From positions 128,001-192,000 of IMG/VR virus record IMGVR_UViG_3300045988_171772: a stretch of 64,000 nucleotides of DNA. One strand, written 5' to 3'. Below are positions 1 to 64,000 of the stretch, one piece after another. Numbering within the stretch: the first letter of the stretch is position 1; every line of letters starts with the position of its first letter. Source of the stretch: a virus. A model generated the notes under the pieces. That model was given only the letters and a program-made list of their open reading frames with translations. It was not told where the DNA came from and made no database searches. The position numbers and the translations under genes were made by a program.

Positions 1-22
1 CATATTTAATGAAAATTGATTC

Positions 23-50
23 TTGCGCTTATAAATGTAATGCTTATATC
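23..50 (+). promoter_or_regulatory. possible sigma70-like promoter for tRNA-Gly (TTGCGC-N16-TATATC with TGC upstream)
   Basis: Hexamers read directly; the -10 element ends about 6 nt before the tRNA 5' end. Confidence 0.25.
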
Positions 51-55
51 AATAT

Positions 56-130
56 GCGGCGGTCGTACAACGGCTAGTATATCAGCCTTCCAAGCTGAGG
101 ACGAGGGTTCGATTCCCTTTCGCCGCTCCA
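56..130 (+). tRNA. tRNA-Gly (anticodon UCC), CCA encoded
   Basis: Hand-folded cloverleaf: acceptor GCGGCGG/TCGCCGC, anticodon stem TCAGC/GCTGA, loop CTTCCAA, T-arm GAGGG-TTCGATT-CCCTT, 3' TCCA. Confidence 0.9.
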
Positions 131-197
131 ATTATTTTCTACTTCATATTTAGCTATGCTTCCTTTCTACTTTATTTGTGTAAGATTCGCTAAACCA

Positions 198-272
198 AAA
201 GATTTACACCATCTATCGGATTATGGTCTACCTCTCCTACAGACCTACGATAGATGGTGTAAATCTTTCTTA
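198..272 (+). terminator. long hairpin (21-bp stem, 29-nt loop with inner hairpin) downstream of tRNA-Gly
   Basis: AAAGATTTACACCATCTATCG pairs with CGATAGATGGTGTAAATCTTT; followed by TCTTTCTT. Confidence 0.45.
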
Positions 273-395
273 AGAAACAACGTCATTAATGTATGAGGTA
301 TTATCCATGAATCCATAAATGGTATATCTCATATTCATGGAATTGATCAATCCTAAGTAGTGAACCCTATATCCTATGTAAAGGAGCTCCATAAA

Positions 396-953
396 ATGAA
401 AAATGATCTGCTGGATTTCCTGATTGACGACGATAGCACTCCTGCTACCGAGAACGTCTCTCTGATCGATGACAAAGAAGGCATGGCCAGTGTTCTTCTG
501 GCTGGCATTCAGGAGCAGTGCACTCCTGAGGAGTATGAGCAGATTGTGCAGGAGAATGCCAATCTGTGGGAGATCTATGGTCTGATTCCTGACGCCCAGA
601 TGGTTGCCACTGAGGCTACCAAGAAGGTCGTCGCCAAGTACACCAAGTACAGCTATCTGTCCGCTGCTACCAAGCGTGCTGCGTTCCGACTGGCTCGTGC
701 TGCTGGTGACCCGAACTATGCCAAGTATGTCAAGTACCGTGATCTGATGCGCCAGTATCGTGAGAAGGTTCTGGACAAGTGGAATAGCAAGGCCACTCGT
801 GAAGCCAAGCGCATTCTGCGTGGTGCCGCTGCTACCGCTGGCTCTGTGAAGGATGCCCGTGGTAAGCAGATGGAGGACAAGATCGACAAGGCTCTGAAGC
901 AGACCAATGCCGAAGGCCGCAATGGCAAGGCGATCCGTGCTCCGAAGCAGTAA
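396..953 (+). CDS. abundant alpha-helical virion or scaffold-like protein, function unknown
   Basis: Track ORF 360..953. ATG at 396 lies 9 nt after AAGGAG. Codon usage is strongly CTG/GC3-biased like the capsid gene. Tandem hairpins follow. Confidence 0.7.
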   Translation: MKNDLLDFLIDDDSTPATENVSLIDDKEGMASVLLAGIQEQCTPEEYEQIVQENANLWEIYGLIPDAQMVATEATKKVVAKYTKYSYLSAATKRAAFRLARAAGDPNYAKYVKYRDLMRQYREKVLDKWNSKATREAKRILRGAAATAGSVKDARGKQMEDKIDKALKQTNAEGRNGKAIRAPKQ

Positions 954-964
954 GTAAAACATTT

Positions 965-1006
965 ATCCCCATATGGATACCAAAAATCCATATGGGGATT
1001 TAATTT
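965..1006 (+). terminator. intrinsic terminator (ATCCCCATATGGAT / ATCCATATGGGGAT)
   Basis: 14-bp perfect stem, 7-nt loop, T-rich tail; core CCATATGGAT..ATCCATATGG recurs at 1544..1581. Confidence 0.6.
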
Positions 1007-1024
1007 AGTAAAAACGAAAAAATA

Positions 1025-1064
1025 ATGGTATGTATGAGATCCCCATATCATACATACCATTTGT
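1025..1064 (+). terminator. second tandem hairpin (ATGGTATGTATGA / TCATACATACCAT)
   Basis: 13-bp stem followed by TTGTG. Confidence 0.35.
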
Positions 1065-1480
1065 GAAGACCCTATGTCAAGCTTTAATCAAAATACCGTG
1101 ACATGGCATCTACATAAAGCTTGAAACCTATGCAATGGTTATAGAATTCTTTGAAGTGTGGTTTCTTCATTGCACTTTTAACCAGATAGGTTTGGTGTGT
1201 ACCATCCAGATACTTGCGATCGTCACTCGAAGGATCCAGGAGGTTCACATAATTCCAAAGATGATACTTGAGAGAGAGTCTTTACGTCTCTCTTCTCGCA
1301 CATCAATGGATTTTACATAAAAAGATTAAGTCGGTAATTGACATGATTGGGTAATCAAACATGTTGGTTCATTCTTTCATGAATTAGATTCATGGAATCG
1401 AAGGCCATGCCAAATATCCAGGTCAGTCAAAACTAAAACTTCTGATGTAAAATAAGAGGGACTATTAGGATCTTCACAAA
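1061..1480 (+). ncRNA. candidate structured RNA of about 420 nt, class unknown
   Basis: No SD-preceded ORF. Closing helix TTTGTGAAGA (1060-1069) pairs with TCTTCACAAA (1471-1480). Internal hairpins include GAGAGA/TCTCTC (1272-1292) and CATGAAT/ATTCATG (1377-1393). Bracketed by two copies of the same hairpin. Confidence 0.3.
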
Positions 1481-1486
1481 TAAATA

Positions 1487-1534
1487 ATATACAGAGATTA
1501 CGATTCGAAAAGCACCATCGTAATCTCTGTATAT
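1487..1534 (-). terminator. 18-bp hairpin, likely terminator of the minus-strand gene 1612..2010
   Basis: ATATACAGAGATTACGAT pairs with ATCGTAATCTCTGTATAT; A-rich on the plus-strand 5' side, so T-run on minus. Confidence 0.4.
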
Positions 1535-1543
1535 ATGAAATTT

Positions 1544-1589
1544 AATCACCCATATGGATATAAAAATCCATATGGGTGATTTTGTCTTT
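1544..1589 (+). terminator. intrinsic terminator (AATCACCCATATGGAT / ATCCATATGGGTGATT)
   Basis: 16-bp stem, 6-nt loop, TTTGTCTTT tail. Confidence 0.6.
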
Positions 1590-1611
1590 ATATATGAATC
1601 CAAGTATCGAA

Positions 1612-2010
1612 TTAGAATGGGATAAAAAGAATGAAGAAGAACCAGGATATGATAATCTGGAGCATATGTAAGCTTTGATCAGCTACAAGATTGGTCATCT
1701 TCCAGTTAGCTTTCATATTGTCTATGAAAGCGTGCCATAGAAATTGAACTATGATCACAATGATGAATAAATCCCATCGATCTCCCATATCAAAATGGAA
1801 ATATACCAAGATAGGGAGATGTATCATCATAGACCATGAGAAAGCATGACATAATAGAGCTGGGATATAATCAAATCTATATTTATCGTTATATCCCTCC
1901 TGATTCTCCCACCAGGATCTCTGTTTCATACTGGCCATAATGCCTTGGAGTCTGAAATCATCAATTATATGCATGAAGATCATAAAGAGAAGTATATAGA
2001 TAGTATTCAT
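1612..2010 (-). CDS. small polytopic membrane protein (DUF3307-like H-x3-DF-x-LQ motif, from memory)
   Basis: 132-aa ORF, AAGGAGGA 9 nt upstream of ATG, several hydrophobic segments. Confidence 0.7.
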   Translation of the reverse strand: MNTIYILLFMIFMHIIDDFRLQGIMASMKQRSWWENQEGYNDKYRFDYIPALLCHAFSWSMMIHLPILVYFHFDMGDRWDLFIIVIIVQFLWHAFIDNMKANWKMTNLVADQSLHMLQIIISWFFFILFIPF

Positions 2011-2105
2011 ATTGATCGATTCCTCCTTTAGTATACGAGTTTCTTGGATGCTAGGCGTTTAAAACACCACATTAAAGTTTCAAGATACTAGGAGAGGTGA
2101 TAGAA

Positions 2106-3869
2106 TTGGCAAAAATTCTGTCGGTAGAGACATCTCCTTACTATGAGAAACAAATTGAGATTTATGCGAAAAATAAAGTAGGGCAATTCTCTAAATACTT
2201 GGAGAAGAATCCTACTTTTGTTGAGTATTACCATATCAACCAAGTTCTGAGTAGAGCAGATGTAGGGAGTCAATCTGTCAAAGAAGAGATAGGAAGGAAA
2301 TCTCCGATCCGTTATAATAAGATCAAGGAATTTCCTATCTATGGTTTGCCGGAATTGAAACCTGAGCTGACCTATGATGAAGATGGCATGGATATGGATC
2401 TCGATTTGAATGGATTGATTGTCCTTCCTGGGACGATTCATCCTATTCCTGGAGATTACTTCTACTTCAAATTCCCTGGTATGAGTGTCGGAATTCTTTG
2501 GAGGGTAACTTCTAAAGAATTCAATACAGTCCAGGCGAATGACTATTATCTACTCGATGCAGAGATCTATGCCACTGCAAAAGAAACAGATAAGAATTCC
2601 TCGTATAGTCAATTACAGAAACAGGTCGTAGAAGACTATACCTGTATCTTTGAGAATATTGGCACCAAAGATTCATGTATTGTCAAGAATGATCAATATA
2701 CCAAGGCACAATACTTGGGCACTTACATCACCAATCTCATGAATAACTATTATGAGACATTTTATCACAGTGATGTCGGTACCTTTGTAGGTCTTGGTAT
2801 GTGGAATCAGACCCCTACCTATCTATATGACATCTATCTGATTCGATTCATGAAAGAGGTAGACTTGTGGGAGGTTGGAGATGGAATCACAAATCGTGTG
2901 GTAGCTCTTACCTATGATGACAAGATTCCTTCTAACTTTGATTCTAGATATAGAAAAACCTTGTGGTATGCTCTTCAAAAGAAGAATGCCTCTACCATGG
3001 TTCCTTACCAGTATTACTATACTTATGAGTGTACGAAACAGTCGTCTCCTCTCTTGATGTATAGTGATCACTACTGTGAGTGTATCCATCTGGAAACATT
3101 TGGAAGAAGCACTGAAAAAGATGATTATCTGTCTAGAAGAATCATTGGTAAGACAAGAGAATATTTTACCACAGATCTCACAAGAGGGATCAAAGAAGGA
3201 GGACTGAAGATCACCGATGAGAGAAATCAACTCATCTATGATTATATTACCTCCAAAGAGATCACTCTGAATCTGGGTATGCTCGAAGATCTTACCTTTG
3301 ATATGACTTCGGATGACTATATCTATGGACCTGCCTTGATCTATGTATTGAAGAAATGCTACAATGCTATCTTCAATGAATCTGGCGATCTGACTGTTAG
3401 ATTGGTCGGTGGTCCTGGAACTGAAGGAAAGGATACTGACGATATGACAGCTTCCAAGTATATCGAAGATACTGTCGTCCCGGCTATGAATGAGATGAAG
3501 TCTAAGATTTCTCAGATGGATAATGAGAAACTTAACTATGCCTATCTCAACAATGTCGGATACGAAGTTGATTTCCCGAGATTCAATCGGAATATTGTAT
3601 TGAAGAAGATCACCATTAGTGGTGTCCATGATATGCAATGCTCTGGTTTCAAACTCATCTATGGAGATCAAGTCATTTATAAGAATGAGGATATGGGTAA
3701 TGTAGCCAGAGGAGAAGACTATGTCACCGATCTGTACATGCCCATTGATTGTGTCTCCGGTAATCCCATTACTCTCAAATTCATCAAGTTCATTCAAGGA
3801 ACTGTGAATGTCTATGTAGAGTATGTCTATCAGAATGATGGATCCGGAGAGAGTACCAATCTTGTCTAA
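2106..3869 (+). CDS. hypothetical protein (587 aa), possibly structural
   Basis: Long ORF. The track start (GTG 2097) lies inside the SD GGAGAGG. In-frame TTG at 2106 has an 8-nt spacer. Confidence 0.75.
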   Translation: MAKILSVETSPYYEKQIEIYAKNKVGQFSKYLEKNPTFVEYYHINQVLSRADVGSQSVKEEIGRKSPIRYNKIKEFPIYGLPELKPELTYDEDGMDMDLDLNGLIVLPGTIHPIPGDYFYFKFPGMSVGILWRVTSKEFNTVQANDYYLLDAEIYATAKETDKNSSYSQLQKQVVEDYTCIFENIGTKDSCIVKNDQYTKAQYLGTYITNLMNNYYETFYHSDVGTFVGLGMWNQTPTYLYDIYLIRFMKEVDLWEVGDGITNRVVALTYDDKIPSNFDSRYRKTLWYALQKKNASTMVPYQYYYTYECTKQSSPLLMYSDHYCECIHLETFGRSTEKDDYLSRRIIGKTREYFTTDLTRGIKEGGLKITDERNQLIYDYITSKEITLNLGMLEDLTFDMTSDDYIYGPALIYVLKKCYNAIFNESGDLTVRLVGGPGTEGKDTDDMTASKYIEDTVVPAMNEMKSKISQMDNEKLNYAYLNNVGYEVDFPRFNRNIVLKKITISGVHDMQCSGFKLIYGDQVIYKNEDMGNVARGEDYVTDLYMPIDCVSGNPITLKFIKFIQGTVNVYVEYVYQNDGSGESTNLV

Positions 3870-3898
3870 TATCATAAATAATTAGGAGGGTTATCCCT

Positions 3899-4258
3899 AT
3901 GGGTAAGCTGTTTGAAGATATCCAGACTGCTATGGAAAACGATCGTTCCATCAATGATCAGATTGCGGATGAGATCGCTATGAATGAGGATGCTGATGAA
4001 GAGCTGAATGTCAGACTCCTGGGTCAGTATTCTGCCTATGCAGAAGATATGGAAGATGATGGTATCGATCCCGATCTGGGTGAAGATACCGATGATGATG
4101 TCGATGATCTGCTGAATGCCACTGCCGATGAGGATGATGGGTATTCTATGGGATCTGACATCAATCCTGAGATTGTCAGTGACACTGTCAAGGAAGAGGA
4201 TTACGATGATGACATTGATGACGACTTCTTTGATGATGCTGACGATGACGATATGTAA
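3899..4258 (+). CDS. hyper-acidic small protein (119 aa, D/E-rich tail)
   Basis: AGGAGGG SD upstream of ATG; terminator immediately downstream. Confidence 0.75.
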   Translation: MGKLFEDIQTAMENDRSINDQIADEIAMNEDADEELNVRLLGQYSAYAEDMEDDGIDPDLGEDTDDDVDDLLNATADEDDGYSMGSDINPEIVSDTVKEEDYDDDIDDDFFDDADDDDM

Positions 4259-4269
4259 ATAAGATCAAA

Positions 4270-4318
4270 AAAGATGGTGTACCTCTGGTTAAGGAGATAC
4301 ACCATCTTTGTTTTGTTT
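4270..4318 (+). terminator. intrinsic terminator (AAAGATGGTGTA / TACACCATCTTT)
   Basis: 12-bp stem followed by GTTTTGTTT. Confidence 0.65.
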
Positions 4319-4573
4319 GGCACATAAGCTTCATATTGCCAATGAGGCTTGTAATATTCCGGATGTCATACTTGGTAGAAAAGCGGATCATTGATGGTTC
4401 CTCCGATGGTTAATGAGATGCATCATCTATGATCGAGTATCTTTTCCTCAATTTTCAATTAGTTGATATTATTGAGCGCCATTTTATACAGGATCAATTG
4501 AGTATACAATATCAATGATATCATTTATCGTTGAAAAACTAGGATGTGTCATGATGATTATCTCTTAACTAAG

Positions 4574-4617
4574 CCTCCATGTATATATCGGGAATACATG
4601 GAGGATTTTTTATTTTT
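4574..4617 (+). terminator. intrinsic terminator (CCTCCATGTAT / ATACATGGAGG) ending an ORF-free unit
   Basis: 11-bp stem followed by ATTTTTTATTTTT. Confidence 0.6.
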
Positions 4618-4631
4618 CAACGAAATTAAGG

Positions 4632-4673
4632 TCCCAAGTAATGACTATAGATTGAGTCATTACTTGGGATTTA
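4632..4673 (+). promoter_or_regulatory. 15-bp hairpin about 55 nt upstream of the terminase start
   Basis: TCCCAAGTAATGACT pairs with AGTCATTACTTGGGA. Confidence 0.35.
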
Positions 4674-4728
4674 TATGTCTCTAATTCTCATCTATTTCAA
4701 CCAATGAATTAAAAGGAGGGATTTATAT

Positions 4729-5749
4729 TTGTCTACGATAGTAAATATGATTGATGAAGATATAGACTACAGAAAAGTCTACAGAGAGATTGACAATCTC
4801 GGTGATGATGAGGGACAAAATAAAGCCCCAGACATAGACTTTTCATCCCCTGGGTGGACAAACCCAGACAGTGATAAGGTCGAGCAGTTAATTAAGACTG
4901 ATATTAAGACTCTTACTAAGGTAGCTGAATTAAAGAAGAGCTACGATTTCAAGACCAAGAATAAATCCTTCTTGGAATTGTATCGTGATCTTCACTCATT
5001 AGGTATCAAGAATAATAAATTCTTCTTGGTCATCTATGACAGATCTCTGATTGGAGTAGATCCTTTCTCTGAGGCCCTACCTTTATCTACCAAACTGAGA
5101 ATTATCGTAGAATGTATGCGAAATCCTTGGTATTGGTTACGAGAGATTTGTAGAGTTCCTCAGGATGGTTCTGCCATTGAACCAGGAGGAGGTTCTGAAT
5201 TCATGATAGATAGAACCTCAGCTGCTGCTTGGTATTGCTTTATTAACCATATCGACCATTATCTATGTAAACCTCGTCAGACTGGTAAGACCCATTGTGC
5301 CTTATCAGAGATTGACTATGGGTATACCTTTGGATGTAAGTCTTCTACCATTCTCTTTGCTAATAAAGATGCTGAGAATAATAAGATGAATCTCTATCGA
5401 CTGAAATGTCATAGAGATATGCTTCCCTCTTATATGCATATGAAGACGACCATAGACATGGCAGGAAATCTCATTAAGGAGAAGAATAGTGTTACGACAA
5501 TTCGCAATCCTGTGAATAATAATAACATTAAACTTCTTCCGAGAGCCAATAGCAAAGATTCTGCTATGACCTGTGGACGTGGCGCTACATCGTCTTTGAT
5601 GTATTTTGACGAATGGGACTTTATACCCTACCAAGTCGAAATAATGAATAGCGCTGCCTTTGCGTATTCAAGAGCGAGCGAAAATGCTGCTAAGTCAGGA
5701 TCACTATACAGCCGTATATATTCCTCAACTCCTTTAAAGACGGATATTT
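4729..5749 (+). CDS. terL: terminase large subunit, exon 1 (ATPase domain)
   Basis: Walker A CKPRQTGKT, Walker B LMYFDEWDF and coupling motif SSTP match the T4 gp17 pattern. TTG start 8 nt after AAGGAGGG. The frame hits a stop at 5776 soon after SSTP. Confidence 0.85.
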
Positions 5750-6163
5750 ACTACGAACTCCCACTAATGAAATTATAGATGGAGAAGAATCTGATAGTAG
5801 TGAATATTCGAAAAGGGCCATATAATAGTGATATTATATGGGATCTTCGTGAACTGCTGGGATATCTCTTATTAGAGACGATCAGCAGCCAAGCTTCTTT
5901 CTATATAGAGAGGAGAAGGTTCAACGACTATCGAAAGCACAGGCATAGGAGTAATCCATATGTCGTAGAGCAAGTAGAGTACAGCCAAGCTATTGGGTAG
6001 GTATATAGGTGATAATAGTCTATAGTAAATCCTTTAAATGGAAGTGCGAAGTATCTCTATAGGACGAATATCGCCATATAGAGATAAAGATATAGTCTGA
6101 TTCCCATAGTAATATGGGCGGGTTTCTTATGTAAACCGGTGAGAGTGTAGCGGACTCTCATGG
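5750..6163 (+). ncRNA. candidate ORF-less group I intron interrupting terL (boundaries approximate)
   Basis: A 13-bp helix joins 5742-5754 to 5797-5809, with a U5749-G5802 wobble at the proposed 5' splice site. G6163 as terminal G restores the frame (t+ac = Tyr). AACGACTATC (5923-5932) and GATATAGTCTG (6090-6100) resemble remembered core segments of the T4 td intron. The 3' end ...ACACAATG.. resembles td ...ACATAATG. Confidence 0.6.
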
Positions 6164-7629
6164 ACACAATGGGTGACTTAGATTCTAGAGATGGAGCTGC
6201 TGCTACTGAGTGGCTTTCTCATACTCTCAAGTGGGAAGAAAAATTTTATGATGTCCCTATCGAGAAACTTAGAGCTATGGTTAATGACAACCAATCCAAG
6301 AGGAATGGTGTCATGTGGATCGAGCATTCTTGGAAGCAATTAAAGAAGACACAGGCTTGGTTTGAGAATCAGTGCCGTCTCGTAAACTGGTCTTTGGAAG
6401 TAATCGCGAGGGAGATTGAGCTTAAGAGATTGCATGGCTCTTCTCTGTCTCCCTTCAAGAGAGAAGACATCATGTATATCCAAGCGAATAAAAGAACTCC
6501 GATTGGCGAGATTGATCTTAGTAAAAATATGTGTCCCTTCAAATTCTATAAGAAGATAAAGAAAAGCATTCCTTACTTTATCTGCATTGACCCATCGGAA
6601 GGTCTTGCTCTGGATAACAATGCAATCGAGATTGAATCTCCTTATACCCTTGAAGTGGTATGTGAGATGAAGAATCCCTATATTTCCCAACCAGATCTAT
6701 CTGATATGCTTGTGAAGTTTATGGATCTCTTCTGTCCCAATGCTCTTCTCATTATAGAGAATAACAAGGGTAGAGAATTGATCAACTGTCTCAGAAAGAC
6801 CAAGTATGCAAACCGTATCTGGTATGATACTGGTAAGATGCTGGATGTATCTGAGAAATTGAATAAGTATGGTATGCAGGCTAGAGATTCTCTGGAAAGA
6901 AGAGCATATGGTCTGTCTACCACAAATGCCAGTAGAGCTGTCATGATGGGTATCCTTGAAAGAATGATGGATGAAGAGAAGAGAAAGTTCGTATCAGAGT
7001 ATGTCGTAGATGACATTAGTGCTCTGATTCGTACTCCTTCTGGTAAAATCCAAGCAGCTCAAGGTCAACATGATGACAATATCATGGCCTATCTTTTTGG
7101 TCCCTATATCAAATTCAATTCCAATAATCTGGAAGAATTTGGAATTGATATACATGATATAGACCCAGATGAGGAATCTCTGATGGGGAATATCAGACAA
7201 GTACCAGAAGAGAATAAACCTCTTACTGAAGAAGATCAAATCTTGAAATTGAGAGAAATGTATCCAGATCTTCCTACTGATATCCAAGCTCTCTTGAAAG
7301 ACAATCTCTTCGGTATGAAGGGCGTAAGATTGAAATCCGATCAGGAAGAGAGAAAGAGCTCTGTGCAGCAGATGAAACTGCAACAGACGGCTTCTCAATT
7401 CATCAAGGATGAGACTGTCGATGACTATAAGAGATTGATTGCCTCTAGTACCAGACAGAGATCTCCTTCTGAAGTAGATTATAATTATGACTATGATGGA
7501 GGAGTGCCTTCTGATGATGTCATGATGGATGGAGCTCAGACAGATCGATTCTATGATCATATGTTTGACTCTATCGGTGATTATGAGGCTCAGAATCCGA
7601 ATACCTTTGATCTCAATGACTATATTTAA
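6164..7629 (+). CDS. terL: terminase large subunit, exon 2 (nuclease domain)
   Basis: ICIDPSEG and HDDNIMAY motifs are typical of the RNase H-like TerL nuclease. There is no convincing SD before the track ATG at 6160. Confidence 0.8.
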
Positions 7630-7952
7630 AATTATATAATGCAGGAACGATGAGGTAAGCCTAAGTTTTTAGAGTTTTTTCTTAGGCTTGCGCTGTCATC
7701 AACTGGCATTTATTTTTCCATGTATTCAGCAATTGTCAACCACTTTTTCTACGTAACACAAGGATTTCAATTTAAGTCATTCTAACTCACGTCCTATCAA
7801 ACATCATTTATTTACATCATATCAAGAATCATTCATTTAAATTATCCTTTTATCTTTTTCATCCAAATATCTTTCCTTATGTTTTTCGACCTGTTTAAAA
7901 TTCAATTTCTCATCGCATGTTTCAAGCGAATACTCAACTTCCAAACAAAAAT

Positions 7953-7999
7953 AAATGGGTAGTATCCATATTTCAGGATACTACCCATTTATTTTCTTT
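7953..7999. terminator. bidirectional terminator (AAATGGGTAGTATCC / GGATACTACCCATTT)
   Basis: 15-bp stem flanked by an A-run and a T-run, between convergent genes. Confidence 0.65.
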
Positions 8000-9586
8000 T
8001 TAGATGATACTGAGGAAAGTATAATACTCATCCATGACAGTATCAATAGGCACATCTGTCAAGACACGTCCATTGATCTCCGGATCATAATCCACCAGTA
8101 TAAAGCTGGAGTTGATAATGGTAGAGAGCTTCTTCTGAATGGGATTCTCTTTCGGTGCGATCTCTTGGATATACCGGAATTTACCCTCAATGACGCTCTT
8201 ATAGACATCCGAAGATTCGTATTTCTCCTGGAAGCGTGTATTCTTGATCATGTTTTCTTTAAACCGTCCTCTTACGACGGCAGTGACCAACTGAGGAAGG
8301 ATAACCATTCTAGCAGCCTGGAGATATTTCTTCAGGATGACCAGAAGCTTGATGGTATCTCTTCTTGTAATGGTCTGAATGGCTGTAGAAGAATGGAAGA
8401 AACCACTGTAGAAGGTATGCAGGAAATACTGCATCAGGTTATTGATTTTACAGTTCTCATAGTAAAAGTCCAATTCTTCCTGTGGGATATCGAACTCAAA
8501 TCTTTCATAGATCTGTTTCAATACCAGCTCATTGTTGACATCATTGATGATCTGGTTAGACTCATCGATACGATAGATAGACATCTCAAGACTTTCTGCA
8601 TGAGTTAGATAGTCATCCGAATCCGATCCGCCAGAGTCTGCATCAATTTCAATGGGTTTGAATTTGAAGTTCTCGAAGCGGAAATGGTTGTAGCTATTCG
8701 TTACAACGCCATCGATATACGAGACTACGCTTCTATCGTAAGCGATTTTATAGAGAGACTTGACCAGAATCACTTCATGAATCATATTCTGGAATACCGT
8801 CTCAAAGGTAATTCCATAGAGCTGCTTCTTCTTATTCCAGATAGGAGAGTCTACATTAAAGGATCTCTCCAATCGATATTTCACAAATCTGCAGAGGGGA
8901 TAGAAGATCGGGAAGAAATCATCCCCACTCTTTTCAAAGCGATCTACGATGTCCATGAAGATGGAATCAAACGCTTTAATGTAATCGTGAGAAGACACAA
9001 TATACTCACAGATGTTGGAGAAATGGACGCACAGAGGGAGAACGGCACGAATGGCAAACGAGATGCCGAGAAGCATCTTAGCCTGCTCATTGGTGATCTT
9101 CGGAGTGGTCCGATACTTTCCATCATCATCGGTATTGATATTGACAGTGTAAAGATCCTTCGCCATATGGATCATGTCATGGACAAAATCCTTTGTGACG
9201 ACGGTACGGATTAATACATTCTTAAACTGATTGGGTCTCATACCCGGGTTGCGATCGATCAGATATTTGACACTGGCCACATTGATCAGGAAATCATGTT
9301 TGGTGTCATAATACTTCATGAAGTAATTGATGTGCATACACACATCGGTCATACGTTCTTTGTAATGCTTCTTATTGATTTTGAACGTTTCGAATTTCGG
9401 GAATTGCTTACCAAAGATATCAGAGAAACGAGCATGTACCTTTTCGTCAACGTAGATGAATTTCAGGTCATCGTCTTCCGGTACCCATTCATTCAGCCTA
9501 GGATGATCCAGCTGCGGGGGTTGGAACTCGGCTTTCTCTTGAATCTTGTCATTTGGTTGGGCGTCGGTTTTCTTTCTTCTTGGCAT
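8000..9586 (-). CDS. hypothetical protein (528 aa)
   Basis: Long ORF with AGGAGG SD upstream of ATG. Confidence 0.75.
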   Translation of the reverse strand: MPRRKKTDAQPNDKIQEKAEFQPPQLDHPRLNEWVPEDDDLKFIYVDEKVHARFSDIFGKQFPKFETFKINKKHYKERMTDVCMHINYFMKYYDTKHDFLINVASVKYLIDRNPGMRPNQFKNVLIRTVVTKDFVHDMIHMAKDLYTVNINTDDDGKYRTTPKITNEQAKMLLGISFAIRAVLPLCVHFSNICEYIVSSHDYIKAFDSIFMDIVDRFEKSGDDFFPIFYPLCRFVKYRLERSFNVDSPIWNKKKQLYGITFETVFQNMIHEVILVKSLYKIAYDRSVVSYIDGVVTNSYNHFRFENFKFKPIEIDADSGGSDSDDYLTHAESLEMSIYRIDESNQIINDVNNELVLKQIYERFEFDIPQEELDFYYENCKINNLMQYFLHTFYSGFFHSSTAIQTITRRDTIKLLVILKKYLQAARMVILPQLVTAVVRGRFKENMIKNTRFQEKYESSDVYKSVIEGKFRYIQEIAPKENPIQKKLSTIINSSFILVDYDPEINGRVLTDVPIDTVMDEYYTFLSII

Positions 9587-9628
9587 AACGGCATTCCTCC
9601 TAAAGCGTACGAGCAGATGATATACATC

Positions 9629-10381
9629 TTAAATTTTCTTTGACCTTTTCGTAGTCTTAGTCTTTTTAACCGTGACGGTTTTCTTGACTGTATGAGACTC
9701 CGGAGAAAGATCTGAAAATTCTTCTCCTTTCTTCTTCTCCTTTCTGGTAGTACCTTGCATGGATTGGGCTTTCTTATATTGATCTCTCGCAGTCGCAAAT
9801 GAATTCTTCATCTGTGCCTGCGATTGAATCTTTTGAAGAATGGTATTGGTGGTAGAGATAGGTGTAGCTAAGGTCATAACGTCCTTACAAGCCATATTGC
9901 CATAGGCATAATGAACGAGTAAAGATGTGATATAGAGACTTCTTTCATATCCAATGATCCCATAACTATTCCGAACTTCTGCTGTCTTCTTGATAGTATC
10001 CTTCTCATAGAGTCTGCGGGTCCAGTCTATGATGAGAGTCTTTTTATAGAAGAGATTGGCATAGGTATACAGGAAAGAAGGGCAATTGGAATAGACTTTG
10101 AATTCCATATCATTGACCTTAGTATCATCAAATCCCTTGGTATCCAATTCCAATAAGACATCGTAATGCAATCCTTCTCCATATTTGGATCCTGATTTGG
10201 ATTCCAGTTGGTAATGGAAGATCAGATAACGCTTTTTATACTGGTAAAGTACGGGTATGCCCTTACCTAAAGAAATGAAATTCTGGGCTTCATCCGCATA
10301 CTTTTGCTTAGTAGTGGATTGATCGCCCAGGACATTCGAACCTTTCCCAGCCGGGTTGGTTAGGTAATCGAGAATTGTCAT
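9629..10381 (-). CDS. hypothetical protein (250 aa) with lysine-rich C-terminal tail
   Basis: AGGAGA SD 8 nt upstream of ATG. Confidence 0.75.
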   Translation of the reverse strand: MTILDYLTNPAGKGSNVLGDQSTTKQKYADEAQNFISLGKGIPVLYQYKKRYLIFHYQLESKSGSKYGEGLHYDVLLELDTKGFDDTKVNDMEFKVYSNCPSFLYTYANLFYKKTLIIDWTRRLYEKDTIKKTAEVRNSYGIIGYERSLYITSLLVHYAYGNMACKDVMTLATPISTTNTILQKIQSQAQMKNSFATARDQYKKAQSMQGTTRKEKKKGEEFSDLSPESHTVKKTVTVKKTKTTKRSKKI

Positions 10382-10522
10382 ACTTCATATCTCCTATGCG
10401 TATGCTAAAGTGTAAATCCGCTTAGTCTCACGTTCGGATACGGATAATCATTTACATATGGATTCCTATGTCGTTACCAAACTTTCTAATAATGCTAAAG
10501 AATAATAGCCGAGGTGATAAAA

Positions 10523-11275
10523 ATGGCTACTCTCACAATGACGGACATCTATAAGTCCGCATTTCAGAATATCTGCTCAACACTTCGGGATTTGTATGTG
10601 AGTGCGGAAGAAGGAACTTCGGATAATCTTCTGATGAAGGTTCGGATTTCCGGCGATCCCACTTATGGATCGAATCTCATTTCCTACTATTATATTCCGA
10701 TCCAGGTTCGTAAGCTCTGGAGTCAGCATTACTCCCAGGTCGTTCTCGATCAGGTGGAGACTGCGAATCGTATTACGATTACGACAGATGCTTCTGTGGA
10801 CATGGATCTGGAAGGTGCTGCATGGGTGCAGAATATCATCTCTTCTTTCATTACCAATCGGATTCAGATGACGAAGTCCGAGATTCTGAATAAGAGATAT
10901 TCTCATTCCTGCTACATCAATTCCGATGGGTGCATCTCGATCTCTATGGTGAGCAATAACACTTATCATACGAGCTACACTCTGGCAGTTCCCTCTGGAA
11001 ATCCTCTGGAGATTTTCAAAGGGTGGAATCTGGTCTCTGATCGTTTCATTACTCTGGTGCCTGTCTCCAATGTGGATACTGGTGCTCCGGATGATCCTGA
11101 CGATACAGATGATCCGCTGAATGATGGTACCATGATTCATTGCGTGACGAATGATGATGGTACCAATAGTTGGATCTGCGAATCTCCTGATATCTCAGAA
11201 GATGGCGAAGATACAACTACTGTCTCCTGCGATTACGATGAAGCAACTGATACACATACGTGGTCTTGCGAGTAA
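10523..11275 (+). CDS. hypothetical protein (250 aa) with acidic, Cys-containing C-terminus
   Basis: ATG at 10523 follows GAGGTGA; the track GTG at 10514 lies inside the SD. Confidence 0.7.
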   Translation: MATLTMTDIYKSAFQNICSTLRDLYVSAEEGTSDNLLMKVRISGDPTYGSNLISYYYIPIQVRKLWSQHYSQVVLDQVETANRITITTDASVDMDLEGAAWVQNIISSFITNRIQMTKSEILNKRYSHSCYINSDGCISISMVSNNTYHTSYTLAVPSGNPLEIFKGWNLVSDRFITLVPVSNVDTGAPDDPDDTDDPLNDGTMIHCVTNDDGTNSWICESPDISEDGEDTTTVSCDYDEATDTHTWSCE

Positions 11276-11299
11276 TCCCTAAGTTTAAGCACATCATAG

Positions 11300-11352
11300 C
11301 ATCGCTTCTTATAGAGATGATATAGAGTCTTTATAAGAAGCGATGTTTTGTC
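11300..11352 (+). terminator. intrinsic terminator (CATCGCTTCTTATA / TATAAGAAGCGATG)
   Basis: 14-bp stem followed by TTTTGTCTC. Confidence 0.65.
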
Positions 11353-11952
11353 TCTGTGGTAAAACCTACATGGGGTTTCTCGTTAGATCAAACGAGCCTT
11401 GGTTACGGTGGATTATACCCCGACGGGATGAATCTTTGGGACTGGGATATCGGTATAGTTTGTGGCACTGCTTCCATCCAGGGTCTAACCTCCCCTTGGA
11501 TATATTGGCCAAGAAGAATGTCGCCCTGGTATTTATCGCCGGAGATTTATCTTGTCAAAAACCGTATGATGCTGTCCATATAGGAAGAGCAATAAGATTC
11601 AGGGTCGCTATTTAATCTGAATCTGTCCATATGGGCTAGATTGACTCTATAGAGACATACGCGATAAATATCTCTATAGATGCGGAATTGTAATCTGTGT
11701 GGAGTGAGTAATTCCCTCACTTAAGCAAGAAAGTCTGTAGGAGTCTATCAACCCTATAGATGCACACAGGAGAGACGGATATAAGTGGCTTGATAACTCA
11801 CTTGAAGTCATCATCCAGGAGGGATGGGCTGTGGATACGGATTCCTGTATCATTTGATACCGTTTGTCGTATGTGTAAGATGATGAAAGCATGTTATTAC
11901 TGGCATGAGGTTTGTGATATACCTGAATATCGCTCCGTCTTTTTATTGATTG
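11353..11952 (+). ncRNA. candidate large structured RNA of about 600 nt, class unknown (ROOL/GOLLD-size; not verified)
   Basis: GC-enriched and lying between two terminators. It holds only mutually overlapping SD-less ORFs. Helices seen: 11379-84/11391-96, 11595-602/11617-24, 11646-55/11671-80, 11808-15/11879-86 and 11834-40/11845-51. Confidence 0.4.
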
Positions 11953-11999
11953 AAAGAGATATACCGAAATTATACAAATCGGTATATCTCTTTTATTTT
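11953..11999 (+). terminator. intrinsic terminator (AAAGAGATATACCGA / TCGGTATATCTCTTT)
   Basis: 15-bp stem followed by TATTTTC. Confidence 0.65.
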
Positions 12000-12052
12000 C
12001 TGGGTATTGGAACCCCAAGAACCCTATCTTAAGAAATGAGGTGACTCACATA

Positions 12053-14074
12053 ATGAAAATAGAGACATTTAATGTCCCGCATGTGGGAGCTTCACAATCA
12101 TTCGGAACCTCTACTCTTCTGAATAATCTGAAGAATATTGGTTCCGTGATTCTCAATACTCCAGTAGCAGCGAGTCCGTATACCGCTGCTTTTAATGTTT
12201 CCTATAATAATGGGTTTATGGATTTGAATACGGTCAAATATCTGATGCAGACTATCCAAAAGTTTGCTGATGGGAATGATCGTACCACTTCCGAAGGATA
12301 TTCCGCTATTATGGGATCTTATTTGGCTGGATATTTGGAAGCTCATTACGATCGTAGCTATACTTCCAATGATGATGTCACTCTTGGTATATTGTCACCC
12401 TTCTTGGGTGTCTATGCTGAGATTGCTCATCAGAAGAAAGATAGAAAAATGCTCAATACCAAAGAAGTATGTGAATACTTCTGCGATTTGTGTGCAACCA
12501 TCGGTTACGTTCCCAGTGACTATGAAGCTTTTGCATTGACCTGGGAAGAAATCCAGAGTGCTGAGATTATGCCGAGAATTCTTGATCTCATCAGAGAGAA
12601 GGCTTATCATACTCAGCATATCCCTACGGATTCTAATCAAGATCCTATGTCTAGAGATTTTCTCGATAGTATCATTTCTTCTTTGGAGAAGGACCTTCTC
12701 TCACACGATAATGATGCTGAATACGTAGCATCTCAGATTCCGTATGTAACAGAAGCTATTATCTATATGACTGATGCATGTCTCTTTCTTTATAAGTCTA
12801 CTCTGGATAGATTGGCAGAGGAGACATATAGGGAAATCAATGAAATTCTCAATGAGAAGACTTATGCTCCTATTGCCAAGTATATTCCAATTGAAGTAGC
12901 GAAAGCTACTCAGGGATTCCTTGTTGAAACCATCAGGTCTTTCTCCAACATTGGAAATTATCCTCAGAATGAGGTAGGATTCAAGAAGTGCATTCTTGAG
13001 AATATCACAGATGAGAATTTCAAGGAATTCATGAAGGAACTCGTTGAGTATTTCAAGAGGGATTTCTATCCGGATTATCTCAGACATCATAAGAGTGATT
13101 CTGGATCTATGCCTTCCTCTACAGGAAGTGACAATAACTGTGCCTATGTCTTCAATGGAGTCTTCAGAACCATTGCAGATCTTCTGGTACAGAATTGGGA
13201 GAGATCTAGACCCTATATCGAGTCCGATTATCTGAATCGATTCGTTGAGAGATTCTGGTCTTACTTTACTACTTACTGGGTAAAGAATTTCAACTCCATC
13301 GACTTCGGTGAAGTGGATACTCTGACTGTGGATAGTAGTGAAGAATACTTGAAGTATCTCATCAGCTTCGCAGACAAAGAACTCGATGAACTCAAGAATG
13401 CTTACGAAGAAGAGGATAATCATCCTAAGGCAGTATGTTCTCCTATGAATGTTAATCCTTGGGGAATTGCAATTGAGGGTAAGAATTCTATAAAGTATCA
13501 AGAGAAACAAGGATCTCGAATTGGCTCCAATATCTCTAAGGCATTTCAGAATGCTATGGAAGGAGCTGCTCATATCATTTCTCAGTTTAAGAAGATCTCT
13601 TCTGCTGTCTATAAATGGATTACTTCTGATACTAAGAATCAGGATAAAATCGTCTTGGATGGTAGAAAGTTTACCTTCCCCGGATTGATCAAGAGAATCC
13701 TCTTGAGCTATGGTCTTTTCCATGTCAATATCGTGGCTGGTGTCTGTGCATGGATTTTCCTCTGGGCCAAACAGAAGAAAGCCAATAAGGCATCGAGAAG
13801 AAAGATGATCATGATGCTTCAGGAAGAGATTCAGATGACAGAGGAGAAGATCCAGGATGCATCTGCGGATGGAGATCGTAAGGCTAAGTATGCTCTTATG
13901 AGATCCAAGAATCAGTTGCAGAATGCTCTGAATAAACTGAAGTATGGATATGGCGTCGATCTCAAAGATGAAGAGCAACCTGCTGTCCGTAAGGTTACAG
14001 ATCGTGCCTTGAGTGGTGGTAAGATTGCTCCGGATGATAGTCTGAGAACTGCCAGAAGTGGTGGAAGGAGATGA
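12053..14074 (+). CDS. hypothetical protein (673 aa) with C-terminal TM segment and basic coiled-coil tail
   Basis: ATG at 12053 lies 9 nt after GAGGTGA; hydrophobic stretch ILLSYGLFHVNIVAGVCAWIFLW. Confidence 0.75.
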   Translation: MKIETFNVPHVGASQSFGTSTLLNNLKNIGSVILNTPVAASPYTAAFNVSYNNGFMDLNTVKYLMQTIQKFADGNDRTTSEGYSAIMGSYLAGYLEAHYDRSYTSNDDVTLGILSPFLGVYAEIAHQKKDRKMLNTKEVCEYFCDLCATIGYVPSDYEAFALTWEEIQSAEIMPRILDLIREKAYHTQHIPTDSNQDPMSRDFLDSIISSLEKDLLSHDNDAEYVASQIPYVTEAIIYMTDACLFLYKSTLDRLAEETYREINEILNEKTYAPIAKYIPIEVAKATQGFLVETIRSFSNIGNYPQNEVGFKKCILENITDENFKEFMKELVEYFKRDFYPDYLRHHKSDSGSMPSSTGSDNNCAYVFNGVFRTIADLLVQNWERSRPYIESDYLNRFVERFWSYFTTYWVKNFNSIDFGEVDTLTVDSSEEYLKYLISFADKELDELKNAYEEEDNHPKAVCSPMNVNPWGIAIEGKNSIKYQEKQGSRIGSNISKAFQNAMEGAAHIISQFKKISSAVYKWITSDTKNQDKIVLDGRKFTFPGLIKRILLSYGLFHVNIVAGVCAWIFLWAKQKKANKASRRKMIMMLQEEIQMTEEKIQDASADGDRKAKYALMRSKNQLQNALNKLKYGYGVDLKDEEQPAVRKVTDRALSGGKIAPDDSLRTARSGGRR

Positions 14075-14081
14075 TCCTCTT

Positions 14082-14753
14082 ATGAATACTCTGGATGAAG
14101 TCTTTGAATTCTTCCTCGATGATAGTGAGGATCTGGATCCTGCGATGGAATTGGATATCTTAGCAGGTGGAGATCCTACTACCAATGCAGCAGAGAATCC
14201 TGAAGCGGCTGGTGGTGGAGCTGGTACACAAGCGCCGGATACCAATCCTCCTCAGAATGTCGATGCCGATACTCCTCCGGATACAGAGGGAGATCCCGGT
14301 ATGGGAGATGACATGGGCGAAGAGGATGAATTCGGGGATGAAGAAGGTGGAGACTCCATGGGTGATGTTGACACCAATAGTGGAGATCCAAATAACCCCG
14401 ATATGGAGAGAAGAATCAATCTTAGAAAGTTGATTCTTGCTCTGATCAATGCCTATGAAGGATCCATCAATGCTATGACCAATGGAACTCCTCCTGCAGA
14501 TGATAATCTTTCTACCAAGTATTACAATCTCCAGGATAAGATGACCAAAGCAAGAAATATCCTCTATGAGATTGCTACGAATGACATCTATGCCAAACCG
14601 TATGAAGATTCTCTGAGAAGATATTCTGCTTTGAATCAGCTTTATTCCATCTGTGTCGAATATCTCAATACCATCCTCATTAAGAAACCTGAAGATGTCA
14701 AGAAGAGAAAGAGAGGACCTTCTGCATTCCGGAATAATGTGAAGGTCAGGTAA
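14082..14753 (+). CDS. hypothetical protein with acidic low-complexity N-terminal half
   Basis: ATG at 14082 follows GGAAGGAG; the track GTG at 14058 overlaps the upstream gene. Confidence 0.7.
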   Translation: MNTLDEVFEFFLDDSEDLDPAMELDILAGGDPTTNAAENPEAAGGGAGTQAPDTNPPQNVDADTPPDTEGDPGMGDDMGEEDEFGDEEGGDSMGDVDTNSGDPNNPDMERRINLRKLILALINAYEGSINAMTNGTPPADDNLSTKYYNLQDKMTKARNILYEIATNDIYAKPYEDSLRRYSALNQLYSICVEYLNTILIKKPEDVKKRKRGPSAFRNNVKVR

Positions 14754-14765
14754 GATAAAATCTAT

Positions 14766-14812
14766 ATTGCTAGTATACTTCTATTCATAAGGAGTATACT
14801 AGCAATTCTTTT
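14766..14812 (+). terminator. intrinsic terminator (ATTGCTAGTATACT / AGTATACTAGCAAT)
   Basis: 14-bp stem followed by TCTTTTA. Confidence 0.6.
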
Positions 14813-14831
14813 ATATAGGAGATGAAAGAGA

Positions 14832-14942
14832 ATGTTTCAATTCATCAAGAGTGTATTGTCTCGATATTATTCTTGCTATCGTCTGAAAGATGAAGAAGTG
14901 GAGAAAGTAGAGAGATACTGGAGAGTCTTAGGTCTTATCTAA
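14832..14942 (+). CDS. possible 36-aa micro-protein (MFQFIKSVLSRYYSCYRLKDEEVEKVERYWRVLGLI)
   Basis: AGGAGA about 10 nt upstream of ATG; below the track length cutoff. Confidence 0.3.
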   Translation: MFQFIKSVLSRYYSCYRLKDEEVEKVERYWRVLGLI

Positions 14943-14953
14943 GAGAAGAAAAT

Positions 14954-15013
14954 AAGAGCTAGAGAATCATCTGGAGCGATAAAGTGAATATCATCCAGGA
15001 TTCTCTAGCTCTT
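14954..15013 (+). promoter_or_regulatory. long interrupted hairpin (about 20 bp) 190 nt upstream of the capsid gene
   Basis: AAGAGCTAGAGAATC pairs with GATTCTCTAGCTCTT, extended by CTGGA/TCCAG; no T-run. Confidence 0.3.
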
Positions 15014-15204
15014 AGTAAGCTCTCAAAAATGACCATGTATAACAGCCTCTTAAATAAATTTTACATAAATGCCAGAATTCTTTGCGATATAGCGAACCCC
15101 ACGCTCTGTGGAAATAAACAATACCGTAAAGCGGTGAATCCCCTTATCAAGGATTCATCCATTTGTGTAAAACTTAAACTTCAATAAATTGGAGGTTAAA
15201 TACC

Positions 15205-16917
15205 ATGGCTAACTTGCTCAATCGCTTTGGCCAGGAAACCCGCATTATCGGTAACGATCATGCTTCCAACGAAGATGCGGGCTTCAAAGCTGAAGTCAAA
15301 GGCATTTTTGAATCCTACGCCGGACAGGGCGTTGACCTGACCTCTGATCTGCCTCAGATCATTGCTCGTGCCAACGACCGTCGTGAGTTCGAAGACCAGA
15401 TCATGGAGAGCTTCGCCAGCGATCCGATGTTCAACGACAGCCGCATTTCCCATGATGTGTTCTACGGGAACTACGCTGAACGTTTCGGCCTGCTGCTGGA
15501 CAACTCTCTGACCAGTGTTGCCATCGAGTCTGTCACTCAGGGTTACCATCCCATCGTTGCTTACAACCCCTTCTTCCTGAAGAAGCAGTGGGTTGCCTGC
15601 ATCTTCAAGGATGTCCTGATGACCGAAGTTCCCAACAGCCCTGTGATCAACCTGGCCTTCGAGCGTCGTTACATCAAGACGATGTCTGGCGAGAAGTACG
15701 AGATGCCTGATGTCTTCTATGATGACGAGAAGATGGCGACTCTGTCTGAAGAGTCTCAGGGTATCCCCATGGATGCTACCAAGGAGATCTCTCTGCCTCT
15801 GAAGAATGAGGATCTGCTGGTTGCGGATTACTTCCCGGCTATCGGCGCTATCGTTGATCGCGCTGAGATGCTGAACCAGAGCCTGGAGATCGCCGAGGTT
15901 CACTTTGCGACTGCGGACAAGTGGATTCCGGTTCATATCACCGCTGACGCTACCACCCATGCTTTCCCGCCGAAGGTCATCTCTGATGGCCGGGCCACTC
16001 CCGAGACCGATACTCTGGTCGGCAATGTCGACTTTGAGGGCGGCCGCGTGACCATTGTCTCTACGGCGGACAAGATCGACAAGATCAAGATGAACGGCAA
16101 GCTGAGCAACCGTTGGAACGAGCGCGGCCTGACCGTCATCCGTGAAAACGAGCAGATCCAGAAGCAGATGCCTGAGTCTGGTCCTCGTATGAACACGGCT
16201 GTGACCGTTGAGGAAGCTGCTGACGCTCTGGCTCTGCAGCGCATCGACATGATCGCCGATAACGTCGACATGATGGGTCGTTCTCTGGCTGAGCTGGAGG
16301 ACTACGAGATCCGTACCTTCCTGGACAAGAGCTATCAGGCTCAGGAAGCTGCTGGTGCTGGCCCGTACGGCTATGAGAAGCTGACTGTCACTGCGAAGTT
16401 CAACGCTCTGCCGTATGACGGTTTCACCAATAACATCACTGACTGGATGAAGGATTCTCGGGAATACTTCGAGCGTGTGATCAACACCCTGAAGCAGAAG
16501 CTGAAGAGCCCCGATGTGATCATCGTGGCCGTGGCGAATCCCGAGCTGATCCGTTTCCTGCAGGATGGCATCGACTGGGTCTTTGCTGATGACACCCAGA
16601 TTTCTGGCATCAAGATTGCCTACAAGTTCGGCATTCTGACCACTGCCCAGGATCGTGTGCACATCATCACTTCCCATTATCTGAAGGCCGATACCGGCAT
16701 TCACTTCATCGTGATCCCGACCACCAAGGAACTGATCACCTACAAGCACTACAAGTACAACATGGTGATCGATCGTGGTTACCGTAACCCGGTCCACACC
16801 CTGGTGCCCAACATCATGGCCACTCAGCGTACTCTGACCTTCGAGGTTCTGCCTGTTCAGGGTCGCATGACCATTGATGGCCGTGACTTCACTTCTCCCG
16901 AGACTCTGACTCGGTAA
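15205..16917 (+). CDS. major capsid protein (T4 gp23-like)
   Basis: VPNSPVINLAFERRY resembles the remembered gp23 segment QPMNSPTGQVFALRAVY. Codon bias is the strongest in the window (markedly higher GC, CTG/ATC/GGC). GGAGG SD and strong terminator. Confidence 0.7.
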   Translation: MANLLNRFGQETRIIGNDHASNEDAGFKAEVKGIFESYAGQGVDLTSDLPQIIARANDRREFEDQIMESFASDPMFNDSRISHDVFYGNYAERFGLLLDNSLTSVAIESVTQGYHPIVAYNPFFLKKQWVACIFKDVLMTEVPNSPVINLAFERRYIKTMSGEKYEMPDVFYDDEKMATLSEESQGIPMDATKEISLPLKNEDLLVADYFPAIGAIVDRAEMLNQSLEIAEVHFATADKWIPVHITADATTHAFPPKVISDGRATPETDTLVGNVDFEGGRVTIVSTADKIDKIKMNGKLSNRWNERGLTVIRENEQIQKQMPESGPRMNTAVTVEEAADALALQRIDMIADNVDMMGRSLAELEDYEIRTFLDKSYQAQEAAGAGPYGYEKLTVTAKFNALPYDGFTNNITDWMKDSREYFERVINTLKQKLKSPDVIIVAVANPELIRFLQDGIDWVFADDTQISGIKIAYKFGILTTAQDRVHIITSHYLKADTGIHFIVIPTTKELITYKHYKYNMVIDRGYRNPVHTLVPNIMATQRTLTFEVLPVQGRMTIDGRDFTSPETLTR

Positions 16918-16957
16918 TTGATTCTGAAGTCTATCAACTGATCAATTTCATGAATTC

Positions 16958-17007
16958 AACCCCGTATACGGAGATTCTTACAATCCTCGTATACGGGGTT
17001 TTAATTT
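16958..17007 (+). terminator. intrinsic terminator (AACCCCGTATACGGAG / CTCGTATACGGGGTT)
   Basis: 15-16-bp stem followed by TTAATTTG. Confidence 0.7.
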
Positions 17008-17018
17008 GTTAATAGAGA

Positions 17019-17831
17019 TTATCCAACCAGTCTTACCACATACCATACTACAGACGATCTTATGGTAGGAGCTGCACCTGTCATGGTAGCATTACCATTG
17101 GAGTTTACTTTGACAATCCGAATGATAAGTCTGGATGACTGGAATACCCAGTCTTGGGTATGCTCAAAATCTACATTATACAACTCAGTGCAATTCGGGG
17201 TAGACAAAGCCAATGAAGGATGATGACCTTCACTACATCCGATATTCCCTACAAAGAGAAGAATTTGATCTTTGGTCATAGCGTATGTCGCATTGAAATT
17301 CGTACTCGAATCCGTATTGCCATTATCAGATCCACTATAGACCTGAGTAGGTTTGAATATAGTGGCGAAGCTTGACACGAATGTACTCATAGCGACTCTA
17401 ACTTCAGGAGCCCAGTCATCGCCATTCGAAGAATAAAATCCCTCAGGAATTTTATTCAAAGCATAATATTTTCCATTTACATCTGTTCCGATTCCAATAC
17501 CACCAGCATATTGATATTGACCTCTATCGAATCCCGCTTCTCCAACAATTTCACGGAGTTTTCTTTTAATATTAGGATGAGGGCTCATACGGCCATCTGT
17601 TTTACGATAAGCTCCTCTCGGAATTGCTAAATACACAAAGTTGGTATCGGGATCGTATTTAGTAACTACAGGACATTGATTATCATTCGGTTGATCTACC
17701 AACGAACCTGTATGAAGTTTACCATCACTTCCGATATATTTCTTGCCTTTAATTACATCGATATCTTGAAGATTAATCTGGTCTAATAATGATTTTGAGA
17801 TCCCCGCAGAAGATAATAATACTTCAGGCAT
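17019..17831 (-). CDS. hypothetical protein, possibly tail-fibre/receptor-binding-like
   Basis: AGGAGA SD. The N-terminal motif DVIKGKKYIGSDGKLHTGSL resembles a motif I recall from Gram-positive phage fibre proteins (weak). Confidence 0.6.
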   Translation of the reverse strand: MPEVLLSSAGISKSLLDQINLQDIDVIKGKKYIGSDGKLHTGSLVDQPNDNQCPVVTKYDPDTNFVYLAIPRGAYRKTDGRMSPHPNIKRKLREIVGEAGFDRGQYQYAGGIGIGTDVNGKYYALNKIPEGFYSSNGDDWAPEVRVAMSTFVSSFATIFKPTQVYSGSDNGNTDSSTNFNATYAMTKDQILLFVGNIGCSEGHHPSLALSTPNCTELYNVDFEHTQDWVFQSSRLIIRIVKVNSNGNATMTGAAPTIRSSVVWYVVRLVG

Positions 17832-17929
17832 ACTTCTATTCTCCTAATTGGTCTGTATATAGGATCTGATACCCTATTTATCCACTATAATTATTTATAA
17901 TTATAGTGGATGGATTTATGAAGGAAATA

Positions 17930-17979
17930 AAAAAGACAGATACGAATGAATAATGAACCTCATTCGTATCTGTCTTTTT
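17930..17979. terminator. perfect 20-bp bidirectional hairpin inside a divergent intergenic region
   Basis: AAAAAGACAGATACGAATGA pairs with TCATTCGTATCTGTCTTTTT. Confidence 0.5.
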
Positions 17980-18051
17980 CTGTATATTATATTTATAATC
18001 AAAGATGGATTTCTATAAAGATCACTATTTATAAACTAGGAGGAAAATCAA

Positions 18052-18318
18052 ATGAGCAAAATCGTTAAGGCTAAATGTGTCGCTTCGTATGTCTTAAAAG
18101 ATGGAATATTCAATAAGGTTCTCCACGACCTTAGAGAATCCATGAAAGATGTCACCGTAGAAGGCGCTAGAAGTGAAAATAAAGCTATCGCCTTCTACGA
18201 ATTCCAAATTGATGGAGAGAAAAACATCTTCATTCCAATACTCATTCGACTCGAATTGTGGGGTGATTCTCTGATTAAATCTTCCATGGCGGGCGCCGCC
18301 AATATCGAAAACCCATAA
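18052..18318 (+). CDS. hypothetical protein (88 aa)
   Basis: AGGAGGA SD upstream of ATG. Confidence 0.7.
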   Translation: MSKIVKAKCVASYVLKDGIFNKVLHDLRESMKDVTVEGARSENKAIAFYEFQIDGEKNIFIPILIRLELWGDSLIKSSMAGAANIENP

Positions 18319-18364
18319 TCCCGGATTCTGAATCCTTGAAGATTCGAAAGAAGAATATCCGATT

Positions 18365-18520
18365 ATGAAGGTGGACCTCGAAGATGGAGAATACGAATAT
18401 CTTCCCATGCAGGAATTCGGATGGTCTATTGAGTCTGATCCGGAGATGAGAGAAGGGCCGGTTATGCGTCCGTTTGTAAACATCAAAACAGCAGATTCTG
18501 GTCTCAGAGTTCTTCTGTAA
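18365..18520 (+). CDS. possible 51-aa protein (MKVDLEDGEYEYLPMQEFGW...)
   Basis: ORF below the track cutoff with a weak SD; a terminator follows directly. Confidence 0.35.
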   Translation: MKVDLEDGEYEYLPMQEFGWSIESDPEMREGPVMRPFVNIKTADSGLRVLL

Positions 18521-18525
18521 TACCT

Positions 18526-18567
18526 AAGAAAGGGAATGATTTATACGGATCATTCCCTTTCTTTTTA
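18526..18567 (+). terminator. intrinsic terminator (AAGAAAGGGAATGAT / ATCATTCCCTTTCTT)
   Basis: 15-bp stem followed by a T-run. Confidence 0.65.
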
Positions 18568-18629
18568 TAAACAAATCCAATATATTCATTTATGAATGGT
18601 CCCGGGTCTAACCCTGAAACAACGTGTAG

Positions 18630-18703
18630 TCTTTAAAATAAAAACCTTTAAATGGGTGTGACATATGTCGGCTATATACCGGTGTCACACCCATTTAAAG
18701 GTT
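18630..18703 (-). terminator. strong 21-bp hairpin terminator for minus-strand transcripts
   Basis: AACCTTTAAATGGGTGTGACA pairs with TGTCACACCCATTTAAAGGTT; TTTTATTTT on the minus strand. Confidence 0.6.
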
Positions 18704-19022
18704 CTATTCAAATAAACGCCCAAAGCACACACTGAAGGACTCATGTCTACAAGATAAGGTTGTCTCAACCTCGTGAGAGTGATCTGAGGATGAAAGATCT
18801 AGATTCATCATCGTTCCAATTGTTATGGGAAATCGGTCAATCACAGGAGGTACATATACTGGATGTTATTCCGAAAAGTATGAGGCACAGGCCTCTGAGA
18901 GATCCGTAGATTTTCATCCCGATACAATTTTGCTCTCCTATTTGTATGAGTTGATTCCAGAGGGCTATAGGATCGTTTAAACCTTAGTACCTAAGGATCG
19001 TATGATATTCTTATTTATTATG

Positions 19023-19436
19023 TTACTCGGATTTCTTAAAGCCATGATAAGCAGTCTGAAGAAGGAATCCGAGAAGCTCCCAAATCTTATTCTTAGCATG
19101 TTCGAGATTGATCCCTTCACCAATCTCCATGCTATAATTCTTAGGATCTACACAGGAAGAAGATTCAGTGATGATGAAGCCATTCTTCAGAGTAATCTGT
19201 GTAACTGTAGTCTTTTCTCCCATGGTCATAGACTCCACCTTATCAATGAAGTCATCAACCATCTGCTGACCAATGGATACACCACTCGGAAGATCCTTAT
19301 TGTCATTGACCTCAATATAAACCTTATTAAAGAGATCTTTCGGACAATAAGCTTCCATATCATCTTTATGATAGACGCGGTATCCGTCACCAGATTCTTC
19401 AGCTTCTACCAATTCGCAGACAATATACTTTTTCAT
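19023..19436 (-). CDS. N4 gp49 / Sf6 gp66-family-like protein (from memory)
   Basis: AGAAGGAGA SD before ATG at 19436. Pattern EESGDGYRVYHKDDMEAYCPKDLF ... NGFIITESSSCV ... AKNKIWELLGF. Confidence 0.6.
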   Translation of the reverse strand: MKKYIVCELVEAEESGDGYRVYHKDDMEAYCPKDLFNKVYIEVNDNKDLPSGVSIGQQMVDDFIDKVESMTMGEKTTVTQITLKNGFIITESSSCVDPKNYSMEIGEGINLEHAKNKIWELLGFLLQTAYHGFKKSE

Positions 19437-19576
19437 AGTTAATATTCTCCTTCTTTCTATAGGAAGTATAGACAGAATCTTTAATCGTCTTGTTAGTCTA
19501 TATATTATTCTTAAGAGAAAGGAGCATTCCAAGAGTGCTTTTCTTGAATCGGAATCAATCTAAGGAGAGAATCAAA

Positions 19577-20131
19577 ATGATGTACTATGTCTCTATGAAG
19601 GAGTCTATCGGAGGTCCTTCTTCGAGAATTATTGCCATGCATGAAAAAGAGAAATACATTGAAGGCTTTGTCAATACCTTCTTTCGAGGATCCAAGTGTT
19701 ATGAGATCTCCTGTGTAACCAATGCAGAGAAAGATCCGGATCTCTATTCCATCGTCCGTATTGATAAGAAGGAAGGATTCTATCTTCCAATGTGGATGAT
19801 CAAATATATGGAAGACGAATATGACAGAATGACAAGAGGTCTTGTCACATCGATGTCTACTATGTATACTCTGTGTAAGAATAATGGAGATACCGTGGGT
19901 ATGTCTCATCTTACCTCTATGAGAGATTACTTCTTCTCTAAGAATCCAAGTGATGATGAGGAATCTCTCAAAGAGAAATACTTCAATGCCTATCTGAGAA
20001 TGCATTGGATCGCCATAGTCCCCTATGATAAGAGAAAGTTTGAAGTATTGGAGAATATCTTGACCTCTATGGAATATATGCACGAAACGGATATTTTCAG
20101 TAGAATGAGGTTGGATCTCGACTACACCTGA
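19577..20131 (+). CDS. hypothetical protein (184 aa)
   Basis: ATG at 19577 follows TAAGGAGAG. Confidence 0.7.
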   Translation: MMYYVSMKESIGGPSSRIIAMHEKEKYIEGFVNTFFRGSKCYEISCVTNAEKDPDLYSIVRIDKKEGFYLPMWMIKYMEDEYDRMTRGLVTSMSTMYTLCKNNGDTVGMSHLTSMRDYFFSKNPSDDEESLKEKYFNAYLRMHWIAIVPYDKRKFEVLENILTSMEYMHETDIFSRMRLDLDYT

Positions 20132-20242
20132 TCTTCAAACAGAAAAGTAAATGATAGGGTCTTCGAAATTCATAAGCATCTTATCATGATCTTTATATCG
20201 TTTCCGATCCGCATGGGACTCGGAAAGAAAGGGGAGATACAT

Positions 20243-20680
20243 ATGGCTGAAAATGCAGCAACGCTAAAGTGTATCAGAACACAGGTCCTCAAATTTCAAA
20301 GTAACTGGTATGTAAAGTTTGCATTCCCAGCTTTATATGCCGAAATGCTGATCTTCATCGTCTATATGATGGTATCAGGTTACTTTAAAAATGCGGGACT
20401 CGGATTCACAAGTGCTTCGTTTGTAGTTGCTTTGGCAATCGTCGTCACCATTGCATACATTCAGATGAAGAAACTGAATGTCAAGCTGACACAGATCCGG
20501 TATCTCGTTTTCGATGCAGACATTTATGAAAAGAAAGAATGGAATGAGGAAGAGCGATCTTCTGCTATTGAATATGTGAAAGACTCTCAGCAATATCTTC
20601 GCATTTGCGTTGTCGCTTACATATTCTCTATCGTCAATCTTTTCACCCTTAGCGTTCTCATTTCCAGTGCTATCTCTTGA
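20243..20680 (+). CDS. membrane protein (about 3 TM segments)
   Basis: ATG at 20243 follows AAAGGGGAG; hydrophobic segments. Confidence 0.65.
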   Translation: MAENAATLKCIRTQVLKFQSNWYVKFAFPALYAEMLIFIVYMMVSGYFKNAGLGFTSASFVVALAIVVTIAYIQMKKLNVKLTQIRYLVFDADIYEKKEWNEEERSSAIEYVKDSQQYLRICVVAYIFSIVNLFTLSVLISSAIS

Positions 20681-20784
20681 CCGACACAAATAAGAAGAAG
20701 GTAGGGTCTAATTACGTCCCAAATTGAACCGAGTTAATCATCTTATAGGAGGGATGCAACATGGCTCTACAAAATAAATCAATG

Positions 20785-20831
20785 CCCACTATACTTGGAG
20801 GATAGAAACCAAGTATAGTGGGAATCTTTTC
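20785..20831. terminator. terminator hairpin (CCCACTATACTTGG / CCAAGTATAGTGGG)
   Basis: 14-bp stem followed by AATCTTTTCTC. Confidence 0.55.
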
Positions 20832-20887
20832 TCTATATAAAACCATAGAGTGAAAATCAAAGGTAGAAGTATTAAAAATTGGGTTGG

Positions 20888-21520
20888 TCAGTGTTTTGTA
20901 TCAGGATTATACTGAGTACATACACTCTGAATGGCTTTGACTGTGATATTTGAATTCTTGGGCAATTTCCAATAATTCGGATTTTCAGTGGAGATTCTCT
21001 CAAGAGTTCTGGGATCTCTGGAGAATGAAAATTTCTTTCGAGTCAAGCCATATTCTTTTTGCTCTAAGAATCCCATGACGACATTCATAGGAATGATTGG
21101 ATTATTTAAGAAATAGTCATTCAGGTATTCATTGAGTTTGCTTTTGTATTTGTATAAAGCCATTGTGTTAAGAGATTTCGATGAGAATCTAGAAGGACAC
21201 ATGATCATACAGAGATCTCCTACATTTGGATTCATCGCCGGTATTTTATAGAGAAGGCAATAGTCGATCTGCATCAATCTCTGATCATATTTCAATGCGA
21301 CTTCAGTTCCCATCATGGATTCAAGAAACTGCTGTTTGGTAAGCTCTCCTCCAAGATATCCATACTCCAGGGAATAAGTAGGATATTTCGCCTTGATGAA
21401 AGCTCGCAATTCCTTGAATATCGCATTCCTGTCAAAAACCATATTGGCCGAATCGACAGGAGAGAATACAAGTTTTGTCCTACGATTGAGCGGTACGATT
21501 GACTGAGGGACTTGTGACAT
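20888..21520 (-). CDS. hypothetical protein (210 aa)
   Basis: AGGAGA SD upstream of ATG. Confidence 0.75.
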   Translation of the reverse strand: MSQVPQSIVPLNRRTKLVFSPVDSANMVFDRNAIFKELRAFIKAKYPTYSLEYGYLGGELTKQQFLESMMGTEVALKYDQRLMQIDYCLLYKIPAMNPNVGDLCMIMCPSRFSSKSLNTMALYKYKSKLNEYLNDYFLNNPIIPMNVVMGFLEQKEYGLTRKKFSFSRDPRTLERISTENPNYWKLPKNSNITVKAIQSVCTQYNPDTKH

Positions 21521-21638
21521 GAATTTACATCTCCTATCTCTTCTTCAGAGTTTTATGGAATTTAAGAATGCGTTATCTAGCTTTAAAAATCATTTAAACC
21601 CATATATTATAGGTTAAAGAAAGGGGATAAACAGAACC

Positions 21639-22802
21639 ATGGCAAAAGAAATCATGCTCTTCTTTCGAGATGGTACCTATAAGGTATATGGCGAAAATCA
21701 TATCTCTCAAATAACCGAAGAAGACCTCGGTAACTCTATGATGGCTCTGGTAGCTGTCAAGAGTTATGAAGCACAGCAATATCTTCCTGTGGATCCAGAC
21801 TATCTTATCACTCGTATGGAACCAGGAGAATTTCAATATTCACTAGAATACGATTCCATGTCCTCCGACTTAGATTCATCCTATAATGGAATCTTCCCAC
21901 TTCCTATTCATAAAGTGGATTTGATGAATGTCTTTGACTTCTATGATGCAATCTATTTCATTATGGAGATGGGATTTATCTTCGAGATGATGAATCCAGA
22001 TCGATTCGATGACTTTAGAGTCTTGGATGTAATGGAAGCACATATCGAAATACCAGATTCGAATCAAGGTCCAATTACCTTCCATAGTAAGATCAAAAAG
22101 ACCAAGGTGACGAATCCGAATAATCTCGTATGCGGAGAGATCTGTATTCATCTCTGTAAGAGATTTGGTATCATGAAAGAATTCAACAAGGTATCTCATA
22201 CCTGGATCAGAATCCAAGAGGATCACAAATGGGAATCTACTGAGACTCTGAATGAGAGGGTAAAGAAGGATACAGGGGTATCTTCTTTTCCTATCGATAC
22301 TGGGTCTCTTGTCTTCGCCAATGTCAATATGCTTAGACAATTGGAAGATGTAGATATCCCTATGTATACAGCCTATCTCTATGACAGGTCCATGTTACTT
22401 GGAGAAGGACCTCGGATTTCTAAATTGATCGATGATATGAATGCCGATCATTATGTGGATGATATCATCTGTGATGTCGTATCAGGATCTCTATTATCAA
22501 GATCTGGAGTCTTATCCTTTTTGATTGAGTTACCTATGCTGGATGAATGTTTTAAACTCACAATGGCATTGAATGACTTTACCAATTGTGCTGGAGTCTA
22601 TTATGAATTAACCAATCAGATTCAGAAGAAGATTCCAGATCCTATAGGAAATCCAAGAGGGCTCTTAAAATCAAAGGCCAAAACCAAATGGGTTTATGAC
22701 TTCGATGATGACAAAGATAGATCTATCTTGGGATCCTATCTGGATGAATATGAAAAGACATTGCGAGCTGGATTCCGAATCGATGACACGGCCCCATTCT
22801 AA
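21639..22802 (+). CDS. hypothetical protein (387 aa)
   Basis: AAAGGGGA SD upstream of ATG. Confidence 0.75.
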   Translation: MAKEIMLFFRDGTYKVYGENHISQITEEDLGNSMMALVAVKSYEAQQYLPVDPDYLITRMEPGEFQYSLEYDSMSSDLDSSYNGIFPLPIHKVDLMNVFDFYDAIYFIMEMGFIFEMMNPDRFDDFRVLDVMEAHIEIPDSNQGPITFHSKIKKTKVTNPNNLVCGEICIHLCKRFGIMKEFNKVSHTWIRIQEDHKWESTETLNERVKKDTGVSSFPIDTGSLVFANVNMLRQLEDVDIPMYTAYLYDRSMLLGEGPRISKLIDDMNADHYVDDIICDVVSGSLLSRSGVLSFLIELPMLDECFKLTMALNDFTNCAGVYYELTNQIQKKIPDPIGNPRGLLKSKAKTKWVYDFDDDKDRSILGSYLDEYEKTLRAGFRIDDTAPF

Positions 22803-22822
22803 TAAGAAAGGAGAAATCGAAT

Positions 22823-23788
22823 ATGTTTTGTATTGGAAGAGATGGAGAAGTCTATAGCTGTGATTCCTTCAAAGCTTTTTCTAATCCAGAAGCATCTTCT
22901 GCGATTGCTCTCTATGCTCAAGCTCCGGTTCCTGGTATCCGGAATATGTATATGAGATTCTATCCAAATTCCATCCGAGAAGTAGATCCTAAATCAAAGG
23001 ATTATCTTCTCGATTATGTGCCCAATGTCAAGGTACCTTCTTCCAAGTATACCTTGAGTCTCACCTCGGATAAGGACATTCCTCTTCAACTCAGAAGGGT
23101 ATTCCAGGTGATGTCTTATGAGGATTCCAATCTTCCTAAGAATCTTCCTAATACCATCAGCGATCTTCTCTATGTAGAGAATCTTCCTTCCTTCATTAAG
23201 GATATTCAGCGTTTCATGTTTGATGTCTTGGGAGAGGATACAATTGATCTCATTGATGCAGAGTATGACCATCCCTCTGGATGTACTCTCATCGATCCCT
23301 ATCAGTCTCCTGGTCATTCCAAACCATCTACAGAAAGACTCGGAGTATTCTATCGATTCGTACCTGTCTCCTATGATATTACCTGCACCAAAGGGTTTGG
23401 GTATATCATCCAGGATGACATGTATAAGTATATCGAAGATCTGGAAGGGAATTGGAAGATTATTATCTACTCCTATAGCAAGGAGAATCCTCCTGAGATT
23501 CTTGATGAGAATGATAACTATCAGGAGGTAGAAATCTGCGGATGGCAAGATCCCAGAAGTTTCTTTGATATTGCATATTACACTTCTATCTCTTGTAATC
23601 TTCTCAATCGTCTTACTCCTGCAAGAGAGTATCGAGCCACTGCTTCTTTTGGGGATAAGATTCCTGGTACGAGTTATGCCAGATACACCAGATGGTTTAG
23701 TACCAGTGGTAAATTTGATCAGAATGGAAATACAGATGTCTGCTTTGATTCGTTTGTAACATTACGGATGGCTGGACGAATTAAATAA
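22823..23788 (+). CDS. hypothetical protein (321 aa)
   Basis: AAAGGAGA SD upstream of ATG. Confidence 0.75.
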   Translation: MFCIGRDGEVYSCDSFKAFSNPEASSAIALYAQAPVPGIRNMYMRFYPNSIREVDPKSKDYLLDYVPNVKVPSSKYTLSLTSDKDIPLQLRRVFQVMSYEDSNLPKNLPNTISDLLYVENLPSFIKDIQRFMFDVLGEDTIDLIDAEYDHPSGCTLIDPYQSPGHSKPSTERLGVFYRFVPVSYDITCTKGFGYIIQDDMYKYIEDLEGNWKIIIYSYSKENPPEILDENDNYQEVEICGWQDPRSFFDIAYYTSISCNLLNRLTPAREYRATASFGDKIPGTSYARYTRWFSTSGKFDQNGNTDVCFDSFVTLRMAGRIK

Positions 23789-23809
23789 AAGGAGGGATCT
23801 GTATTCACT

Positions 23810-23965
23810 ATGAAGATCAAACTAGACGACATTGGAGAAAAAGCTTTGGAGAATGCTCTGGAAAGAGTAAACTCTGGTAGGCTGGATCCCTCTCTAAGAA
23901 AAAAGAATGAAGAACCTGAGTCTATGACTCAATATAAGAGAGGAGACAAAGACAATGCCGATTAA
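23810..23965 (+). CDS. possible 51-aa protein (MKIKLDDIGEKALENALERV...)
   Basis: AGGAGGGA SD about 10 nt upstream; its stop overlaps the next start (ATGCCGATTAA). Confidence 0.5.
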   Translation: MKIKLDDIGEKALENALERVNSGRLDPSLRKKNEEPESMTQYKRGDKDNAD

Positions 23966-24458
23966 TCCGAATACCCGCTATTATGTCGAAGCACAAACCT
24001 TACAGATCGCTTATAACAAATGCACCGATATGATGCAGAAGTGTGTCTCTTCCATGAAGAGAATTCTCATCTCATCAATCATCACAGGTGTATTGACGAT
24101 GATCATCTGGATTGCTTCGATCATCATTTGTGGATTCTCTTTCAATCATGCAGTCTTTCTCATTACATTCCTTCTAGAAGTAGGAATCATGATTCTCTAT
24201 GGGAGAGACTCTAAGAATATTGCAATCAATCCTGATATGAATGAGAATGTCCAAAATATTCTCTATGGGGATAAGTATGCAATCTCCGAAGTCAATCCTG
24301 AGGAGCTCCACAATATCACCAACAAACTCACTCTCAATACAGGGGTCATGCAATCCTATATCAAGGGATTTAATACCATTCATATCATGATGGAGCTCAT
24401 CTGTATTACCAACTCCGCTTCATTCTTTGCAAGAATCATTATTCATTTCATTGGATAA
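23955..24458 (+). CDS. membrane protein (167 aa)
   Basis: Translationally coupled start; two or more hydrophobic helices. Confidence 0.7.
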   Translation: MPINPNTRYYVEAQTLQIAYNKCTDMMQKCVSSMKRILISSIITGVLTMIIWIASIIICGFSFNHAVFLITFLLEVGIMILYGRDSKNIAINPDMNENVQNILYGDKYAISEVNPEELHNITNKLTLNTGVMQSYIKGFNTIHIMMELICITNSASFFARIIIHFIG

Positions 24459-24472
24459 AAAGAGGTGATCCT

Positions 24473-25114
24473 ATGATCGACATGAGAAAATCTGTCTATG
24501 ATGCCATTCACACCGTTACCATGGAAGATCCTCTCTATGATTGTCTTCCTAGACTGGTAGATGGTGAGCAGGATGTCATCTATACCATTCAGAGAATTCC
24601 TCCGAGGTCTCATACCGAGATTATTGATCGGAAAAAGGTAACCGTTGAAGACTCTGCTGCAAAGCTTCGTATCTTCCTCATCTTTGATATCAACAACCAG
24701 CTGGTACAGGATTGCATCACCAAAGGAAGATGCAAGATCCATAAGTATGATACTCTTGTCGTGGTTGGAATGGATGAGAATTACCATATGGATGCAACGG
24801 TGGAATTCTATCTGGATCTCATTCGTCCCATTCAACCCTATACTGTCAATACGGAGTTTCTCACTGGAAGAGGATATGGCAATGCCGTTACCACCATGAC
24901 ATTCCTCTCCTATGATACCATGCTCAATATGAACATGACAACTCCGAAGATTGACAAAGAGATCACTGACATCAAGCTCATTGGTGGAATGACAAAAGAA
25001 GAAGTCACTCACTATGATACCTATAACAAGAAAAAGACTGTCACTCTGGTAGATCGAGAAGTGACTGGTCTTCTCTCTAAGATTGATGATCGTCTGATCC
25101 ATTACGGCAAATAA
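24473..25114 (+). CDS. hypothetical protein (213 aa)
   Basis: AGAGGTGA SD upstream of ATG. Confidence 0.75.
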   Translation: MIDMRKSVYDAIHTVTMEDPLYDCLPRLVDGEQDVIYTIQRIPPRSHTEIIDRKKVTVEDSAAKLRIFLIFDINNQLVQDCITKGRCKIHKYDTLVVVGMDENYHMDATVEFYLDLIRPIQPYTVNTEFLTGRGYGNAVTTMTFLSYDTMLNMNMTTPKIDKEITDIKLIGGMTKEEVTHYDTYNKKKTVTLVDREVTGLLSKIDDRLIHYGK

Positions 25115-25118
25115 AACT

Positions 25119-25168
25119 GGCATAGTGTATACGTAATATCATCATACGTATACACTATGCCATTCTTT
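25119..25168. terminator. bidirectional terminator (GGCATAGTGTATACGTA / TACGTATACACTATGCC)
   Basis: 17-bp stem between convergent genes with a T-run. Confidence 0.65.
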
Positions 25169-25522
25169 TTATCCTTGAGCATTCCTTTCTTCTAAGATAT
25201 CAAGAGCTTCCTTACAGATAGATCGAAGCACTGCACTGGTCATGGAGATATAGCATCCCTTCATTTTGATTCTCTTCAGAGCATCATTGATAAGTTGCTT
25301 TATAAATTCGAGATCGATAGTGACAAACTTATCCAGTCTGATTTCCTCTTTGACCAATCCATAGATCTCGACATGCCAAGAGATCTTCACCTTATGGACA
25401 CTGAAGTAGATGCATCCATCCGGCCACATAGATTTACTTACATCATCGTCGATCGTATAGACACGATATCCATCTTCAGGCTTCTCTTGAGCCCGAAGAT
25501 ATAACATGAATCTCTTGGCCAT
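25169..25522 (-). CDS. hypothetical protein (117 aa)
   Basis: GGAGGA SD upstream of ATG. Confidence 0.7.
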   Translation of the reverse strand: MAKRFMLYLRAQEKPEDGYRVYTIDDDVSKSMWPDGCIYFSVHKVKISWHVEIYGLVKEEIRLDKFVTIDLEFIKQLINDALKRIKMKGCYISMTSAVLRSICKEALDILEERNAQG

Positions 25523-25525
25523 TTC

Positions 25526-25951
25526 TTAGATTTCCTCCTCGAGACTATTGGCACTCTCATCAATGCCAATCTTAGACGTGAGATAGTTTCGTACCATCTC
25601 AGAGATCATCAGAGCGATGGCCTCCTCTGTCATATACATAGATGCCTTCTCATAGAATTCATCCGACAGACACCTGATACACTTCCCAGACAATTCTTCA
25701 TAGTAATTGTCAAAGGAGGTATTATTCAGCTTAGGTCCAGCCTCTCTGAAACGATTATTGTCATAAATGTAAAATTGGAGATTGCATACACTTGTGATGG
25801 TGGATGCAATCTCCTCCATAGTAAAGAATTTGGTCTTACGCTTATACCGAGCATAAGGACCTCCAATAAAGTAGGTCAGCATCATAAAGATGAGACCCAC
25901 TGTCAGCAGTATACAGAGAATGATCCCAAGAAAAATAAGAAGCAGATTCAT
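25526..25951 (-). CDS. hypothetical protein with N-terminal TM anchor (141 aa)
   Basis: AAAGGAGGA SD; N-terminal hydrophobic helix. Confidence 0.7.
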   Translation of the reverse strand: MNLLLIFLGIILCILLTVGLIFMMLTYFIGGPYARYKRKTKFFTMEEIASTITSVCNLQFYIYDNNRFREAGPKLNNTSFDNYYEELSGKCIRCLSDEFYEKASMYMTEEAIALMISEMVRNYLTSKIGIDESANSLEEEI

Positions 25952-26074
25952 CTTGACTGAATCCTCCTTTCAAATTAAACGGAAGTTTTTTGATATAGAA
26001 TATAATATGAGCTTCATATTGCGGGCGAAATTAACAAGTCTGTAAAATACACATGAATCGAGGGGTTTAGACGT

Positions 26075-26725
26075 ATGAATCTTCCTAATATTGAATTTAC
26101 GGGAGATTATGCGAAGTTTATTGAGAATGCAGAAGACCCGAATGAGTGCATCTCTTTTTATAAGGATGCAGAGTATTTCGAAGATCAGACGACCTACAAT
26201 CGATTCGTCAAATCAGTAGAAACTATGGTTCGGACTTCGGATGATTATAAGGCATTCATTCGTTGGGTAAAGAATACCGTAGGCATCAACTTCTGTCAGG
26301 TATCTTCTAACATTGTGGAGTTTGACACCACTGGTGGGAAAGATACTTTGATTGAGATGCATCATGGTCCTCTATTTACTCTGTATGACTATGTCAGCAT
26401 CATCCTCAATAAGTATATTGACAATAGACTTCCTATCTCCACATTCGTGATTACCAATGAAGTCATTGAAGAACATTTCAAACTGCATGTGCAGGTGGTT
26501 ATGCTCACGAAGACCAATCATGAGGGTGTCCATAACAGAGATATCTTCCTGAATCTCAAACAAGGTCTTGGAGATATTGGAGCTTTCATCAAAGAATATG
26601 CTCCATATCTTACAGATGATCAGAAGTATCGCATTGCTCGTTATATTCTTCTCTGCAAAGAGAATGATAGTTATGACAATGGGCTTCTGGATGTCGATTC
26701 GATTGCACCTCTGATTGCAACATAA
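26075..26725 (+). CDS. hypothetical protein; His-rich motifs (EMHHGP ... TNHEGVHN) faintly HNH/His-Me-like
   Basis: GAGGGG SD; the motif resemblance is weak and unverified. Confidence 0.6.
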   Translation: MNLPNIEFTGDYAKFIENAEDPNECISFYKDAEYFEDQTTYNRFVKSVETMVRTSDDYKAFIRWVKNTVGINFCQVSSNIVEFDTTGGKDTLIEMHHGPLFTLYDYVSIILNKYIDNRLPISTFVITNEVIEEHFKLHVQVVMLTKTNHEGVHNRDIFLNLKQGLGDIGAFIKEYAPYLTDDQKYRIARYILLCKENDSYDNGLLDVDSIAPLIAT

Positions 26726-26735
26726 TCAAATACTC

Positions 26736-26788
26736 AATCCTACATGGGAATAACTATTTGAATCCCCATGTAGGATTTTTCTTTTTTC
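26736..26788 (+). terminator. intrinsic terminator (AATCCTACATGGG / CCCATGTAGGATT)
   Basis: 13-bp stem followed by TTTTCTTTTTTCTC. Confidence 0.65.
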
Positions 26789-26831
26789 TCATTCTAGAAA
26801 TCTCGGTAAAGGGTGGTGACAGCATTCTATT

Positions 26832-27131
26832 ATGAGAAGACATCGTGGTTCCCGCAGAAAGAGGAAGACCTCTGTTTCCTTTCGTTTTGGAGTGGATCAG
26901 ACTCCTGGGTGGATGAATGATTTTATTCGGAGCAAGTATGTGATTCCTTGCTCTGCTAAAATCTTCGGTCCCAATAACCGCAAGATTCAGCAAAAGTGGT
27001 TATTCATTGAAAATGGAAGAAAGCAATTGGCTTCCAAGGGTGATATCGTCACTCTTACGAGACAAGGCACACTCGAAGTCAAGTATGCCAATAAGAAATA
27101 CTCTGATTTCGAGTATGGCTATGTAGACTAA
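26832..27131 (+). CDS. hypothetical basic protein (99 aa)
   Basis: ORF with GGGTGGTGA upstream and a terminator downstream. Confidence 0.6.
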   Translation: MRRHRGSRRKRKTSVSFRFGVDQTPGWMNDFIRSKYVIPCSAKIFGPNNRKIQQKWLFIENGRKQLASKGDIVTLTRQGTLEVKYANKKYSDFEYGYVD

Positions 27132-27138
27132 AACCTAA

Positions 27139-27182
27139 AAAGAGTTATACCATATGATTTTCCTATATGGTATAACTCTTTT
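27139..27182. terminator. bidirectional terminator (AAAGAGTTATACCATAT / ATATGGTATAACTCTTT)
   Basis: 17-bp stem between convergent genes. Confidence 0.65.
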
Positions 27183-27201
27183 ATCGGTATTTGAAGTATT
27201 A

Positions 27202-27711
27202 CTACTTTTCTTTGGTATTCTCTTTATCCTCTACTTTATCATCAGTAGATTCTTTCTCATCCTGGTCTGACTCTGCATTCTCATCATCCTTCTCGGCTTC
27301 TTTGCCAATAGCTGATACAAACGCGCTTCCAAGACCAGTGCTATTCTTCGCAATGAACTCTTTGCACATAGTGGATACAAAGGTACTGTGCGTAATGGCA
27401 GAAATAATGCTTCGTGATAAGATTCCACCAATGAATCCGATCACGATAGACAAACCTTCATTCCTCAGGTTATCAGAGACTCCAAGGAGATCGATGGCCA
27501 TAACAATGAAGGTGACAATCATTGACGAGAGTAGAATCAAACTTTTGCTCACTTTGATGACCTTCTCGCCACGAAGCTTACTCACCTTATCAATTGCAAT
27601 AGAGCCCAGCAAGCATGGTATAAAGATAGGAATATAGTTGAGAATGAAATGGATGTAGATATGAAGATATCGAAAATCCTCTTTGGTCAATCCTAATATC
27701 TCTTCGGGCAC
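27202..27711 (-). CDS. holin-like membrane protein (multi-TM, highly charged C-terminal tail)
   Basis: GTG start 6 nt after GGAGGA; 3-4 hydrophobic helices followed by a KEAEKDDENAESDQDE... tail; divergent neighbour of the endolysin. Confidence 0.5.
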   Translation of the reverse strand: MPEEILGLTKEDFRYLHIYIHFILNYIPIFIPCLLGSIAIDKVSKLRGEKVIKVSKSLILLSSMIVTFIVMAIDLLGVSDNLRNEGLSIVIGFIGGILSRSIISAITHSTFVSTMCKEFIAKNSTGLGSAFVSAIGKEAEKDDENAESDQDEKESTDDKVEDKENTKEK

Positions 27712-27885
27712 CTTCGATCCTCCTTTCTCTCAAACACCGTTATCTTCATGTTTTTGGCCTATCTGGGCTGGATTCAGGCTTGTACTGATTAAAAGGTATC
27801 TGGAAACCTATTCATAATACCGCTACGATTAACCATATGCGTCAACCGATTCAACGAAATCTTTTGCAGAAAGGAGAGATTTCTT

Positions 27886-28965
27886 ATGGCTCAGAAGCTC
27901 ATGTTCCCCATGAAGACTCTGAATGTCTCCCAGGGGTATGGTGTCTCTGTGGAGGGTGTTGCTGCAAATACCTTCTCTCATAAGGGAACCAATTGTATCG
28001 ATATTTGCGGTAAAGACACTGGTCAGCAGTATACCTATGCCATGTGTGACTGTGTTGTGAAACGCATTTACAATGGCAATACTGCTTCTTCCAAGTGTAA
28101 CTTTACTTGGTATGAATCTACTGCTCCTGTGCAGACTCGTAAGCATGGTCTGGTTTATGTGAACTGGATCCAGGCTCACTGCAACAATGAGGATATTACC
28201 AAATTGGGTATCCGGGTTGGTAAAGTCTTTAAGCAGGGTGAGATCTGCGGAAGAGAGGGTACCGCTGGTAAAGCCACTGGTAACCATGTCCATATCAGTC
28301 TCGGAATTGGTAAATTCCAGGGAACTGGTTGGTATGAGACTTCCTCTGGTAACTGGCAGTGCTACAATCCTGCTTATCTGAATCAGGAGTGCTATCTGGC
28401 TGCTGATACCGTTATTATCCGCTCTGGTGGATATAACTGGGTTAAGCTGTCTGATTCTACTTCTACTGTCACTCCTCCGACCACTGGTTCTTCGGAATCC
28501 ACCTATACCAAAGGAGCTGCTGTTCGTCTTATCAATGACAAGCTGTATACTGTTTCCTCTGGTACTTCTGGTGTTACCAAGAGTGGTGTCTTCTACATCT
28601 ATGATGGAAAACTCACCAATGGTCGTTATCGTGTCACCAACAATCCCCGCTATTGCAATGACAAGACTCTGAATGTCTCTCATGTATCTGGTTGGGTGAT
28701 TCCCTCTGAAGTGGATAGTGTCTCCAACACGACTTCTTCCACTGCTCCCTATATTGGGAAACCTGTGAAACTGAGTGATCAGAAGCTCTATACTTCTTCT
28801 ACCGGTACCACGGGTTATACCAAATATCAGACCTATTACATCTATGACAATGCTCCTGTGAATAACCGGTATAGAGTCACCAACTCTACCGCCAGAGTTT
28901 ACAAAGGAACCTTTGTCGCCTCCAACGTTTCTGGATGGGTAGATGCTTCTCTTGTCTCTAAGTAA
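27886..28965 (+). CDS. endolysin: M23 (LytM-type) peptidase with two SH3b-like cell-wall-binding repeats
   Basis: H-x-D (SHKGTNCID) and HxH (GNHVHIS) motifs; two about 70-aa repeats ending ...NRYRVTN...VSGWV; AAAGGAGAG SD. Confidence 0.8.
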   Translation: MAQKLMFPMKTLNVSQGYGVSVEGVAANTFSHKGTNCIDICGKDTGQQYTYAMCDCVVKRIYNGNTASSKCNFTWYESTAPVQTRKHGLVYVNWIQAHCNNEDITKLGIRVGKVFKQGEICGREGTAGKATGNHVHISLGIGKFQGTGWYETSSGNWQCYNPAYLNQECYLAADTVIIRSGGYNWVKLSDSTSTVTPPTTGSSESTYTKGAAVRLINDKLYTVSSGTSGVTKSGVFYIYDGKLTNGRYRVTNNPRYCNDKTLNVSHVSGWVIPSEVDSVSNTTSSTAPYIGKPVKLSDQKLYTSSTGTTGYTKYQTYYIYDNAPVNNRYRVTNSTARVYKGTFVASNVSGWVDASLVSK

Positions 28966-28972
28966 GAGATAA

Positions 28973-29021
28973 AAAGAATGGATATGAGATCTCTATTACA
29001 AGACTCATATCCATTCTTTTA
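28973..29021. terminator. bidirectional terminator (AAAGAATGGATATGAG / CTCATATCCATTCTTT)
   Basis: 16-bp stem; overlaps the stop codon of the minus-strand gene. Confidence 0.6.
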
Positions 29022-29489
29022 TTTTCCTCTGACAAAGATGATGTAGGATAAATATACCCATAAGATAATTACAGGTAATGTCAAGAAACCAAAGATTTCT
29101 AACATATTTGTGATATCTGCATTCAGTCTCATACCAATAAAGGGTACCACAATTGCAAAGCTCATTAAAAGCTTCTTAACTTCTATCATGAAATTGATCA
29201 ATCTAGGAGTTACATATCGATCATTTCGATCTCTATTTGGTAAGAATCGAAATTGAAGGATCACCAATAACTCTGTCAATATATACGGAAGCATATCCCC
29301 AATGACAAATGCAATAGCTACCATGACAATCGCTGATAGAGGATCTTCATCCATAAAACATTGGATAGCACATAACACTGCAAAGAAGAATAACTCTGGT
29401 CTCATTCTCTTTCCTATGATGCTCAATAACTTAGCAGGTTCCTCATTGAAGGTAGATGTCACTGGTACATAGATGACACAGAGAATCAT
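29019..29489 (-). CDS. membrane protein (156 aa; start uncertain, alternative ATG at 29405)
   Basis: Hydrophobic ORF; no clear SD at 29489, AGGAAAGAG before the internal ATG. Confidence 0.55.
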   Translation of the reverse strand: MILCVIYVPVTSTFNEEPAKLLSIIGKRMRPELFFFAVLCAIQCFMDEDPLSAIVMVAIAFVIGDMLPYILTELLVILQFRFLPNRDRNDRYVTPRLINFMIEVKKLLMSFAIVVPFIGMRLNADITNMLEIFGFLTLPVIILWVYLSYIIFVRGK

Positions 29490-29699
29490 GTCAAATAGAT
29501 TGGATAGAATTCTAGATAATGAAATTCACCAGAATAATTCAAAGATCTTTCTAGCTGTTTCCATAAATATATTACATTCCTTTCATGTCCGTAGAAAATT
29601 ACTATATGGTCAAAACGATATTAAAATAATGGAAAGGCTTGTCATATCACTTTTAAAAAGAGAAAATATGACATAAAAATAAAATTGCTATTCTCTCTT

Positions 29700-29862
29700 A
29701 CTGGGATTCTTTAGACAGCATTGCGTACACATCTGCGAGCAGTTTTGCACCTGAAGTCAATCGGATGACATCCAACCGCCTTTCTTTTGTACACACACTT
29801 CTTTCATACCTACAGAACTCCTTGTATTTACCCTGCCTACGGTTACCTGAAAGAATCCCAGT
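29700..29862. ncRNA. candidate structured RNA of about 160 nt closed by a 13-bp helix
   Basis: ACTGGGATTCTTT (29700-12) pairs with AAAGAATCCCAGT (29850-62). Interior is GC-enriched and lies directly beside the hairpin at 29871-29917. Confidence 0.3.
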
Positions 29863-29870
29863 TTGTTTAA

Positions 29871-29917
29871 AATACCCCGTTATCATCCATTTCTCATACG
29901 GATGATAACGGGGTATT
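29871..29917. terminator. 18-bp terminator downstream of the RNAP gene (AATACCCCGTTATCATCC / GGATGATAACGGGGTATT)
   Basis: Perfect stem, T-rich on both strands. Confidence 0.7.
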
Positions 29918-29926
29918 TGTGTCCTT

Positions 29927-31624
29927 TTATTCTGCTTTGGTTAAGTTATAGAAGGTGAGATAAGCCTCATTCTGTACCACTCGGATCAATTCCTGATCTT
30001 CTGTGATATAATGCTTGGGAGACTTCAGAAGTTTCTCAGCTTCTTCATTGGCTTCCTGAGTAAAGACCATCTTCTCTGTAATCTGGTCACCGTCATAGTC
30101 TCCTCCCAGACCTTTCAGATAGGGAACGGACATTGTGACAGTATCCACAAAAAGAGTAGACACTCTAGATTCAGGAAGACTCGGATCAATCACAGGATAG
30201 TATTTGTATTCTTTTCCCATGACTGTCATCTTGGTAGTCTTCAGAGTAGAGAGAATAAATACTCTAGACGGGAAGATACCAAAATAGTCAGTCAGAGGAT
30301 ATCTTGTGATATAGACATGCTTATCCGCAAGACAGTTATTAGCACAGATATAGAGAAGATCAGTCCAGGTAAAGACTCTATTTGAGATATCTTTCCCTGC
30401 ATCTGGATTCTTCGGGTTATATTTCGTATCCCCAGGGAATCTAAAAGGAAATTCTCCTTCTTCTGTAGGAATCATAACCGGTCTAAATCGTACACCGGGT
30501 GTATTGATCCAGAGATCAATCTGTTTCTGGACATAGTCTTCGGTATACATGGACATCGGTTCATCGAGATTGATCAATCTCACTTTCCCATCTTTTCCCC
30601 GAATGGGATATCTGGTACCAATGGCTTCAAACAACTGTCTCATGAATTCCAAGACTTCCGCTTTCATGAAGGGGAATCCCATGACACAGAGTTGAGCCAG
30701 AGGAAATCCAGTGGAATACATATCGATCGGATTATCATCAGGGGTATCATACATATCCATGTTGACACAAGAGATAACACTCCGATATCCATAGTCAATG
30801 GATTTACCTAAGACACTCTTTTTGAAGAATCCATGCTTCAATTGGACAAGACTCTGACCATACTTTCTGATATTGAGTAATGTCTGCTGAATCATGAATT
30901 TGGTATTATGTGCCATAGAGGGAATCGGACTTCTCTGATAGAATTGAGCATAACGAATCAAATCGCAATACCACTTATCAATATCCGGAGTCTTTTCGAT
31001 TCCAGATACAGTCTGAATCTCCCTATAGAATACCGGAATGACCAACCACTTTGTGATGACAATGTCTTCCTTCTTATAGGAAGCAAGAAGTTTCACTCTC
31101 TGGTCTCTGATACGAGAAGAGTTTCTCTTCCATTTAAAATCATCCCAATGATCAATCAACCAGTCAATACCAGTAGCCTCAGGATCATAATTGGGTTCTG
31201 TCTCCAGAATCTCTTTGATCTGTCCATCCTTGTCAACACTCCAAGATCCCTGTCCAGCTACAATCTTGGACATGGTATTCTTAGGAATGACGTTGGATAG
31301 AATCTGGTAGATATAAGGATGAAACACTCTGGTACCGATATCAATATAAGAGAATTTCGTCCTTCTCTCATCCGGCGTCACACCAAAAATATAGGGGGAG
31401 AATACACCATCAGAAGTGAATACTCCTCCTCTTTCTTTGGCAGTTGCATTGGTAACTGGGATCATCTTATTTCTCTCGGCATTGAATTCAATAAACTTAT
31501 CCGTGATGATGTCAATGTACATGGGAGAATCATCAGATCCCGCAGTAGGGTTCTTTACACCCTCTAAGGCAGCAACAGTAGAATCCGGAACGAAGTCTTC
31601 TGTCATTTTCCAAAAATTCTTCAT
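29927..31624 (-). CDS. multisubunit RNA polymerase beta-prime-like subunit, N-terminal fragment (catalytic DYDGD)
   Basis: Colinear beta-prime motifs: GVFSPYIFG, WLVIPVFYREIQ, KHGFFKKSVLGKSIDYGYRSVIS, ITRYPLTDYFGIFPSRV and GGDYDGDQI (NADFDGD equivalent). Confidence 0.85.
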   Translation of the reverse strand: MKNFWKMTEDFVPDSTVAALEGVKNPTAGSDDSPMYIDIITDKFIEFNAERNKMIPVTNATAKERGGVFTSDGVFSPYIFGVTPDERRTKFSYIDIGTRVFHPYIYQILSNVIPKNTMSKIVAGQGSWSVDKDGQIKEILETEPNYDPEATGIDWLIDHWDDFKWKRNSSRIRDQRVKLLASYKKEDIVITKWLVIPVFYREIQTVSGIEKTPDIDKWYCDLIRYAQFYQRSPIPSMAHNTKFMIQQTLLNIRKYGQSLVQLKHGFFKKSVLGKSIDYGYRSVISCVNMDMYDTPDDNPIDMYSTGFPLAQLCVMGFPFMKAEVLEFMRQLFEAIGTRYPIRGKDGKVRLINLDEPMSMYTEDYVQKQIDLWINTPGVRFRPVMIPTEEGEFPFRFPGDTKYNPKNPDAGKDISNRVFTWTDLLYICANNCLADKHVYITRYPLTDYFGIFPSRVFILSTLKTTKMTVMGKEYKYYPVIDPSLPESRVSTLFVDTVTMSVPYLKGLGGDYDGDQITEKMVFTQEANEEAEKLLKSPKHYITEDQELIRVVQNEAYLTFYNLTKAE

Positions 31625-31650
31625 TTGGAGTTTCCTCCTATATGAGATTT

Positions 31651-31679
31651 CTTATACGATCATTTAGAATCTTGTCCAA
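31651..31679 (-). promoter_or_regulatory. sigma70-like promoter TTGGAC-N17-TATAAG upstream of the RNAP gene
   Basis: Hexamers read on the minus strand with exact 17-nt spacing, about 25 nt upstream of the SD. Confidence 0.4.
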
Positions 31680-31686
31680 AATGAAG

Positions 31687-31746
31687 AAAAAAGAAGGTAC
31701 CATAATTCTCAATAAATGTCGAGAGATTGTGGTACCTTCTTTTTTG
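31687..31746. terminator. long bidirectional hairpin (AAAAAAGAAGGTACCA... / ...TGGTACCTTCTTTTTT)
   Basis: About 20-bp imperfect stem flanked by an A-run and a T-run. Confidence 0.6.
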
Positions 31747-31851
31747 AAGAGTGAAGCGACATGGATCTTTTTCCTATATTCAATTTTCTAGATATACGAA
31801 AGGATATTGAATATATATAGATCACCTTTCTACTCTTTACAAGGAATTGGA

Positions 31852-32556
31852 TTAGAAGATCAGGTCATTCTTCATGAAGCTCGTAAAACTATAAGGAACC
31901 GGATCTGCTTTATAATAGTATCTCTTCAATCTTTCTTCTGCAGCCCTCCATGTGTACTCAGCTCTCTCACGATGGTTGTTAGTTACGGTATTGGCATACT
32001 TTACCCTGATATTCGATTGACTATTCTGATCATTCATCTCAAGAATCTTCTGAGGGAGATGGACATCATAGAGAATATTGAGAAGAAATTGGAATTCTTC
32101 TTCGGTGACAAATTTGATGGCCCGATATCCTTCCAATTTTTGAAGTTCCGGAGTCATTGCAAATGCTCTGGATTTGCTTCCAAAAATATATGCCTTCATA
32201 TGACCTTCATCAAACTCAAAGATATGCGTCAAGAGATTCATCATCTCACTCAAAGTTTCCGGACTTCTCCTATCCTGAGACTTAGCATCATGAACCTTGA
32301 TAACCATCTCATCTGGACTGCATAAGGTATTATAGAAGAATCGGTACATCATCATGGTCGAGAAGATATGGTCATCCATCGTGAAATACTTCCCCAACAT
32401 GTCATGAGGTCTTGGTACAAAGACTGGTTTCCAGAATACTCCATCTGGTTTCAGAGATCGATTCCCTTGCTCCCAGCATGTCATAAAGAAGTGACAAAAC
32501 TTTGCTCCATTGTATGTCCCAAAGTATGGGGCATAATAATAGTGATAGGTCTTCAT
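31852..32556 (-). CDS. hypothetical protein (234 aa)
   Basis: ORF with AAAGGAG about 14 nt upstream. Confidence 0.7.
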   Translation of the reverse strand: MKTYHYYYAPYFGTYNGAKFCHFFMTCWEQGNRSLKPDGVFWKPVFVPRPHDMLGKYFTMDDHIFSTMMMYRFFYNTLCSPDEMVIKVHDAKSQDRRSPETLSEMMNLLTHIFEFDEGHMKAYIFGSKSRAFAMTPELQKLEGYRAIKFVTEEEFQFLLNILYDVHLPQKILEMNDQNSQSNIRVKYANTVTNNHRERAEYTWRAAEERLKRYYYKADPVPYSFTSFMKNDLIF

Positions 32557-32598
32557 CTTGTATTAGATTACTCCTTTCTTGAGAGATAAAAGATTCTA

Positions 32599-33393
32599 TC
32601 AACCAGGACCAAACTTCTGGTTGATAGAATACTCACCAAGCCACTTGTAATAGCAATTGCCAATATCGATTCGATTGTTGGATCGATACTCATTCTTCTT
32701 TCTGGTACAGAGCATCTCCTCTAGAGAATGTACCGTATAGTCGGGACTACGATTTCCCAATGCCATCTCATAACAGTCTTCTCTTGCCTTATAGACAACA
32801 TCCCGATTCCATACATGCTTATTATAGAGATCCATAGAGATAATCTCAAATCTGGTATCACACTTCTGATCCCATAAGAGAGTATGAACTCCAAAGAGAT
32901 TCAGATCTGTACATTTCCATCTCTTTGGAGAATTCACAAACTTTATGGTTTTTTCAAGCTTTGCTTTCAGAGCTGGTTCCACCATGAATTTGAAAGTTAT
33001 CTTCTGCTCTGGTAGTGGCAATACCGGGCCAAACAGAATACAGGTCTGCAGATAGTCAATAATACCACACAATGCATGATCAAAGACATTCTCTATATCC
33101 AGATACTCTTTTGAGTTATGATACATTATACCAGGATCAAAGTCCCATCGTATTGATACAATCGGAATCTCAGATAGACCATTCTGCCAATAAGCCTGAT
33201 AAGCACCCGAAGAACCATTCTTCACAAACTCAATCAAGATATAGAAGGTCTTCTTCGCACTGAGGCTAATTGACTTCATATAGAATTCTTGATTCCGTAT
33301 ATGAGGTTCATGCTTCTTCAGAATCTCATTCAGATCATCTAGACTCTCTGGTAAGGGAGTATCGACCCCACCAAACATCTTAACGCTTTGCAT
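32599..33393 (-). CDS. hypothetical protein (start uncertain: ATG 33393, or GTG 33420 as in the track)
   Basis: GGAGG 15 nt upstream of ATG 33393. Confidence 0.65.
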   Translation of the reverse strand: MQSVKMFGGVDTPLPESLDDLNEILKKHEPHIRNQEFYMKSISLSAKKTFYILIEFVKNGSSGAYQAYWQNGLSEIPIVSIRWDFDPGIMYHNSKEYLDIENVFDHALCGIIDYLQTCILFGPVLPLPEQKITFKFMVEPALKAKLEKTIKFVNSPKRWKCTDLNLFGVHTLLWDQKCDTRFEIISMDLYNKHVWNRDVVYKAREDCYEMALGNRSPDYTVHSLEEMLCTRKKNEYRSNNRIDIGNCYYKWLGEYSINQKFGPG

Positions 33394-33559
33394 AAAAGTG
33401 TTATAACGCCTCCATTTCACCTTCCAAGATAGGGGCCTCTACAGCTGACTCCAATACACCTCCTTATATCACTATAATCCTATCTTGTCTATCTAAATCA
33501 TATATGGTTTTATTATTTTATCTGAAGTAAGTCTCTCTTATAGTATTACCTAGATGAAT

Positions 33560-33927
33560 ATATTTACAAGTGGAGCGTAAGCGAAACGGCTCAGATGAAT
33601 TCATACACTATATCCAATCTACCTGGAGGCAATACCGAGTTGTCTAGAAAACTTGTCAGACATGGACGAAAGCGGAGCGGCGATTTATGTGCCTGGAACG
33701 CAGTGCAAGGTCATAAATCGGTAGTACCATGTCTGGGGGTGTGGGGTGATGTACCCCCACGCGCCTAAGCGAACGAAACGAAGTGTAGTGAGTGTGGCAA
33801 GACTTTCCTATAAAAATTTAAATCGATATTAGGTGGAAGCTATTCCTAGCGGACACCTAATATCGCACTCATAAACTAAAGTTGTGATCTTCTTCTATAT
33901 AATTCTTATTATAGAAGAATAATTTTG
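33560..33927 (+). ncRNA. candidate structured RNA domain 1 (GC-rich, nested helices, G/C pseudoknot-like hairpin)
   Basis: Helices 33657-65/33727-35 (9 bp), 33681-89/33712-20 (9 bp) and GTGGGG/CCCCAC 33741-46/33755-60. Repeated TAAGCGAA(A)CG words. Ends at hairpin 33890-33919 followed by TAATTTT. Confidence 0.35.
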
Positions 33928-34147
33928 GCGGAAGGTTTTGAAGATTCATTGAAACGCTGGCTTTTACGTTTCCGACACTACGTGTCTCCAACTAGCCAGC
34001 TGGGGTATTTCTTTCTAAAGAGAAAGAAATACAAGGTAAAAGATTAAAGATAGGAAAACGGAAAAAGTAAACGAAACCAGTGTATCAAGATGTTTACGAT
34101 ACCAGTTATAGTATATGCTCCTAATACTAGAGTATTGACCTTCCGCC
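33927..34147 (+). ncRNA. candidate structured RNA domain 2 (multi-helix junction of about 220 nt closed by a 10-bp helix)
   Basis: GGCGGAAGGT (33927-36) pairs with ACCTTCCGCC (34138-47). Inner helices: 33956-61/33995-34000, 33974-78/33982-86 and a 12-bp hairpin at 34005-16/34021-32. Confidence 0.35.
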
Positions 34148-34337
34148 CCTATTCAATCGTTGCGCGGTCCGTAAAAATTTATTACACCTCTTTCTCCAAT
34201 GAAATACGAGGATTTTGAGTATAATAAGATTTTGGACCCTATTTCAAAAATGATTTCCCAAAATAAAATCTGCAAGGCCTTTGCAAAAAATGTTGAGATG
34301 ATGTCCTCCAACTAAAAGATGAAATTAAAAAGATACC

Positions 34338-34385
34338 AAAATCTCATTATATCTCTTATGAGACATGCGAAATGAGATTTTTTGA
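34338..34385. terminator. terminator hairpin (AAAATCTCATT / AATGAGATTTT)
   Basis: 11-bp stem followed by a T-run. Confidence 0.5.
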
Positions 34386-34574
34386 GTGAGCAAAGATTTT
34401 TTATGTCGAGTTTTAGCATACCTTCTCTGAGAGCCTTCTATATCTGCTCTGAGAGAAGTCGATTTGCTCTAAAACCGTTTGAGACTTTTGAAGGTATTTC
34501 ATCTTCATATGACTCGGTATATAGGCTTATCCTAGAACTCACTAATAAAATTCATCCTGGAGGTAATGAATACA

Positions 34575-35414
34575 ATGGCAAGCGAATTTAATTATTACGC
34601 AGTCATGGAAGATACCTCACCAGCTGGGTATAATACACGCTCGAATATGGGCGTTCAAGAGAATGTCGTGCATGGAGAAACGAGGTCTCTTCGGTTCCGT
34701 GCATGTCTTCAGAGTTTTGGAAGACGAAATCGGAATGGAAGATTGTGGAGAGCTGATATGATGAAGAAAGCTCTGGCAGCTCCTACCATTGTCGAACTTA
34801 TCCAGAAAGGTGACTTTGCTGGAGAGAATGGTCATCCCATTGCTCAGGTTGGTGAAACTTCTATTTCCAGAATTGCTACGATTGATCCTAACAATGTGTG
34901 TCATCGTATCACTGCATTGGAATGGAGTGGAGATCTTGTCTATGGTACCGTAGAGACGATTGATGATATCAATGGTCCTGGTGCTAAGTTGATGAGATCC
35001 ATTATGCAAGGTATGGAACCTGCATTCTCTGTGAGAGCATTGGTACCTCAGAGAAAGAATGCGGATGGTACCTGGGATGTTACTGGAGTAGGTAGAGTGA
35101 TTACCTATGACAGAGTATTCCTTCCTTCTCATATGGAAGCTTATAGAGACCAGAATGTGGATATCAAGATGGTCACTCATGACAATACCTATCAGCAGGT
35201 ATTGGAAAGTTTTGTCTATCCCTATATCTCTTCTCATAGTGATAGAGTGAAGTATGCTACTGACAATACTCAGGTAGCTATGGAGAGTGCACATTATGAT
35301 CCTAAGTCTGGATTGTATAGTGTGAATACTTCTGACAGAAATAGAAGCAGAGTATTCGTTCCTATTGAGAAGAGACTTCAGAAAGAGATGAATGATCTCC
35401 TGAAGAATCTGTAA
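34575..35414 (+). CDS. prohead maturation protease (T4 gp21-like)
   Basis: RRNRNGRLW, FAGENGHP and GPGAKL...AFSVRAL align with remembered gp21 motifs NRNKRLY, LGELNHP and GPGDKL...GVSSRGL. The ATG at 34575 is better spaced from GGAGG than 34566. Confidence 0.85.
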   Translation: MASEFNYYAVMEDTSPAGYNTRSNMGVQENVVHGETRSLRFRACLQSFGRRNRNGRLWRADMMKKALAAPTIVELIQKGDFAGENGHPIAQVGETSISRIATIDPNNVCHRITALEWSGDLVYGTVETIDDINGPGAKLMRSIMQGMEPAFSVRALVPQRKNADGTWDVTGVGRVITYDRVFLPSHMEAYRDQNVDIKMVTHDNTYQQVLESFVYPYISSHSDRVKYATDNTQVAMESAHYDPKSGLYSVNTSDRNRSRVFVPIEKRLQKEMNDLLKNL

Positions 35415-35429
35415 AAACGAAGAAAAAAT

Positions 35430-35487
35430 AAAGGCCCTTGGTAAAAGTAAGATTTTTACATCTTATACTCTACCAAGGGCCTTTTAT
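35430..35487. terminator. bidirectional terminator (AAAGGCCCTTGGTA / TACCAAGGGCCTTT)
   Basis: 14-bp outer stem between convergent genes. Confidence 0.6.
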
Positions 35488-35506
35488 AGCCTCCTTTTCT
35501 TTTTCT

Positions 35507-35794
35507 TTACCAGAGATGAAGACCGGCTTTCCGATCCTCTTTCATCTGGTTCTTCGCCTTAATGAAATAATCCATGATGTTAGTATCATACATGGATATT
35601 TCGTGATAGGTTGCAGTCGCGATGGCCTTTTTGATCCACCCTTCCGGATTTTCGGCATCGATAAGGAAAAAGAGATCCTTGTGCCCTTGCATTCCTATCT
35701 CCTTTTCTCTTTTCAAAATGTCGATCAACGTATCCACAATGACAAATGAATCAATGGATTTCATTTGCCCCGGAAGAAACATATTTTCTCTCAT
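35507..35794 (-). CDS. hypothetical protein (95 aa)
   Basis: AAAGGAG SD upstream of ATG. Confidence 0.7.
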   Translation of the reverse strand: MRENMFLPGQMKSIDSFVIVDTLIDILKREKEIGMQGHKDLFFLIDAENPEGWIKKAIATATYHEISMYDTNIMDYFIKAKNQMKEDRKAGLHLW

Positions 35795-35813
35795 ATTATT
35801 TACTCCTTTCTTA

Positions 35814-36506
35814 TTAAACCCGTCCGATTTTCCGGATGATGTTCATGCCGTCTCCAGGTTTAAGGCCCAGAAGCTTTTCAAGCTTTACGACGGCTGTATA
35901 GTTTTCATATCCGGTCGTGTACACGTTTTCGCTGTTTCCATATACAACATTGATCTTGGTATCATCCCCAAGATCAAACGTGATGGATTCGACGAAACCG
36001 AAATCTCCCTGGTCGAGGACATATTCATTGACCGGAATAATCCTGTCACCGATCTTCAGGGTATAAGCATACTCAGATTCAGACCAGTCTTCACTGAGTG
36101 CTGATTTCGAATCCATTGAGATGGAGAATGCATCCGCTTCATCGTCATCGTAACGATGAGCATATCTCATCTCCGAGCACATTTCAATGAGCTCCTCCTC
36201 AATAAACGCTTGAAGACTATAAATAGAGAAGGATCGGCATCCCAGTCTTTTTGTCAGGATGTCGACGTGCTTATCGGATTTAAGGTCGTAGGCCTTACCC
36301 CCGAAGTGAATACTGGCTTCGAAGTCAGTATTATACGTATCGTCGGCAGACCCAACTACCTCCAGCCGGCAACATTTTCCGTTCTGGAGATACACCATGT
36401 CGGTAAATTTAACCCTGATGTAAAACTCGGGATAATGTTCAGTGCCATCGAGGAACTGAACTTTCCGAGTTTCAATATAACGGATACCCACAGTTTTAGT
36501 TTTCAT
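35814..36506 (-). CDS. hypothetical protein (230 aa)
   Basis: AAAGGAGA SD upstream of ATG. Confidence 0.75.
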   Translation of the reverse strand: MKTKTVGIRYIETRKVQFLDGTEHYPEFYIRVKFTDMVYLQNGKCCRLEVVGSADDTYNTDFEASIHFGGKAYDLKSDKHVDILTKRLGCRSFSIYSLQAFIEEELIEMCSEMRYAHRYDDDEADAFSISMDSKSALSEDWSESEYAYTLKIGDRIIPVNEYVLDQGDFGFVESITFDLGDDTKINVVYGNSENVYTTGYENYTAVVKLEKLLGLKPGDGMNIIRKIGRV

Positions 36507-36532
36507 TTTTATCTTTCTCCTTTTTTGATTTA

Positions 36533-36889
36533 TTAACCAAGATTATCCAGATTCAAAGAATCGAAGAGAGCGATTGCTTTTTCAACCTTTTCGGAAGAGA
36601 CAGTGATATCTTCACCACTCTCTTTCTGGATGATGGCGATGATTAAGGGACGGATGGTATTGAGCATCTCTTCGACTCTATCATAGTCTCTCAGTACCGC
36701 ATTGGTATTTTCCTCGATCTTGCGAATTGCTTCATCCGCTTCTTTGAAACTCCCATACTTGATACCAAGCATCCGGCATTCATGTTTAGTCTCTTCACAG
36801 TTTTTGATTATTTCTTTCCGATTCTTTTCCAGAGTCCATTCTGCTGCCATGAACCGGACGATCAGATTGTTAATATCGTTGATATTCAT
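36533..36889 (-). CDS. hypothetical helical protein (118 aa)
   Basis: AAAGGAGA SD upstream of ATG. Confidence 0.7.
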   Translation of the reverse strand: MNINDINNLIVRFMAAEWTLEKNRKEIIKNCEETKHECRMLGIKYGSFKEADEAIRKIEENTNAVLRDYDRVEEMLNTIRPLIIAIIQKESGEDITVSSEKVEKAIALFDSLNLDNLG

Positions 36890-37000
36890 ATGAAATCTCC
36901 TTTGTGATTTATTTTATTTCTGCTTCCATACTGAGATAAAAGGTTCCATCTTCCTCTTATCTTACTAAAATAATATATTGAGATTCACCATGGACTTTTC

Positions 37001-37051
37001 GAAAAAGAAATGGGTATATTTGAGGTTGTATCTATCCTCAAATATACCCAT
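37001..37051 (-). terminator. terminator (ATGGGTATATTTGAGG / CCTCAAATATACCCAT)
   Basis: 16-bp stem with a T-run on the minus strand. Confidence 0.6.
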
Positions 37052-37058
37052 ATAAAGA

Positions 37059-37475
37059 TTAATCTTCGGGATCAATGAAAGAATCCGGATCAAGACCAAA
37101 GTCTTTCTCACTGAATTCAATATCCTTCAGATCATCGACCGTGAGATCATCAGAATCCAGATCTTCATCATCAATATCTTCAGTAGACTCAGTGGTCAAT
37201 ACTGGGATATCTTCTGTATCTTCTGTATCATCATCTGCATGAAGATCAAAGAAGGATTCGATCCCGACTTTCCTTCTCTTATCTTCCTCTGTGATCAAAG
37301 AATCTTTAAGATCCTTGATCTCATTCTTCAATTCTTGCACCATAGTATAAATCTCCTCTTTGGTATAAAATTGTGATTCTATAGAAGTTGCGATGGTACA
37401 ATCTAGAGGACCAATCGGATTAATAACATCGGAATACACAGATTCTGTATCTGAGTTATTTCTCTCTAATTCCAT
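37059..37475 (-). CDS. acidic protein (138 aa)
   Basis: GAAGGAGA SD; D/E-rich C-terminal half. Confidence 0.7.
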   Translation of the reverse strand: MELERNNSDTESVYSDVINPIGPLDCTIATSIESQFYTKEEIYTMVQELKNEIKDLKDSLITEEDKRRKVGIESFFDLHADDDTEDTEDIPVLTTESTEDIDDEDLDSDDLTVDDLKDIEFSEKDFGLDPDSFIDPED

Positions 37476-37548
37476 AATCAGTATACATCTCCTTCACAGA
37501 AGTCTTTTTATTAGATTCTTGAAGGAGATGTATAATTTCATCTCTAGA

Positions 37549-38439
37549 TTAGTTTTCCTCTGTCTTAGTAGGATCTTGGACAAGAAGATCCTTCATAGAT
37601 TTAAGTACCTCATAGAATTTGGTATCATAGGCATATTCATCCCCAATTAAAGAATAGAATTCAAAGTATTGAGTCAATTCCTCATTGGCAATCATCTTCA
37701 TATCGGGATTATTCTTCAGATTGACTGTGATAACGGCTCTACGATTATGGAAAGAATATTCCATAGGAGACATTTCATCCTTGACAATTCTATCAAGTTT
37801 CCCGATAAGATCATACATCTCATTGTATACAGCAAGCTCCTCTTCTGTCATGGTATGCTTGCTGTTTTTATAGAGATTGGACAAGAAAGAATCCACGGAA
37901 GGAAAGAAAGACACACTCTTAGCCTGAGGAGTAGCCAGAATATTGAAGGTTCTCTCACCTCCAAGAATCATATTGGAGAGTCTCTCCATAAGCTTACGAT
38001 GATGATTACAAAGCTCTTCTTTGAGATAGAGAGACATCCGAGCTACATAGATATTCTTTCTTCCTTTCTCATTCAGATCATACAATTGTCTGGTAGCATC
38101 TTGATATCCAGAATGAATCATCGGAATGCTATAAGGATTCGACTCATCTGGTTTGAGATCATCATCTCCAAAATTCTTAAAGACCCAGGGATAGGTATCC
38201 GGCTTCAAAATCGTATCTTTGGAGAGATATTCATCTCCAGAGAGATTGGTATTCAGAAATTTGGAGGAATCCAATTTGACATTGGTAATGACAAAGAAAG
38301 GATCCACGAAGGGAGTCTTCTTGTCCGGATACTTCTCGTTGTATTGCTCATTGATTCTCTTATTGATTGCATCGATATAGGCGATATCGCCCAAGCAACC
38401 TCTGTAGAGAGTATACTGATCCAAAAGAATTTCACTCAT
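37549..38439 (-). CDS. hypothetical protein (296 aa from ATG 38439; the track TTG at 38463 lacks an SD)
   Basis: GAAAGGGA 10 nt upstream of ATG 38439. Confidence 0.7.
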   Translation of the reverse strand: MSEILLDQYTLYRGCLGDIAYIDAINKRINEQYNEKYPDKKTPFVDPFFVITNVKLDSSKFLNTNLSGDEYLSKDTILKPDTYPWVFKNFGDDDLKPDESNPYSIPMIHSGYQDATRQLYDLNEKGRKNIYVARMSLYLKEELCNHHRKLMERLSNMILGGERTFNILATPQAKSVSFFPSVDSFLSNLYKNSKHTMTEEELAVYNEMYDLIGKLDRIVKDEMSPMEYSFHNRRAVITVNLKNNPDMKMIANEELTQYFEFYSLIGDEYAYDTKFYEVLKSMKDLLVQDPTKTEEN

Positions 38440-38461
38440 AAGATCAAGATCCCTTTCTTTC

Positions 38462-38514
38462 AATAAAAATAAAAAAGATGACTCTTTTTCTATATAGAGA
38501 GATTAGAGTCATCT
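38462..38514 (-). terminator. terminator downstream of tRNA-Leu (AGATGACTCT / AGAGTCATCT)
   Basis: 10-bp stem with a long T-run on the minus strand. Confidence 0.5.
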
Positions 38515-38520
38515 ATCATA

Positions 38521-38606
38521 TGGTGCTGAAGATGGGAGTTGAACCCATATGGTATCACTACCAAGAGACTTAAGTCTCTTGCGTATGCCATTTTCGTCAC
38601 TTCAGC
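38521..38606 (-). tRNA. type II tRNA-Leu(UAA)-like gene with non-canonical anticodon arm, CCA encoded
   Basis: Acceptor GCTGAAG/CTTCAGC, T-arm ATGGG-TTCAACT-CCCAT, variable arm GGTA-GTGA-TACC. The anticodon region CAAGAGACTTAAGTCTCTTG is a perfect palindrome, which gives a 6-nt or 8-nt loop rather than 7 nt. Confidence 0.75.
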
Positions 38607-38697
38607 ATAGGATAAGAATTACTCAGGGCTGTTACATTTTGATGTCATTTAACCTATTTAGGCACCCTTAAAGAATTACTTAGAAGAATAGAACCGC

Positions 38698-39036
38698 TTA
38701 CTTCAGATTGAAGCCATCGGTATTGGGAGTCGCATTGTCGATCTCATCCATGATGGAAGCCATGCTCTGGATAGACTCATCGATATTCTTCTGAGCCTCT
38801 TCGACAGAGACAGCAGCAGGTTCATCTTCGAGATCCTCAACATTGACCGAGTCCTCCATAACGGTAGGAGCTTCAGGCTCTTCATCGGGTTCCGCATCGA
38901 CTTCCTTCTCGGGGAAGATCTTGTCCTTGACAGACTTACCGGTCTTCACCAGAGCATCACGGAAGTCGTCATCAACCAGAGCAGCAACACCGATACCGGC
39001 AGCGGCAAAGGCCAGAGTAGAGAGAATCTTTTTCAT
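38698..39036 (-). CDS. secreted or membrane-anchored acidic protein (112 aa)
   Basis: GGAGG SD; N-terminal signal/TM segment MKKILSTLAFAAAGIGVAALV; GC3-biased codons. Confidence 0.7.
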   Translation of the reverse strand: MKKILSTLAFAAAGIGVAALVDDDFRDALVKTGKSVKDKIFPEKEVDAEPDEEPEAPTVMEDSVNVEDLEDEPAAVSVEEAQKNIDESIQSMASIMDEIDNATPNTDGFNLK

Positions 39037-39124
39037 TTCGATTTACCTCCAATTTGATATAGATTTCTTTTCGATACAGGAGAGATATTCTCTTGTATCT
39101 TATCATGAAAATAATATACAGAGA

Positions 39125-40135
39125 TTACTCGTCTTTCTTATAAGGATTCCCACAGCTCATTTTCCCTTCGGTGCATCCACCACGAATACAACCAGGACCA
39201 GCATTCGCAAAGAGGGTAGGAGCTACTTCTTTACATTGCGTCAGCATCTGCCAAGCAATGTTACGAATTTCAGCCTGAGCTCTATTGCAGCATCTCAGTG
39301 TAAAGAAATGACGAAGTTCTCTTGCATTCATGGTAATCACCATATTGCAAGTGCAAGCATTCGGCAATACCGCTCTTGCATTCTCATTGGCAATCTTGGA
39401 ATACTTATTGAATGCATTCTTGAATTTATCATTCCCCATAAAGAGAATCTTGTAGATGCTGATCTGATCATTCTCTTCATAGTTCATGAAGTCAGACTCA
39501 GGATTGATGTAAGGATATCCTTCAGAATACCATTTCTTTTCCAGAGTGGCATAATAGGGCATATGCTCCTCATTCTCAGGAATCTTAATATAGTCCTGAT
39601 CACCAAAGAGCTCGTCTGTATTCTCACAGATAAAATAGCTGAGTAGCATAAAGAGAATCCGATCCCGAATGAGGATATAGTCCTTCTTGGATTCTGCAAT
39701 TGCATTGACGAAAGCATCATCGATTGCATACTGCATTTTCTCTCCAGTGTAATTCCCAGCAAGATTTGTATTGGGATGATGGAGAGGATACTCAATATAC
39801 TCAGGAACTCCAACTTGGAAATCGCTGAAGTTGATGTATCTCTGTGACTGCACAGAGAAACTGGCAATACGATGACGAGTGATCTGAGCGAGACAAGATC
39901 TTGTCATATCCGTAATAAGGAATGTGAAAGATGCGTGCTCGATCGGACTCTCATGACCATATCCTTCCAGATGAGAGAGATACCGAGATACCTCTTCATC
40001 CGTAAGAGACTCCCAGATCTTATCCGGTTCCGTATTGGAATAGCAGAGCTTAGCTGCCAAAGCAACCACTTTCTCAGGTTCCGGAGTGTGAGCAATCAGA
40101 GTAGCTTTCGGATACACGACTTTGATCGGTTCCAT
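39125..40135 (-). CDS. thyX: flavin-dependent thymidylate synthase ThyX
   Basis: ThyX signature RHRxxSxxxxSxR present as ITRHRIASFSVQSQRY; also ESPIEHASFTF; GGAGGA SD. Confidence 0.85.
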   Translation of the reverse strand: MEPIKVVYPKATLIAHTPEPEKVVALAAKLCYSNTEPDKIWESLTDEEVSRYLSHLEGYGHESPIEHASFTFLITDMTRSCLAQITRHRIASFSVQSQRYINFSDFQVGVPEYIEYPLHHPNTNLAGNYTGEKMQYAIDDAFVNAIAESKKDYILIRDRILFMLLSYFICENTDELFGDQDYIKIPENEEHMPYYATLEKKWYSEGYPYINPESDFMNYEENDQISIYKILFMGNDKFKNAFNKYSKIANENARAVLPNACTCNMVITMNARELRHFFTLRCCNRAQAEIRNIAWQMLTQCKEVAPTLFANAGPGCIRGGCTEGKMSCGNPYKKDE

Positions 40136-40141
40136 GGTATT

Positions 40142-41197
40142 TTATTCCTCCTCAGAAACATCAGGAGTGTTATCCACAGAAATATCCTCACCGATATCAG
40201 GGATATCCGGGATATCATTCACCAGGGTCTGATCAGGATCACCATTGAGATCGATTCCATTGATAAACTCTTCATCTTCGGTATTCTCTTCAGAAGGATT
40301 CGCTTCCTCTACTTCCTGAGGAGTATCATTCGCATCCTCAGGAGGATTCTGAATCAGATCTTCCAGGCGAACACCGGTAGGAATGATCGTATTGGCATTG
40401 GGATCCATCAAATCCTTCATAGGATCAACCAGCGCTCTACCATTGTAGTTGAATTTCCGAGAGTCATCTTTCAGAAACCCCTCAAAGAAACTCATGGTAT
40501 CACTGGAAGTCAACCCGAAAGAGTTGGAAGGAATCTGAGTTCCATCCAGACTATAGAAGTTGATCTCATTGCTGGAGCGAATCATATTGCAGAAGCGATT
40601 GTAGAGACCAAAGGCATAATAAGCAATGACCTGAATCGCATCCGACGGGAAGAGATAATCACTGTGCTCATACAGCACAATCTGAGAAACCGCTTGCTGA
40701 TAGGCATCCAACACAATCGGAGGATAGACAACCTTTTCAGGGTCATCCGAGGGATTGGCCGGAATGGAAACCGACGGAGGAAGCATACCGAAGCGAGTAT
40801 GAGCAACCTCTACCAAGGAAGCTGCTTCCTTGATAATGACATCCATATCCGGAGTTTCTTCCTTGGACTTGACATTGGTAAGCTCTTTGAGAATGAAGGT
40901 CATCACAATATCATCGATATAGTTTGTAAGCACCAATACATCGGTGGCTTTGCGGATCTCATTCAGCTTGGCATAATCCTCGTGGCAGATCCCCAGCTTA
41001 ACCAGAGCTGCTGCATAATTCAGACTTTCCTTCTCCATCTCCATGATGTGAGGATAGACCTGATACGGATTGCGAATAGTGCCGAAGTAGGACGACACAG
41101 TGGAATACTTATTGAAAGCATCCGCGATGATGTCTCTGCCAATATTGGTAGTCCCATCAAAGCAACCTGTGACCGTCATAATCGTTTTAACACCCAT
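40142..41197 (-). CDS. hypothetical protein with acidic C-terminal tail (351 aa)
   Basis: AAAGGAGGA SD; its stop lies 4 nt before the thyX start, so probably an operon. Confidence 0.75.
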   Translation of the reverse strand: MGVKTIMTVTGCFDGTTNIGRDIIADAFNKYSTVSSYFGTIRNPYQVYPHIMEMEKESLNYAAALVKLGICHEDYAKLNEIRKATDVLVLTNYIDDIVMTFILKELTNVKSKEETPDMDVIIKEAASLVEVAHTRFGMLPPSVSIPANPSDDPEKVVYPPIVLDAYQQAVSQIVLYEHSDYLFPSDAIQVIAYYAFGLYNRFCNMIRSSNEINFYSLDGTQIPSNSFGLTSSDTMSFFEGFLKDDSRKFNYNGRALVDPMKDLMDPNANTIIPTGVRLEDLIQNPPEDANDTPQEVEEANPSEENTEDEEFINGIDLNGDPDQTLVNDIPDIPDIGEDISVDNTPDVSEEE

Positions 41198-41261
41198 TAT
41201 TATTTCCTCCTTTATAGAAATAAAATTCGGATTACTATTTTGCTTTTCATGACTTAGGAAA

Positions 41262-41317
41262 TCAAAATAAGATACTATATAGAAGAAACATGAGATCTAT
41301 TCCTACTATATAGTATC
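41262..41317 (-). terminator. terminator (GATACTATATAG / CTATATAGTATC)
   Basis: 12-bp stem with a T-run on the minus strand. Confidence 0.5.
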
Positions 41318-41330
41318 GAATCTTTAAAAT

Positions 41331-42620
41331 TTATGCAGAGGTAGTGGTATCCTCATATCCTCCAAGAAGTGTGACTTTCACTACAGGAACGAGAATATCT
41401 GCATTCTTAGACATAACACACTTGACTTCGGATACTCGATAAGAGCCACCCTTATCAGAAAGCTCTGCGTCGGTGAAGCTCATAGAGATTTCCATATTGG
41501 GTTTGAATGCATCCAGATCCACAGCGGTGAATTCACACTCTGCTTGTTTGGAAGCTTCCTTGATACTCATAGCAAGAGCATCCCCATTGCTGGTACCATC
41601 TGTATTGGAATATACCTTGGTATTCTCACCCATTGCAGTGGTAGTGGCACCGGTCTCATAGGTACTCTTCTCACCAGTAGCGCTATTAACCACCATCATG
41701 TTACTACCAACTGTCTGAGTAGCTACCACAGAAGGAGTCGAGAAATGCATAGCATTCTCTTCCAGATTCACATGATACTCTTCTCCATCTTTGAAGCATC
41801 CACAGCAAGATCCATAGGAGTCTGATTCGTTATTGACAGATTCCACGATGGTTCTTCTTGCATCTCCACCAACCCATGCAGTGCATTTGGCATTCTTATT
41901 CAGGATATATCCTCGATCTGTATCGAAGAATACCAAGGTACCACAATCGTTTGTATTGTAGTTATTGGTCACCCAGGAGATTGCCTTAACTGCACTATAG
42001 GGAGGAATGATGATCTGCTCATAGGTCTGCTCCACAGTAGGAGGACTACACAGAATATTAGAAAGAGAAGCTTGGTTACATATCCAGACGACAGCATCAA
42101 TCGGAGTGGTGTCTTGTAAGACTCCATTGACAGTATTCTTTGCATTGAATAAGAATTCCTCATTATACAAAGCTACTCTCGTAGTAGTCATATTCGACAA
42201 GTCTGATTGATTGTCTGCCTCTTTCTCTTCATATTCTTCAATCTCTTTTACATTGGTAGCCACCGATGCTTCATCTGAGAATACATAGAAGTTACCTTCT
42301 ATTGCAGATTCCCATCCGAGACCAGAATGATCTTCTGAAGAGTCATCTTGTCCTTCACCATTCATACTGATTTCATCATAGGCTTTTTGTAAGTCAATAT
42401 AAGCTCTGACTTCGATATTCTCTTCTTTCATATGACGGAATACAGCATTTGGAATGGTAATTGTCAGCTCAAAGTAAGGTAAAAACATTGTGTCATAGGG
42501 TTTCTCTATGACAATTTCAGAAACGTATTGAGGGTCTATTTCTTCAGAGCTTCCATTCACATCCAAAGTGAATTTATTCACTCGGTAGACACACGCTTTG
42601 AATTGGGATTCACCTGCCAT
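41331..42620 (-). CDS. hypothetical structural protein, baseplate/hub-like (weak)
   Basis: GGAGGGA SD; the functional guess rests only on the neighbouring large structural and lysin genes. Confidence 0.65.
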   Translation of the reverse strand: MAGESQFKACVYRVNKFTLDVNGSSEEIDPQYVSEIVIEKPYDTMFLPYFELTITIPNAVFRHMKEENIEVRAYIDLQKAYDEISMNGEGQDDSSEDHSGLGWESAIEGNFYVFSDEASVATNVKEIEEYEEKEADNQSDLSNMTTTRVALYNEEFLFNAKNTVNGVLQDTTPIDAVVWICNQASLSNILCSPPTVEQTYEQIIIPPYSAVKAISWVTNNYNTNDCGTLVFFDTDRGYILNKNAKCTAWVGGDARRTIVESVNNESDSYGSCCGCFKDGEEYHVNLEENAMHFSTPSVVATQTVGSNMMVVNSATGEKSTYETGATTTAMGENTKVYSNTDGTSNGDALAMSIKEASKQAECEFTAVDLDAFKPNMEISMSFTDAELSDKGGSYRVSEVKCVMSKNADILVPVVKVTLLGGYEDTTTSA

Positions 42621-42677
42621 AATGTAAGAAATCCCTCCATTTCTATTAGGAAAATCTTAATGGAATGTCAGAATTGA

Positions 42678-42865
42678 ATAAAAAAGAAAGCTCCCCATGT
42701 TCTTATATGGTAAAGAAACATAGGGAGCTTTAAGGGGGTAGATAGCGGGCATAGGAGTCATAATACGGAAGCAGAAAGAGATATCATTATGAAAGGAAGT
42801 CATGTCATTGCCCATGATGAATATTCAACCGGAAAGGAATCGGCATATTCATTGCTATCTCTACC
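42678..42865 (-). promoter_or_regulatory. riboswitch-like leader: about 130-nt multi-helix element followed by an intrinsic terminator, upstream of gene 41331..42620
   Basis: Closing helix 42737-46/42854-65 (10 bp, 2-nt bulge). Inner hairpin ATGAATAT..ATATTCAT and helix TCATAAT/ATTATGA. Then a 15-bp terminator (42687-42731) followed by TTCTTTTTT on the minus strand, about 60 nt before the start codon. Confidence 0.4.
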
Positions 42866-42958
42866 AAAATAATATATAGGAATAATTCTTTTTCTCATAC
42901 TCAATATACTAGGCCGAAAAACACTGCCTTAAATGATGAAGGTAGGTGATCATTAAAT

Positions 42959-45900
42959 ATGGCCCTAACTAGCATTTCGGCTCGAGAATTTCAGTCTGCA
43001 TTATTGGAGATATCGACGGATATCACCTGGAAGGATACCTATCGAGCACAAGAAGGCGAAGATAGCGCCTACTACTTTTTGATTGACAAATACTTGGCAG
43101 CTGCTAGATTGCTGCTTGGAAAATACTCTTCTACTACATTGAATGTCTATCTGGATTACGATAAGACGAAGTTTGATAACTTCATTACTTCATCCAGTAA
43201 CAACGGTACCATGACAAAGGAAGAAGCTGCGGCATTCCGTACGATGTATAACTACGTCGAGCATAATGACTATTACAGGATGCTGAATGGTCTTCCAGCT
43301 ATGGGAGCATTGGATGAGTATCTCGTATATCCAGATGGATTTTATGATCCTCTTACCAGTAACCACTATGAAAAGATCACACGAGTAACTGCCTTGGAAG
43401 ATATACCAACATATCCTTCGTATGTATCTCCCTATCCCACTGATACCACTTTCAAAGAAGGAGAGACATACGATATCTTGGCAGAAGCGAATAATCGTTA
43501 TCGTATCTCGATTATCAATCTCAATAGACCGATTGATGAATTCTGGATCGATAAATCAGATACCGCTCTGAGAATCTTCCAGGTAAACTCACAAAAGAGA
43601 ATCCCGGTGCATAAATGGAGTAGCGTTGATATTCTTCGATGGGAGACTACCGATGATTTTACCAATTTCATTGCGGAGCATTCCTCGGATCAATATCAAT
43701 ATCTTCAGCATATGACCACCAAAAAGATTCGTCCTTATGTAGCTCGTCTTGCTGATCGATTTGCTCTTCTCTATTGCCCGACATCGGATCCTGAAAACCT
43801 TTCGAATGACTTTAAGGATGCCTATGAGAAAGCGAGACTCATGATGATCTCTGTCTTCTATACAGAAGGTCTTCGTCAGAGGGAAGGACGTTACTATGAA
43901 TCCTTCATTGCAATGTCCATTCTCTTTATGGCCCTCAACTATATGAATTACAAATATCTCGATGTCGATATTGACAGAGACTTCTACGATTTGGATTCAT
44001 TGAAGTTGATTTATGAAGCCTATGGAGTTCCTTTCTATGAGGATATTCCTCTTACCTATCACAAGAGAATCGTTAAGAATATTAACCGACTCATCAAGTA
44101 TAAGGGATCCAATAAAGTCTTCGTAGAGCTTTGTGATCTATTCGATTATGATATCCTTGGTATCTATCAATACTATCTCCTCAAAAAGAGAAAGTTTGAT
44201 ACCAATGGAAATCCGATTACCGTCTACAAACAGAAAGAGGATGTTGCTGGTAATCTCCAATATGAGACTTACAAGCAATTCAAAGCCCTGTATGACTTGA
44301 AAACCTATCCGAATAGTCGCACAGGAGTTCCTGCTAAGTTTATCGCTCAGGCAGGAAGAACCTATGAGATTCTGGATGAGACAGATACTCGATATGCCAT
44401 TCGTGGTACTGGTAGTGCCATCTATTGGGTAGCGAAGAATGATCAGGTTATGACTGTATCGGATGCTACTCATGTAAAACTCTTTATCTCCAATGCGGTG
44501 GATACTTATAACTCCTATGAGGATATGAATACGCCTGGAGCAGAAGTATCTCACTGGAGACTTCCTGCTGGTACTACATGGGAGATCAATGAATATCCTC
44601 CCACTGGTGTAGATCGTACTGGGTATAAAGAAAGCTGGGTATGTATTACCCGTGAGTCTACCAATCCCATGTATGATGGTAAGATCTATTATGTGAAGCT
44701 CAATGCTTCTGCCTATATGGATGATTATGAGTATCTGAATGATGCAAATGGATATCGGATTCCCATCATGATAGAAGACTCAGAAGCGATGTATGATGTG
44801 TCCTTCTTGAAGTCTAACATTGAAGAGAATCCCTATAATAACATGAGTGACAAGGATAACTACCTTGGATATCATGAAGTCGTTGATATTGACGATTACT
44901 GGTTCGATGATACTGATACCAGAAATACCATGTATAATAACGACTATAACTACATCGAGACGAAGTATATCGGTGTGCAGCTGACATTTGATCTCTGTGA
45001 ATTGGTATATGAATCATGCTACTTCATGGGTATGCTCAGAGATAATAAGGAGTCTACCTATCCTCTGATGATTTCTCATGATCGTATGGGCATGGATGTC
45101 CCTCTGTGGGATTTTGTCTTGTATGTATTTGCAGCAATCTGCAAGAAGAATGGATATCCTGGTGTCATTCCTCATGAACCCTCTAAGGTAGCTCGTATCT
45201 ATGGATACAACTATAAAGGAATTTTCCAGATATTGAAAGAAACCTCGTTACAGGGTCTTCAGATTAAGAAAGACTTCTACGATGAGGAGACTGGTCAATA
45301 TATTGGTCAATTCAATAAATTCAATATCGCCATTGGTAATACCGAGTATCATGGAGATACCATTCAAGACTGGGCTTCTTTGGAGAAGCATCTGCAAGAG
45401 ACCCAGGAAGGAAAAGAGCTCTATACAGAATTCATTCAGTCTCTGGATAAACTCGTTATCTCGGATATGGCCAGTGTTGATGTAGCCTATTGTACCATGA
45501 AGGATGTCATGGAGAAGATCAATTACTTCTTAACAACTTCTGCCAATAGACTGGAATATCAGGCATGGTCTCAGCTCTTCCATATTGTCTATTCCACAGA
45601 ATTGATTGACGATGTATTTCGTAAATCAGATGGTACGATTGCGGAAAGCTTCATGGATCTTCTGGAGGATTCCAATCCTCTTATGTGGTCTAGACTGGAG
45701 AATAATGATTCTGAAACCGATTTGAATTTTGAGATTAACTATTGCCTGGTGCAATTGGAGAATCTCTGTAGCGAATTGAAGTATATGGAATTCATTGATG
45801 GTGCTGATATTGACATCATCACTGAGTATCTGTATAAGATGCTTCGCTATTTCAAATCTGCTAAGGTAGACTTGGTAGACTTTGATCTGGTATTCAGAAT

Positions 45901-46330
45901 CACCAATCGTACTGAGAATATGCTGAAGCTTCTTGCGGATCTGGATGTTATCGTTCATAAGACCTATATTGACGATCCTCATCTGACCGTAGTGGATGTG
46001 GTGTGGAAGCAGCTTCTGAAGAATCATATCTATGATAGAGACTTCGTCTTCTACTTTACAGATTACATCACACAAGAGATGCATCTTGAAAGACTTCCTG
46101 ATGATCACTTTGAGACTACTGAGAGTATCGAAGATCAGATCGAAGGTATGCTTCAAGATGAGATTAAGAAAGTAACTCATGAATCCTCTATGTATGAGCA
46201 GCTTCCCTATAAGGATGATATTGAAATTTATAAAGAAGCTACCACTGGTAAGGGAGTCATTGAGACGATGAACTTTACCGATGCTCTGATTCTTTTGGAG
46301 AGTCATACAGAAGAGGAAGAAACTCCCTAA
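42959..46330 (+). CDS. large virion structural protein (1123 aa) with SH3-like inserts
   Basis: GGTAGGTGA SD. Segments such as GETYDILAEANNRYRISI and GRTYEILDETDTRYAIRG resemble the SH3b-like repeats of the lysins. Confidence 0.75.
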   Translation: MALTSISAREFQSALLEISTDITWKDTYRAQEGEDSAYYFLIDKYLAAARLLLGKYSSTTLNVYLDYDKTKFDNFITSSSNNGTMTKEEAAAFRTMYNYVEHNDYYRMLNGLPAMGALDEYLVYPDGFYDPLTSNHYEKITRVTALEDIPTYPSYVSPYPTDTTFKEGETYDILAEANNRYRISIINLNRPIDEFWIDKSDTALRIFQVNSQKRIPVHKWSSVDILRWETTDDFTNFIAEHSSDQYQYLQHMTTKKIRPYVARLADRFALLYCPTSDPENLSNDFKDAYEKARLMMISVFYTEGLRQREGRYYESFIAMSILFMALNYMNYKYLDVDIDRDFYDLDSLKLIYEAYGVPFYEDIPLTYHKRIVKNINRLIKYKGSNKVFVELCDLFDYDILGIYQYYLLKKRKFDTNGNPITVYKQKEDVAGNLQYETYKQFKALYDLKTYPNSRTGVPAKFIAQAGRTYEILDETDTRYAIRGTGSAIYWVAKNDQVMTVSDATHVKLFISNAVDTYNSYEDMNTPGAEVSHWRLPAGTTWEINEYPPTGVDRTGYKESWVCITRESTNPMYDGKIYYVKLNASAYMDDYEYLNDANGYRIPIMIEDSEAMYDVSFLKSNIEENPYNNMSDKDNYLGYHEVVDIDDYWFDDTDTRNTMYNNDYNYIETKYIGVQLTFDLCELVYESCYFMGMLRDNKESTYPLMISHDRMGMDVPLWDFVLYVFAAICKKNGYPGVIPHEPSKVARIYGYNYKGIFQILKETSLQGLQIKKDFYDEETGQYIGQFNKFNIAIGNTEYHGDTIQDWASLEKHLQETQEGKELYTEFIQSLDKLVISDMASVDVAYCTMKDVMEKINYFLTTSANRLEYQAWSQLFHIVYSTELIDDVFRKSDGTIAESFMDLLEDSNPLMWSRLENNDSETDLNFEINYCLVQLENLCSELKYMEFIDGADIDIITEYLYKMLRYFKSAKVDLVDFDLVFRITNRTENMLKLLADLDVIVHKTYIDDPHLTVVDVVWKQLLKNHIYDRDFVFYFTDYITQEMHLERLPDDHFETTESIEDQIEGMLQDEIKKVTHESSMYEQLPYKDDIEIYKEATTGKGVIETMNFTDALILLESHTEEEETP

Positions 46331-46340
46331 GTATTTTTAT

Positions 46341-46396
46341 ATCAGAAAGGCTTCTATGGAATTTCTCTATAGAGGTCTTTCTGATTTTTTATTTTT
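46341..46396 (+). terminator. intrinsic terminator
   Basis: ATCAGAAAG..TCTAT pairs with ATAGA..CTTTCTGAT, followed by TTTTTTATTTTT. Confidence 0.55.
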
Positions 46397-46465
46397 AAAG
46401 ATTGAAATGGGGATGATCCGAGTACCTTAGGTTAAATCCATAGGAAAGGAGATCACAAGATTCAT

Positions 46466-49400
46466 ATGGAAAAAGCATATTTTGGTATGAATACACTCCG
46501 TGTGACATATGGCCCTCATGGGAATAAATCCCACAAGAATTCTTGGGCTATTGACCTCGGTGGTGCAGATACCGGAATCGACCCTTTTTATGCTCCCTAT
46601 ACGGGAATCGTCCGTAGACTGAGATCCAATTCGAATGAATTGTGGTTTGAGTCTTCCGAACCTGTCCAGTGGGCTGATGGTACCCAGGACTATGTAACCA
46701 TCATGATGGTCCATGCCAACTCTGTACCGGTAGCATCTGGTCAGACTGTGAAGCAGGGTGAGCATCTCTACAATGAAGGTACCAAAGGAAATGCCACTGG
46801 TAACCATATCCACTTCGAAGTGGGTAAGGGTAAATTCGTTTCTCCCTATGGCTGGTATGACAATGGCAAGGGTGACGATGGATCCTCTGTGTGGAATATC
46901 TACAATCAGGTGGATCCTACCAGAGTATTCTTCCTGAAGAAAGATACCAAAATCATGGCCGTTGGTTCAGATAACACCACTGGTGCTTCTCTGAATTGGA
47001 AGGTGGATGATGGTACCACTCCTGGTACTCTGGAGAAAAATTCGTATTTCACCGTCGGTGTTGGAAATATGGAGTATTTCAGCACCACGGATGTCAATTC
47101 GAATCTGGGATATCTGGAGAATGGAAGAACCTACATTGCCTATGACTCTTATGTGGGATCTGATTATACCTGGTGGAGATTCCGTCATCCTGATGGGAAT
47201 CTCTATTGGACTGCCATGATCTGGAATCGCTGCAGTGCCTATGGTACCATTGCGGAAACCAAGATTGATGGTAAGGTGGCAGTGGCTTCTTCTGAGACTG
47301 CTCTGTATAATTCTCCGGATCCCTTCAATGTCGCCAATTCTGTCTTGCCTTCCAATAGTCGGACTCCGATCTATTCTCAGGCGAATCTGACTCTGTATAA
47401 TAAGACCTGGTATAGCATCCAGGTAGGTGGGAAAATCTATTGGGTTCCTTCCGATAGTATCAGTATTGAAGATACATCTTGGGAAGATCTGCTGACGACT
47501 CTTCCCTCTGGTAGCACTCTGACCACCATTGTGGATGGCGTCTACTATTATTCGGAGCCCAATCCGAGTAAGGCAATCTCTCAGCTGCAGTTGGGTACCA
47601 CACTCACTGCTACCAGACAGTCTTGGACTGGCATCATGAATTACAATTGGTATGAAGCGATGCTGGAAGATGGGACTCTGGTCTATATTGTGGTCAACGA
47701 TACCCAGGTCACTCTTACTAAGGGTGGTGGAGGAACTGTGGATCCTCCGACAGATCCTGGTGACTATACCACCGAGATTACTGGTATTGACGTATCGAAA
47801 TACCAGAGTGATATCAACTGGGATCAGGTGAGAGGAGACCCTCAGAATATTCAGTTTGCATTCATTCGTGCTGTCTCTACTCGAGATGCAACCGCTCCCT
47901 ATGTGGATGAATACCTGATTCAGAATATGCAGGGTGCTCAGGCTGCTGGTATTCCGTATGGTGTCTACATTTTCACATACGGTGACAATGAAGCTGAGAT
48001 TGATGCAGAAGTGGATCTGTGTATCAATCAGCTCTCTGGTTTCAATGTCACTTATCCGGTGGCTTGGGACTTTGAGGCAGATAACTTCAAGGATACTTCC
48101 AAGAAGGAATACAATACAGATCTGATTCTGTATGCTCTGAGAAGAATCCAGAAGCGTGGATATCTTCCCATCTTATATACCTACTACAACATGATCAAGA
48201 ATTACGTGAATTATAATCGTATTCTTGAGAATGGGTTTGATATCTGGATTGCAGACTATCGTGGATACAATGGATTTGTCAATGAAGGTGGTAAGTGTAC
48301 CATCTGGCAGTATACCTCTTCTGGCAGTGTCAATGGTATCTCTGGTAGATGTGATATGGATACTTCTTATTTCGATTATCATCGGTATATCACCGACAAT
48401 GGTTGGAATAATGGAGCTACTTCTCAGTGGCCTTCGGAAGAATTCTATGGATATCTGACCATCAATGCTTCCAATGCAGAAGCATTCCCGTATCCCTCTG
48501 TCAATGCAGAAGGCAATTACTTCCTGCTGAATGGCGCAAGCTATTCTGTCATTGGTAAGTGCACTTCTGAGATTGAAGGATACACCTGGTATCTGATCAA
48601 GGACAATAACCTGATCCGGTATGTGCCCTTCCTTGGAGATCGTATGACTCTGACAGAAGGGAACTTCATCACTTCCAGTTATCGTTTCTATAAGACAACT
48701 ACGAAAACTTGGTTGTCTAACTATGAGACGATGGAATACTTCGATGAACCCAATGTCAATACTCAGCTGGGTTATCTGACAAGGAATAGCCCCTATGAAG
48801 TATTTGGTATTCTGGTGGATGTGGTCAATGATTACAAGTTCGTCATCATCAAGATGGACTCTGGCTATCATTACTGTGTCGACTTCTCGAAGGATGATAA
48901 GTGCTTCCTCTATGAGAGTGAAGACAGATATCCTCTGGATACTGTCCAGTCTGGTACCAAGCTGACCACCAATCAGGAATGGATTGGGTATTGGGAGATC
49001 CCCTCTACCTATGACAATAGTCCTCTGGAATTCCTGGATCCTGGAAAATACTACGATGTCGTCGGTAAGCTGAAATATCAGTATGACCGAAAGACATGGT
49101 ATGCCGTCAACATTCCGGATGTGGGAATCTACTATGTCATGGATGATGGCAAGAGCACCATCGTCCAGAATCAGTATAACATTCCGTATGACTATCAGCC
49201 TGTCGAGAATACCAATATCGAGATCTGTGCTGCTACCAATGGATATACATCCTGCGATGAATCTTCCACCGGTACTCCTCTGGTCATTGATAAGGTATAC
49301 TCTGTCTTTGGTAAGATTACGGATTCCTCTGTGTCTGGTGAATGGTACATTATCATTCAGAATGATGCAGCTGTGTATGTCAAGAATACTGAGAATGCTA

Positions 49401-51307
49401 CTCTGATCTATACTGGAGAAGCCTATCAGAGAACCGAATGCACAGATTATTTCATTCCGAATGCAGAAGCTACCTACTATGACAGTCCTTCTACCAATCC
49501 GGATGCTTCCACTGTCAAGGGTACTCTTGAGAAAGGTACTGTGATCAAGCTCAGCGCTAAGATCAATCGTACCATGGTTGGTGGTGTCTTCTATGCATTC
49601 ACCATGAATGAACAGACATTCTACACCAATCCGGAAGCAGTGCAGAGCTTTGTCGGTACCTTTGATCTGGAGTATGAACCTCCTGAGATTGGATTCTATC
49701 TCCAGACTACTGTGGGTATTGACTATCGCTCAGTTCCTCATAACTATGCAGCTGCTATGGGTAGAGTGGAAGCTAATGTCCGTCTCCATGCTCCTCTGAA
49801 GATGAAGAATAGTGCTGATGGAAATACCTGGTGGGCAATTGCTTCCAGTAATCAGCAGTATGTCTTTATCATGGATGATGATACTCTGACTTCTGGGTAT
49901 CAGTATACCATTGAGGATATGGACAGTAACTTCTATTGCACAAGTGAAACCGCCAATGTGGTGATCTACTCTCATTGTGCCACTGATCCGGATAGCGTCA
50001 AGGCGATTGTCGAAGCTCCGGCAGAAGTCCTGGTCTATGGTAAGGTAACTGACTTTGAATATCCGGAATGGTATGCTACCACTCTGGAAGATGGAACGGT
50101 TGGTTACATCTGTGCCAATGAGAATTACAAATTTGATTATCAATATAACATCTATCAGCTGAGTGACTATGCTCATGCTAGAGTGTCTCAGAAGGTTACT
50201 GTCTATGAGAGACCCTCTGTGAAATCCACCGTCGTGAAAGAACTTGATGTGGGCGAATACTCGGTTGAGTTTATGGTGGGTGGAGATGGTACTGTGGATG
50301 GTACCTGGCTGATGATCGATGATGATCAGTTTGTCCAGACTGGTTCTACTGTCACTCTGGTGTATATCTATCCTTCGAATGTCGTCTCTAAGTTCCTTGT
50401 GATTAATGTCACAGGCGCAGATGGACTGAAGGCATACACCTATGCAGATCCCGCAGCTTCTACCACTATCATTCCCTATGGCATTCAGGTGAAGCCTACT
50501 TCCACCTTTGAAGCCAATGGTCATACTTGGTATACTATCAATTATGCTGGTAGTGTCTACTATGTCATGAGTGATGATCCGAATATGACTCTGATGAATG
50601 TGTATGATCAGAATCCGGTTACTGAAGGATTCTGTGCACATGTATTGGCAGATGGTGTTCTGATCTATAATGATCCCTCTACGATGGAAACTTCTATCGA
50701 ATTGGATAAGGATCAGTATTATCAGATCAGCTCTTCTCTGGTGGATGAAATCAACTCCAAATATTGGTATTCTCTCATCTTCATGGGCCAGGCCTATTAT
50801 ATGATGAAAGATCAGATCAATGTGGAATTCCTCTATAAATATCCTTCTACTCCGATGGATACTGGAATCTTCCTCCAGCCTCTGATCGATGACTACGAGA
50901 TTGTCAATAACCCCATTGACAAGGAAGTGGTTGGTACGATCGATACTTCTACTTCGATTGAGGTATTGGAGAAATTGGATACCCAGTATGATGGTTGCAC
51001 TTGGTATATGGTCCACTATAATGACCAGTATTCCTATGTCAATGTCAATGCTGATGGCACCAATGCTCGTATCTATGATGCAGAAGCAGATTCCTATCTG
51101 AGAGAGTTGAAGAAGATTCTGGCTAGTCTCCAGACTCAGAAAGAGTCTATTACTCAGCAGCAGGATTACATTGCTGAATTGAGCAATGCTCTGGATGCTA
51201 TCGAGGAATCTACCAATACTCTGGCTACCTCTGTGAGCTCTACTATTGAGAATCTCCAGAAGGTGATTACCAAGATGGAAGAAGACGCCGCTGATGGCAA
51301 TCCGTAA
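46466..51307 (+). CDS. giant virion-associated peptidoglycan hydrolase: M23 peptidase + GH25 muramidase + about 14 SH3b-like repeats + C-terminal coiled coil
   Basis: M23 motifs HKNSWAID and GNHIHFE. GH25-like block ITGIDVSKYQSDINWDQV...FAFIRA...GIPYGVYIFTY...WDFE. A recurrent about 90-aa module ends in W(Y/W)x(I/V)...G..YY(V/M). Confidence 0.8.
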   Translation: MEKAYFGMNTLRVTYGPHGNKSHKNSWAIDLGGADTGIDPFYAPYTGIVRRLRSNSNELWFESSEPVQWADGTQDYVTIMMVHANSVPVASGQTVKQGEHLYNEGTKGNATGNHIHFEVGKGKFVSPYGWYDNGKGDDGSSVWNIYNQVDPTRVFFLKKDTKIMAVGSDNTTGASLNWKVDDGTTPGTLEKNSYFTVGVGNMEYFSTTDVNSNLGYLENGRTYIAYDSYVGSDYTWWRFRHPDGNLYWTAMIWNRCSAYGTIAETKIDGKVAVASSETALYNSPDPFNVANSVLPSNSRTPIYSQANLTLYNKTWYSIQVGGKIYWVPSDSISIEDTSWEDLLTTLPSGSTLTTIVDGVYYYSEPNPSKAISQLQLGTTLTATRQSWTGIMNYNWYEAMLEDGTLVYIVVNDTQVTLTKGGGGTVDPPTDPGDYTTEITGIDVSKYQSDINWDQVRGDPQNIQFAFIRAVSTRDATAPYVDEYLIQNMQGAQAAGIPYGVYIFTYGDNEAEIDAEVDLCINQLSGFNVTYPVAWDFEADNFKDTSKKEYNTDLILYALRRIQKRGYLPILYTYYNMIKNYVNYNRILENGFDIWIADYRGYNGFVNEGGKCTIWQYTSSGSVNGISGRCDMDTSYFDYHRYITDNGWNNGATSQWPSEEFYGYLTINASNAEAFPYPSVNAEGNYFLLNGASYSVIGKCTSEIEGYTWYLIKDNNLIRYVPFLGDRMTLTEGNFITSSYRFYKTTTKTWLSNYETMEYFDEPNVNTQLGYLTRNSPYEVFGILVDVVNDYKFVIIKMDSGYHYCVDFSKDDKCFLYESEDRYPLDTVQSGTKLTTNQEWIGYWEIPSTYDNSPLEFLDPGKYYDVVGKLKYQYDRKTWYAVNIPDVGIYYVMDDGKSTIVQNQYNIPYDYQPVENTNIEICAATNGYTSCDESSTGTPLVIDKVYSVFGKITDSSVSGEWYIIIQNDAAVYVKNTENATLIYTGEAYQRTECTDYFIPNAEATYYDSPSTNPDASTVKGTLEKGTVIKLSAKINRTMVGGVFYAFTMNEQTFYTNPEAVQSFVGTFDLEYEPPEIGFYLQTTVGIDYRSVPHNYAAAMGRVEANVRLHAPLKMKNSADGNTWWAIASSNQQYVFIMDDDTLTSGYQYTIEDMDSNFYCTSETANVVIYSHCATDPDSVKAIVEAPAEVLVYGKVTDFEYPEWYATTLEDGTVGYICANENYKFDYQYNIYQLSDYAHARVSQKVTVYERPSVKSTVVKELDVGEYSVEFMVGGDGTVDGTWLMIDDDQFVQTGSTVTLVYIYPSNVVSKFLVINVTGADGLKAYTYADPAASTTIIPYGIQVKPTSTFEANGHTWYTINYAGSVYYVMSDDPNMTLMNVYDQNPVTEGFCAHVLADGVLIYNDPSTMETSIELDKDQYYQISSSLVDEINSKYWYSLIFMGQAYYMMKDQINVEFLYKYPSTPMDTGIFLQPLIDDYEIVNNPIDKEVVGTIDTSTSIEVLEKLDTQYDGCTWYMVHYNDQYSYVNVNADGTNARIYDAEADSYLRELKKILASLQTQKESITQQQDYIAELSNALDAIEESTNTLATSVSSTIENLQKVITKMEEDAADGNP

Positions 51308-51320
51308 GTAAACCCTATTA

Positions 51321-51362
51321 AGACCCTCATGGATGATTGGATTCCATGAGGGTCTATTTTTA
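51321..51362 (+). terminator. intrinsic terminator (AGACCCTCATGGA / TCCATGAGGGTCT)
   Basis: 13-bp stem followed by ATTTTT. Confidence 0.65.
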
Positions 51363-51439
51363 CTATTCTAAAACATCCGGTTAATGCTATAGCACTTACA
51401 ATGACTCTTTTATCCTATAAAAAGGAGCTGATATCAGCA

Positions 51440-52420
51440 ATGAGTTCGATTCATTACATCAAAGACAAACTCGGTCTTCAGGATCGTGGGTTTGTCGAAG
51501 TGAGCGATCAGGTCGCTGTTGAAATGAAGCGCAGACACATCCCTACTTTTAGAGGAGTCCTCTATGAGAAGGATGAGTTTGGCAATCTTCTCTTTGTGAA
51601 AGAGAATACTGTGGTTCTGGGTGGTTCGATCAATGCACTGGAGAAACTCTTCGGTGTCTTTGCCGAATATCGTCCCAGTTCTTTGACCACACTGTATCGG
51701 AGTTCTCTGACCTTCCCGTCAGATCTGGCTTCTACCTACAACGATTCTTGGGAGAGAGATCATGATCATGAGTGCCACATCGCTCTGTTTGGTGTTGGCA
51801 CTGGTGGCTGTGCTCTGGATATCTCCGCTGTCTATAAACCTGACTTCAAGCAGAATACTCTGAATACAGATGATTCTGTGGAAGAAGGTCAGACTGGTAA
51901 CTGGATTCCTCTTCGCGTATCTCCTCAGGCAAGTCTGGATAGCCCTGGAGTTCTTCCGGGTACTGACAATGCTGTGGAGAGAGCGAAGTATCATTTCCGT
52001 CTGCCACTCTCTACCGAAACTGGTACCATGTATGGTTGGTATCTGAAAGAGTTTGAGAGTGAGCCCACCATCAAATCTCTGTGGAAGAATGCTCCGGATC
52101 TGTCTAAGGATGGTACCGAGATTACTTCTGACAGTGATCTGGCCACTGGTCCTGATGGTGTCGGCATCGAAAGCTTTGGTGAGGTTGTTATTCACATTTC
52201 TGCTGACGATGTCCGCGATTACTTTGTCTCTACTGGATCTACCGAAGTTCCTCGTTTCAACTCACTGGGTCTCTTCAGTGGTGTGAAGCGTGAGGCTGTG
52301 GATGGAGAGTATGCGGAATACTACAATGTCCGCCTTGTCTCTGTCGTCAACTTCGAGAATGTTGCCAAGAGACTGAAGACCGATTCTACATACGTTTATC
52401 GTATCTACTCAGCTCTGTAA
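51440..52420 (+). CDS. abundant structural protein (326 aa), tail-tube or other major virion component (guess)
   Basis: ATG at 51440 lies 12 nt after AAGGAG; GC3/CTG-biased codons like the capsid gene. Confidence 0.65.
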   Translation: MSSIHYIKDKLGLQDRGFVEVSDQVAVEMKRRHIPTFRGVLYEKDEFGNLLFVKENTVVLGGSINALEKLFGVFAEYRPSSLTTLYRSSLTFPSDLASTYNDSWERDHDHECHIALFGVGTGGCALDISAVYKPDFKQNTLNTDDSVEEGQTGNWIPLRVSPQASLDSPGVLPGTDNAVERAKYHFRLPLSTETGTMYGWYLKEFESEPTIKSLWKNAPDLSKDGTEITSDSDLATGPDGVGIESFGEVVIHISADDVRDYFVSTGSTEVPRFNSLGLFSGVKREAVDGEYAEYYNVRLVSVVNFENVAKRLKTDSTYVYRIYSAL

Positions 52421-52427
52421 TCTTTAT

Positions 52428-52480
52428 ACCCTGATTATCCTGGGAATTATATTCTCTAAGATAATCAGGGTTTATTTTTA
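52428..52480 (+). terminator. intrinsic terminator (ACCCTGATTATC / GATAATCAGGGT)
   Basis: 12-bp stem followed by TTATTTTTAT. Confidence 0.6.
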
Positions 52481-52509
52481 TAGAAAGATCATACAAAATT
52501 CTTAAGTTT

Positions 52510-52597
52510 GCTGGTGTGTCCGAGTGGTTTAAGGAAGCAGTCTTGAAAACTGTCGGCTCGAGAGGGTCCGTGGGTTCAAATCCTACCACCAGCGCCA
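52510..52597 (+). tRNA. type II tRNA-Ser (anticodon UGA), CCA encoded
   Basis: Acceptor GCTGGTG/CACCAGC, anticodon stem GCAGT/ACTGT, loop CTTGAAA, long variable arm, T-arm GTGGG-TTCAAAT-CCTAC. Confidence 0.9.
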
Positions 52598-52670
52598 TAT
52601 ACTTTCTATAGAGTCATTCAAGAAAACACCTAGGTTAAGATATACCTTAACGCAAAGCAGGTGAACTTGA

Positions 52671-53426
52671 ATGGCTCTATATACATTGTCTGAGATGGTA
52701 CAAGTCATTCTTGAGGATATCGGTATTGCCGATTTGCCTATTATCGAAACCGTTGGTATGGATAAGATCGTACAGAGATTGGAGAATTCTGCTCTGAAAG
52801 AATTCTCTGTGCGTTATCCCTATATCAAACACTTCGAAATGAATGATGAATGCCTTCTTCATAAGAATCAAGATGATGCCTTCTATAGCACCACAAAAGG
52901 AATTGATTATGTCATTCCTAGAGAAGAGTATGAAGGTCATCAACTCTTAGGTATTGCCAACATTGTCACCAATGCTGTATCTGGATATAATGATTCGTAT
53001 ATTCCCTATACGTATTCTTTCTCTCCGGATGCAATGATCAATATGTTTTCAGACATTCAAATGACTGCTGATCTTGGAAGAATGATGGCAAAATCTATGA
53101 CTTGGGAATTCACCAAGCCCAATAAGATTCGTCTGTATAATGGATGGCTCTCTGGTAAGTATGATGTGTCCATGATGCTGACACATGATACTTCTCTCTC
53201 TACCATTCCTGATACAGCGCTTACTCATTTCAGAAAGCTTGCAACCTATGATGTGGAGTGGTTCCTCTATAATCGCTTCAAGAGATTGCAGAATCTGGAT
53301 GTCGGTATCGGTAACTTCGAATTGAAGATTGATGACTGGGCGGATGCTCAGGACAAGTTCCGTCAATATCTGGATGATATTGATGAAGAAGGGAATCTCG
53401 ATATCGACTCCATCACCTATTTCTAA
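52671..53426 (+). CDS. hypothetical protein (251 aa), probably structural
   Basis: AGGTGA SD upstream of ATG. Confidence 0.75.
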   Translation: MALYTLSEMVQVILEDIGIADLPIIETVGMDKIVQRLENSALKEFSVRYPYIKHFEMNDECLLHKNQDDAFYSTTKGIDYVIPREEYEGHQLLGIANIVTNAVSGYNDSYIPYTYSFSPDAMINMFSDIQMTADLGRMMAKSMTWEFTKPNKIRLYNGWLSGKYDVSMMLTHDTSLSTIPDTALTHFRKLATYDVEWFLYNRFKRLQNLDVGIGNFELKIDDWADAQDKFRQYLDDIDEEGNLDIDSITYF

Positions 53427-53448
53427 GAATAGGGATCGATGTCATATT

Positions 53449-53512
53449 TATGGATATCTGCCTACAAAGATTATGAAAAGATCTTATGTGGGTAGATATC
53501 CATATTATGTCT
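53449..53512 (+). terminator. 18-bp hairpin terminator
   Basis: TATGGATATCTGCCTACA pairs with TGTGGGTAGATATCCATA (two G-U pairs). Confidence 0.5.
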
Positions 53513-53599
53513 TTGACATCAAAAATAAAAGAGAAAATTCTGTATATTATTCTCTTGAAATAGAGAAGGAAACTCTATAAAACCAGAAAGGAATTCACT

Positions 53600-54376
53600 A
53601 TGGAAGCGAAGAAAACCAAGATCTATTACCCTCTGAAGAATAAGGAAGGGAAGCCGATCACCATCTGTGGCCTTCCGGTCTTTACCTTTTCCAACAATGA
53701 GGGAAAACGGAAGAAGCCGGCCGTATATGGGTATACGGGAGAGACCTATGGAGTCGACAAAGATCCCAAAGCATTCAATATGAAGTGTGACATGCGCTTC
53801 ATTCCGATTACCCCTGCAGTCCGGAAGCTGTTTGATGACAATCCGGAACTGATTCGTGTGGCTGGTACCATCATGGGGACCAGCTATTATCTGGTCCCCT
53901 TTGTGGCTCCGGATTGGTTTATCTGCAAGACCAACTTCCGGATGGCACAGATGTGGATTGCAGAAAGCTTTCTCACCACTCCCTCGAACTCCTATGGTGG
54001 TGGCGGAAGTTATATGGCTCTTCCTCTCAACTTCCTCATTGCTCTCTGTGATGAGCTGAAGGTTGATCCGAAGACTAAATCGGCTGCTATCACTCTGGCA
54101 TCCCATGCGATCGTCAAGGTCAATGGAAGTGCTATGCATACGCAGTATGACTCCAATACTATCTCGATGTTGGAGTATTCTGCCAGCATGAATTCCATCC
54201 TTGCAGTCCTCTTCCGTACTTCTCACAAGAAGCTGAGTCTTACGGAATACAAACTCACCAAGAAGGTCGTTGCGTATGATTGCAAGATCGTCAAGAAAGT
54301 GAAGAAGGTTTCTGTTCCTGAGGAGCAGACCCAGAAAAAGAAAAAGAAGAAACCCGTCACACAAAAAGCCAAGTAA
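53600..54376 (+). CDS. hypothetical protein with poly-lysine C-terminus (258 aa)
   Basis: GAAAGGA SD upstream of ATG. Confidence 0.75.
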   Translation: MEAKKTKIYYPLKNKEGKPITICGLPVFTFSNNEGKRKKPAVYGYTGETYGVDKDPKAFNMKCDMRFIPITPAVRKLFDDNPELIRVAGTIMGTSYYLVPFVAPDWFICKTNFRMAQMWIAESFLTTPSNSYGGGGSYMALPLNFLIALCDELKVDPKTKSAAITLASHAIVKVNGSAMHTQYDSNTISMLEYSASMNSILAVLFRTSHKKLSLTEYKLTKKVVAYDCKIVKKVKKVSVPEEQTQKKKKKKPVTQKAK

Positions 54377-54389
54377 GGAGGGCTTTTAA

Positions 54390-55085
54390 ATGGATAAAAA
54401 CGATAATTTCGATCAGAAGAATCTGAATGAAGAACCCACCAATGAGCCTGTCAAACACTCTAAGATCGTTGAGGCAATGATCAATTCCAGCGATGATCCT
54501 GAGAAGGATAGAAAAGAGTGGGATGAAATATCCAAGGGTCTTCAGGAGTCCAAAGAGGACTTCAAGAATATGAAGAAGGACTTCGACAAAATGGTGGATG
54601 AAACCAACAAGAACTTCGAGAAGGCAAAGCCGAAGACTCTCATGGAGAAGGTTATCCACTTTGGTATCCTTCTGTTTGTCATCGCCATCATCGTTGGTAT
54701 CTTCCGCAGCTGTGCTGCTAACACTCCGGAGAACCGAGCCATCAATACTGCGAAGGACATGATCTTCTCGGATTATGGTGAAAGCAACTTCGAGATCTAT
54801 GTCGACACTTCCTTGGAGAATGTCGAGTGGGAAGCTGAGAATCTGGGCAATGACAGATGGGCCGTCTACATGAACGGTTACTCTCCCAAGTATGACATCC
54901 AGTTGATGACCCAGATGGTTATTACGGATGAAGGCGATAGCTATAGTGGTGAGATCGTCTATGTCGAAGTGGATGGCGTTGGGTATTCTGATTACGACAG
55001 TATCCGGTATGCCTTGGCTGTAATCTACGATCGCGTAAACCAGGAGTTTGTCTCTGACTATATGGGATATCTCCTCGGCTTCTAA
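54390..55085 (+). CDS. single-pass membrane protein (231 aa)
   Basis: TAAGGAGGG SD; TM segment FGILLFVIAIIVGIF. Confidence 0.75.
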   Translation: MDKNDNFDQKNLNEEPTNEPVKHSKIVEAMINSSDDPEKDRKEWDEISKGLQESKEDFKNMKKDFDKMVDETNKNFEKAKPKTLMEKVIHFGILLFVIAIIVGIFRSCAANTPENRAINTAKDMIFSDYGESNFEIYVDTSLENVEWEAENLGNDRWAVYMNGYSPKYDIQLMTQMVITDEGDSYSGEIVYVEVDGVGYSDYDSIRYALAVIYDRVNQEFVSDYMGYLLGF

Positions 55086-55098
55086 TCCATTAGCACAA

Positions 55099-55146
55099 AA
55101 TGCCCGGTATGAGGTTTATGATTCCTCATACCGGGCATTCTTTTTA
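55099..55146. terminator. bidirectional terminator (AATGCCCGGTATGAGG / CCTCATACCGGGCATT)
   Basis: 16-bp stem between convergent genes. Confidence 0.7.
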
Positions 55147-56127
55147 TTCGTAATCCAGGATATAGTCTCTTCCCAGATTGTCTGTCACTGTGCCAAGATC
55201 ATCATGGACTGTAAAGCTGAGATCTTCAACATGAGACGGAAGAGGATAATCCGGGATTTCAACACCTTGATCATCCTTAGCCACCAGTCTTTTTGATCCA
55301 GTCTCATTATCAATGACACAATGAATCTGGATATTTCTTCCTTCATACTGAAGATATATATCTCCCTCTGAAGGAGTTTCTTCTCCAAAAATCTGTTGAA
55401 TCTGAGCATCATCGTCAATGGATCCAGCGCTATTGGAGTTATCCGTAGAATTAGTAATCTCATCACTATTGACAGTGACTGTATTAGGACCACCACTGAA
55501 GAGTTGCTGAATTGCCATAGAAGCACTCAGAGAAGCATCTTCCTGAGCACTATTCTTAGCTTCCATTTTCAGCTTCAGATCCGCAACCGTCTTCTTGATG
55601 TTATTTTGCTCCTTTATAGCACTCAGTTTGGTACTATAGAGAGAAGACTGAGCAGAGATTAAATCCGACATTGCCTTGAAATTACGAGATCTTGATACTC
55701 TCATATTGGCAATGTCTCGACCGACACTCTGAATATCGCTATCCAGATCGGTGATCATCTTTTTCAATGCACTTTCTTGTGGAATGAATTGTGCCTGAAT
55801 GTCAGATACTTCCTTACTTCCACCTTCATGTGCATACTTTCTTCCAAGTGAGATCAGATTATTCTGTAACTCTATATCGGAATCATCATCTGTGAATCCA
55901 TCAAAGATATCATCCATATTGAAGAATTCATCTTCAGAGAAGTCTTGATCAACTCCCTTGATGATCTCTTTGACATCCATATCATAATCGTCAAGCTGCT
56001 TCTTGGAATCCTCTTTGTGAGTATCCATAAACTTCTTGACGGTACCGACACCAGAATCGGATTCCTCCAGTGAAAGCGGCGGGATCGCTTTCATAGAATC
56101 TAAGAGTCTGCTCATAGTTTCCTTCAT
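55144..56127 (-). CDS. hypothetical protein (327 aa)
   Basis: AAGGAGGG upstream; the first or second ATG could be the start. Confidence 0.7.
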   Translation of the reverse strand: MKETMSRLLDSMKAIPPLSLEESDSGVGTVKKFMDTHKEDSKKQLDDYDMDVKEIIKGVDQDFSEDEFFNMDDIFDGFTDDDSDIELQNNLISLGRKYAHEGGSKEVSDIQAQFIPQESALKKMITDLDSDIQSVGRDIANMRVSRSRNFKAMSDLISAQSSLYSTKLSAIKEQNNIKKTVADLKLKMEAKNSAQEDASLSASMAIQQLFSGGPNTVTVNSDEITNSTDNSNSAGSIDDDAQIQQIFGEETPSEGDIYLQYEGRNIQIHCVIDNETGSKRLVAKDDQGVEIPDYPLPSHVEDLSFTVHDDLGTVTDNLGRDYILDYE

Positions 56128-56249
56128 ACCCTCCTTAGAATCTCCAGAGGATAGAAATCCTCAATCGTAAAATTACAAAAGTGTTAAAAGTCATGAACTT
56201 TCAAGATTTTGCATATATCATATCCATATGAAAGCAGGAGGTAAAGACT

Positions 56250-58238
56250 ATGAAATTTTTGGATGGGGTAGGACCAAATCAAGAGGTCCTACCTTTGAAT
56301 TATCTCTATTTCAATGAAAGGAATTTTAATGCAGATGATGTGTTGACCATCATCTATAAAGACGTAGCTTCTGGAGAGACCAAGGTTCAGAATATCATCA
56401 AACCAGAGATTGAAGTCTGGATCGTAAAATCGGAATATCGAGAAGCTGTTAGATTCAATCGTACCTGGGTAAAGAAGGAGTACCTAGAACCTCATAAAGT
56501 ACGATATAGAAATCGTTATCGGCAAATTGCAAAGATTCTTGGATTGCAGGATGAAGACATTGATCTTGCAAAGACAAGCCCATTCGTCTTATTCTCCAAT
56601 CTGGATATCCGAAACTATTATGCCCTTCAATTCATTCACGAGTATAATGTCCCGGATAGTTTTAATTTGAATATTGGCCTCTTCGATATTGAGAATGACA
56701 TCATTGACATTGATCACTTTCCTCAACCTGGTGAGTGCCCCATTAGTCTGATTGCCTTCATCGATGTATCGAATGAGACTGTCTATCAATTCATTCTCGA
56801 ACCTCAGAATCATTCCCATACCATCAATCCAGCTACTGGGGATTATTACGATTACCGGGATCAAGTCCAGCATCTGAAAGAGCATGTCAAGGAATATGTC
56901 CAAGAACTCCATGAGATGTTTGATGAATCCTATGGAGTATTGGAATATCATATTCTCTTCTTAAAGAGTGAAGAGGAGATGATCTCGAAATTCTTTAAGC
57001 TACTGGATGTCTTGAATATCGACTTTGCGGAAGCATGGAACGCCGCATACGATATGTCCAATCTGACCAGTAGACCGGATAAGATTCTGAGTGATCCCAT
57101 TCAACTGATATGCAGTGACAAATTCCTGGCAAAAGAATGTCTCTTTGTAGAGGATAAGAATCCTCTCTTCCATAAGAGAAAGCATACCTGTCAGATTGCT
57201 CATCCAACTGTCTTTATTGACCAAATGGTCATCTATGCAGGTTTGCGATCTGCTATGGGTAAGATTCCTTCTCTGAAGTTGAATGTCATTGCACAGAAGG
57301 AGATTGGAGATACAAAACTGGATTATTCCGAAGAAGGGTCTATCAAGGAACTCCCCTATGAGAACTTCTGGAAGTATTGTCTCTACTCCATCAAAGATAC
57401 TCTGCTGCAGCTTGGTATCCATAGAAAGACAGATGATATCTCCTCTGTCTATTCTCGTATGTTGGAAGATGGTCTATTGGCCAATGAGGTATTTACTTCC
57501 ACAATTCAGTTGACAAACTCTCTGTCTACCTTTCTTCTGGAGCATGATTATATCCCAGGAAATAACTTCAATAAATTCAATGATGAGCAGAAGCTCAAAC
57601 AGCAAGCATTCTTCTATGGATCTGGTAACGACATTGCTTCGGACGAGAATGATGCCATGATGAATGCCATGGTAGATCCGGATGATCTGGTGGATACTTC
57701 TGATGATGAGGAAGAAGAGGATGATTCCTCCAAGAAGAAAAAGAAATTCTCTGGTGCCATGGTCCAGGATCCGAATCGAATGCTTCCCACTGGTTTCAAA
57801 ATCAATGGGAGACTCAATTCTCGTATTCATAACAATGTCGGTGACATGGATATCACATCTGAGTATCCCACAGCGATTATTCTCTCGAATATGTCTTCGG
57901 AAACTCTCATTGCCAGAGTCGAATTTGTGGATGATCTCTATGATTGGATCTATGTCAATAAAGGACCGAAATGGATCGAGGAGCATCGCATCGTAAACAA
58001 TGCCATTCGGTTTACTGCAGAGGATATGATGGATTACCGATTCAATCGTCTTCCGATGTATAACTATGACTTCATTGATGAAGATGCTGCCAAGTATAAG
58101 TTGAATATGAGTGACACCATTACCATGCTTATGGCATTTGATGATGTGGTTCACATCGGCACTCAATTCTGCAATCTTCCTGACTATGATGAGTTGGTTC
58201 GGAATAATATGGTCATCACCAGGAAGAAGACTGCATAA
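56250..58238 (+). CDS. family-B DNA polymerase, N-terminal part only (3'-5' exonuclease + motif A)
   Basis: ExoI FDIEND, ExoII AWNAAYDMSNL, ExoIII YSIKDT, then FSGAMVQDP and motif A DMDITSEYPTAI. The ORF ends about 110 aa later with no KxxxNSxYG or YGDTDS motif. Confidence 0.8.
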   Translation: MKFLDGVGPNQEVLPLNYLYFNERNFNADDVLTIIYKDVASGETKVQNIIKPEIEVWIVKSEYREAVRFNRTWVKKEYLEPHKVRYRNRYRQIAKILGLQDEDIDLAKTSPFVLFSNLDIRNYYALQFIHEYNVPDSFNLNIGLFDIENDIIDIDHFPQPGECPISLIAFIDVSNETVYQFILEPQNHSHTINPATGDYYDYRDQVQHLKEHVKEYVQELHEMFDESYGVLEYHILFLKSEEEMISKFFKLLDVLNIDFAEAWNAAYDMSNLTSRPDKILSDPIQLICSDKFLAKECLFVEDKNPLFHKRKHTCQIAHPTVFIDQMVIYAGLRSAMGKIPSLKLNVIAQKEIGDTKLDYSEEGSIKELPYENFWKYCLYSIKDTLLQLGIHRKTDDISSVYSRMLEDGLLANEVFTSTIQLTNSLSTFLLEHDYIPGNNFNKFNDEQKLKQQAFFYGSGNDIASDENDAMMNAMVDPDDLVDTSDDEEEEDDSSKKKKKFSGAMVQDPNRMLPTGFKINGRLNSRIHNNVGDMDITSEYPTAIILSNMSSETLIARVEFVDDLYDWIYVNKGPKWIEEHRIVNNAIRFTAEDMMDYRFNRLPMYNYDFIDEDAAKYKLNMSDTITMLMAFDDVVHIGTQFCNLPDYDELVRNNMVITRKKTA

Positions 58239-58263
58239 GATATAAAGAAAGGTGATTCTGATT

Positions 58264-58974
58264 ATGGCGAAGAAAGAAAAAGATATCGTCACTTCCAAAT
58301 GGAGAAGCTTTGTCTCTATCATCAAAGCATTGGAACCACTGGCAAAAGGAATTGTCAAGACAGATCTGAATGAGATCTTCCTCAATATGAAGGATGGTAC
58401 CTATAAGGAATCCTTTGCTGTCATCCATGACAATGAGATGACTCCCCTCTATCAATGGCTCTGTACCGATCTGGATACCATGCTGGGTCAATTGAAAGAT
58501 AAGAAGATCCAGACTAAGGGAGTTTGGATTGAGGATACGGATACTGAGATCAAGATCTATAAGGATGATGTCTTGGAAGTGACCTTGACAAAGCTTCCGA
58601 TCTTACAAGATCCCTCTTCAAGAAGACTTCAGGCTTATAAAGTCTATAAGAAACTTCCGGAGTATTATGAGCAGCTCATTCATACTCCGGATAAAGAGTG
58701 GATCCCAATCGAAGACAATGCCTTGGAGATGCTGATGGATAAGAAGCCAATCTCTTACACCGTCATCTTCAACAATGTCGAGCAAGAAGTTGGATCTGTG
58801 GATATGATGCTCAGTCCTTCTTCCTTCCCCATGATCAGTAAAGTGATCCATATGGATGTCTGTCTTCTCAATGCAGATCGTGTCAATGAGAAGTATTACA
58901 TTGGCATCCGAGAAGAGTATTCGAACTTCACTCTCTATTCCATCATCGCCATCATGATGGTGGATGACGACTAA
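58264..58974 (+). CDS. hypothetical protein (236 aa)
   Basis: ATG at 58264 lies 8 nt after AAAGGTGA; it is a separate cistron from the polymerase ORF. Confidence 0.7.
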   Translation: MAKKEKDIVTSKWRSFVSIIKALEPLAKGIVKTDLNEIFLNMKDGTYKESFAVIHDNEMTPLYQWLCTDLDTMLGQLKDKKIQTKGVWIEDTDTEIKIYKDDVLEVTLTKLPILQDPSSRRLQAYKVYKKLPEYYEQLIHTPDKEWIPIEDNALEMLMDKKPISYTVIFNNVEQEVGSVDMMLSPSSFPMISKVIHMDVCLLNADRVNEKYYIGIREEYSNFTLYSIIAIMMVDDD

Positions 58975-58983
58975 AAGATTTAT

Positions 58984-59027
58984 AAAGGGTACCCAGAGAC
59001 AGGATTCTGGGTACCCTTTATTTTTTA
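58984..59027 (+). terminator. intrinsic terminator (AAAGGGTACCCAGA / TCTGGGTACCCTTT)
   Basis: 14-bp stem followed by ATTTTTTAC; lies inside the 5' end of track ORF 58964..61498. Confidence 0.65.
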
Positions 59028-59077
59028 CACGAAAACACAGCCTTAAAATGAGCCTTATGGAAAGGAGTGTTTTCCTC

Positions 59078-61498
59078 TTGGCAAGAAATACAAGACAGAC
59101 GGATGAGAAGAGGGCAGCTGATGCAAATAAGAAAGCTTCGAATTTAGACAAAGCCATTACCAAATTTATGGGTTTTGCCGATCCTTCTTATGAGCCTATC
59201 CAAGATATTGTCGATCGAAATGATCGTTTTCAAAAGGTATTAAATCAGCAGAACGATATCATTCATGGTATCTCTGGTGGTTCTGTCGTGGACTTTATGC
59301 AGATGCTGCAGAATGATCCCATGACAAGAAGTTCTCAGTATGGAAACCGTCGGGTGATGACAGATGTCAATCAGATGGATATCACTAGACAGTTGAAGCA
59401 AAGTTCCGGAGATCTCTATGGATATTTTCAAGATATCTATTCCAATAAGTTTGTGGAAATGGCGGATCTTGAATTTATCCGTAAATTTATTCCTGCTTTG
59501 GGTGAAGCGGTTTCTACCACTCAGGATGCAATCGTAGCCTCTGATTCTCTCAATGGTACCATTAGTCGTACCATTGATTTCGATTCGTCTGTATCCGAGT
59601 CTATTCGAAATCAGACGATGAAGGAAATTGAGAAAATTGAAAAGGATCTGAAACTTCAGAAGAAGATCAAGAATGTAATCGTAAAGAATACTTTGGTATC
59701 TGGTACGTATTACATCTATGCGATTCCTTACAATGATCTCTTTGAGAATTATTCCAGAGAAAGAGCGGAAGCAGTTGCCACTGGTACAGGTCAGCAGTTT
59801 GGTAAGATTACGGAATCTTCCACATTTGAGGCCTTTGTCAGTGGAGAAGACTTTCAGGTGAAATTGGATGCTGACTCTGTGGTGGAATCTCTCATGAGTG
59901 GAGAAGATCCTTCAGATAAAATGGAGAATAAAAAGAAATACAAAGAATTCGTATCCTCCATTCAAGAGCATCTTTCCACTGTGAAAATCATTGGCTCTCC
60001 TGTATTGGAAGATCTTCTTCTGGATACAAGAAGTCTAGATAAAGGAGCCATGGAAGCATCTGGCAAACAGGTGACTGTGAATGACCCTTCCTATGTGGGA
60101 GTCTATACCAAGTATTTTGGAAAGACACCTATCACAGGAGTGAATGATGCCGGTGTAGTCAATACTAACAAAGGTGTCGAAATCAATGCCGAGCATGGAT
60201 TCGGACAGACTGGTACCTATGTGAAGTATATCAACCCTCGGAATATGATTCCGATTAAGTTGATGGATGAGACCGTAGGATATTATTATGTCGCAGTGAG
60301 AAAGAGCAATGGTGGTACCCAGAATCAGACGATGAGTCGGAATGGTACTCCCATGATCAATACTCAGTCTGTACTTGGATCTGGTTCTAACAATACCATC
60401 TTTAGCACTGTGAATCTCACAGATGCGAAGAGAACCGCTGTTGTGGATACCATCATCCAGGCTATGACACAGCAGATCATCCGTAGATTCAATAAGAAAT
60501 TCGTCATTGCCAATTCCAACTTTAAGAAGGTCATTGCAGACTGTATCAATTACAATGGGTATATGGATAACGAATATCACATTCAGTTTATTCCTGCTCA
60601 GTATGTAATTGAATTCAAGGTAAATGAAGATGAGAATGAGAATGGAGTCTCTATGCTTCAGAATTCTCTCTTCCCTGCAAAACTTCTTTTGAGCCTTATG
60701 GTATCTCGTCTATTGAATTATCTCAATAAGAGTGCCGATAAGACCTTGGTATATCTGGCAAAAGGACCCATTGATGTTCATACAGGAAATCAGGTCCAGA
60801 GAGTTATTCGGAATATCCAGGAGACCCAGATTACCTTCAGTGATCTTCTTTCTACCAATATGGTCTTCAGTAAGTTTGGAAGAAATCAGAATATGATCAT
60901 TCCGAACTCTAGATCTGGTAAGAGATTGGCAGAATTCGAGACTCAGGAAGGTATGCAAGTGGATATGTCTCCTGAGTATGAGAATAAGCTTGAGCAGATG
61001 GCAATTCTTGGTACTGGTGTGCCGAGTGTCATCATGGAATATATTGGTCAATCTGATTTTGCTAAGGGATTTGAGACAGGCAATATTAAATTTGCCTCTC
61101 ATATTGCTTCGTATCAGATGGACTTTGAGACACCTCTGACAGAATTCTATCAGAAGCTGGTAGAGAATTCTGAATTGTCGGATAGTGTCAAGGATGCTGT
61201 GAGAAATAAGTTTGAATTCCATTTCCCGAGACCCAAAGTGTTGGCTGTCTCGAATAACTCTGAGAATCTGGGTAATCTTCAGACTCTCATGCAGGTCTTG
61301 ATCTCGATCTACTATGGGGAAGATACGCAGTCTATTCCCAAGTATGAGCAGAAGAAGACCAAGTTTATGCAGTTGGCTGCGAGAAAGTATGCTCCGTATA
61401 TCAACTGGGATGAATTTGATGATTTCTTCAAGAAAGCCAATCTGGAAGTGGATGAGAATAAAGTCAACCAAGAGACCAATCGGAGCTCTGGTGTCTAA
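59078..61498 (+). CDS. portal protein (T4 gp20-like), start uncertain
   Basis: FIPALGEAVSTTQDAIVASD resembles the remembered gp20 segment VDNAVSEIVSDAIV. An in-frame TTG at 59078 lies 10 nt after GAAAGGAG and downstream of the terminator. The 806-aa size fits a portal. Confidence 0.55.
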   Translation: MARNTRQTDEKRAADANKKASNLDKAITKFMGFADPSYEPIQDIVDRNDRFQKVLNQQNDIIHGISGGSVVDFMQMLQNDPMTRSSQYGNRRVMTDVNQMDITRQLKQSSGDLYGYFQDIYSNKFVEMADLEFIRKFIPALGEAVSTTQDAIVASDSLNGTISRTIDFDSSVSESIRNQTMKEIEKIEKDLKLQKKIKNVIVKNTLVSGTYYIYAIPYNDLFENYSRERAEAVATGTGQQFGKITESSTFEAFVSGEDFQVKLDADSVVESLMSGEDPSDKMENKKKYKEFVSSIQEHLSTVKIIGSPVLEDLLLDTRSLDKGAMEASGKQVTVNDPSYVGVYTKYFGKTPITGVNDAGVVNTNKGVEINAEHGFGQTGTYVKYINPRNMIPIKLMDETVGYYYVAVRKSNGGTQNQTMSRNGTPMINTQSVLGSGSNNTIFSTVNLTDAKRTAVVDTIIQAMTQQIIRRFNKKFVIANSNFKKVIADCINYNGYMDNEYHIQFIPAQYVIEFKVNEDENENGVSMLQNSLFPAKLLLSLMVSRLLNYLNKSADKTLVYLAKGPIDVHTGNQVQRVIRNIQETQITFSDLLSTNMVFSKFGRNQNMIIPNSRSGKRLAEFETQEGMQVDMSPEYENKLEQMAILGTGVPSVIMEYIGQSDFAKGFETGNIKFASHIASYQMDFETPLTEFYQKLVENSELSDSVKDAVRNKFEFHFPRPKVLAVSNNSENLGNLQTLMQVLISIYYGEDTQSIPKYEQKKTKFMQLAARKYAPYINWDEFDDFFKKANLEVDENKVNQETNRSSGV

Positions 61499-61507
61499 CT
61501 AACACAA

Positions 61508-61568
61508 AAATACCTAGTATGATTCTAGTTTCTATATACTAAGAATCATACTAGGTATTTATTTTGTC
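61508..61568. terminator. bidirectional terminator (AAATACCTAGTATGATTCT / AGAATCATACTAGGTATTT)
   Basis: 19-bp stem between convergent genes. Confidence 0.7.
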
Positions 61569-61569
61569 T

Positions 61570-63279
61570 TTAGCGAATCATGACTTCTTTGCCAGATCCA
61601 TCCATCTTCTTATAGAAGACACTGGGCATATCCTTTTCATCAAGCTTGGTTCCATGGGCAATGCCAATCATCTCACTGGCGCCACCATTGAATCCTTCCA
61701 TGGTGATATGAGTTGTGATCAGAGGATCGTACCCAGCACCATAGATCTTGACATCCATGACAGGGCTGCCCGCATAATGCTCCAAGACAACTTTGTGAGC
61801 TCTTCCATGATAGAAGTCAACCAGACTGGCAATCTTATTCATCTGAGCTTTGTAGCCTTCCATGACTCTCTGCTCCAGAATGGTTTCCTTACGGACATTC
61901 ACAGGAGCATTGAGCTCTTTCAGAGTAGACTGCATAGACTCGATAGCAGAAGACAGAGCCTGATGAGACTTATCGAAGTAGGGATCATCTGTAGGAATAG
62001 ACTGATTCAGCTTGGTCAGATTTTCAATCCCAGATTCCAGAGCATCAATCTTCTCATACTTGGTCATATTGAACCGAGGACGAGAATTCCGAATGGTCTG
62101 AGCCACAGAGGAAGCAACAATCGTCTTCATATCGTTATACTTTCTCTGGATGGGATTGTAAGCCTCTGTAACGGCTTTCAGATCCATGACAGAGGGTTTC
62201 ACCAGGTTCATGGTATGCAGAGTCTCGATCATGGTGTAGGCGATAGTCGCATCAACCAGAGCAGACTCAACCACAGTCTTTCTCTCATCCTTATTCAGCT
62301 TCTGAGAGTTAGTATAACTCATCACGAAGTCGAGGGCTCGATCCGGACTGGTTTTGGTAATAAAGGTATCGGGGAGTGTGGATTCCAGAGTGAGATCCAG
62401 AATACGATCCTTAGAGATCTCATCGGTATCCATCAAAGCCACATTCTCTGTAGCCACAATCTGCTCCATAGCCTTATTCAGGATGGAGTTGAAGAAGGAT
62501 TTGTGCTGGTCAGGTCTCCGAAGAGCACCGCCGGAAATACGAGTAAGAAAAGATTCGGTAGCATCCAAATCGTCTCCATCTTCGTCAGAGGAGTCATCCT
62601 TCTTCTCACCTTTATCTTTCTTTTCGTCTTCCTCGTCCTCTTCATCTTCTGAATCAGAATCTTCCTCTGAATCCTCCTCATCCTCGTCTTCCTTGGATGT
62701 ATCCTCTTCATCGGTATCTTCCTCATCTTCCATACCATCATCAGAATGATCAAATTCTTCATCCTGAGATGCGATGGCTTCTTTCAGAGCCTGATTGACC
62801 TCGTCATTCCGAGCACGTGCTTCACGCTCTTCATCCAGAGTCTTCAGCACTTTCTCTTTGACGATTTCAGCAACACGATCGAGATCCAGCTTGTCAGCCT
62901 TCTCGACGTATTCCGCATACTCCTTCTTATCCAGAGTAGGCGCTACCATATCTTCTCTAGCAATTTCTTTCTTGCCAGAGGAAACACGGGAGATTGCACG
63001 ATTTGCCGTTTCCAGACAAACGTCCCGCATATCAGAGAGGAACTGTTTCTTTGCAGGATCCTTCTCATTATTCATTGCGTATGTCAGAGTATCAAAGCCT
63101 CCGAAGCTCTCAACCACTTTCAGAGTGTACTCCGCAAGAGTCCGCTCATTTTCTTCACTCATGTCGAGACGATTGAACGGAAGAGCATCCATGAAGGCCT
63201 CATTGACAATCGCAGCGAAGGTCGTGTTGAGAAGCTTATAAGAAGCGGAGCTTTGATAGACAGCATTATTGATCTTCAT
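61570..63279 (-). CDS. hypothetical protein with about 70-aa poly-D/E central tract (scaffold or internal-protein-like guess)
   Basis: AAAGGAGA SD; long ORF. Confidence 0.7.
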   Translation of the reverse strand: MKINNAVYQSSASYKLLNTTFAAIVNEAFMDALPFNRLDMSEENERTLAEYTLKVVESFGGFDTLTYAMNNEKDPAKKQFLSDMRDVCLETANRAISRVSSGKKEIAREDMVAPTLDKKEYAEYVEKADKLDLDRVAEIVKEKVLKTLDEEREARARNDEVNQALKEAIASQDEEFDHSDDGMEDEEDTDEEDTSKEDEDEEDSEEDSDSEDEEDEEDEKKDKGEKKDDSSDEDGDDLDATESFLTRISGGALRRPDQHKSFFNSILNKAMEQIVATENVALMDTDEISKDRILDLTLESTLPDTFITKTSPDRALDFVMSYTNSQKLNKDERKTVVESALVDATIAYTMIETLHTMNLVKPSVMDLKAVTEAYNPIQRKYNDMKTIVASSVAQTIRNSRPRFNMTKYEKIDALESGIENLTKLNQSIPTDDPYFDKSHQALSSAIESMQSTLKELNAPVNVRKETILEQRVMEGYKAQMNKIASLVDFYHGRAHKVVLEHYAGSPVMDVKIYGAGYDPLITTHITMEGFNGGASEMIGIAHGTKLDEKDMPSVFYKKMDGSGKEVMIR

Positions 63280-63351
63280 TGCTATCCGTCTCCTTTATTT
63301 GGAATGTGTGGAAATAAAATCGTTATTTACGTGTTTTAAACCTGCTCCACA

Positions 63352-63600
63352 TTAGAGGTACTGAGCTACTTCAGAAGAAGGATCAATCTCGACTCCATAC
63401 TTATTGGCAGCTTTCTTAATGCGAGAAGCAAGAGCGCGTTTCTTACCAGGAGGTGCTTTATGGAAATATGAGATAGCAGATCTCACATGGGCAGCATCCG
63501 TAAGAGGATACTTTCTCAATTCAGGAATCCCAAACTGAGAATCCTTCAATTGATTTCTCTCTTTGGTAGAGAGCTCTGCTTCCATGATATCGTAATTCAT
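63352..63600 (-). CDS. hypothetical protein (82 aa) with RKYP..D..HVRSA motif
   Basis: GAGGTGA SD upstream of ATG. Confidence 0.65.
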   Translation of the reverse strand: MNYDIMEAELSTKERNQLKDSQFGIPELRKYPLTDAAHVRSAISYFHKAPPGKKRALASRIKKAANKYGVEIDPSSEVAQYL

Positions 63601-63614
63601 AAAGAAGCTTCACC

Positions 63615-64000
63615 TCACTCTTCCAACATGGTGATCTCAATAGAGGTCACCAATTCGTAATTCTCATTCGAAGTATCGATGTTGATAAACTCAGGCACAT
63701 ACTCGTTATAACCCAGATCACGAATCTTAGTCGTGAAGTTCGATACGATCTTCTGTGCAGAGCTATCATAGTCATTGAATCCATAATACTCCATATAGAG
63801 AATTTCATCAAAGTTGGCTTTGCAATCTGCAATGAGGTTCATCATGTAGATCGAGCGACCCTCATTCTCAATCTCATTGACAGACTCAATGTAATTCTTG
63901 ACCCAAGCAGAGAATCGCTTTCTAAAGTCAGCCTCAGAAGACAGAGTATCTAGCTTGATACCAAACTTGAGAGTGCAGTTGACATGATCGAGATCTTTCC
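63615..64000 (-). CDS. hypothetical protein, 5'-truncated by the window edge
   Basis: The reading frame stays open from 63615 to the window end; the track shows only the internal Met at 63845. Confidence 0.55.
   Translation of the reverse strand, partial: KDLDHVNCTLKFGIKLDTLSSEADFRKRFSAWVKNYIESVNEIENEGRSIYMMNLIADCKANFDEILYMEYYGFNDYDSSAQKIVSNFTTKIRDLGYNEYVPEFINIDTSNENYELVTSIEITMLEE

Follow-up and report, generated by a model that had tools for sequence, protein, structure and literature searches.

The window analyzed here, a 64,000-nucleotide stretch of viral DNA (positions 128,001 to 192,000 of IMG/VR record IMGVR_UViG_3300045988_171772), contains a gap of 730-800 nt without genes that recurs between the same two flanking genes in four diverged jumbo-phage lineages. 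These lineages come from human-gut metagenomes and represent jumbo phages of ~255-276 kb that are distant relatives of Bacillus phage AR9/PBS1. Gene calls place a gene for a 250-aa protein directly 5′ and a gene for a 673-aa protein directly 3′ of the gap in every locus (Table 1), and the position and size of the gap have been kept although the two proteins are only 67-72% and 39-43% identical, respectively, across lineages. Neither protein has a match in Pfam, PHROG or PDB. The AF2 model of the 250-aa protein is uninformative and unusable (pLDDT 37.5), and a portal label considered for the 673-aa protein was dropped because its AF2 model is all-helical with a pLDDT of only 58. The locus lies between terminase and head genes. 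At least one group I intron (81 bits, Rfam) is present in the same phage, 5.5 kb upstream, and AR9 relatives are rich in introns, with joined terminase coding sequences. The nearest tRNAs are found at 56-130 and 38521-38606, 11 kb and 26 kb off, and there are no tRNA genes in the syntenic loci of the relatives shown.

Table 1. Features of the gap and its flanking genes, in window coordinates.
Feature	Position	Strand	Basis or observation
Upstream 250-aa gene, function unknown	10523..11275	+	Gene calls in every locus
Hairpin 1, 20-bp stem then TTTTG	11299..11346	+	Terminator scan
5′ end region: conserved GGGUUUCUC, then hairpin H1	11370..11396	+	Alignments
Domain I, closed by long-range helices	11398..11573	+	Helix statistics
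H2/H3	11401-11409 with 11561-11573	+	H3: G-C to U-A exchange in 3 lineages
H5	11422-28 with 11550-56	+	Double changes in 4/7 pairs
H7 hairpin	11477-11500	+	Loop with invariant AACCUCC (11487-11493)
Extended hairpin H9 + H10	11574..11636	+	Conserved AUCGC...AAU apical loop
H9	11574-11585/11626-11636	+	Compensatory double changes in 6/11 pairs
H10	11597-11603/11616-11622	+	Compensatory double changes in 5/7 pairs
H11 hairpin, 10-bp stem	11646..11680	+	Compensatory double changes in 8/10 pairs
Domain III, three-way junction	11694..11770	+	H12, H13, H14
H12	11694-11701/11763-11770	+	6/8 pairs invariant; invariant UGUGUGGAG and CACACA
H13 hairpin	11702-11722	+	Double changes in 3/7 pairs
H14 hairpin	11733-11761	+	Double changes in 5/10 pairs
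Domain IV, closed by H15	11771..11942	+	H15-H20
H15	11771-11779/11934-11942	+	Double changes in 3/9 pairs
H16 hairpin, invariant UGAUA loop	11782-11804	+	Double changes in 6/7 pairs
AGGAGG, inside weak hairpin H17	11817-22	+	
H18/H19	11833-11874	+	H18: double changes in 4/7 pairs
Lineage-specific insert, Domain IV	11888-11915	+	
H20 hairpin, Domain IV	11916-11933	+	
Hairpin 2 and U-rich tail, intrinsic terminator, RNA 3′ end	11951..11999	+	MFE fold and alignments
Invariant box AGAACCCTNTCTTAAGAAATGAGGTGAC, upstream of 673-aa gene	12018..12045	+	Lineage alignments
Downstream 673-aa gene, function unknown, head-gene neighborhood	12053..14074	+	Synteny in all loci

A preliminary description had singled out 11353-11999 as a GC-enriched, ORF-free transcription unit and a candidate large structured RNA. 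Its GC content (0.413, or 0.427 for the core) does exceed that of most other ORF-poor gaps in the window (0.23-0.42, most 0.30-0.40), but it is no higher than that of the genes, with coding DNA at 0.418. As had been stated, the segment holds only short, mutually overlapping ORFs, six in number (90, 75, 48, 57, 114 and 90 aa), none of which is conserved across lineages. Codon periodicity is absent from the RNA region (p = 0.6-0.9, against p = 6e-7 for a neighboring gene), close relatives differ there by 1-2-nt indels, and no frame longer than 159 of about 217 codons appears on either strand under any single-stop recoding. The discovery of a conserved protein-coding frame, possibly in another genetic code, would have refuted the proposal, and none was found under the standard or single-stop-recoded codes. 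A small ORF following the AGGAGG motif (ATG at 11824) was considered and rejected: its spacing is 1 nt, the ATG reads TTG in L010, and the frame is shifted by a 1-nt deletion in the L006, L010 and L011 lineages.

Comparison of the lineages provides the decisive evidence for an RNA. Identity in the region is 55-67% between lineages, with invariant blocks of 9-12 nt, and the consensus fold comprises 144 pairs in 21 helices. Paired cells make up 90.8% of this consensus versus 35-48% in slid controls, and compensatory double changes occur in 65 of the 144 pairs, against 6-22 in the slid controls and 0/500 shuffles. A lineage-balanced set of six sequences gives 85 pairs, 33 of them compensatory. 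Even between the window and L018, which are 88% identical, there are 13 double changes and 7 wobble changes to 2 broken pairs. Covariation support is thus strong and exceeds both kinds of control. Since G-U cells (121) outnumber A-C cells (24), the RNA is assigned to the + strand, which also carries the T-runs. With the terminator included, the fold energy has a z of −7.1 on the + strand and −4.7 on the − strand; the core alone (11370-11945) has a z of −2.9, compared with −1.3 and −1.7 for two coding controls of equal length. The energy signal by itself is modest, and it is the comparative evidence that decides. Two features of the data set qualify these numbers. The consensus is biased toward the window lineage, in which 100% of pairs form, as opposed to 74-84% elsewhere. 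Additionally, only four deep lineages could be sampled, and for this reason tertiary pairings between invariant motifs have no covariation support. Judged by conservation in four lineages, covariation and the absence of a protein-coding signal, 11347-12000 (+) encodes a real, conserved, structured RNA, and the central proposal of the preliminary description is upheld.

The RNA is built of four domains from about 20 helices, with several long invariant junction and loop strands. Near the 5′ end, H1 (11379-11384/11391-11396) presents an invariant, self-complementary GAUC in its loop; double changes are seen in 2 of its 6 pairs, and 94% of cells are paired. Domain I contains the invariant junction strands UGGAUUAUACCC (11409-11420) and CGUAUGAUGCU (11563-11573), as well as a candidate pseudoknot between UUGGYU (11399-11404) and GGCCAA (11507-11512) that can pair in all sequences and was selected by RNAalifold on the lineage-balanced set. 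Two of the stems noticed at the outset, at 11595-11624 and 11646-11680, proved to be real and correspond to H10 and H11. In H11, for example, UCUAUAGAGA/UCUCUAUAGA of the window is replaced by UCUAUCAUUC/GAAUGAUAGA in L004. The third, 11808-15/11879-86 in Domain IV, is present in the window MFE fold and has an equivalent helix in L006 (GAAUAUC/GAUAUUC), but the alignments leave it unresolved. Repeated words had also been reported, and each does occur twice: the copies of CTGTCCATAT (at 11572 and 11623) lie within the two arms of H9, with the palindromic core CCAUAUGG, and those of CTATAGATGC (at 11674 and 11754) within the 3′ arms of H11 and H14. Domain III includes the A-rich junction strand AAGCAAGAAAGU. 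For Domain IV, single-lineage MFE folds agree on the closing helix and most of the inner hairpins.

The RNA ends at a strong intrinsic terminator, in agreement with the terminator described at 11953-11999. Hairpin 2 (11951-11995) has a 14-17-bp stem and a TTTTATTTT tail in the window MFE fold, and the U-rich run 3′ of the stem is UUUUAUUUU. Its stem sequence differs from lineage to lineage with pairing and U-tract kept in all, and double changes affect 7 of 14 pairs. It was missing from the terminator-scan list because its loop exceeds 8 nt. The 5′ end is less clear. Hairpin 1 starts 23 nt past the stop codon of the upstream gene, and its arms are near-identical in the window, L010 and L035, with compensatory changes in L006 and L037/L039. 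In L037/L039, where the sequence is GATGATCTATATACC, the U-tract drops from 4 to about 0, leaving a terminator-like U-tract in only three of the four lineages. This hairpin had been taken simply for the terminator of the upstream gene, a view that its sequence conservation and the lack of a U-tract in one lineage contradict; its role may be that of a partial terminator, of a processing site or of the RNA's 5′ element. No promoter was recognized between hairpin 1 and the RNA, so of the claimed transcription unit between two terminators the 3′ boundary stands and the 5′ boundary is not established. A variant late-promoter motif, AACT-N6-TA, is located at 10480, before the 250-aa gene, with which the RNA may be cotranscribed. 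With no recognized promoter and with hairpin 1 terminator-like in three of four lineages, the route by which the RNA is transcribed remains unresolved.

Between the 3′ terminator and the start codon of the 673-aa gene lie just 40-55 nt, 28 of which are invariant. This box combines an AR9-type late-promoter motif, AACC-N6-TA (12020-12031), with the Shine-Dalgarno sequence GAGGTGA, and across the lineages it varies only at one free position and by one C-to-G substitution in the L010/L035 lineage. The AACC-N6-TA motif also stands 19-35 nt upstream of many structural genes, and the late-promoter consensus of AR9 is AACA-(6N)-TA/G (PMC5312081). By analogy with AR9, and without experimental evidence, the downstream motif may be regarded as a putative late promoter. 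The whole 28-nt box was rejected as a generic promoter, since it is unique in the window and just its AACC-N6-TA core recurs. It is more invariant than a promoter and a Shine-Dalgarno sequence need, which hints at a functional link to the downstream gene that is unexplained. Pairing of the box with the RNA was considered and set aside, as the best duplexes form at differing sites and, in L010 and L037, do not outperform shuffled sequences. Inspection of the alignments revealed no antiterminator conserved across lineages, and one that would use the GATATACC repeat (11919-26 versus 11957-64) was discarded as a property of the window lineage only, being absent from L006, L010 and L011.

The interpretation that we favor, and hold to be probable though by no means settled, is that ~11370-11999 (+), possibly together with hairpin 1, is the gene for a ~600-nt noncoding RNA whose family is missing from Rfam and confined to a single clade of human-gut AR9-like jumbo phages. 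A discrete, stable RNA would be made in the orientation of the neighboring head-module genes; this is inferred, as there are no transcript data and the sole pointers to a discrete transcript are the conserved terminator and the strand asymmetry of G-U pairs. As it lacks a recognizable promoter motif of its own, the RNA would most likely arise by read-through or processing of the transcript of the upstream 250-aa gene. Once folded, it is presumed to act in trans, as a scaffold, as part of an RNP or as an assembly of RNA alone like those of ROOL and GOLLD, and not as a leader for the downstream gene. This inference leans on the AR9-type late-promoter motif that the downstream gene has for itself past the RNA terminator, and the trans-acting function is assigned by analogy only and is unproven.

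The opposite proposal, that the RNA is a giant cis-acting leader of the attenuator or riboswitch kind controlling read-through of the 3′ terminator into the 673-aa and head genes, seems to us unlikely, but it draws on several observations. In every lineage the RNA immediately precedes the 673-aa gene and shares its strand, the short spacer is largely invariant, and in the RNAalifold structure of the full gap the invariant ACCUC loop is paired with the Shine-Dalgarno GAGGU of that gene. This last pairing lacks covariation support because both strings are invariant, and AGGTGA-type Shine-Dalgarno sequences are common in the phage. The late-promoter motif past the terminator is placed as it is at other structural genes, which means that the 673-aa gene needs no read-through. 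The terminator itself is long (14-17 bp) and is separated from the core by a linker, and the alignments contain no alternative pairing shared across lineages. A leader controlled by its terminator should have no intervening promoter and should offer terminator/antiterminator alternatives, and neither criterion is met. Size is a further objection, in that about 600 nt and about 20 helices exceed known leaders, all of which are, to our knowledge, far smaller.

The discrete noncoding RNA that we prefer has a variant in which a protein partner is the key: the RNA would be the structured 3′ part of the 250-aa gene's transcript, released at hairpin 1, and would form an RNP with the 250-aa protein. 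The lack of a promoter motif between gene and RNA, the conserved sequence of hairpin 1 with its missing U-tract in L037/L039, and a 250-aa protein that is much better conserved than the 673-aa protein and always accompanies the RNA are all compatible with such a particle. Weighed against them are a protein with no detectable RNA-binding domain or family match and no usable model, and a hairpin 1 U-tract that is terminator-like in three lineages. Adjacency in a compact phage genome is also a weak sign of partnership, and we consider this version improbable as matters stand.

Searches for known families bear on the remaining possibilities. Rfam 15 was searched with the whole window at gathering thresholds and with the RNA region of three lineages (window, L006 and L010) at E<=10. 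The latter search, which covers the models that had been suggested, returned no family, including ROOL, GOLLD, OLE, HEARO, raiA, group I and II introns, RNase P, tmRNA and 6S. The sole matches within the RNA were to terminator-like hairpins and weak, scattered ones that were not repeated in other lineages, all far below gathering scores. Rfam does identify the group I intron in the window, at 81 bits, which shows that matches to large models can be picked up. The suggested blastn comparison with GenBank phages gave no homologue, nor did IMG/VR yield wider homologues with three RNA patterns and two protein queries or GTDB genomes with two patterns; 15 pattern-only matches were due to chance according to nhmmer. 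No earlier description of this RNA was found in the literature. Two local likenesses were also discarded. GAAAGUC and GGCUUGA recall what we take to be the P4 strands of RNase P, but there is no model match, the domain topology is wrong, and changes in the supposed P4 partner (CUU to CCU in L004 and L006) are uncompensated. A resemblance of GCCGUAUG to group II domain V has its strand order reversed and likewise no model match.

A degenerate group I or II intron, or a new self-cleaving or self-splicing element, is very unlikely on this evidence. The long invariant junction strands, the complex multidomain fold and the intron upstream, in a phage whose AR9 relatives are intron-rich, would suit a ribozyme or selfish-RNA relic. 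However, searches of the three lineages at E<=10 match no model of an intron or ribozyme, when the true intron in the window is readily recognized. The RNA also sits in intergenic DNA, between a stop codon with a hairpin and a terminator, with no exons to join, and it occupies the identical site in every lineage, and no relatives with an empty site were seen. The preliminary description had been reminded of the ROOL/GOLLD class, and the ~600-nt size, phage origin, multistem architecture and unknown function do fit. Nevertheless, with neither Rfam model matching at E<=10 (window, L006, L010) and a location not beside tRNA genes, a highly divergent member of either family can hardly be entertained. 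We give next to no credence to a decayed gene, an alternative-code gene or a DNA element such as an origin or packaging site, for which the 90-114 aa ORFs of the window copy and the position between terminase and head genes might speak, since coding signals are missing and covariation with a G-U excess on the + strand points to a transcript and not to duplex DNA.

With the new family as our preferred reading, the RNA can be compared with several known systems. The phi29 pRNA, of about 120-174 nt, comes from small phi29-like phages. Like the present RNA, it is structured, phage-encoded and situated in a region of packaging and head genes, and oligomerization by way of self-complementary loops is conceivable here as well, but there is no sequence or model similarity (Rfam) and no evidence of a packaging role. 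Riboswitch and T-box leaders share the order of structured RNA, hairpin with U-tract and same-strand gene; the present RNA is two to three times larger, has a promoter-like motif between terminator and gene, and lacks a visible conserved terminator/antiterminator alternative. GOLLD is likewise a large, ornate phage RNA, and it is expressed more strongly late in lytic growth, as would suit an RNA among late head genes. In contrast to GOLLD, which exceeds 800 nt in many members and has a conserved 3′ half and a variable 5′ half, our RNA is shorter, has invariant blocks across all four domains, and shows neither an Rfam match nor a tRNA association. ROOL is a phage- or prophage-encoded RNA of ~581 nt that, like ours, has neither an associated protein nor a known function (PMC5737381, PMC12286853). 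Similar length, many helices, multistem junctions and phages of gut- or rumen-type Gram-positive hosts are common to both. Short of a helix-by-helix comparison of topology, about 600 nt and 21 helices here are comparable in length and complexity to the ~580 nt, several multistem junctions and pseudoknots of ROOL. Our RNA differs in having no Rfam match in three lineages, in not lying near tRNA islands, in being confined to one phage clade when ROOL spans several phyla, and in possessing many more invariant nucleotides than are described for ROOL. OLE (~600 nt, Bacillota) resembles it in size, Gram-positive hosts and long, highly conserved single-stranded stretches. OLE itself is encoded by a chromosomal gene of extremophilic or anaerobic bacteria and functions together with Oap proteins and bS21 (PMC12054373). 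Our RNA has no Rfam match to it and belongs to a lytic jumbo phage with unrelated neighboring genes.

What the RNA does may be sought in its conserved exposed motifs: the anti-Shine-Dalgarno-like ACCUCC loop, the Shine-Dalgarno-like AGGAGG, and the self-complementary GAUC and UGGCCA. We infer that these are candidate interaction surfaces, whether within the molecule, between copies, or with ribosomes or mRNAs. A bolder reading, which we offer as a tentative and rather doubtful possibility, is that the RNA represents a new ornate-RNA class in the late or morphogenetic program of AR9-like phages, either multimerizing through GAUC and UGGCCA or engaging ribosomes or mRNAs through AGGAGG and ACCUCC and biasing translation toward head genes. 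If either version were true, no catalogued RNA family would have a comparable function.

Intricate noncoding RNAs longer than about 500 nt are very rare in bacteria and phages. Besides ribosomal RNAs, they include group II introns, GOLLD, ROOL and OLE, and each has proved biochemically unusual, as RNA-only nanocages and membrane RNPs attest. The RNA described here is a well-supported new example of a large structured RNA and forms a sequence family of its own. Its carriers are uncultivated jumbo phages encountered repeatedly in human-gut metagenomes, and it is found among head genes and not in tRNA islands. With about 600 nt, four domains and defined invariant loops, it is a compact, testable object for structural work. 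It also provides a way into the biology of AR9-like gut phages, whose transcription relies on RNA polymerases of their own. Should it turn out to interact with ribosomes or to form multimers, the short list of large functional RNAs would grow.

The gene-free segment of about 600 nt between the 250-aa and 673-aa genes almost certainly encodes a genuine conserved structured RNA. The preliminary description had seen here a GC-enriched unit without substantial ORFs, with a hairpin at either end and two repeated words. Both hairpins were found, each with a T-run, the ORFs between them are only short and overlap one another, and both repeated words were confirmed, which are by-products of helix arms. 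The GC enrichment holds relative to most ORF-poor gaps of the window (0.41-0.43 for the segment; 0.23-0.42 for the gaps, most 0.30-0.40) but disappears against coding DNA (0.418). Folding energy lies below that of shuffled sequences (z is -7.1 when the terminator is counted in and -2.9 for the core without it), and two coding controls gave z = -1.3 and -1.7; by itself this thermodynamic argument would be weak. The window holds a single copy of the RNA.

Searches from both flanking proteins and one DNA pattern led to the syntenic locus in only four deep lineages, to which the comparative evidence is limited: the window group (including loci L002, L004, L008 and L014-L018), L006/L038, L010/L035 and L011/L037/L039. 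Every locus has a gene-free gap of 728-803 nt between a 250-aa (or 275-aa) gene and a 656-698-aa gene, with a 44-aa minus-strand gene call inside the gap in one lineage. Gap identity between lineages is 55-67%, roughly that of the flanking coding DNA, but unevenly spread: invariant blocks (UGGAUUAUACCC, CGUAUGAUGCU, AACCUCC, UGUGUGGAG, CACACA, UGAUA and UGGGC in the RNA) alternate with freely varying stretches. RNAalifold on seven sequences gave 144 pairs in 21 helices, with pairing kept through two-sided changes in 65 (6-22 in controls with partners slid by 1-3 columns), and an independent count found 90.8% of cells paired versus 35-48% in the slid controls; the observed values were not reached in any of 500 column shuffles. 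Because this set is weighted to the window lineage, in which pair formation is complete (100%, versus 74-84% elsewhere), the fold was repeated on six lineage-balanced sequences, which returned the same core helices with 85 pairs, 33 of them compensatory. Even between the window and locus L018, which are 88% identical, the helices show 13 double changes, 7 wobble changes and only 2 disruptions. The excess of G-U over A-C pairs (121 vs 24) and the T-runs 3' of the hairpins on the + strand place the RNA on that strand. Substitutions in the gap show no three-base periodicity (p = 0.6-0.9; p = 6e-7 in the neighbouring gene), close relatives differ there by many 1- and 2-nt indels, and no frame exceeds 159 of about 217 codons even with TGA, TAG or TAA read as sense. 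The large structured RNA first suspected from one sequence is thus borne out by covariation beyond both kinds of control, with no coding signal.

The consensus helices (H1-H20) form the domains listed in the table, with an insert in Domain IV that only the window lineage has. UUGGYU (11399-11404) pairs with GGCCAA (11507-11512) in all sequences, and RNAalifold chose this helix in the balanced set; together with H3 it would make a pseudoknot. ACCUCC may also contact AGGAGG; the two strings vary too little to allow a covariation test, and the L011 lineage reads GGUGG, so that pairing there needs a shifted register.

Coordinates of the RNA, its surroundings and other features of the window
Feature	Position	Strand	Remarks
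Terminase ORFs	4729-5778; 6160-7629		either side of the group I intron; both match terminase PHROGs
Group I intron	5800-6119		Rfam RF00028, 81 bits; inside terminase large-subunit gene
Variant late motif	10480		5' of 250-aa gene
Hairpin 1	11299-11346	+	20 bp, then TTTTG; a short way 3' of stop codon (11273-11275)
H1, 5' hairpin	11379-11396	+	invariant GAUC in loop
Domain I	11398-11573	+	closing helices H2/H3 and H5; flanked by two invariant junction strands
H7 hairpin		+	in Domain I; invariant AACCUCC in apical loop
H9/H10 long hairpin	11574-11636	+	
H11 hairpin	11646-11680	+	
Domain III	11694-11770	+	three-way junction; closing helix almost invariant; one A-rich junction strand
Domain IV	11771-11942	+	closing helix H15; inside, H16 (UGAUA loop), H18/H19 and H20
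AGGAGG motif	11817-11822	+	within Domain IV
Hairpin 2, terminator	11951-11995	+	14-17 bp, then TTTTATTTT; 3' closure of segment
Invariant 28-nt box	12018-12045	+	late motif AACC-CTATCT-TA (12020-12031), then Shine-Dalgarno
Early-like motif sites	17983, 19501, 21603, 53543	+	
Early-like motif sites	42876, 39118, 36977, 1491	-	
Late motif examples	2063, 4699, 12020, 26033, 42920, 51372, 52625, 59034	+	
ORF-poor stretch, 1.1 kb	33421-34565		GC 0.375
Head maturation protease gene	34566-35414		
tRNA-like gene	38521-38606	-	
Thymidylate-synthase-like protein	39125-40135	-	PHROG 85, E = 7.5e-58
Further ORF-poor gaps	963-1611, 4259-4728, 14754-15204, 18487-19022, 29490-29926		440-650 nt, GC 0.33-0.38

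The window belongs to a metagenome contig of about 255 kb (ENA ERZ28621018 scaffold_8), contigs of relatives measure 264-276 kb, and two of the records that match bear the title human gut metagenome. The phage, which has no match among GenBank phages or in IMG/VR searches, is a distant uncultivated relative of AR9-like jumbo phages: its major head protein shares 25-27% identity with its counterparts in Bacillus phage AR9/PBS1, Listeria LPJP1, Staphylococcus jumbo phages and two Yersinia phages, a group I intron splits its terminase large subunit, it encodes a phage-type RNA polymerase beta subunit and a 1613-aa protein that has PHROG endolysin matches with GH25 and M23 cell-wall hydrolase domains, and nearly all its genes carry strong Shine-Dalgarno sequences. 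The host is probably Gram-positive. The thymidylate-synthase-like gene, in a relative of the uracil-DNA phages AR9/PBS1, may bear on the pyrimidine or modified base of the phage DNA. A tRNA-like gene, which ARAGORN calls 'tRNA-???', giving it an anticodon of two bases (ta), and which scores only 38.6 bits with the Rfam tRNA model, could be a suppressor tRNA, one with an intron or a degenerate one. Directly 5' of the head maturation protease gene, a stretch with no ORF of at least 80 aa (largest 69 aa) and no Rfam match at E<=1 may contain small genes or a further RNA.

Promoters were assigned by analogy with AR9, whose early motif is AAATATATATTAT-(6N)-G, whose late motif is AACA-(6N)-TA/G and whose transcription ends at predicted hairpin terminators (PMC5312081). 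Both kinds of motif are present in the window, and promoters of the AR9 type appear to be in use in this phage. The early-like TCTnTATATTATT occurs at eight sites, mostly in ORF-poor gaps, and the late AAC[A/C]-N6-TA lies 19-35 nt 5' of many structural genes, although it is under-represented window-wide (44 and 32 copies per strand vs about 100 in shuffles). No promoter motif was found 5' of the RNA, only a degenerate early-like string. The preliminary description took both flanking hairpins for terminators, a reading that suits hairpin 2; hairpin 1 is unusual for one, as it keeps its sequence from lineage to lineage and has no U-tract in L037/L039.

In the absence of transcript data or an identified promoter, we favour a folded RNA that is made as a discrete molecule together with the head genes and acts in trans. 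On the simplest reading, an inference, it would share a transcript with the 250-aa gene 5' of it, come free at hairpin 1 or beyond it and end at terminator 2. It would be an RNP component or an assembly of RNA alone, like ROOL and GOLLD. Its contacts would most likely run through the exposed invariant ACCUCC, AGGAGG, GAUC and UGGCCA, although partners within the molecule, between copies, or among ribosomes or mRNAs have not been shown. That the RNA is instead a cis-acting leader of the 673-aa gene is unlikely. Its position would fit, as would the box between terminator 2 and that gene, which is essentially invariant across lineages when neighbouring DNA is only about 65-75% identical, a constraint that should exceed the need of a promoter-like core and Shine-Dalgarno. 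However, the late motif in the box, the only such motif in the gap conserved in all lineages, suggests that the gene has its own promoter, which argues against a leader; nor is there a conserved alternative structure to the terminator. For the box itself, no conserved pairing with the RNA was found. Position 1 of two independent short Logan contigs (L012 and L013, from two runs) falls on the opening base of the box, 36 nt 5' of the start codon; this is probably an assembly-graph break at sequence common to co-occurring strains and not a transcript end. An RNP built with the upstream 250-aa protein, also given only a small chance, would be compatible with a trans-acting RNA. Neither flanking protein has a family or PDB match; the AF2 model of the 673-aa protein (pLDDT 58) is all-helical and not portal-like, and that of the 250-aa protein has pLDDT 37.5.

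Rfam 15 at gathering thresholds, run on the whole window, gave nothing on the RNA region, and at E<=10 the region from three lineages gave only terminator-like hairpins and weak scattered matches, far below threshold and recurrent in no other lineage. Since the same run finds the terminase group I intron, which serves as a positive control, ROOL, GOLLD, OLE, HEARO, raiA, RNase P, tmRNA and intron families are ruled out within the reach of their models. That the RNA is a relic of an intron or a ribozyme is very unlikely, and a divergent ROOL or GOLLD, the class to which the preliminary description had likened it, is highly improbable; ROOL and GOLLD also often lie near tRNA genes, unlike this RNA. 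That the segment is no RNA at all can virtually be discounted given its covariation. A search of the available literature found no prior description, and no homologues outside the clade were found in IMG/VR, GTDB genomes or GenBank phages, where the BLASTN comparison proposed earlier came back empty; matches to the search pattern alone, without further similarity, were shown to be chance. The clade itself is recurrent in public metagenomes, with 248 and 193 members in the flanking-protein clusters and an identical 673-aa protein on 11 contigs. Present in every relative recovered and nowhere else searched, the RNA is a clade-specific family, and we rate it as a new one among the large ornate RNAs of phages, a phenomenon already known.

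Follow-up and report, generated by a model that had tools for sequence, protein, structure and literature searches.

Within an exceptionally long divergent gap upstream of the prohead protease gene of a human-gut jumbo phage, an element of 167 nt (33646-33812, the Domain 1 core) may be an accessory, species-specific gene for a small structured RNA, with the plus strand as the candidate strand; we put the probability of this reading at about 45%. We hold slightly less firmly that the element founds a new family of structured phage RNAs, restricted to this species and kept by selection amid scrambled spacer. Such an RNA could possibly act as a regulator, or as a decoy for host or phage factors. 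We argue that the gap as a whole would be a plastic, cassette-like non-coding spacer in a widespread, uncultured phage. Most of it would be dispensable and would turn over fast, with terminator-type hairpins gained and lost, loops flipped and segments exchanged. Two pieces would be constrained, namely the 57 nt before the protease start, with a putative promoter and the ribosome-binding site (RBS), and the 167-nt element. We infer that a Domain 1 RNA would be transcribed from the plus strand and would end at the hairpins at 33824-33865 and/or 33890-33926.

The gap (33394-34574, 1181 nt) lies between two divergent gene starts in the window, by which we mean the whole 64,000-nt stretch analysed. 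The flanking genes identify the source as a jumbo phage that encodes a multisubunit RNA polymerase of its own. By protease, Staphylococcus, Bacillus and Yersinia jumbo phages come nearest among GenBank phages, with only ~31% identity. A blastn search of GenBank phages gave no match to the gap or to the left gene (32599-33393), and protein-pattern scans of IMG/VR gave none for either flanking gene. Public assemblies record an identical copy of the protease in 163 blocks, the contigs being 255-272 kb long; several of the matching contigs are labelled human gut metagenome, one contig (L091) is 100% identical to the window over 32599-35414, and the contig ena:ERZ28621018 scaffold_8 is identical to the window. 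An earlier sequence-only reading described the gap as divergent, non-coding, rich in secondary structure and exceptionally large for a packed genome. We agree: the helices that it named are exact, the frames are not conserved, and with a cut-off of ORFs of at least 75 aa the gap is the longest ORF-free stretch of the window (1145 nt, against 551 nt for the runner-up). The features of the locus are listed below, the helices of the Domain 1 core being predictions.

29927-31624, minus strand: RNA polymerase beta subunit gene (phrog_2986)
32599-33393, minus strand: gene with start ATG at 33393; 264 aa as called in relatives
33394-33530, minus strand: region upstream of that gene; 33409-33413 (CCTCC when read on the plus strand) is Shine-Dalgarno-like
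33531-33645, plus strand: variable lead-in to Domain 1, with a hypervariable patch at 33604-33620
33646-33812, plus strand: Domain 1 core, 167 nt, closed multi-helix element in the RNAalifold consensus, candidate small structured RNA
33647-58/33795-807, plus strand: outer helix closing the Domain 1 core (RNAalifold prediction)
33659-65/33727-33, plus strand: helix P1 (RNAalifold prediction)
33681-94/33708-20, plus strand: helix P2 (RNAalifold prediction)
33734-46/33755-67, plus strand: G/C hairpin (RNAalifold prediction)
33769-79/33783-93, plus strand: small 3' hairpin, predicted; partly deleted in three haplotypes
33824-33865, unstranded: 12-bp perfect hairpin with an 18-nt loop and a T-rich tail on the minus-strand side
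33890-33926, plus strand: AT-rich hairpin with a 10-bp stem and TAATTTT after it, where a Domain 1 transcript may end
33927-34147, unstranded: Domain 2 of the sequence-only reading; its closing helix, 33927-36/34138-47, is lineage-specific
33948-34004, unstranded: conserved island of 57 nt, with possible stems GCTGGCT/AGCCAGC and GACAC/GTGTC
34005-34032, unstranded: 12-bp perfect hairpin whose loop is inverted among strains
34108-34517, unstranded: dimorphic segment, a long allele or an unrelated allele of ~165 nt
34518-34574, plus strand: conserved protease upstream block, 57 nt, with AAC-N7-TA at 34536-34547 and GGAGG at 34559-34563
34575-35414, plus strand: prohead protease gene (Peptidase_S80/S77), start ATG at 34575

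About twenty contigs of the same human-gut jumbo phage gave 13 or more usable haplotypes in two lineages, the second consisting of L023, L024, L088, L093, L095 and L096. The gap has a mosaic make-up, and its length ranges from 788 to 1192 nt across the haplotypes. Compared with the window, the left gene of the second lineage is only 62% identical in nucleotides (measured in L023/L024), and the adjoining 33394-33530 diverges jointly with it, 43-50% of its columns being variable among haplotypes. The stretch from about 33531 to 34107 is kept (91% in L023/L024), 34108-34517 is replaced by an unrelated segment of ~165 nt, and from 34518 onward the two lineages are 98% identical. The long allele of the dimorphic segment is carried by the window, L007, L008, L025, L089, L090, L092 and L094, and the unrelated ~165-nt allele by L011, L023, L024, L088, L093, L095 and L096. 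The long allele holds a hairpin at 34338-34381 with a T run, together with short ORFs that are not conserved. This hairpin had been proposed as a further terminator; the hairpin and its T run exist, but they lie within the swapped segment and are dispensable, since the right third of the gap exists as two unrelated alleles.

At the right end, the block 34518-34574 has only 1.8-3.5% of columns variable, is 98% identical in L006 and L011, and is partly alignable in L005. Its AAC-N7-TA resembles the late-promoter consensus of AR9 (PMC7598289), which makes the block a probable promoter of the protease gene. Besides this block and the 57-nt island, only the Domain 1 core behaves as if it were constrained.

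In the RNAalifold consensus, the two nested helices and the G/C hairpin noticed in the window sequence fall within one closed domain, 33646-33812. The region is GC-rich, as had been said (peak 50.5% at 33600-33799). The core itself, at 51.5% GC, is among the top 3.5% of 167-nt windows, compared with an average of 41% for the whole stretch, about 23-45% for its intergenic gaps and 56-59% for its tRNA genes. A covariance model of Domain 1 (R1) found the element in 13 of 14 haplotype contigs, with scores of 177-207 bits. The lead-in is far from uniform: 37% of columns are variable in 33531-33621, and the RBS-like CCTGGAGGCAAT (33622-33633), which lies in a hairpin predicted there, a small one, is invariant.

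Evidence for constraint on the Domain 1 core comes from its rate of change. Among 13 haplotypes, 18 of its 167 columns are variable (10.8%), compared with 30 of 117 four-fold sites of the protease (25.6%; Fisher p=0.0013), a comparison that presumes one genealogy for Domain 1 and the protease in a recombining population. With five haplotypes only, the same comparison gives 5.9% versus 14.5% (p=0.014). Moreover, the core is at least 95% identical in lineages whose adjoining left gene is only 62% identical.

These rates bear on the main rival to an RNA gene, namely that the gap is debris, made of remnants of lost cassettes and leftover terminators in a recombination hot spot, with Domain 1 conserved through recent shared ancestry. 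We consider this account rather unlikely, although much in the locus is consistent with it. Phages outside the species with 90% (L001-3 and L017), 76% (L005) or 63% (L018) protease identity have the same gene order and gaps of 608-1143 nt, and blastn found nothing in these gaps that is like the window save the 30-57 nt directly preceding the protease start; they carry long perfect hairpins of their own. In relatives whose identity is down to about 51-53%, the slot is occupied by a GH25 lysin gene (L019, L021) or by two plus-strand tRNA genes (L027), the latter having been counted for an RNA gene here. In the wider family the divergent gap is ordinary, a plain 120-230 nt without hairpins. The slot, filled variously by a GH25 gene, by tRNAs or by unrelated hairpin-rich DNA (L001, L005, L017, L018), is a plasticity hot spot specific to this clade. 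Swapped segments, hairpins that come and go as indels, a neutral Domain 2 and a Domain 1 that is dispensable in L087, where it is missing beside an identical protease, all fit debris as well. Debris does not, however, explain why the Domain 1 core is 2.4-fold less variable than the linked four-fold sites of the protease when the flanking part of Domain 2 (2a), in the same conserved block, is not, or why substitutions in Domain 1 avoid or preserve its helices. Remnants of proteins, GH25 included, were also undetected: tblastn with the lysin of the L019/L021 slot gave no trace of a GH25 pseudogene in the gap.

The pattern of substitution within the predicted helices favours a structured RNA read from the plus strand. 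All seven distinct transitions keep plus-strand pairing through G-U. Four of them fall at Watson-Crick pairs and would give A-C mismatches in a minus-strand RNA; the other three concern G-U pairs, which are equivalent to A-C on the minus strand. Three transversions break their pairs. In L024, G33691A and one inserted A turn P2 into a perfect helix of 12 bp. Two-sided covariation was seen at 0 of 55 pairs in 11 distinct sequences; it is absent because divergence is low, and because no pair is altered on both sides the structure of Domain 1 is unproven. The folding energy of the core is modest and similar on both strands (MFE z-scores of -2.4 on plus and -2.9 on minus).

The next rival, a role of the Domain 1 core in cis as DNA (for instance as a signal for replication, priming or packaging, or as a cluster of palindromes bound by a protein), seems improbable to us. 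On this view the helices would matter as DNA hairpins or as binding sites made of inverted repeats. It draws on the perfect Watson-Crick complementarity of the inverted repeats that form the main helices and on the equally good folding of the two strands, and also on the loop inversion and, in L024, the change that perfects a palindrome, which are typical of template switching at the DNA level. However, the changes in the helices pass via G-T/G-U intermediates of one strand only, iterons or repeated boxes were not found, and an origin or packaging site would not be expected to be dispensable in L087 and absent in close relatives.

The sequence-only reading had taken Domain 1 together with a closed Domain 2 as one functional RNA unit tied to the neighbouring head-maturation gene. 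That both regions fold far better than shuffles (MFE z-scores of -3.6 on plus and -5.4 on minus for Domain 1, and -5.7 and -6.0 for Domain 2) and adjoin the protease gene speaks for such a unit, yet we find it very unlikely. There is no strand preference in the folding, the minus strand being at least as stable for both domains. Of the two structured domains proposed, a part of Domain 1 does behave as a constrained structured element; Domain 2 does not. Its 10-bp closing helix, GGCGGAAGGT/ACCTTCCGCC, is present exactly at 33927-36/34138-47 of the window, and a single 10-bp inverted repeat with a spacing of 31-250 nt is no rarity by chance (shuffle mean 0.28). When the two arms were tabulated in about 12-13 haplotypes, six had GGCGGAAGGT/ACCTTCCGCC with 10/10 pairs, and seven of 13 had only 4-7/10 pairs and were uncompensated, so that the closed multi-helix junction does not hold. 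L008 combines GGCTAACAGT with the unchanged 3' arm (6/10 pairs), and the second lineage combines GGCTAATAGT, GGCTGATAGT, GGCGAAAGGT or GGCGGAAGGT with ACGTTCCTCA (4-7/10 pairs), the two arms varying independently of each other. Consistent with this, 19.3% of columns are variable in 33927-34107, indistinguishable from the four-fold sites of the protease (25.6%, p=0.20). Domain 2 varies at about the neutral rate and is not a conserved closed domain.

What is kept in this region is the island, with just 2 of 50 columns variable in 33950-33999. It is retained even in L087 (33948-34007, 91.7% identity over 60 nt), which otherwise keeps only some right-hand fragments of the gap, so that parts of Domain 2 are present there without Domain 1. 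The adjacent hairpin at 34005-34032 is not aligned in L087, in what looks like a clean deletion, and in other strains its loop reads TAAAGA, GTTTTA or TAAAAC.

Outside the species, the similarly large gaps of relatives with 90% or 76% protease identity resemble neither Domain 1 nor Domain 2, be it in sequence or by covariance model, and model R1, which has a single match in the window, found no structural homologue in 66 related loci. Poor conservation in relatives had been named beforehand as a reason to give up the two-domain RNA, and because the gaps of relatives lack similarity to either domain, the idea fails outside the species. The link to head maturation is likewise unsupported: the protease has retained a conserved 57-nt block upstream, with a putative promoter of its own, and most relatives have a short plain gap. 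The single match of R1 in the window, together with its absence from the 66 loci, also argues against a mobile element of the MITE or intron-like type.

Secondary structure as such does not set the gap apart. The whole window has 52 perfect hairpins of at least 10 bp, compared with 3-5 in shuffles, and 41 of the 52 are non-coding and lie beyond the 3' ends of genes, where they usually carry a T-rich tail on the side towards which transcription runs; they are therefore terminator-type elements of the phage. The gap has four perfect stems of at least 10 bp (0.056 in shuffles), and its hairpin density, 3.4 per kb, is not higher than the 5.0 per kb of the remaining non-coding DNA. The seven other divergent gaps of the window (86-338 nt), in contrast, have none. 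The oddity of this gap is thus that hairpins of the 3'-end type stand where no gene ends, rather than structure itself, and four such orphan hairpins would suggest that unannotated transcription units end inside the gap.

The hairpins named in the window sequence, namely 33657-65/33727-35, 33681-89/33712-20, the G-run/C-run hairpin and the 12-bp hairpin 34005-32, are all exact, and Domain 1 ends as described, with the hairpin 33890-33919 followed by TAATTTT. With their long perfect stems and T-rich tails, this hairpin and the one at 34338-34381 resemble the phage's post-gene hairpins. From intrinsic terminators they differ in having AT-rich stems, which fail a scan for the G+C-rich consensus (a simple scan that found 0 consensus terminators within the gap), and in having no gene upstream. 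Moreover, one is degraded in L023 by two uncompensated stem changes, and the other belongs to the dispensable allele. In the hairpin at 33824-33865, G33835A of L024 removes the top pair.

That the gap encodes missed small proteins is hardly credible. A TTG ORF of 42 aa (33640-33768) has an RBS-like GGAGG 10 nt before its start at 33640, an ORF of 38 aa (34199-34315) is followed by a terminator-like hairpin, and one of 62 aa (34404-34591) is called as a gene in L007, but the frames are broken in sister strains (by an insertion in L024, by an A run and an 11-nt insertion in L008 and by a stop in L007), the 38-aa ORF and the 62/69-aa ORF are both frameshifted in L008, most of the changes are non-synonymous, strains with the short allele lack the segment, and no family matches were found. 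The statement that the gap is without ORFs is accordingly right for conserved ORFs, though short ORFs are present that are frameshifted or stopped in sister strains. A 74-aa open frame through Domain 1 meets a stop in L007 and a frameshift in L024, again with mostly non-synonymous changes, and against 1.84 billion proteins it had two matches, both artefacts of tandem-repeat proteins. Six-frame segments of the gap had no Pfam or PHROG match.

A riboswitch or other cis-regulatory leader was also considered for Domain 1 and rejected. The next plus-strand gene starts 760 nt further downstream, behind a conserved 57-nt block of its own, and the dimorphic, dispensable segment intervenes between Domain 1 and the protease gene.

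How would a small structured RNA gene at Domain 1 compare with known phage RNAs? Human-gut giant phages are, to our knowledge, almost wholly uncharacterised, and the only jumbo phages known to us to have non-coding RNAs are a few cultured Pseudomonas phages. The stable RNAs C and D of T4 (species 1 and 2) are small, structured, relatively GC-rich and encoded with a tRNA cluster. The likeness lies in the tRNA-bearing region, as the equivalent slot of L027 has two tRNA genes; the difference is that Domain 1 has no adjacent tRNA, and there is no ground for assuming that it is processed from a tRNA precursor. Phage phi29 pRNA (Rfam RF00044), another structured phage non-coding RNA, is similar in being a structured RNA of ~170 nt near morphogenesis functions, but Domain 1 has no Rfam match at E<=10 and is dispensable in L087. 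We know of no role of an RNA in packaging in this phage group.

Intergenic non-coding RNAs of jumbo phages are already known (PMC7318152, PMC11512511), and Domain 1, if real, would join them. Transcriptomics has revealed the intergenic ncRNA001-004 of PA5oct, of 236-619 nt (PMC7318152), and the sRNAs of 201phi2-1, three of which are intergenic (PMC11512511). Like Domain 1, these RNAs come from ORF-free intergenic regions of giant phages, are lineage-restricted and have no similarity to known sequences. They are, however, observed transcripts, whereas Domain 1 is known here from its sequence alone. In addition, sRNA005 of 201phi2-1/phiKZ is conserved across genera, and Domain 1 is confined to one species, being absent from phages outside it, including those with 90% protease identity, and missing in one strain.

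A constrained, GC-rich RNA candidate of gene size in a widespread gut phage would be a concrete target for the mining of metatranscriptomes. The locus also illustrates how a spacer evolves, by gain and loss of hairpins, by loop inversion and by cassette swaps. It gives reason for caution as well, since helices that are striking in one genome, such as the closing helix of Domain 2, may vanish in sister strains.

Several searches for a known identity or for a regulatory signal gave little. In 33394-34574, Rfam 15, whose families include riboswitches, ribozymes, group I/II introns, tmRNA, RNase P, 6S, pRNA, GOLLD/ROOL and HEARO, gave 0 matches at the gathering threshold and, at E<=10, six weak matches to implausible families, far below threshold; no tRNA or tmRNA was found in the gap (ARAGORN, Rfam RF00005). 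Exact-pattern scans for Domain 1 in IMG/VR and GTDB genomes returned chance matches only. For a promoter of Domain 1, k-mer enrichment and listings of upstream sequences showed no clear motif. CCTAGA is found before Domain 1 as well as before the protease, but the similarity around it is not significant, being equalled by 14 of 300 shuffles, and does not hold among strains. The motif GAGCGTAAGCGA, shared by the window, L017 and, gapped, L001, was not accepted as a conserved site, since in L023 and L024 it has dropped a base and its small stem is broken. A 9-nt direct repeat, TTATAGTAT, stands near both ends of the conserved block and was taken as coincidence because it is imperfect in other haplotypes. 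The sequence CCTGGAGGYAAT is repeated between the Domain 1 lead-in and the RBS of the protease. Elsewhere in the window, the same Rfam scan placed a group I intron at 5800-6119 and detected three tRNAs.

The intergenic gap between the minus-strand gene at 32599-33393 and the prohead protease gene (34575-35414, plus strand) contains a sharp mosaic boundary at ~33530 when the window is compared with L023 and L024, two same-species haplotypes of a second lineage. The left-hand genes (32599-33393 and 31852-32556) are only 62-67% identical in nucleotide sequence between the window and these haplotypes, while the protease gene is 98-100% identical in those same strains. Downstream of the protease cluster, the two genes at 35814-36889 (minus strand) are hypervariable among strains, with ~54% and ~75% nucleotide identity to their counterparts in the haplotype L007, and gene number and size in this region vary between haplotypes.

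Inside the gap, a 57-nt island (33948-34004) is kept in all haplotypes, including one that lacks the GC-rich Domain 1, and has the possible stems GCTGGCT/AGCCAGC and GACAC/GTGTC. Comparison of the window with L007, L008, L023 and L024 shows that the loop (34017-34022) of the neighbouring 12-bp hairpin occurs both ways round, as GTTTTA or as TAAAAC; flips of this kind typically arise when an inverted repeat undergoes recombination or template switching.

Long perfect hairpins are common throughout the window, where nearly every gene is followed by one with a stem of 12-21 bp (52 observed versus ~4 expected). Many have flanking A-runs and T-runs that could act in both directions. Five lie inside another gap, 963-1611, which has no long ORF. 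Example sites in the window are:

965-1581, long perfect hairpins
17880-17979, long perfect hairpin site
18526-18703, long perfect hairpin site
61508-61560, long perfect hairpin site

The slot in front of the protease gene is filled by other genes in relatives that are more distant. In L027 it carries tRNA-Gly and tRNA-Thr (3646-3821), and in L019 (2763-3887) and L021 (2798-3919) it is filled by a gene for a GH25 lysin that has repeats at its C-terminus; the window itself has a homologue of these repeats at 27886-28965.

Elsewhere in the window, the gene for the terminase large subunit is interrupted by a group I intron:

4729-5778, ORF upstream of the intron, matching the N-terminal part of terminase
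5800-6119, group I intron, scoring 81 bits against Rfam RF00028
6160-7629, ORF downstream of the intron, matching a terminase family

A tRNA-like gene at 38521-38606 (minus strand) scores 38.6 bits against the Rfam tRNA model and is called 'tRNA-???' by ARAGORN, with an anticodon of two bases; its counterpart in L023 is called tRNA-Leu(taa). The gene at 39125-40135 (minus strand) encodes ThyX (Thy1), a flavin-dependent thymidylate synthase, and its presence suggests that the DNA of this phage contains thymine, in contrast to that of its nearest cultured relatives, the uracil-DNA phages AR9/PBS1 (PMC7598289).
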